Below are positions 1 through 64,000 of a stretch of 64,000 nucleotides of DNA, one piece after another. Source of the DNA: Sphaerodactylus townsendi. Taxonomy: Eukaryota. Below the pieces are notes generated by a model. That model was given only the letters and a program-made list of their open reading frames with translations, ran no database searches and was not told where the DNA came from. Made by a program: the position numbers and the translations under genes. The DNA lies in assembly GCF_021028975.2 (NCBI RefSeq), contig NC_059438.1, positions 43,400,001-43,464,000 of the forward strand. Direction: 5' to 3'. Numbering within the stretch: position 1 is the first letter of the stretch; each line of letters opens with the position of its first letter.

Positions 1-2244
1 TTTTGTGTTCATTGTTAGGTCTAAGTGTGAAGGTTTAGATCTCCGTGTTTCTTAAGTCTCCCCTTGCGTTTTGGATTTTTTTTCCCCGTAAAAAGGGAAC
101 CCAGATCGCACCAGGCTCCCTTTTTTCAACATGGCTTCCCTGCGATCCTTTTCCCCACCGCCCTGAATCCTTTTGGCAAGTTGGCAGCAGAGGGAACTGA
201 GGCTGGCCACCCTTACGCAGGGCGCTGCACCGCCTTAGCCAGCCAGGCATGCTTCTTTTGAGATAGGCCACCGCCACAACGCGTCGACAAAACGCCGCGA
301 GCCACGGCGGAAGCGCCAAAACGGACCCGAGGGGACGAATTCGGCGACGCAAGGCGCCGAAGCATGGCGCTGTCCCTCGACTAAAGCGTTTCCAAAGCCT
401 GAGAGCAACGCCGGCCAGCCGACCTCCCCCCTCAGACACCAGCATCCCTGACCGGGGCGTGGTTGAGGTGGAGCTCACGCATCAGCTTCCCCTCCGCACC
501 CAGCGGCCAAGAAGATGCGCCGTAAGTAAAGCGCCCAGAGCTTTCACAATCGGAGCAAAGTACGGAGAGATTTCCGGCAGCAAGCGAGGGACTCCCACAG
601 CCAGTCCCACAGTGGCCAGCCCGGCCACAAGGGGCGAATGGGATGCCAGGCAAGATGTCGAGGGTAGAGGAGCGAGGGCAATCCCTTCTGGATATGAGCT
701 CTTGGGCCAATTGCTCTCCAGCAGAACTCATGAGAAAATGTTTAGAAAAAAACCATCGGGGAAGAAATTTCCCCTCCATTGAAAAAAAAGCGCAAAGAAA
801 AACACAAGGCAAAGAGGGGATGCCAAGAAATCCCCATCACCCAGAGATAGGGTTAGGAGAAACGCATAGATCCAGCTCCTCCTCCAGGTCCCCAGAGGCC
901 CCTCCCTCTTCCCTTCCACTTGCAGGGACCCATTAGACATCCAGGGATGAGGAGTGAAAGTAGTGAGGGAGAGATAGAAAGGTCCTCCGGACCATTTTTC
1001 CAGAAGATTGAAGATAACCCTATAGAGCTAAAAAGAACAATGCCAAAGGGTTCTTTCAAACCAGAAGGATTTGCCGCTACGCTGATGGCTAAAGCTTTCA
1101 TATCAGCCTTGGAACTCCATGATTCTGCTGATGACATAGAGGAACCAGCCACTAGCTCTGGGTCCCACAAGACAGTTAAGGAGGATGCCCCAAAAGGGCA
1201 ATAAAGAGATATTTCCCCAAACAGAAGAAGAGTCCCCCAGGAGGGCTCTTCCCTTACCAGAAATATTTTGGAAAGAAGGATCAAGAGAATGGCTTAACCT
1301 TGACTCCAGCAAAAGCTGGTCCATCCCTTCTCAAAAAACTTATACATGTTGCCTGCAGATCACATCCACTCCTTCATCCAGACCCCATTGGTTTACGGCC
1401 CCCATAGTAGCCATCCAACCTGGTAAAGACTAGGTCACTAAGGATGGTGAGGGGCACCCTTAAGGACCCCTCAAGACAGAAAAGGGGAGGTCCTCCTCAA
1501 AAGGATGCATATTCGCTTTTGGCCCTAAGCATCAGTGAGGCATTGGCATCCTCTGCCACCATGGCAAGGGCAGCTTATTATGTGTGGGCCGGAGAATTCC
1601 TGGCCATAATCCCCCCCAGAACATCAAGGCATTAGAGAGCGTGGGAAAGAATGCTTATGGCAGTCTCTTACTGGGCAGACTCTCAAATTTTGGCTGGCTC
1701 TCTAATGATGTGTCGTGTAGCCAATGGGCATGGGGGTGGTAGTCAGGGAAGACAAGCATGGCTCAGAGCCTGGTCAGCCCGACTTCCACTCTAAGCAGAG
1801 TGGTGGCGACCTATATGCATTATCCGCGGATACTTCGACTATTCAGTAAGGATTTAGAGCGCGCCCAGTTCTGGTCGAATCCAAGGGTAATAAGAAGACT
1901 ATGCCCAGATAATGTCCGGTGACAGAACCAGGGTTCTTTATCAAACCTTACACCACATTCAGATCCCAACACACAATGGCACGATGCTCCTGTGGAAGGC
2001 AGAGGCGCTGGTCCTCTTCCAACTCCTTTCGCTTGAAGCCTTAATAACACCAGCTTAACGACAACAACAATCCTTCCTTTAGTTCTTCCAACTTCAAGCA
2101 GGGGAAGGGGAGGAAGACCCTTCCAGTCGATCGATCCTGCCAGATCCTGATGACTACCACAAGACTCCGGTCGGGCGCCGCACCTACAAAACTTTTCAAC
2201 TTACCCGGCTGGACAGGCTGACCATGCGTTATAGAACCGGCTGG

Positions 2245-5136
2245 ACCAAGGGAGATAACGCTACAATACTCTGCCTCAGATGTTGACAAGGCAGTTGTTT
2301 TCTCGATCATCTCCACACTACAAGAACATCCCAGCATATTATTTAATAAGATAACCTGTTGCAGGACTTGCACTTCTTTCAGGAATCATCTGCACAAGAA
2401 CTATCTGCTGCAGCGGTTAACACTTGGGTTTTGTTTGGAGCTATCACCAAGCAAAAAATGCTGTGTACCTTTTAAATAACGAATGACAAGGTTTCACACC
2501 TTGCCCAAGCATGTAGTGTGGGTTTAGACACAAGTCTGCTTAAAGTAGCTAACATTAAACATTATATCTGGTCTTGTCCAGTTTGCCAAATGGGCCCAAA
2601 CTTCCAATGACAGAGCGATATATAATTCAGGATTATCAAAAAGAAACATCAGAATCTTTTCTTTCCTTTAGTGAACTTCCAGTAGACATGGGTGTCTTTT
2701 CGCTTTTGGCTTTCTACTTTAAGCCCGGTACTCGCCTATGAGGTTCTTCTATTTTGTCTTTTCTGACTTAGCAGCAAGGTTCCTTCTGCTGTTTTTTAAT
2801 TATGCTAATACCTAGATAGGTTTTCAGGTAGCCTAGGTCTCTTTCTACCTGAAATGTCTTCTTCAAACTGTCATAGAGCATCAGTTGATTTGAGCATCAG
2901 TTAAAGGCAGTAACACACATGTCATCTACGTAAACGAATTAGTGATGACTTGCTTCCTTGGCCTTCACCTTTAGTATAAACACAAGGATCCATAACGCTT
3001 CGTTTGAAAACCTAGTTTACACAAAACCATCATGCAAACACTGATTCCAATTTCTAGCTGCCTGGTATTGTTATTAGGGCTGTACAGCGATTTACATAGT
3101 TTGTACATCTCTTGCTCCTTTTCAACTTGCATATCCAGGTGCTGGTTTCATGTATACATCCCTCTGTCAGAGGAGCACATGCAAATATGCACAATAACCC
3201 CGGACGTCAAGGTGGCGTGATTCTCCATTCCTCCCTTGCATTGCTACAGCTAGCACCAGTCTCATAGACTCAGCAGCCTTGGCAGTAGGCGAATATGTTT
3301 TGCTCATAATTTTTCTAGATAGGTTTTGCCCTCGTAGCCCCTGGAGCAACCAAGCGAGCTTTGTACAAGCTATCCCACATTGGGCAATGATTTCTTCTTG
3401 TACACCCAGCGTGGGTCCAACCACTTTCAAAATTCATCATCCATAGCAGCATTCCGCGATTCTTGTTCCTCAGGAGGTCCTAGTTACCATCTCCTGGAAA
3501 CTTTTGAGACTTCTACTCATGTTTGACAGATCCTAATAACCTGAGTAACACCAAATCTTTGTGGCGGCACTCCTTTATTTTCTCTGTTGGACCTGCAAGT
3601 GGGGAAAATCAACACGCCTAGCGTTTTCCTCTTCTTTATCAGAGTCCTGAACTGGCTCTGCTGTCCTCTCTCTCTCTGCTTCACTCTAGGAATGTGACCT
3701 TGAGCAGAGGAGGTTGAATTGGCATCTGGCTACTGGATTGCTGCACCTGCAGGCTGTTCATAGTTAAGGCAGGCAGAAAAAAACTTCTGAATTAGAATGA
3801 ACATGCTCCCAACCTGTGTGTCTCTCAAAGTTGGCACTTCTAGAGACCACAATTCTGCCATAAAATTCAGACTAAATCTATAACCTTTTGTGTTTTTCTG
3901 CATAGCCTGTAAAACCTTTTAATCTCTGATTACCTGGGTTTTCCTTTTTAGTTCTCTCTGTGCACCTGGTATCAAGACATTTCGGCCAAGCTCCCAAACC
4001 TTCTCAGGTGTGTCCAATGAGGGTTTCTTGCTTGCCAACAACAACATGTAATGGGGTGTTTTCCTGAATGCTGGAACTCCAGAGGCGATTAATTACGTGA
4101 GTTACGCAGCACAGACACCTCCCCCAATAGTGAAAGGGTAGTTTTGCATCCTCAAGCATGCAGATCACGCATCACCTGCAAAACCCCCAAGCGTCTTCTC
4201 TGATGCCCCGTTCCCCTGGTAAAGGCATTAAAGGATTCGCTTGTCCTGTGCACAATCCCCTTCTTTGCCAACCAGGATTGAAAGGCTTTACTTTCATGTA
4301 CTGCGCTAGCGGTGATCCGCTTTGTAACCTACAGCTACCTTGTAGGGGTGGTTTCTCTCTCAATCATGGCAACCCATTAATCCTGGAACCTTTTCACAGG
4401 CTTCTGCTTTTGGATTTTAACAGTAGACACTAAGAGTACCTACTATAATCATCCACTAATCAACATGATGTAACATGCACTCCCCTTTGGCTAGCTGGAA
4501 AAAGGTCCAGCAAAGCCTGTCAGAATGGACCAAAGCAAAAGGTCTGTCTGTTTGTCTGTTGCTGGCTTTAGCAACTTAGGAAGAGGCTTTAACCTTGCAG
4601 CCTACTACAAACAGAACACTCCAGGTAATGTTTACAGGGTTTTACTTGTATATGTCACACACCTTAGCTAACTGCTTTTATAGTGGACCACCCTGCATGA
4701 CCCAATTTACTGCGGTGTAGCAACTTTCGTGCACACAATTTAATGGGTATAAAGGCTTGTTAGACAGAGACTGGATAGTTGTTTACACTCCCACTGAGCT
4801 ACCTTTGGGAATCATGTGGTACAACATATCCCTTTAGTTGTCCCTTTGCACACACAACACATTATTCTTGTTCACATAGCACATGTCATTATTAAATGTG
4901 ACTTTATACCCCTCCTGAACAAGAAGACGCATACACTTAACAAATTAAAAGTCTAGGTGGGGGGGACTAGTAACACATTTTGAATATTAAGTCCAAAAGC
5001 AGGTACATACACAGTTCCTTGTAAAGTCACCTCTGATGATGAATCATCAGCAAGGCTTACATGAGAAATATTAGCAACGGTTTCATCCTGAAGCAAACTT
5101 CTGTCGTTTTACACAATGTGCGTTACGGGCGAACTA
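2245..5136 (-). mobile_element. Ty1/copia LTR retrotransposon pol (protease end, integrase, RT, start of RNase H), heavily frameshifted; 3' end missing
   Basis: Minus-strand motifs in copia order: HxxLGH (~4700), WLAKKGIVH (~4260), YKARLVA (~3355), TYSPTA..HLDV..AYLH (~3180-3300), DPCVY (~2980), YVDD (2921-2932), TRPDI (~2570), YLKGT (~2470), ALSTSEAEY (~2270-2295). Confidence 0.9.
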
Positions 5137-5445
5137 TGTAAAAGGATTCAATATGGTGTTGATATGAAGAGCTGGGCAACCTTGGCTGCTGACTACATTC
5201 CACAGCCCGAGGCGATGGGCCAGCTTCTTAGCGGAGATTGCTTATCTCGCGAGGGAGATGAGACCTTACTCGTTCCAGCCGGGAGAAATCGAGGAGGGAT
5301 GGGATGGACTGGGATAACCTGGCAATGAACCTGGCGGAGATCTTATTCCTGCCACTCTAAGGTGTGCGAGCTTTCTAAGATGTCTGAATAAACGGTCTTT
5401 TACACCAAAGAGCCTTTTATTTCTGCTTCTATGGAATTCCTTACA
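5137..5445 (+). repeat. gypsy 5' LTR
   Basis: tgtaaaaggattcaa...ggaattccttaca, with AATAAA; matches 10968-11263 and 47508-47792. Confidence 0.92.
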
Positions 5446-5447
5446 TT

Positions 5448-5458
5448 GTGGCAGGAAT
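5448..5458 (+). other. Self-priming type primer-binding site
   Basis: GTGGCAGGAAT is the exact reverse complement of ATTCCTGCCAC at 5345-5355 within the LTR. Confidence 0.8.
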
Positions 5459-8400
5459 CCTAATTCATCTATATTCCTAGTGCAGTGGACCTCTGGTGCC
5501 TCGGCATGGAGAGGTTGGATGTTTCTGGGGAAGGTGCGGTAGCCCCCCCAAGAAGGGCTCCGTCCTTTCCCCTTCTGAATCTGGAGGAACCGTGAGGAAG
5601 CGAGGGTCACCGCTGGTGACTCTTTCCCGTCCTAAATATCAGCTTACGAGTCTTCCTTTACTCCCGTTGGAGCGAGGGGCGTGAAAGGCGACCATGGGGA
5701 CTTGTATGAGTAGTTTGGTAAGCTCTATGGATCGGCGTACCTGTGGATCGGATCTCTACCGTTTTAGGTATGGAGTTACAAACCTCAGATGCAACTACTG
5801 TCGCGGAGGCAGGCCGTTGACCTGACCACCTTTCATCACGGCAACCCAGGGAGTCCATTGAGCGATTCCTGGACTCATTATTTTGGTGATGTCTCCCAAG
5901 GAACCACCGTGGCACAGCACGCAGGACCCGATCGAGACCACCCGGTGACACTGGGACTATACCAGAGGAGTTGGGAGGGAGTATCCATTACCGTCTTCGA
6001 TCGGACCCCCCTGATCCCGGAACTGGCTGGCTGCACCGCAGATGCCCGTGGAGCCACCCGATTAGAATTACGATACTTTCCAGCGTCCAGGCGGCGAGGA
6101 GTCGAGGAAAAGCCAACACTCCCAGCCGGATCTGTTCCCTCTCCCATCGAAGGGGGGGGCTGGGATGAGGAAGTGGGCCGACTTCGCGAGATGCCCAGAA
6201 GCATGGGCCGATGAGCGCCAGCTATGGGAAGAGCGGGGAACAGCTGCAGCAAAGGCGTGAAAACCTGCAGAAGGCGAGGGGAGCAGCAGCGCCAAAGAAG
6301 AAGTCCAACTTCGAATTGGACTGTGCAGAAGCTCAAGCGACGTATCGCGAGAATCATCAGTCCGTGATAAAGTCCTGGAACACTCCAAACTGAACCTACA
6401 GCGTCAACGAGAAGTGTTCCGGACGCTAGCATTACACAAAGTGAGCTTACTGCAGCTGTTCAATGGGGCGAACTGGCTAAGAATTGGAGCGGGAGAAAGC
6501 AGCTTTTACATCGCGCGCCAGGATGCACTGACTGTAAAGGAGAGCTGGCTGCCTTGGAAGGGAACTGAAGAAGCAGCAGACCAGGGGACGAAGCCCAAAG
6601 TTGGAGTCATGTCGCTGCTCGGAATTTGCAAGCCACGGCCAGAGGCGGCAGCTGCTGGAGTCCAACCACCTTCGGAACCGGCTCCCACGAGGAACACCAG
6701 CGTACCGGCGTTACGATACCTCCTGCCGATTCCGCCCCAGCGCCCAACTGCTGCCTCAACCAGCTCAACCTGGCACGCCGCCTCTGGTCAGTAAGCCAAG
6801 GGGAAACCGTGGAAGGGTTACTACAGACCTCCAATACCTGCCCGTTTCGATGGGACCGCTTCCAAACTTCCCTACTTCAATCTTTACGGCTTCGATGCCC
6901 ACATGGAGGACTATGATGATTTATATACCCGGTCTGGCCTTGGCGAAAAAATCACGGGGACATCGGCTCAGTCCTGGATGGGGCAGCAGCCCGACTGGTT
7001 TTGTGTCTCTTTGAACCTGCAAGGATGAAGATACTGCGCCGCGGTACCCGCATTCCTCAAGCCTTGAGGGGCTGCAACTTCCAGATCAGGTGCGGAATGA
7101 AATATCCGCACCATCAAAACTATTCAACAAGGCAACCGCTTCGTTTTGCAGAATTTGCCCATTAATTCGTCGCGGCTGCTTTCGTTCCACCTCCTGGTGG
7201 CCTGGCGCGTAAATCACGAATACTTCGGATGCTGTCAGCGACGAAGCTGCGTGAAAGCGGTGTTTTAATTGATTCCCCTTTTATTGCTGATTGGATTGAA
7301 TTAGGATCCCAAGTGGTCGGCAGATGCGGCGCTTCGTGCGAATACGCCGGCCAGCCCGGCCCTCGATCACCAAGCCAACCCAGCCGCCCTACGAGACCAC
7401 CTCCGGCCATTAAGCGACTGGGATTGTCTTTACCGAGGTCGGTCATCTAGCAGCCAACTGCCGAAAAAACAAGCCCACCACTCGGCCGCTGCCCATCTGT
7501 AAACCCTGCGCAAATCAGGGCCGCTAGCGAACTCGTCTAAAACAGTCATCGAAGGCGACCGGAGGAGGAAGCAGCTGTTTGCCTTTCTTCAACCCAATGG
7601 ACATGGGTTGCGACTCAGGCAGCGGTGAGTGAAGGCAGCTCCCATTACAATCAGCGTTTCCTGGCCAACCCGCTAAAACACACTTTCGTATTATAGCCTC
7701 AGCCCTTGGCGGATTCTGGCTGCTCCCATTGTTTAATCTTTGACTAAGTGGCCGGAGAACTGGGGTCTAGACCAAGTCCCCTGGCTAAGCCATACCTTTC
7801 ACCCAAATGGGCTGACGGTCTCACCGGTGAGGACCGGCCAGTTCAAAGCAACGGTTTACTCCTCGCTGCGCCCGACCATTGGGGAGAATTAGTTTTATTC
7901 TGGCGCCAGTGAAGCTAAACACTCCATAGTTCTGGGCATGCCATGGTTGTTGTTACATGAACCAAATTCCTTTGGAAAGAAAGGATCTTGGAATTCACTG
8001 ACCCTCCTGCGAGAACACACATGAAGCTTCGACTTCTCCTGACACACCTGGCTTCATCAGCGATTGCTCGATTCTACCGACATCCCACCGGCGTGCCAAG
8101 GTCTAGCCAGAGTATTTCAGGAGCAAGAATCACGTTGGTTGCCACCCCATAGAGACACTGACTGCAAAATCGTATGCAGCCAGGCAACTGCCCAAAGGTA
8201 GAATCTGCCATTATGAGTCCCAATGAGGGAGAAGAGGAACTTACGTGCCTTCTTAGACAAGAACCTGGCTTCGCCCGGGTTCATACGATGAACTACCAAA
8301 CACACATGCTGCTCCTGTTTTGTTTGTAAAGAAAGATGGGTCTTTCTGACTCTGCACCACAGATTACCCGAGGTCTCAATGCGGTCTCCCTGTCCAATAA

Positions 8401-10967
8401 ATACCCTTTGCCTTTGATCAAAAGGACCTTTTAGGCGCGTATTGGAGCAGGGCGCATCTTTACTAAGTTGGACTTGAGAAGAAGCTTATTACAGAGTCAG
8501 AATTGCTGAAGGCTATGAACACTTGACTTCGTTTAACACAAAGTTTGGACAGTTTGAATACTTAATATTGCCATTCGAGGGTTAAGTGGGGCCCGAACTT
8601 TTTATGGCCCTTGTATCAGCGAAGTTCTCCATGATTTATTGTACAAGGGGAGTAGTGGTGTGGCGCAGATGGCGTTTTAATTTATTCACAAACCATGGAG
8701 GGCATGAAGCTTTTGAAGTTCGGAGGTATTAAAACGCTTGCTCAACAACTCCCTGCTGCCAAACTTTCAAAGTGCTGTTCCACCAAACCTCTATTGACTA
8801 TTTGGGTTACGGATCTGCGCCGGGGCTAAATGGATCCTGCTAAAATTGATCTTGATCCTCAATGGCCGGCTACCAACAGCGAACTCAATCTTTTCTGGGG
8901 TTTTGCTAATTTCTATCGTGACTTTATACCCCAATTAGCTGAACTGACTCTCCCTCTCACAGACCTCTTCGCACTAAAGGTGAATCCACTGTACCGCCAA
9001 GCCGGGGCCCCTTTCCTGGTCTGAAGAAGAATGTCAGACAGCCTTTCAGCTTCTAAAGTCTGCTTTTACCACGAACCTATTCACAAGCACCCTGACCCAG
9101 ATCTCCGTTTGTGGTTCCGCATTGAATTAACGCCGGACAAAGCAGGGCAACCCTGTTGCAGAGAAATAAAGATGATAGGCTGGTTCCGTGTGCTTGTTAT
9201 CAAAAGAAATTCTCGGTGCTGAACTCAACTGGACTGTGGGGGGATAAAGAGACTGCTGACCATTAAAGTAGCACTCTCCACTTGAAGCCACTTTGTGGAG
9301 GGGGCTTCGCTTACCCCTTTCAAATTTGGTGGGATCGCAGAACCTGTACGCCCTCTCCACCCCCCCCCTCCGAATGTCGAAGCAACCCGTTGGGCCGTTT
9401 CTTTTTCGTTTCTCTTTACGGTCCATTTTTCCCGGAAAAACCAACAAACTGGCTGATCGCTCGGCGCCTACCGAGGGGTGGAGCCAGCTTCGCGAGGACA
9501 TTCGGCGCACTGTTCTCTCCCCTCCCAATTGGGGCTGGCTGTCACCGATCTCAGACATCCCACTCCTCCTTCGCCCATTCCCAGCCTGGTCTCTCCTTTC
9601 CCTCACGGGGAACTTGAGGCCCGGTGACGAGCCTCGGCGGGCGACTCCCAATTGCGTTTGGAGAATGGCGTTTGGCGGCGAGTTGTTGATGCGGTACCTC
9701 CACTTCCTCCGCAAGCAGGTTCACCGAGCCTGCCATGATGCCAGCTTCGGCTGGACATTTTGGCTTTCTAAAAACTCTGCATTTGGCCGCGCCGTCAATT
9801 CTGGTGGTAGCGATGCTTTAAGGATGAGGCGTGTATTAAAGGTTGCTTTCTGTTTGTGCAGAAGCCAAAGACCGTCCGGAAAACCCATGGTCTGTTTGAA
9901 ACCTCTCGGTAACTCCAGCCCTGGGAAGTCATCTCCATGGATTTTATTACAGATTTGCCAGAAAGTCGTAGCAACGGTCTTGTGGTGGTGGTGGACTTAT
10001 TTTCTAAACAAGCCCATTTTATTCCATGCTTCCATCCCCTCCGGCTCCTAAGTTAGCTTCGTCTGTTCATTCAGCATGTTTACCGTCTACTCCGCCCGTT
10101 AAAGGTGGTCTCCGACCTTTGACCCCAATTCATTTCAAAGTTCTGGAAACTTCTAGGGTTGTTGGGGCAGCCCGGTTGCCGCCCTACTGCACGTTCAAAG
10201 TGGCCGGTGATGGGAGAGCGAACAGAACCTAGAAGCAGTATTTCACGTTGTTACACCAACTACCACCAAGACGAATTGAAGTGCGGCTCATTCGTTCGCG
10301 AATGCGCCTACTCTGTAATCGCGGTTCATAGCGATGCGAAAAAAAAAGCCCTTGCCAATTGTGTGTCTGGTGCGGCTCCTTCCCACGTTGCGCAACTACC
10401 TCTTGAGCATTGGATCCTCAGAGTTTCAACAATGGATTTCATCTCTGGCGGGGTGAAATCCGGTCCAGACTGCCCTACAACAGGCTAAAGACTCCAAAAG
10501 CTGCAAGCGGATAAGCACCGCTTCGGATTTCCCTCTGGGTGAGCCTGGGTTATTGTCCAAAATCTCCAGAGAGCGTGCATAAATTTTCTAAACTAGGCAA
10601 AAGATTAGTGGGACCTTTTCAGATTACTAAAGAGTGATTAATGATGTCACTGCCCGATTAGTTTGCCTAACTCTCATAGTAACATTCATCCTGTCTTCCA
10701 TTCCAGTTTACTCAAGGAGGCTCCGTTTCCGATGCCTGGCCGCGACCGGAGGCCACCGACTATTATTGATGGCCACCAAGCATTGCGAAATTGGCGCCAT
10801 CCTGGACTCTGGCTTTAATGCTTAAGCAACACAATATTTAGTCTCTTGGGTGGGGTATTCCTCTGGGTATAATCAATGGGTTTATTCGAAAATATTGGCC
10901 CAGCCCTTATTTCTGCTTTCCACGCTCGCACAAACCTGGGGAGGGTCTTCTTTAAAGGGAGGCAGGG

Positions 10968-11263
10968 TGTAAAGGATTCAATGGTGTTGATGAGAGGGCA
11001 GCATGCAATGTGACTACATTCCACAGCCGGGCGATGGGCCCAGCTTCTTCGGTGAGGAGACCTTATCTCTGCGAGGGAGATGAGACCTCCGTTCCCCATG
11101 GGAATCGGGGAGGGATGGGATGGACAGAGGATTATAACCTGTGTTTCTGGTGAGGGAGATCTTATTCCTGCCACTCGCGTGTAGCAGGCTTTCTAAGATG
11201 TCTGAATAAGCGGTCTTTTACGCAAAAGGCCTTTTGTTTTCTGCTTCTATGGAATTCCTTACA
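10968..11263 (+). repeat. gypsy 3' LTR, preceded by polypurine tract aaagggaggcaggg
   Basis: tgtaaaggattcaa...ggaattccttaca. Confidence 0.92.
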
Positions 11264-12614
11264 CACTATCCATCAACCAGCTGCTTTGCTTTTTTTCTCC
11301 ACAGCGCAGACACCAACATGGCTTCGTCATACCGGTCGAGTGTTCTGGAGCTGTAAATCTTCCGTTTTGCCTTCTGTCCTTTCATCTGCCTTTTATTGCG
11401 GCGTCTGGACAGTTTTGGCGATGTGATTTCACGGACCCACAGCAGTAACATCTCCGGGCAGCATAGGCTTTTGCGAGCACCGTCTCTGATGAAACCTTCA
11501 CCTCAGGCGTTGTTGTCTCACAGGGGCAGCTCAACAGCCCGGCTCTCCTGCTGGAATTCCCTCTGTTGCTGACCTTCAAGCAGTTTGCTTGATCCGCGAA
11601 GGAAAGAGTGAGGTCTGCTTCTTTCCACACTTGTAAACTGCAAACCAGCTGATCCCAACTTTGGTCAAGGAATGACAAGATGATATACAATTTATGGGAC
11701 TCGGGAAAACCATCCACGGTCTTCCAGCTGGACAAATAAGGACCTCATTAGCTGCAAATGAGTGAAGCGCCTTTCACCAGCTTTCAGCTTGCACAGTTAT
11801 ATAGCCGTCTCTCTATCAGCGTGCAGACCCTGCTATTGTCTTTAACGATATATGGCCTTGGCCTCCAACATTCTTTCAGTTCTGATGTCCCAAACATACA
11901 GAAGCTGGGAGTTCTCCGCGACCAGAATTATGGAGAGCACGGGCTTTTGATCAGCTGGCGTCAGGCCTGCGTCGACAGCAGCCGGGGATGTCTCCACCAC
12001 AGACCACAAATCTTCCTGAATGAATGGGACTGCATCTTACAGCCCGCGACAAAACGGATTGGGCCAGCCGGAGGCGGTATAAAAGTAGAATAATAAATAA
12101 AAATAAAATAAATTGTCCTCACTGAGGCGTTCAAACGGCATACTGGCTGCTGTGAGCCGCCCATTGTAGACTCTGTACTGGACAGCCACACCACAGCTCA
12201 GGAACACACAGGAACCGCACCTTACTCACGGTGATCCCGCACTGGCTCGACATAACCTGATAGCAGAATTGATTGATTGCTTACTCGAGTAGAACTGGTG
12301 GTCTTGTACAGAACACTGCTACCTTCATGAAGTAAACTCCACACAGCTAAGTCATTCATAAAGAAGGCGACATAAATTTGTTGCTCTGTAACGAAGTAAC
12401 TGCTAGCAACGTAGAATATTCAGCAGACAATCAAAGCGCTTCGCCAAACACCCGTTTCCCTAAGGAACACTGATACAGTATAATACAAGTGCTTTTATAC
12501 ATGACTCAACCAATCATGGTAAAGGTCACTTGGAACAGGTTAGAACCGGTTTGTCAGCTCAGTCTCATGCTGACTCATGCTGGATAGGATATGAACACTT
12601 TAACTGTCATGACA
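11264..12614 (-). mobile_element. Ty1/copia 5' part: LTR (~12258-12614), PBS, gag with CCHC knuckle, protease WLMDSG
   Basis: ORF 11382-11735 has ILSFLDQSWDQLVCSL and RCYCCGS..H...CP; TGG TTG ATG GAT AGT G abuts the gypsy 3' LTR; minus-strand TGTCA...TATCA LTR with TATAAAA (~12495), followed by GGTTATG. Confidence 0.8.
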
Positions 12615-14400
12615 TAGTCCACATAGGCTACCTCATAGAATTCTCCAAAATCCCGAAGCCTCGCTTCCAGGGGTCTCCAATCCACCGCAATCCAGAAAAA
12701 AAATTAAGGACACAAAAAGCCATTCACCACCTACTCCAGATTCAGGCCATAGAACCAGTACCGCCTTCGGAACGGTTCCGCGGAATTTACTCCCACTTCT
12801 TTACCGTGCCCAAGCACAACGGAGAATGGTGAGCAATCCTAAATCTGCGGTACGTCAATAGGTCCATCCATCTTCGCCGATTCAAGATGGAAACTCTCTG
12901 GTCCATAGTAGAGAACCTACGACCAGGGGACCATCTGACTTCCCTAGACCTCACCGAGGCCTACTTACACATTCCAATCAACCCACGCCACAGATGCTTC
13001 CTGAGGTTTGCCGTGGGAGAAGAACACTTTCAGTACAGGGCCTTACCATTTGGGTTAGCCACAGCCCCACGCATTTTTACCAAGGTCCTAATGGCCCCAA
13101 TCACGGCCCTGAGAGAACAGGGTGTTCACGTCCATCCGTATCTGGACGACATCCTGATCAGGTCAACCTCCAGACAACAGGCAAAGTCAGACGTGGAATG
13201 AGTTATGAGAACACTTGTCTATCATGGTTTCTTAGTCAACTTGCAAAAGAATTCACTCGTGTCAACGACCCGCATGGAACATCTAGGGGCTGTGATAGAT
13301 ACTCAAACCAACGCGCTATACATTCCTCACAGCAAAGCCATCAAAATACAGAGACTTGTGATATCCATTCTCCAGGCCAGGAGGGTCTCACTCCTGCTAC
13401 TAGCCAAATTGATGGGTCTTCTCATATCAATCATAGACATGCTACAATGGGCCCGCTTCCATGCGAGAACTCTACAGAGGTTCCTCAGGCCCTACCAATG
13501 GCACATCATGCAGAAAAAGGACAGATCATTAGAGATCCCCATACAGGTCAAAAGCAGTCTCCTTTGGTGGTCACATCGCAAGAACTGTCAACCAGCAAGT
13601 CGTACCTACACGACAACAGACTCCAGATATTCACCGATGCCAGCCTTCGAGGTTGGGGAGCATCTTTCAACGACCACATAGCTCAGGGAATCTCGACTCC
13701 AGACCAGTCACACCTTCCCATCAACCTTCTAGAAATGATGGCCATACGTCTTGCGCTGCAACAGTTTCAGTCATCCATTCAAGGTCATCATGTACTGGTG
13801 AGAACAGACAATGTGGCAGCCAAAGCCCACCTCAACAACCAGGGGGGTTCGAGATCCCTCAGACTTCATCGGGAAGCTGTCAACATTCTTTCGTGGGCCG
13901 AAACACACCTCAAATCACTATCAGCGGAACACATCAGGGGAAACCTTAACATCGAAGCAGATTGGCTGAGCAGACAGACCATTCTAAAGGTGGAGTGGAA
14001 ACTCCATCCAGCAATCTTTCGTCAAATAACCCAAGCTTTGGGAATCCCCCTGATAGATCTGTTTGCATCAGAAAAGAATACACAACTCCCAGTCTTCTTC
14101 TCCAGATACCATCATCACCACACAGCAGCCACGGATGCCCTGACCGCCCCATGGCCCCCAGGCCTTCTATATGCCTTTCCACCGGTCCCAGTCATCCCCA
14201 AGCTTCTACGGAAGATCTGGAGGGAGAGGGCAGAATTCATCCTGGTCGCTCCATGGTGGCCCATACGACCATGGTTCTCATCCATTCTTCAACTGTCCAA
14301 GACCCGACCCATTCGCCTGCCGACTCCTCCAGACAGCATGTCTCAAGGCCCTATACTTCATCCAAAACCCCAACTGGTTCTGTCTAACCGCATGGCACTT
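12615..14400 (+). pseudogene. DIRS pol: reverse transcriptase, RNase H and methyltransferase-like domain, with stops and a frameshift
   Basis: FTVPK, LDLTEAYLHIPI, QYRALPFGLATAPRIFTK, YLDD, FTDAS, INLLE, RTDN, N..ADWLSR, DLFAS, YAFPP; TGA stops at 12830 and 13199. Confidence 0.92.
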
Positions 14401-15410
14401 GAGCGCGCAACACTAGAAAGGAAGGGTTACTCTTCTAAGGTGATCGAAACATCATTGCCTCCCGCCGCCCATCCACTCTTCGCATTTACGATTCTTCCTG
14501 GAAATCCTTCGTAAAATGGGCAAACAAGCACGGCACGGATCCCATCCGACCCAAGGTCGCTCAGGTTTTATCCTTTCTTCAAGCAGGTTTGGAATGGGGA
14601 CTTAGTAGCGCGACACTCAGAAGACAGGTTACAGCATTATCCATGGTTTGGGTCCGACTACAAGGAATTCCAGCCTCCAAGCATCCAGACATCCTTTGTT
14701 TCCTTAAAGGCGTACGGCAATCTTAACCACTGGTCATCCATAGGTTTCCATCTTGGAAATTGAACACTGTACTGAATGCTCTTACCAAACCACCATTTGA
14801 GCCTATCCAATCTATACCCCTGAGGTGGCTTCGCATGAAACTACTATTTCTGACTGCAATCACGTCTGCAAGAAGGGTTTCTGAACTTCGGGCACTCTCG
14901 GTGAACTCTCAACTATGTGTCTTCCACAAGAGCAAAGTTGTGATGCGCCTTGACCCCACCTTCACCCCAAAAGTGGGATCATCATTTCACCTCAAACAGG
15001 AAATCATACTTCTTACCTTTTTCCCATCTCCAAAACACCCAAAAGAAATCCTGTGGCATACACTGGATGTTAGGAGATCACTTAAAGCCTACATTATACG
15101 CACTGAAGACATCAGAAAAACAGAGGCCTTGTTCATCAATGTCTCAACACCTAACCTGGGAGCACAAATGTCACATGCCGCCATTAGTTCCACCATCAGA
15201 GCATGCATCACAGAGGCATACAAAGCTTCTAACATACCTATACCCTTAGGGATTACAGCTCACTCTACCAGAAGCGCAGCAGACAATGCAGCACTTATAC
15301 GTCTAATCCCGGTGGAGGACATTTGCAAGGCTACTTCATAAACACTACAGACTACAGTCCATGGCTGATAACAACACAGTTTTTGGACATAGAGTACTAG
15401 AACACATTTT
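14392..15410 (+). pseudogene. DIRS tyrosine recombinase (disrupted)
   Basis: KPPFEP, TSARRVSEL, LDVRR, AHSTRS catalytic motifs in ORF 14760-15341; upstream part interrupted by a frameshift and a stop. Confidence 0.9.
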
Positions 15411-15498
15411 TGGTGATTAATCCCACCCTACAGGGACACTGCTCGGGGAGGTCCCAATCCAAATCGGGATGCCACAGGAATTGCGCATCCAGGAGAAG

Positions 15499-15944
15499 CG
15501 GTCCGATGGTAGACTTTTACCCTGAAAGGGGACTTCCTTCAATGCAGGTGGGCAACGAGGGCATCCTGCCCCACCCCCCGAGAAATCACCAAAAATCCTC
15601 CATGTATATAGGGTCAGATCAGGTCCACATTTCAGATATATCTCAACACGTGACCCTACCAGCCAGTTGTCACTACAAGTGCAGCAGAGTTGCCAGTCAA
15701 GTTAATTTTTTGTGTTGTGTTACGATTGTTACTTCCTGTTGTGTTCATATGTTGTGGAGTTTTTTGTTCCTATACTACTATGTTAGTCAAATACTGGATC
15801 CAAGATGGGTGACTAAGCCTTCTTCAGGAAGTGACATCAAAATTAGTCCTGCCTCCCTGAGAATGAGTTAGGAATCACCCAATCAGGATGCCCTCGTCGC
15901 CCACCAGGAGAAGGCCCCTTCAGGGTAAGTCTACCAATGGACCG
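15499..15944. repeat. DIRS internal complementary region (15499-15568) and complementary right terminal sequence (15884-15944)
   Basis: cggtccgatggtagact...gagggcatcctg is the imperfect reverse complement of caggatgccctc...gtctaccaatggaccg. Confidence 0.85.
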
Positions 15945-15946
15945 TT

Positions 15947-16160
15947 CCCTTCCTCTCCCCACAACAGACACCTTGTGAGGTAGGTAGGGCTGGGAGAGTT
16001 CAGAGAGAACTGTGACTAGCCCAAGGTCACCCAGCAGGAATGTAGGCATGTGGAAACACATCTGGTTCACCAAATAAGCCTCTGCCACTCAAATGGAGGA
16101 GTGGGGAATTAAAACCAGTTCTCCAGATTAGAATCCACCTGCTCGTAACCACTACACCAC
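15947..16160 (-). mobile_element. tRNA-derived SINE (Squam3-like), truncated at the DIRS right end
   Basis: Reverse complement of the family at 54311 and 63667; A/B-box head. Confidence 0.8.
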
Positions 16161-16639
16161 GGTGACTCTCCACAGTGGCCCAGGACCTGTCTGTTTGGAT
16201 CTTGGCTACAACCCTGTTTAGAAGGTGATTGTGGCGGGGGCGGGGGAGAGATGTATGACCTTGGGCTGTTTCAGCAGAAATGAAATGCATCTCCAAGGGA
16301 GTCCCTTCCTATGCCTGCTCTGGAGCAATAAGCCTGGTACTTCCTGTTCTTGATGGAAGTGAACAGATCTTTGGGGGGGGGGGACCCCATTCATGGAAGA
16401 GATCTGTGAGATAAAGTGGGATTAAGGCCCAATCCTGTGGATTGGGGGGGGGGGCATGGTATTAGAGCCTGTACTGACAGTTATAATAACCTGGCCTTGG
16501 AAAATACACAGCTCTTGAAGATAAGTGCTGTTGAGAATCCAGGCCGACACTGTTATTTAACCTTCTGTCAGGTTAAATAACCTTGTAACCTTTTATTGGC
16601 TAATAAGATCAGGCAAGACTGAAGAATTAAAGAAGAGTT

Positions 16640-17670
16640 TAAAACAAAATGTCACGCTGATGAAATGGTAATGACAATTATAAATCCACGCTGATCAACA
16701 CAATATACAATGGAACAGACTAAAAAATATGGATCTTTTTCAGACTACAAGATTGATAAGAGGAGGACAAAAATTACATTGAAATTCTTATCATCAACAA
16801 AGAAAAAAATTAGTAAGGTTATTGTTCATAATGTGACATAAAATCAAGTCAACTATTTAAGAATAAATTTTAATGGGCAAAATGACACGTTTAAAGACAA
16901 TTATAAAATGACATGGGCAAGGATACAAGAGGATCTTCAAGGATGGACTACGTTAAAGTTTTCATGGCTAGGAAGAATCTTTACCATCAATATGAATATT
17001 TTACCAAAACTTTTTATTTCAAATGCTATTAATTTTTGTACATTTAAAAAAAACCTGAGAGAATGGCAGAATTAAAATAGATAAATCCATCTGGAATGAT
17101 ACAAAGTAAAGAATAAGATTTAAATTTCTCAATTGGCAGTACCCAATATCAAATTATATTATCAAGCAGCTGGTTTGGATTGGATTACAGATTGGATAAA
17201 GAACCCACATCAGAGAATAATAAAATCAGAGTCAGCAGATTTGGAAACAGATCAAAATTATGTTTAGAGAAGGATTACTAAACATTTGGGATACAAGACA
17301 AAGGAGAATCAATCCTCTAATATCTCATGTCATCTATAGAAGCATATTATGACTGGAATATGATGAAAAATATGGATTATGTAACTTATCAAGGCATGAT
17401 AGATGCTCAGGGAGAAATTAAAGTCTGGCAAAGAATAATGGGAAGGCAAAAAATGGAATGGTTACTATGTTTTCAAATAATCTCAAGATGGAGAAAGGAA
17501 ATCAACTCAGCAAAAGGAGAGGATTGACAGAATGGGAAAAGGAAAATTTGAAGCATGAAGAAGGCTTATTAGGATGAATATATACTCTTTTATTGTAATA
17601 TGACACAAACAAGTGAAAACGTGTGATCAAATGGATGCAGAATTGGTGGAAGAAATATCTTTCCCACAAT
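16640..17670 (+). mobile_element. Old L1/Tx1-clade LINE ORF2 fragment
   Basis: Degenerate motifs W..LKFSWLGRI...NMNILPK and LAVPNIKLYYQAA; A-rich. Confidence 0.7.
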
Positions 17671-19169
17671 GAGAATCCTTATGGGCACTCTTCCTAGCCC
17701 ATGTTCTATTTCCAGGACACAGCTAAACTTGGTAACGAACCAGGGGCTGGAGTGGGGGGGAGGGGTTAGAAAGAGCCCAGGATATGTCATTAGCTGTAAA
17801 TCGCTCACATGATGTGTTGATTGGAGCGTGTCTAGGATCTGGGACACTCCAAATTTGAATCTCCACTCTGGCATGGAAACTTGCTGGGTGACCTTGAACT
17901 ACTCATACACTCTCGACCTAATGTATTTCATAGGATTGTTATGAAAATATTGGAAGAGGGGAGAACGTAGTGCGCCACTTTTGGTCCATGTTATGAAGAA
18001 AAGTATATAAATCAATAAGGGTAAATAAATTTTAAAAAACAAAGGGTTAGTGAGACCTGGTCTGTATAACATCCTAATGAAAGTGACAGCACCTTTGCCA
18101 GTTTGTTCAGGAGCAAGACCCACTGTATTCAATGTTGCTTACTCCCAGGTAAGTGTGTAAGCAGTTAGACCCTCCTAAGTTCACTGACTTCAATGGATTT
18201 CAGAGTGTAATTTGCTAACACTAGGATTCCATTGTAAGACTGAGTCAACGGAGGTCATAATTGATGAAATTGGAACTTGGCATTCAGAGAAATATTTAAG
18301 TCATCAGTAGATTTGTACGTAAGACAGATACTAAACACTTTTTCCTGCTGCATTCACTGGTCCTCCACAGCTCTTTTTTAAAATTAATAAAAATCTGAAA
18401 TAATTTCAACTGCCAGTGGAAAGGATGAAAATGAGGCTCATTGCAATTACATGTTATTGTCCTAGAGTTTGTAGGCTGAGCAGTTCAATGTTAAAATGAA
18501 CTCTTCTTGCTCCTGGGAATTCACAAGCTGGCTATATTCTAGGAATATGAACATTCCCTGAAATGTACTGCAACCATTCCTTTTTAGAGGATTCTTAGTG
18601 AAATTACAATAAATAAGAACATTGCAAGCAATTAGCATCCAGTTCGTAGTCTCTTACTCCCATTTTAATAAGAATCTGCTTTACTGCTTTTCAGTGGCCA
18701 TTCAGAATTCAGAACAAACCATGTAACTGCTATCACAAAATTTCAGCATTTCAGTACATAAGACCATGTCTCAATTTTATCCACCAGTGGATATTCCTTT
18801 ATATTCTGAATCTTTGTTCAGTTCATACTATTTGTTCAATTATCAGTTTCCAAACTAGACTGACACACATTTGTGTTGTGGAAGACAAAAATACTAGATT
18901 GCCTCCTGGAATTCTCACATGAACTTTAATAGCTGAATTGGGGCGGGGGGGGGGGGGGAATCTCGCCGCAACCTGGCCTCTAAAGAGGTTCCTGGCAGCA
19001 CACACTGGAAGAAAACACACTGGAGGGAAATCCTTCAGTCGGGCTGCAGGCCCTCCCCTCTATGTGGCTCAATGAACTGCACCTCACTTTTAGCTGGCAT
19101 AGTGGCCAGAATCAAAAGGGAGTGTTCCTGGGATGAAAGCCCTCAGGAAGCTCAGCAGAAACATATTGT

Positions 19170-19430
19170 GGAAGGCTTTCATGGCCGGATTCAACTGGTT
19201 GTTGTGGTTTTTCTGGGCTGTGTGACCATCGTCTGGTAGATCTTGTTCCTACCGTTTTGCCTGCAGAGAGAAGTCTGTTAACACACTGTGTCCAGTGACA
19301 GCTGGACAGTGTGTAACATACTTCCCTCTGTAATACAACTCTGAAGATGCCAGTCACAGATGCAGGCGAAACGTTAGGAACAAGATGTACCAGACCACGG
19401 CCACGCAGCCTGGAAAACCCACCACAACTT
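19170..19430. mobile_element. Penelope-like terminal repeat remnant forming an inverted repeat
   Basis: gaaggctttcatggccggattcaactgg...gaagatgccag...ggcgaaacgttaggaacaag; same family as 25996-26255. Confidence 0.65.
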
Positions 19431-19747
19431 AGTAGAAATATCTCTACTCTCAAGGAATGCGCCAGGATTGTCCCCATTGGCGCCAGCGCAACATCAGCAT
19501 TGGTGTTAATTCTCCCTCACTAGCGTGTATGCTACTTATGCACTGGCAATGATGCCAATGGTAGGATCACACAGGCCCGCTGCCGCGATTGCACTGTTAA
19601 TAACATTTTCAGAGGATATTCAGGGGCCAAGAGAAATTAGATGACTTTCAGAGAAAAGTTTTTCCTGTGATGGAGCCCTGGTCACAGAATGTCTCTCTGA
19701 AATGCCCACCTGGGATTTTCCTTATAAGCTCTGTCAGTAGTTGGGTG

Positions 19748-19943
19748 CAGGTTGCAGACACAAAACCACACCCTCTTTGAAGAAGGCGGAGAATGAGAAA
19801 GGCCTCATTGGGTTCTTCATCAGCACCAATAAACATTCCTCTACTTACACCGAGGTTTTCCAGGCCTGGTCTTACTAACACTGCTTTCAAAGGAAGAGTG
19901 GAAGTTGTGTATAGTCTCCTGATGAAGAAACACAGAACCACAT
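19748..19943 (-). repeat. Local duplicate of ANKS6 exon 15 with flanks (exon copy 19849-19918, 24 nt shorter)
   Basis: Near-identical to 22779-23000; encodes ETIHNFHSSFESSVSKTRPGKPR. Confidence 0.92.
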
Positions 19944-21619
19944 GCTGGAGTCTGAGGTGCTGTCCCAAGTGCCATGGCGAGAGCAATTCCTCCTTGAGAG
20001 GATTTCCCCTTCATTCGGAATACAGGGTAGGAACAGTATGTGGACAGCAGCACTTGCTCCCGTCTCACTAGGAAGACACGCGCTACGATTAAGACCAAGA
20101 GTGGGGGAAACGGCGGCACCCAGACCTGCAACGATGATACCCGAGGCTCGCAATAAATATGCAGTCTTATGTTCTGTTCCTCCCTTTTTTTCTAAGCGGC
20201 TTAGGATGGCATTTTTAACTGTACTATATGTTTATCCCACTTTTCCCCCAAGCACATATGATCCCCTTATTTGAATTCTCACAACAATGTTGTAAGGTAG
20301 GTTCAGCTGATTGGCCAAGGTTGTCTGAACCTGGGTCCCACTAGTCTGATTCCTTCACCAGACTGGCCAAAATTGCATGGATCCCTACACTCTGCCTTCA
20401 GGATTTGGGTTCTGAATCATGTACGTGCAATGAGGGAGCTGCGGAATGTGCAGATACTAATTGTGAGTTTTAGAAAAATCTTATTTGCATGTTTTTGTCA
20501 ATATAAACTATATCTGCTACTATATGTACAACACAGGCACAATTCATTAGCATTATATATGTTAGTATACCTGTTTCCTTCATTTAAATTTATATATTCC
20601 TTCATTTGTCCTGCTATCATGATATTCATAAACAATACCTTAAAATAAAGCAGGATTCCAGCAGCATCTTAAAGACTTACCAAAATCCATTCATATTTCA
20701 GATTTTGTCAGAACTGACTTCAGGTGCATGAAGCACACGTCCATTAGGACAAATGGATGTGCTGTTACAGAGAGTGAAGTTACAGCCTCTGCCACCTTTC
20801 TGTTGTCTGCAACTTTGTTAAGTCTTGAAAGCCCCTCTGGCGCTTCCCTTATTTTCCTGCTAGAGGCTAACACAGCTCCCAATCCAGGATGAACAATTCT
20901 TGTTAACCAAAGTCACAGAGTCTTTTGAACCTCCCCTTGCATAGAGCTCTCTTCCTTGGTGACAGCAACCTCTGTCCTCTGTCTTTCCACAAATCCTCCT
21001 GTCACATTTCTGGGGCTCTTTCCGCACAGCAAATGTCTAGCAGGTTGCAGTCAGGATAAAGTAACTCATTTTCCTGCTTTCACGTTTGCATGCGTCTGTG
21101 CAGGCAGCAATTGGAGCTCACGGAAACAATCCTGGTTGCTGTCGCGCCTTCGAACAGAGATGCGTCTATTTTTAAAAAAAATTCCCCCACTGATGAGCAG
21201 CTCTGCAGGCATGCACAAATGAAGCCCCACAGCCATGCTGATGTCTCACGATACCACCATCTGCATCTGCATGGCTACACAGATGTAAGCTGTGAAATTT
21301 TTTTAAAAAGGAATGCGCAGCCGAATAAAGTGCCTCCTGCCCGGCCATTCGCTTGCAAGCGGCTGCAACCTGGGATTTTTCAAAAGACTTGCGAATAGCA
21401 CAATTCTTTAAAAAAAATGGTTTGGGGGAAATAACACGGGGCAGGCTGGCCTTAGGGGTGGGATCTGTGCAAAGTGCCCCCCCACGGATTTTTTCCCCCA
21501 TTCTAAACCTGTGTTTAATAGCCCGTGCGGAGCAGGCCTTGGTCTCACACTCCACTCTTCACTGTCTTCAATAGCTTTCCCCAAAAAGTCAAACACAGAG
21601 TTAACTTCAGCTCTGTTAA

Positions 21620-21908
21620 AAAAAGGTAGTCCCCTGGACAAGCACCATTACTGACCCATGGGGTGACGTCACTTCACAACGTTTACTAGGCAGACTATAT
21701 TTACGAGGTGGTTTGCCACATTGCCTTCCCCAGCCATCTGCACTTTATCTCCACCAAGGTGGGTACTCCTTTAACCAACTCCGGAAGGATGGAAGACTGA
21801 GGCAACCTTGAGTCGGCTCCAGAAACTGACTCCTGTTAGGAGCGAACGCAGGCTGCGAGCAGAGCTTGGACTGGCGAACTGCAGCTGACCACTCTGCCCC
21901 ACGGGGCT
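21620..21908 (-). mobile_element. Sauria SINE-like element, downstream of the ANKS6 stop codon
   Basis: aaaggtagtcccctg tail, gggtactc..ttaacc.ac..cggaaggatggaag core. Confidence 0.6.
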
Positions 21909-22095
21909 GTCAGCAGCTTCTTTCATTGCCAAGTCAGCTGTGCAGAATGAAGAGGTCGTGTCGTTAGCATATTCCCTTCACATTTGGCGGTGAGGTGCTG
22001 TTGAAGAAGTGCACTTGATACGTTTTCTTCTGGACATCTGGATTCAATCATCAGTGCTCCAGACTTCAGAACCTTAGAACATCTTGGCCCAAAGG

Positions 22096-51416
<29,321 letters not shown>

Positions 51417-52366
51417 CGCCCTGGCCCTCCACGCCGCCGTCGCCGCGCAGGGAGGGAGGGAGGGAGGGAGGGAGGCGGGCGCACAGCTGGCTGCCCCCTC
51501 CCCCGAGGAGAGAGAGGCTGACTGCCCGGCCGCCCCTCTGCTGCCCAAGCGGAGCGGGGGTCGCCTCACCCTCGCGGGGGGGGGGCACGGGGGCCGAGAT
51601 TCGCTGGCTGTGACGGGGGCTCTTGGACGGGCGCGCGCGATGATGGGGCTGCCGCGGAGCGGAGCAGGGAAGGGAGAGCGGGGGCACGCGGGGGGGGGGT
51701 GTCGGGGAGCAGAATGGCGACCCCCCCCGCCCTTCCAGCTCCCCAGACGCCGCCCGCGCCCCGCGGTCGCCTTGCGCTGCCTGCATCGGCCCCTGACCTG
51801 ACCTGATCGGGCCGCGGGGGGAGGCCTTTCGCATCACCTCCCCCGCCCCAATGGAAAGGCCGGGGCTTGACAGCCGAGCGGAGGGGCTTCTGCAGGCCAA
51901 GGAGGGCCGCCCTCCGCCATGAGGCCGCACCCTCATCAGGGAGGATATCTGCACATGCACAGATAACATGCTTTATGGGCCTTTCATATACGGCATGTCT
52001 ATAGAGAGCGTGTGTGGGGGGGGGGGGCATTCCCTGCAGTAGCCTCTTGGCTGGGCCTCGCCAGGACTGCAGAGGGCACCCCCCCTGCCCCCCCCCAGAC
52101 ATGAGGGTTCCCTGTGGCCGCCTCTGCCTTGGCCGGGGTCTCTCTCAGCCCCCCCCCCCCTCAAGAGGAGGCGGGGGCGAAGGGGGGGAGCGGAGTGGCC
52201 CGGCCCGGCCTGTGGTGGCGGCGCCGCCCCGTTCGTCCGCCGGCCCGTCCTTCCCTGCGCAGCCACCCCGGGTCCCGCCCCCTCCGCGACTGGGCCTGAA
52301 GGCCCGGGCGGAGCCTTGTCCGCAGGGCGCCGGCCCCGCGCTGCTGGGCGGGCAGGAGCTTCGGGG

Positions 52367-52761
52367 ATGCGGCGGCGGCGGCGTCGAGGGGCGCGGGGCG
52401 GCGGGGCCGCGGCGGTGCTGGGGGCGGTGGCGGTGGTGCTGGCGCTGGCGGCGGGGGGGCTGCTGCTGCTGAGGCCCGGCGGCGGCGGCGGCGGGGGGTC
52501 GTCGCTGGCGGCGGAGGCAGGGGGCGCGGAGGCGTCGTCGTCGTCGTCGGGGGGCGTCGGGCCGGCGAGGCCGGTGTACGAGAAGCCGGCGCTGGGGCTG
52601 GGGCCGGCGCTGGGCGAGCTGGGCCGGGCGGCGCGGCTGGAGCCGGGCAGCGAGCGGGAGCGCGCGCGGCAGGAGGAGGGCGTCCGCCGCCACCAGATCA
52701 ACGTCTTCCTCAGCGACCGCATCTCGCTTCACCGCCGCCTGCCCGAGCGCCGCCTCCCCAG
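52367..52761 (+). CDS. GALNT12: Polypeptide N-acetylgalactosaminyltransferase 12, exon 1 (later exons not found in the window)
   Basis: Basic tail and transmembrane helix, RPVYEKP, GELGRAARL, HQINVFLSDRISLHRRLPER; donor AG|GTGAGT; synteny with ANKS6. Confidence 0.92.
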
Positions 52762-54310
52762 GTGAGTCTCCGCCGCCAACGCCCCTAGAGAGAGAGCCGG
52801 GTTCGAATTCGCCGCCCGCCCTTCGGGGCCGAGGAGCCCCCTCCCCGCCCGCGGCGTGGCCGTGGCCCTTGCCGGTCCGAGGGAGCAGGACGGGGGGCTT
52901 ATGGGGGGGGGGGTCTGTGGGCGGGCGGCCTGCCCGCCCGCCCGCCCGCCTGCCTTCCATGCGTCCAGGGGACGGCCACCCTCACGGCGGGGGCGAGGCG
53001 CACCAGAGGCAGGACGTGGCCGGCCAAGGTGGCCCGGGGGCGGGGGCGCACTGCCTGCCTGCCAGGATCCCTGTCCTGGCCTGAGTGCCCCCCCCCCGCC
53101 GCTGGCTGGCCTGAAAGGGGCCTCCCCCCCCCCCCCCCGGACCCCACCTGGCTGGCTCTGAGGCCGCCTCGCCCTCCCCTCGAAGCCCTTCTGAACAGGA
53201 CCCTTTTACTAAGGTACAAAACTCTGCACACGTTTGAGTCCTGCAGCTGCTTCCTTTTGGAAAGAAGGGGGGGGGCTGGCTGATCCCTGGTGACCCCCAC
53301 CTGGCTGGGTGAGTTTGTGGCAGCACAAACAAGGAGTTCGGGAGCACCTTAACAGACCACTAGGGAGTTTGGAAGGGCAACCGTCTCTGTGGATTTCCGA
53401 CTACTTCCTCAATGTGAGAAAGTGGTTAGGGTGGGGCTGTTTGCAGGGAAAACAGAGGGAACACACAAAAGAGTGTTATGTAAAGCGCAAATGAAAAAAC
53501 GATTCAGCCAGAATGGGTTTTCACTTTGACTCTCTGGCAAGGGAAGCCGAGTGGTATATTTACTAAACACTGACACAAACATACATAATAAAACCAAGAG
53601 GGACAGTTGCCTTGCTTCTGTTGTGAGGTGAGACTCCAGAATATTTCTGAGTAAAGGCTACTCTCCAACCAAAGCAATACATTCTCAAATGCGGCTTTCT
53701 CTTTCAAATTACCGCCAGCCCTCTGTTTAGGGGCAGAGCATCTGCTTGGCACGTGTAAGTGTCCATCTCCAGTTAAAAGGACCTGTCTCTGCCTGAGGCC
53801 CTGGACTGCTGCTGCCAGATAGGGCTGGCCATGATGGACCAGTGGGCTGATCCAGTATGAGGCAGCTTTATGTTTTCAGGCGACACACTTCTAATCTGGA
53901 TGCCTCCTTGGAAAAAGACCAGCGCATGACTCCTCTGATTCTGCGTTAAAATAAAATGCAGAAAAGCAGAGTTGACACAAAGAACCGCTTGGCCTGTCCC
54001 CGTCAGGAGCTGTTGCCCCACAAATTCACTGTGAGTCAATACAGGTCCTCTGTTAATGGACATTCAGCCCTGTCCCCCTTTTGAAACACTGAGCCCTGCC
54101 CACCAAGAGTTCTGTTATCACGGGTGACAGGATCAGTGCCCCAGTTCTGTCATCTAGGCATGCCTGCTCGTTGCCGTCCTCAGATTGAGAGATCGGGACA
54201 GTCCTGGACTGGCTGTCCTCATTTCTCTGTGACTGGGGATGGCAGGTAGCGTCGCGGGGAGAGAACTCTGCGCGACACCCCATGATTTGTGGGGTGCTGA
54301 AAGGTGTAGG

Positions 54311-54589
54311 AGGTTAAGAGCTCATGTATCTAATCTGGAGGAACCAGGTTTGATTCCCAGCTCTGCTGCCTGAGCTGTGGAGGCTTATCTGGGGAATTCA
54401 GATTAGCCTGTGCACTCCCACACAAACCAGCTGGGTGACCTTGGGCTAGTCACAGCTTCTCGGAGCTCTCTCAGCCCCACCTACCTCATGGGGTGTTTGT
54501 TGTGAGGGGGGAAGGGCAAGGAGATTGTCAGCCCCTTTGAGTCTCCTGCAGGAGAGAAAGGGGGGATATAAATCCAAACTCTTCTTCTT
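54311..54589 (+). mobile_element. Squam3-like SINE
   Basis: B box ggtttgattcc and (CTT)n tail. Confidence 0.88.
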
Positions 54590-54599
54590 TTAACCACAC

Positions 54600-55880
54600 A
54601 CAATAGACCTTTATTGGCATAAGGTATAAAAGCGTGGGTATGCACCATTATTAAATTTAAAAGAATTGTACGTGCCATCTATGAGTAGTATTACATTCTA
54701 ACATCACACTTAATTTATAAAAATATAACATAGATTAAAAATTTTGACCATTCAATTGTAAACAGGATTATAAACAAATATAGTAAGACTACACTGAAAA
54801 CCGGAATTAAGATATTTCTAGCCATTCCTTATTCACAGCCTATTTACTAAAAAGGTATAACCTTCCCCAGGATCTATAAATGGTTTATACTAATTAATGC
54901 TATAGGTTAGTTAAAGTTCCATAAAAATGCAATAACAATGAGCTCCTTGTATACACATTCTATGACAAACCAGGAGTACCAGAGGTGTAGGGTATTCCAC
55001 ATTTAGATATGATTCTATACTTGCGTATTTTAGGTACCTCTTAAGGACATGACTTGCAGCAAATAATTAGCTATTCTCCCAAGTTGCTTAGGAGGGATCA
55101 TTACTCTGTTGTGCTGTTAGAACATTGGAAATATTTTTGGAAGGCACCTTTCCCATTACCGGTAGTAATAAAACTTCCCTCTGTGAGTTATATTTTGGGC
55201 AATAACATAAAATGGGCTCCAATGTTTCCACCATGGTGGGACAGAACGGGCATACTCTATCTGATAGGGGCCGCTTCTCAATCCGGCCTTGCAAGAGGGC
55301 AGGAGAAAAAAAAATTACATCTGGCTCGGGTCAATATCCAGCATTGTTCAGAATCTACGGGATTTCGTCGAATGAATATTTGGCCATACGATGCCAGCAT
55401 GCGGTATTTGGACCATGAAGCTACAATAGGGAGCATGTTGTTGTTGCTTGATTTGATTAGAAATGTTGATACTCTCCCTGATCATGCAATAGTCTAAGCT
55501 TTTGTTGATTAGGGCTATATATATTTCATTAAAGGGAGTTCCGCTTTCGAGTGCCAACTCCTCTAATGAGAAACCCAATGAATTGAGTTTACCGTTGATT
55601 ATATTCCACCATTGTAAGCTTTGGACCTCAACGAAGGCCCTATGCCAGTGGTGGTGAACCTTTGGCACTCCAGATGTTATGGACTATAATTCCCATCAGC
55701 CCCTGCCAGCATGGCCAATTGGTAGGCTTCCAAGATGTAGCTGAAAGCATATCTTAATCCAAAACTTAAAAGTAAGTAGCCATGTCCTGGTAGTTAATAG
55801 GTGCATGCCTGCTTCTAAGCATAGCACCGCATAAGGCACACAATGCGGGACTCCAAATATTTTGTAGAGAAACGCTGATT
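54600..55880 (-). mobile_element. Non-LTR retrotransposon 3' fragment (clade uncertain), with a small hAT fragment at ~55646-55722
   Basis: C-terminal knuckle RVCPFC...ETLE.IL..CPKY...R on the minus strand; AT-rich tail with AATAAA. Confidence 0.55.
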
Positions 55881-55934
55881 GATTTTTAACATCTATATGT
55901 GCCTCCTAGCTGGGTTGGTTCGGAGTTTTGGGCT

Positions 55935-56985
55935 GCGGTGTCACCAATATGCTGATGACACCCAGCTCCTGTTCACGATGGCAGGCTGCCTGGCCTCTGC
56001 CCCTGGGGCTCTCCAGCGATGTTTAGAGGCTGTGGCTGACTGATTGAGAGGGAGCCGAAGCTGAATCCATCTAGTGAAGATGGAGGTCCTGTGGGTGGGT
56101 CAAGGAGAGAGGCCAGTTGACTTTGCCTTGCCTATTCTTGACGGCAAGACCTTGCATCTGGCTTCATCAGTCAACAGCCTGGGGCTTACCCTGGACTCCA
56201 CTTTATCATTGGAGGCCCAGGTGGCTAAAACTACCCGGGTTGCCTTTTACCATCTGCATCAGGCAAGGCAATTGGCTCCGTACCTCTCTAACTCTGACCT
56301 AGCCACAGTGATCTATGCGACGGTCACCTCTAGAATGGATTATTGTAACTCGCTTTACGCTGGCCTTCCTTTGACCATGATCCGGAAATTGAAACTCTTT
56401 CAGAATGCAGCAGCCAGGCCCCTGTCAGGAGCGCGTAGTGGAGACCGGATAACTCCTGTACTGTATCAGCTCCATTGGCTGCCGATTGAGTTCCGGATCA
56501 GGTTCAAGGTGCTTGTATTGACATTTAAGACTGTGAGCGATCTTGGACCTACATACCTACAGGACTGCCTCTCCCAATATTGCCCCATTAGACCCTTTTG
56601 GGGGTCCCTGGCCCAAGACAGGTCTGGCTGGCCTCCACAAGGGCCAGGGCTTTTTCACCGCTGGCCTCTACCTGGTGGAATGAGCTCCCTAGTACGATCA
56701 GGGCCCTGTGAGACATAACTGAATTCCGCAGGGCCTGCAAGACGGAGTTCTTCCACCGGGCTTTTATCTGATGCCAGCCAGCCTATTGTTAGCCTCCCAT
56801 GGGTGTCATTTGTATGCTTTATCGCCATCTGTTTTTACTGTGCGGCAGGGTTTTTTAAACGGGTTGTTACTGTTTTAACTGTTTAACCCATTTTGTGGTT
56901 TTATATTGTTTTATATACTGTTGTTTGCCGCTCTGAGGCCCTTGGGGGAAGGCGTGGTATAAATACAAATACAAATAAATAAAAA
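55935..56985 (+). mobile_element. L2 LINE 3' fragment
   Basis: HQYADDTQL, SRMDYCNSLYAGLP, QNAAAR, LHWLPIEFRIRFK; A-rich tail. Confidence 0.9.
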
Positions 56986-57125
56986 TAATGGGTTGAGTTA
57001 TCAGCTTGATATTCCAGGCTCAGGAATGCCTGCAAGGGGGAAGGTGGCTGATGAAATTGCAACTATAGAACAATGGCAATGCAAATGAGGTGGTCCCCAA
57101 AGATATTAGAGGAAGAAGCATTGGG

Positions 57126-60100
57126 TTAATATGGCACCGGGCAGGCAAGCACTTTAACACATCCATTGTGTTCACAGGGATGTATGGTCCAGGGCTGGGG
57201 TTTGGGAACGCTTTCCAAGGCAGGGGTATTGTGTTCATTTAATCTCTTCAGGATAGATGTCAGAAAGGCATTATGGAAGGCTGATTTGCAGAGGGCAAGC
57301 CCAGATAAATTTTTACTTAGTGCGTGTTCTTGTGGGTACACTGAACCAATGTAGAGGATGGGCTTCCTGTTTTGGCAGTGCATTGTTGGGCACCCCAGTG
57401 GTTGGCAGAGATGTTTAGAGATACAACTGTCTTTAAAACAGGGTCCCCCCAACCTACCATAGGTCTGTCTGGCAACAGAGTTTGCCTGTTTTTGTGTGCA
57501 TTTTATATTTTTAGCCTGTTATTATTACCCCTCAATGTTGGAGAAAGAAGAGAAGATTCTTGTATACCTGAAGAAACGTATGTTAACTCTCAAAAGGTTT
57601 TCCACAGCAGGGGTATATAGCTCAAACTGACTTGTTTTTGAGTAGACCACCCCAGCCATGAGTGTAACTGCTTGCCTGCCTCTAACAATTCAGAATCTGT
57701 AAAATCATCTTCTCTTTTCATCAGAACCATTAACTCCTCTGCAAAACATAAATTGTGCTGATCACTGTGAAAATCTATCAAAAGTCTGCATTCTTTAGCA
57801 GCAATTGCACTGTGAGGGATAGTTTTAAGTTTCCTACGAGCCCCTCCCTATGATAGACTTGAAGTGGTCACTATGAGTGCTTAAAATCTCTCTGTTACTG
57901 TGCAGTGTATTCACTGCAAAATCTAAAAACTCATCAACATTAATATGGGTTTTTTTTCTTAAAGGAATAGATGGGATTTTGCAGACACCCCCCCACACAC
58001 ACCTTCCAAACATAATTGCACAAAATTCCCTTGCTCAGTCCTCCCACTAATTTCATCCACAATCCTTTGCAAACCCCTTGAGAGTGTGGCTATGGCATGG
58101 CTAAACGAAGTCACTCTGTCTAAATTAAGAAAATGGAATTCCTGGCTAATCATCATCAACCTGAATTTTTGGTAAGGTCTCCATGACCTCACATATCTGA
58201 CACAGACTTCAGGCTATTCCCCTGTCTTTGACAGTGAGGCCCCGATATCCTGCCCCTCTTTCTTTGCATCACACACCTCATCCTTCCAATCTCCAACCTC
58301 ATCTTTCCAGCCACCAACCTCCATCTTTCCAACCTTCCAACCTGACACTGACTGTTGAGAACTCTCTGAAGGATTACTGCCAAACCCATTACCTGGTAAA
58401 CTTGTGTAGTGTGCATAATACAATCTACATACATATTAGTTGATTTATTATTGTTGATAAAAGTTGCCAACATACAGTTATATTTACTCTGAACAACATC
58501 GAAAAAGGCTTCCATCTTTTCTAATGTTTGACACACTGTTTCTAATTCCCTTTTCTCCTCCTGCATCTTCATCAAGATAGGATATTCAGCAGCTCCAAAC
58601 TCATCCCACTGTGGGTTAGGAACCACACCACACACCTCAACACGTGTCCTTTTGGGTTTCACACAAAGTGGTGCTTGTGAATCAAGGCTGGGTATATTTT
58701 GTTGCTTAAGATTTGCCTGTTCCTTTCTCTTGAGGGTAACATCTGAAATGAACAAATAAAAAACCCTCTTTTGAAAATGGCTTTGATGAACTCGTTCAGC
58801 CCTTTTAGTGTGTTAAGCTGCTGTGAAAGAGCTTTTATGTAAAATTACTGCAATTATTCCCAGCTTCCCCAACCTCTTTCTCTCTTGCTTTTTCTTCCAC
58901 TTTCAGCACAAACTCTTTTCACAGATGCTATGAAAACCATGGCCAAATAAGTCTGAAAACAAGACTCTGCGCTCACCCGATGGCTTCTTGGTAGTCTGTG
59001 GTGCTCAGCCTACACCACACTATGCTTGCATGGAAGTTCAGCTGGCTGAAAACATCTGGCATCTCTGGCCTCCCATCCCTCTCAGGCCTCTCACCTCCGG
59101 GGAGACTGATAAGGACTTGCCTGTCGGTGTGACCCTCCCCCTCCAGGTTCCTTCTCCAGCTGCTCAGCGGAAGAAAGGCCTTACCAGCCAGGGTCTGTAA
59201 ACAGCTTTCCACATTTATTTGCAGCAATTCACAACAACAAAGAATGAAGTCAAATAAAATCAATCCCTTTCAGTATGGGCAAAACAGCCTTCCTTCTTAC
59301 TGAAGCACCTTCCAGCTGTCTTTCTTCCCTTCCCCCTTCTGACCTCCTCCCGGTATACTGTCTTTTATTAATCACCATTAGCACTGCTCCTATATTTGTT
59401 CACTGTTGCAGGTATTGTTAAACTGGGTGGAGGCTCATGAGCTACAGGCATGGCTTCAACTGGTGATGTTCTTATTGGATCAACAGTACCTTTTCCATAC
59501 AATATTGTAGACCATCAGCTCTATTTTCAGTGAAGGCTTCTGTCAATACACATTAAACATCCATCTTTTTGCCCTCTCCTGATATGTTACACACCCTGCA
59601 TGAGATCAGTATCTGGCAGAAAGCACCCTGGCCCAGCTGCTTACGAAGTAGAGGGCTACGGATTGCATCTCCCCCATTTGTCCACTCACTGTGTTTCTCC
59701 TGGGTGACTTTCTTTAAACCACTGGTGGATGGGGCTGAGTGCTGTGTCACTGGATGGTGGGTTGTTAGTGATACCCCCTGAAACTTCTGAAACACATATT
59801 TAGACATTGTTCATTTTCATTTAGAATAAAAATAGCTTGGATTTATACTTTGCCTTTCTATCTTGTAAGGAGCCTTTCCTTTCCCTCAAACCTTGAAACA
59901 ACAAACGAACTCTGAATTGTTGATCAGTACTGTTTATTGGTAGGCATCAAAGCACCCAGCTTGACAAGGCCAGTTCTGGTGAACCTGGCATTTGCTATCC
60001 CTTTTATTCCAATGTAACCCCCCCCCTTCCTATTTTCCCAGGAAATTTGCAAAAGAGTTAATTTGGAGCTGAGGCGCCCCAAAGACGGCGACAGATAGAG

Positions 60101-63100
60101 ATAGAGATCCACCTGGTATCTTGCTCCCACGAGATAACGGAAACAATCGTGGTTCTCATGAGACCAAAGTGTCAGGGGAAAGCCTAGTTATCTACTTTAT
60201 TTACCATAAAGTAAAAATCACGGAAAGAATGCCCCAGAATGGCAGTGGTAACATACAGCAGGCTGGTTACATATATCTTGTAGATATTGAGTTAGGAATG
60301 CATCTCAATCACCTAGATACAATCCCCCTGACAGGTCCTAAGAGAGTTCTGAGAGAGAGAATTGTGACTTATTGGTCCCCAATAAGCTTCACTTCATTTC
60401 ATAAGATAAGAGCTCCCGCACATGTAAAGAGACATGGATTCGTGCCCCTCTGACTCTTACCGCTACCCCCACCACACCCTCAGGCTGTAGACCCATCTTT
60501 TTTCTATAATACACACAGAGAGAAAGAGGGAGAATATGTTTATCCAAAAAATATAAAGTTTCATAAAGTTTTGTCCACAAAACACAAGTACCTTTATTTA
60601 CCTCTCTACTCCCCCACTTCAACCTAACACACACTATAACAATGATCTATGTAGTCCCCTCAGTAACTTTAGAACAGAACTCAGTTTTTTTCTGCTCCTG
60701 CCCTGATAACCTGACAATTATATGCCATTAAAGGTTGAATTGAATTAATAACCTGACAACATTGGTTGAAGAAGGCTGCAGTTGGTATACAGAGATGAGC
60801 TCTAGGTGTTAAACAACTTAACATTCTCATGGTTTTTATCCCCCCCACTTGTAACCCCCCCCCCAAAAAAAAAACCCCAGTGCAGATACCTAGATAATCA
60901 TTCTCAGTAGAAGTGTTGTTGATCTGCAATCCCATTCACATATTCTCTCAACTTTGTCAGGGGGTCTGGTTTCTGTTTGAAACCTACAGCATTTTGAAAC
61001 ACACAACAAAAGAAGAAAATAGAATTCTTATTCTCTGTGAATTTCACATTGTTCTAACTTCCCCACACACACACAAAGGAAAACAATATGGCTTGCCTTC
61101 TGCGACTTCCAGCAACTCTGAGGCCCACTCTGCATGGGCCTGTGAAGCAGTGGAACACCGGCATACATCATCATCATCATCATCATTATTATTATTATTA
61201 TTATTAATTCGATTTGATGTCAATAGAGCCCTGGGATCTTTCACACACTGCCGGGCGGCTGCCCTCAGAGCCGCCGCAGCCCGCGGAGGCACCTCCATTT
61301 TGTTTGTAAACTTACCTTCTCTTCCCTGCACAGCTCTGCAGGGATGAGGGGACACGCCCCCGTGGGCATAGCAATGTTTCGGGGGTTGGACGGCAGGAGG
61401 CGTGTCCCCTCGTCGCTGCAGAGCTGCACAGGGAAGAGATAGTAAGTTTACAAACAAGACAGAGACACCTAAAAGCGGTTCCTCCGACCTGGTGCCATTC
61501 ACTCGATACCAGGAAAAACACTGTTTTTGAAATGAGTCACTCATTGAGCAAGTTTCAAAAACAGCGTTTCCCTGCTGTGCGTCAGCTGTGCGAAGCACTC
61601 TGCCGGAACAGTGTTTTTACTGTTCCGGGGTGCTGTTTTTGGCCCATGCGGAGTGGGCCTGAGTCCCTAAAATTCATTTTGTTGGTGGTGTCCTAAAAAA
61701 AATAGAGATGTTCACAATGTACTTTGTGGACACTATATAACAGGTATGCAGAGGCCGCCCTCCCCCCTGAAGTCCGAGCCCAGATGTGACTGAGGGGTGG
61801 GTTTTTTGTGTATCCTGTGAGGCCAACCTGCTCCAAACTATCCCCTCTGTGCAGTCTCTAACCACAGGCCTATTCCAACAGCTACATTTATACCTCCCAA
61901 ACAGATAGTAACAGTTTGATATTTTTGACAGATCTTTCAGAATCAGCAGCTTCTTTTCTAAAGCCCCTGCATATTATTTATAGAAAGCTTAAACTTTTTC
62001 ACACACACAAAAAGATATTGAGACGTAAGAATCTTCACATAATTTTATTGTGTACACGTTATCATTTCATAATGTCATAGATGCATTCCACATTTTTATT
62101 TCAATAGATGTATGTGAATTACAAAAAATATTCAAACGATTTTCAGCATCAAACATTTTTCTGCAGATGTTTTTCAACCAGGGTTACATACGGCTTATGA
62201 TATTTCTGAGACAGCTTTCTCAAACTTTCAGTAGGCCTATGTGAACGAGCCACTCTATGGATGATTTTCTCTAGAGAGACATTGTGGCCCTGATGCACGG
62301 TAAAACATTTTAACGAAGAGCCTAATATCACGATTATATACAATGCAGGCTCTATATTGAGATTTTCATGGAAATGTTTTAAATTCTGATTGTAAATTTC
62401 AGCACCCCTGTCCAAATAATCATGGCCCATTTGGTTCCCGAGATCCAAAATGCAACCCTCACACTTGGCGCAACAAAGATCATCAACACAGTGCTGCATA
62501 ATTACAGAGATGACAGCTTGTGTTAGCTTGGCTAAGCTGACCTCCTTTTGGACCAGTCCACTGTTGGTAATTCAACATCCGTCAGCTTAGCATGATCACG
62601 CATAACCACCTGGAATGGTTTCCCAGCCACAGCTAGATTGAAAAAGGTGAATTTCTATAAGAAAAAACAAAAACATGTTTACACCCTGCATATTACTCAA
62701 CATGTCCCCAAACTCCTAGACCGGTGGTGGCGAACCTATGGCACAGGTGCTAGAGGTGGCACTCAGAGCCCTCTCTGTGGTCGCGCGCAAACAGAGTTCA
62801 TCATGTGTGGGGAAATCACCCCCACCGCCCCACACATCTAGGCTGGCCTGGGCGGCTGGGCTCGATTATTAGTGTTAAACCTAAGACCTAGCGTAGGTAG
62901 TAGAAGCAGTGTACGTAACCCTGTTAAGTGCTGTTAAACCCCACTGATTTTCATGCGAAGAACTAAAGCACGATCCTTTACCTGGGAGTAAGCTTGGTTG
63001 CTGGCAATGGGGCTTGCTTCTGAGTAAACCCTTCTAGGGTCGTGATTCACCCGTTCGAAGAGTTGCACGGTTGCTTCAAAGCAAAGCCACCGACTACCAC

Positions 63101-63480
63101 CAAGCTTACTCCTGAGTAACACACGCCTCAGAGCCAACCATTTTTTTCTAAACTGAAACCTCAGTATTCAGGTTAAATTGCTGTGTTGGCACTTTGAGAT
63201 AAATAAGTGGGTTTGGGGTTGCAATTTGGGCACTCGGTCTCAAAAAGGTTCGCTATCACTGTCCTAGACACTACATGCTTATCTCAAACTTGAGAGGTTG
63301 ATTCAATGATGTGCTGCTCTCCTGTGTAGAAACGCGTGCACCTGCATACTGCTGCAATGGAGTTTCTCTCACATCTTTCTCAGGGGAAGAAAACAGTTTC
63401 TTTTGGATGTGGTCCTCCTTCTCATCTTTATCATCCAGCATCTCCTTAGACAGCACTTCTTTTGTTTTGGTACTGCTGGT
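57126..63480 (-). pseudogene. Candidate degraded multi-exon gene of unknown identity, antisense in GALNT12 intron 1
   Basis: AG/GT-bounded, protein-like segments at 61894-62632, 58977-59194, 58393-58742 (fully open), 57529-57957 and 57126-57464; stops and frameshifts in some. Confidence 0.45.
62722..63261. mobile_element. hAT MITE
   Basis: TIRs cggtggtggcgaacc / ggttcgctatcactg; exact 8-bp TSD tcctagac. Confidence 0.88.
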
Positions 63481-63666
63481 GGGGGGGAGGGGGTAAAGGC
63501 TCAAAGGTTGTCAGGTATGCTTTCCATGATCAACAAGTAGTTAGGTCAAGTTTAACTGCTGCCCCAAAGACAATTCTTGCCCATGTTTAAAGGCAAGCAG
63601 TGCCTGCTCATTGGTCATTTTAAAAAACCTGCCCACATTGGACAGATTAGCCCCAAGAGTCAAACA

Positions 63667-63965
63667 GGAGCAGCAGTGGCATAGTGGTTTAGAGCAGGTG
63701 CATTCTAATCTGGAGGAACCAGGTTTGATTCCCCGCTCTGCCGCTTGAGCTGTGGGCTTATCTGGGGAATTCAAATTAGCCTGTGCACTCCAGTACATGC
63801 CAGCTGGGTGACCTTGGGCTAGTCACAGTTCTTCTGAGCTCTCTCAGCCCCACCCACCTCATAGGATGTTTGTTGTGAGGGGGGAAGGACAAGGAGATTG
63901 TAAGCCCCTTTGAGTCTCCTACAGGAGAGAAAGGGGGGATATAAATCCAAATTCTTCTCTTCTTT
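63667..63965 (+). mobile_element. Squam3-like SINE
   Basis: Full-length copy with A/B boxes and a CT-rich tail. Confidence 0.88.
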
Positions 63966-64000
63966 ACTCCCCACCCCCTCTCATGGAGATGCCGCCCCCC

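What the first reader, a model, noticed from the sequence alone, without database searches (positions are those of the whole stretch)
5310..5458. Reptile chromovirus with a self-priming (tRNA-independent) primer-binding site
Seen: two bases after the 5' LTR is GTGGCAGGAAT (5448-5458), the exact 11-nt reverse complement of ATTCCTGCCAC (5345-5355). That 11-mer is conserved in all three LTR copies, and in the 3' LTR and solo LTR it lies about 30 nt downstream of TATAA, where transcription should start. Known: fission yeast Tf1 primes reverse transcription by annealing the first 11 nt of its own mRNA to the PBS, and this mechanism has been predicted for vertebrate Tf1/sushi chromoviruses. The integrase here ends in a chromodomain. 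Inference: this squamate family uses the same mechanism.
Basis: partly seen in the sequence, partly recalled or inferred. Interest (0 to 1): 0.7.

Follow-up and report, generated by a model that had tools for sequence, protein, structure and literature searches.

The report
Self-priming reptile chromovirus with copying scars
A common jumping gene in this lizard genome has a primer site that pairs exactly with the predicted first 11 bases of its own RNA, its relatives keep that pairing with different letters, and rare copies carry over-copied scars at that site, so it likely starts DNA copying with its own RNA as yeast Tf1 does, a mechanism already predicted for vertebrate elements of this group.

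Summary
Confirmed. Two bases after the 5' LTR (5137-5445), bases 5448-5458 are the exact complement of 5345-5355, which lies about 30 nt after the TATA position. The element is a Ty3/gypsy chromovirus of a squamate clade with about 1,580 primer-site copies in the genome.

Of 34 relatives with a defined LTR end, 22 pair 11 of 11. They use 11 different sequences, with 9 of 11 positions varying. Nine of the 11 types lack the TGG needed for tRNA priming.

Extra evidence: 13 copies extend the complement 6-45 nt into U3, and no LTR-borne mirror event was found. That fits reverse transcription with a self-primer. The base after the primer site is C in 19 of 22, possibly copied from the RNA cap.

The transcription start and RNase H cut are inferred; no RNA holder was listed. 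The window copy looks unpolished. The mechanism is known from Tf1 and predicted for vertebrate Tf1/sushi elements, and this scan has noted self-priming before in ray, shark-like and moss genomes. Verdict: new member of a known kind, with unusually good genomic evidence.

The parts
5132..5136 (+). left target-site duplication AACTA (right copy CACTA at 11264-11268; 4 of 5 match)
5137..5445 (+). 5' LTR, 309 bp, TGTA..TACA
5313..5317 (+). TATA position of the 5' LTR (reads GATAA here; TATAA in the other two window LTRs and in all 29 other family copies examined)
5345..5355 (+). predicted self-primer: first 11 nt of R, starting at the A of an initiator-like TTATTCC
   Evidence: initiator consensus YYANWYY is recalled
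5387..5392 (+). AATAAA polyadenylation signal in the 5' LTR
5446..5447 (+). TT spacer between LTR end and PBS (TT in 28 of 30 relatives)
5448..5458 (+). primer-binding site GTGGCAGGAAT, exact complement of 5345-5355
5459..5459 (+). C after the PBS, conserved in 19 of 22 perfectly paired relatives; possibly copied from the RNA cap (inferred)
5459..10953 (+). leader and gag-pol region, broken by many frameshifts and stops in this copy
   Evidence: domain order from a related copy
10657..10719 (+). remnant of the Tf2-1-like SH3 domain of integrase (E 0.056)
10796..10885 (+). remnant of the chromodomain (E 0.0048)
10954..10967 (+). polypurine tract
10968..11263 (+). 3' LTR, 296 bp; TATAA 11133-11137, 11-mer 11164-11174
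47508..47792 (+). solo LTR of the same family with perfect TSD ATCAG/ATCAG; TATAA 47665-47669, 11-mer 47694-47704

Best explanation
This is a Ty3/gypsy chromodomain retrotransposon of a squamate clade whose primer-binding site is the exact complement of an 11-mer in its own LTR, and it likely primes reverse transcription with that 11-mer, the predicted 5' end of its own RNA, as yeast Tf1 does. Shown: the pairing, its fixed geometry (LTR end + 2 nt, 11 bp, loop 75-93 nt), its co-variation across families, the lack of a tRNA match, and one-sided scars. Inferred steps: (1) transcription starts at the A about 30 nt after the TATA box; (2) nt 1-11 anneal to the PBS; (3) RNase H cuts after nt 11 and the piece primes minus-strand DNA (by analogy with Tf1); (4) plus-strand DNA copies the primer back, which rewrites the PBS from the RNA 5' end each cycle and would explain why the pair drifts freely yet stays matched; (5) now and then the free PBS end mis-primes on an R 11-mer, or the primer starts a few bases earlier, which leaves copies whose PBS runs on into an inverted copy of U3.
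For: Co-variation: 60 of 150 SH3_Tf2-1 hits were fetched; 34 had a definable 5' LTR end; best pairing was 11/11 in 22, 10 in 4, 9 in 3, 8 or less in 5. The control, 3' host flank against the same LTR, gave 5-9 and never 10 or more in 30 elements. The 22 fall into 11 PBS sequences with mean pairwise identity 6.5 of 11 and 9 variable positions. Pairing stops at the predicted +1 in 19 of 22. All 18 perfect elements start with A, 17 after two pyrimidines, 17 with a loosely defined TATA-like word 29-32 nt upstream. Scars: of 1,579 LTR-end+PBS hits, 52 lack the following C, and these are 33 G, 13 A, 6 T; 26 of 30 assessable G and 7 of 8 A pair with the -1 base of their own LTR. Thirteen copies in two family groups extend by 6-45 exact bases, almost all to different end points. 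Mirror searches gave 3 hits, none in an LTR; 13 vs 0 gives p 2.4e-4 if symmetric. In L203 the inversion runs through U3 into the element's internal 3' end, not host flank; in L207 the 11-mer plus one A joins an inverted LTR end. Tf1 cDNA keeps a single-stranded PBS at its 3' end in about half of molecules and RT adds untemplated bases (PMC11042837, passages). The same +2 geometry appears in distant metagenome relatives: 3 of 20 LTR pairs with 9 bp or more, 4 more with 8 bp.
Against: The start site and the cut were not observed. 12 of 34 relatives do not pair perfectly; several have deletions starting inside the PBS or decayed LTRs, and 26 of 60 fetched loci were dropped for lack of a definable LTR end. 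The two flanking helices of the Tf1 'pretzel' were not supported beyond shuffles: R with LTR end p 0.09-0.83 in 13 of 13; U5 with leader p at most 0.023 in only 2 of 13. Four G variants do not pair with their own -1 base, and some one-base variants are probably inherited within a sub-lineage. The scar and mirror patterns are not equally sensitive by construction. The families are related, so the 11 types are not 11 independent events. No scar was confirmed in independent reads.
Confidence: 0.88

Rival explanations
1. Self-priming, but the regular primer is cut from the R copy at the 3' end of the RNA (or from a second RNA or an upstream-started transcript), so it carries U3 on its 5' side.
For: Long scars are inverted U3, and in L203 they continue into the internal 3' end, which is what lies 5' of the 3' R in the RNA. 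An earlier unchecked note proposed this for another Gypsy lineage (e1-7857552).
Against: Pairing stops exactly at the predicted +1 in 19 of 22 elements and in 1,527 of 1,579 hits the next base is C, which cannot pair with the pyrimidine at -1. A primer with U3 attached has no reason to stop there. Mis-priming of the plus-strand PBS end on the 3' R gives the same long scars.
Confidence: 0.07
2. Ordinary tRNA priming from the TGG at 5449-5451; the 11-bp match is an accessory hairpin or chance.
For: The window PBS contains TGG three bases after the LTR end. The host tRNA set retrieved was incomplete (45 matches, 30 loci).
Against: No excess of T-arm+TTCCTG sites (123 vs 132 control); no ARAGORN tRNA at the 30 examined. 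Nine of 11 PBS types in relatives have no TGG, and the PBS follows the LTR sequence, not a fixed tRNA.
Confidence: 0.02
3. The duplex is a real RNA structure for packaging, translation control or dimerisation, and priming uses something else.
For: Co-variation shows pairing, not priming. The 156-nt leader folds better than shuffles (z -2.57).
Against: The paired strand sits exactly where a PBS must be, no other primer site is present, and the scars and deletions begin at this site.
Confidence: 0.03
4. For the scars only: they come from host replication-fork template switching at the inverted repeat, or from long-read or assembly fold-back artefacts, not from reverse transcription.
For: Parts of the assembly are error-rich inside these repeats. 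Some scar loci are noisy (L202, L216, and L203 beyond the first 56 nt).
Against: Either process should also give mirror events and should copy host flank. No LTR-borne mirror event was found, and L203 copies element-internal sequence. L144 has matching TSDs and rejoins the internal region cleanly.
Confidence: 0.12

Closest known systems
Tf1/Tf2 of Schizosaccharomyces pombe (and Tj1, Tosmo1-3, Tcry1)
   Same: 11-nt 5' self-primer complementary to the PBS, cut between nt 11 and 12 by RNase H (PMC7175516, passages); chromodomain integrase; PBS just after the CA of the LTR (PMC10085805, passages). Gag through chromodomain lie in one reading frame in a related copy, as in Tf1/Tf2.
   Different: Priming is shown by experiment for Tf1 and only inferred here. 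The flanking duplexes of the three-duplex 'pretzel' were not statistically supported here. Gag here has a nucleocapsid-like stretch (weak PDB hits), whereas fission-yeast elements lack the CCHC motif.
V-clade vertebrate chromoviruses: sushi-ichi (Takifugu), Amn-ichi (Anolis), Amn-ni, Amn-san
   Same: Vertebrate chromoviruses of the Tf1/sushi group (PMC2774666, PMC6317226, passages), for which self-priming is stated as a common feature citing Butler et al. 2001. The 3' LTR end fits the Sushi motif CNTNACA (PMC3601003). Closest named proteins are from geckos, snakes and Anolis.
   Different: No named sushi-ichi or Amn-ichi sequence was available to compare. The 5' LTR end TGTAAAG differs at one position from the Sushi motif TGTYANR. 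Non-fission-yeast members are said mostly to use a -1 frameshift, which the copy examined here lacks. Butler 2001 and Piskurek 2009 were seen only as reference entries, so they may already show this pairing for reptile elements.
Plant Tcn1-clade and fungal Tf1/sushi chromoviruses
   Same: Self-priming predicted from PBS-LTR complementarity (PMC6317226, passages). Unnamed metagenome relatives at 42-51% RT identity show the same 2-nt offset.
   Different: Different hosts; the complete LTRs among the metagenome relatives are longer (about 570-690 bp) with loops of 82-259 nt.

Membership tests
Ty3/gypsy chromovirus | LTRs TG..CA with 5-bp TSD and PPT | tested here: met
   window 4 of 5 TSD match; 12 of 13 family copies with both LTRs measured have perfect 5-bp TSDs
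Ty3/gypsy chromovirus | domain order gag-PR-RT-RH-IN | tested here: met
   Pfam on a related copy; best PDB hit Ty3 RT, E 1.4e-71
Ty3/gypsy chromovirus | chromodomain at the integrase C-terminus | tested here: met
   E 1.9e-10 in a related copy; weak remnant in the window
Tf1/sushi group (self-priming) | no tRNA-complementary PBS | tested here: met
   host tRNA list incomplete
Tf1/sushi group (self-priming) | PBS complementary to an LTR motif at the predicted RNA 5' end | tested here: met
   22 of 34 perfect, 11 sequence types
Tf1/sushi group (self-priming) | the motif is the real transcription start | not testable with these tools
   TATA and initiator spacing only
Tf1/sushi group (self-priming) | three-duplex pretzel structure | tested here: inconclusive
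   short flanking helices can form but mostly do not beat shuffles
Tf1/sushi group (self-priming) | RNase H cut after nt 11 releases the primer | not testable with these tools
   indirect only: pairing never extends into the TT spacer in 22 of 22
V-clade (sushi-ichi, Amn-ichi) | RT groups with named sushi-ichi and Amn elements | tested here: inconclusive
   44-row RT tree: genome copies group with gecko, anole and snake proteins (100/100), apart from fish, frog, fungal and plant rows; no named reference element was in the tree and the root is a midpoint

The most novel reading that the evidence does not exclude
In this reptile lineage the PBS is rewritten every cycle from the capped 5' end of the element's own RNA, so each genomic PBS records the transcription start used in vivo: 11 templated bases plus a cap-templated C, one-base longer primers giving G or A in its place, and mis-primed strong-stop ends giving inverted-U3 scars. 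The genome would then hold a fossil read-out of self-primed reverse transcription in a vertebrate, and the same scar test could diagnose self-priming in any LTR family from assemblies alone.
Probability: 0.45. Interest if true: 0.6.

Novelty: new member of a known kind. Interest (0 to 1): 0.4.

Why it matters
Self-priming is proven only in fission yeast and predicted for vertebrate Tf1/sushi elements. Here a recently expanded vertebrate family with about 1,580 primer-site copies gives co-variation across 11 primer sequences and one-sided replication scars. That is much stronger than single-element complementarity and makes the prediction testable with ordinary RNA-end mapping. tRNA-independent priming would also free the element from control by tRNA fragments, which act on tRNA-primed elements (PMC7472051, start of abstract only). 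The mechanism itself is not new.

Tried and rejected
RNA: no RNA holder listed. Laying contigs of 4 runs on scar locus L203 was inconclusive: no piece bridged the scar junction and parts of the stretch had no cover.

Conservation among the 30 best BLAST hits (29 of 30 perfect) was not counted as evidence of function, because these young copies were selected for similarity to the query.

tRNA-Ala-like copies contain ATTCCTG, but 9 nt inside the 3' end, so they were rejected as primers. The pretzel side helices were not supported. A first PPT-based LTR finder on SH3 flanks was unreliable and was replaced by LTR-pair alignment; four valid elements dropped by the second pass were restored from the first.

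Mirror hits L223, L233 and L234 are not in LTRs. Scar-search hits L220, L224, L226 and L231 are not LTR-borne. Most metagenome relatives had truncated or no LTR pairs (26 of 80 with a pair, 20 ending in CA). The tree holds 20 of 21 genome copies asked for; L189 had no stop-free segment.

Not held, so not read: Levin 1995 and 1996, Lin and Levin 1997 and 1998, Atwood-Moore 2006, Esnault and Levin 2015. The supplements of PMC6317226 held as text had no Amn or Sushi entry, but only 17,418 characters were held, so unseen tables may list PBS types for these elements. A sequence look-up in earlier scan notes found nothing.

Full report
Observation. The window holds a 6.1-kb LTR element at 5137-11263 and a solo LTR at 47508-47792. 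After the 5' LTR come TT and then GTGGCAGGAAT (5448-5458), the exact complement of ATTCCTGCCAC at 5345-5355. The same 11-mer is in the 3' and solo LTRs, 31 and 29 nt after TATAA. The 11-mer begins at the A of TTATTCC or TCATTCC, which fits the initiator consensus YYANWYY (recalled). Folding from that A gives the 11-bp closing helix as the minimum-energy structure, z -2.57. Chance is about 2e-4 for a match anywhere in the LTR.

Quality of the window copy. It differs from one family copy by 461 substitutions and 305 gap openings in 5.5 kb. The flank at 4900-5109 also differs from contigs of all four public runs, for example 15 letters and 5 gaps in 210 nt in X3. This looks like unpolished long-read sequence (inference), so I rested the analysis on other copies.

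What the element is. A related copy shows Ty3 capsid, protease, RT, RNase H, integrase, Tf2-1-like SH3 and chromodomain in one frame, and Ty3 RT is the best solved relative. The closest named protein by identity is from the gecko Sphaerodactylus townsendi (88%), then Paroedura geckos, snakes and Anolis at 57-68%, and fish and frogs near 50%. In a 44-row RT tree the 20 genome copies sit in a squamate clade (100/100); no named Tf1, sushi-ichi or Amn-ichi row was available. The family is young: of 20 copies fetched, 13 had both LTRs measurable, with 0-7 substitutions and perfect 5-bp TSDs in 12. It is large: 1,527 exact LTR-end+PBS+C hits and 52 with another base. It is inserted into a copia-type remnant on the minus strand.

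Co-variation. I fetched 60 of 150 SH3_Tf2-1 hits and defined the 5' LTR end from the LTR pair, independent of the PBS. Of 34 with a defined end, 22 pair 11 of 11, 4 pair 10, 3 pair 9 and 5 pair 8 or fewer; 26 loci had no usable LTR pair. The host-flank control never exceeded 9 in 30 elements. The 22 use 11 different PBS sequences, for example AAGCCAAGAAT, AAGCTGAGAAT, ATGCGAAATCT, ATGCTGAGTCT and GTGGCAGGAAT. Only positions 3 and 11 are invariant, and mean identity between types is 6.5 of 11. The geometry is constant: a 2-nt spacer and loops of 75-93 nt. In 17 of the 18 perfect elements a loosely defined TATA-like word lies 29-32 nt upstream. Pairing stops at the predicted +1 in 19 of 22 and never enters the spacer. 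The families are related, so these are not independent trials, but decay or chance cannot keep two sites matched while both change.

tRNA rival. The window PBS has TGG at 5449. A genome search for a tRNA T-arm followed by the needed 3' end gave 123 hits against 132 for the reversed control, and ARAGORN found no tRNA at the 30 examined. Nine of the 11 types lack TGG. The host tRNA list obtained was partial.

Scars. One relative, L144, has a PBS that continues about 49 nt as an inverted copy of its own U3, through the TATA box, then rejoins the leader. Targeted searches found more. Among the 52 non-C hits of the window's family, 46 are purines and 6 are T, against the usual transition bias; 26 of 30 assessable G and 7 of 8 A pair with the -1 base of their own LTR, while 4 G do not and some are probably inherited. 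Thirteen copies in two family groups extend by 6-45 exact bases. A host replication slip or a library fold-back should produce the mirror product as often; two mirror searches gave three hits, none in an LTR (13 vs 0, p 2.4e-4; the patterns are not equally sensitive). In L203 the inversion runs through U3 into the element's internal 3' end rather than host flank. In L207 the 11-mer plus one A is joined to an inverted LTR end. L222 repeats the PBS after 22 extra bases. Seven scar copies have no recognisable internal sequence in the next 1.5 kb. These patterns fit a free plus-strand 3' end at PBS base 11, as reported for Tf1, where about half the cDNA keeps a single-stranded PBS and RT adds untemplated bases (PMC11042837, passages). 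The data do not separate mis-priming of that end from an occasionally longer primer, including one cut from the 3' R, a rival taken from note e1-7857552. The sharp stop at +1 in the great majority argues that the regular primer is the RNA 5' end.

Possible cap copy. The base after the PBS is C in 19 of 22 perfect elements, and the three exceptions are those whose pairing extends, while later leader bases vary. It is also C in two distant metagenome relatives with 10-bp pairing. That RT can insert C opposite an m7G cap is recalled; PMC11482623 (passages) describes untemplated C addition by MMLV RT only as a working model. This step is speculative.

Not supported. The two side helices of the Tf1 pretzel (PMC10085805, passages) can be drawn but mostly do not beat shuffles.

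Comparison with what is known. Tf1 primes with its first 11 bases, cut by RNase H between 11 and 12 (PMC7175516, passages; PMC5341516, passages; PMC4600332, passages). Self-priming is described as common to the Tf1/sushi group including vertebrates, citing Butler et al. 2001. A reptile chromovirus, Amn-ichi of Anolis, is known (PMC2774666, passages). One moss-clade element was reported with no evidence for either priming mode (PMC2864245, passages). Eight literature searches (listings and abstract starts) showed no paper on reptile self-priming or on PBS-extension scars, but Butler 2001, Piskurek 2009 and the Levin primary papers could not be read, and unseen supplements of PMC6317226 may bear on this. 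Earlier scan notes report similar signatures in ray, shark-like, marine-animal and moss genomes (unchecked).

Verdict. The element works like Tf1 with probability about 0.88. It meets the testable features of the Tf1/sushi group, with the pretzel and named-clade placement inconclusive. It is a new member of a known kind; the added value is the co-variation and the scars. Interest 0.4.

Noticed in passing
window 2790-3305, minus strand, and flanks to about 12100: The element is inserted into a broken copia-type element: RVT_2 E 1.2e-13. The right flank gave no Pfam hit.
   Followed up: partly
window 12862-15341 +: DIRS-like element: RNase H (E 9.7e-6) and a weak tyrosine-recombinase hit (E 0.006) in overlapping frames.
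   Followed up: partly
window 33144-35111 +: 655-aa open frame that looks like a CR1-type LINE ORF2 by eye.
   Followed up: no
window 19164-19428, 25996-26226, 29815-30016, 46373-46627, 61293-61464: Several 170-260-bp fold-back inverted repeats; earlier notes on this genome describe Penelope fold-back stubs of this size.
   Followed up: no
window 49761-52765: GC-rich divergent gene pair: ankyrin-repeat exon on the minus strand and a first exon on the plus strand that looks like a glycosyltransferase by eye.
   Followed up: no
L148, L146, L169, L170, L160 (5' LTR ends): Internal deletions begin inside the PBS after 1-10 bases, as expected from faulty second-strand transfer.
   Followed up: partly
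G000 C1642, C1720, C1:191757248 and 191763131: SH3 hits spaced about 5.9 kb apart suggest tandem elements sharing an LTR, like the integrase-independent tandems described for Tf1.
   Followed up: no
L327, L336, L337, L341 (metagenome contigs): Distant chromoviruses whose PBS pairs 8 bp at the +2 offset and, by eye, about 5 more after a one-base bulge or mismatch.
   Followed up: partly
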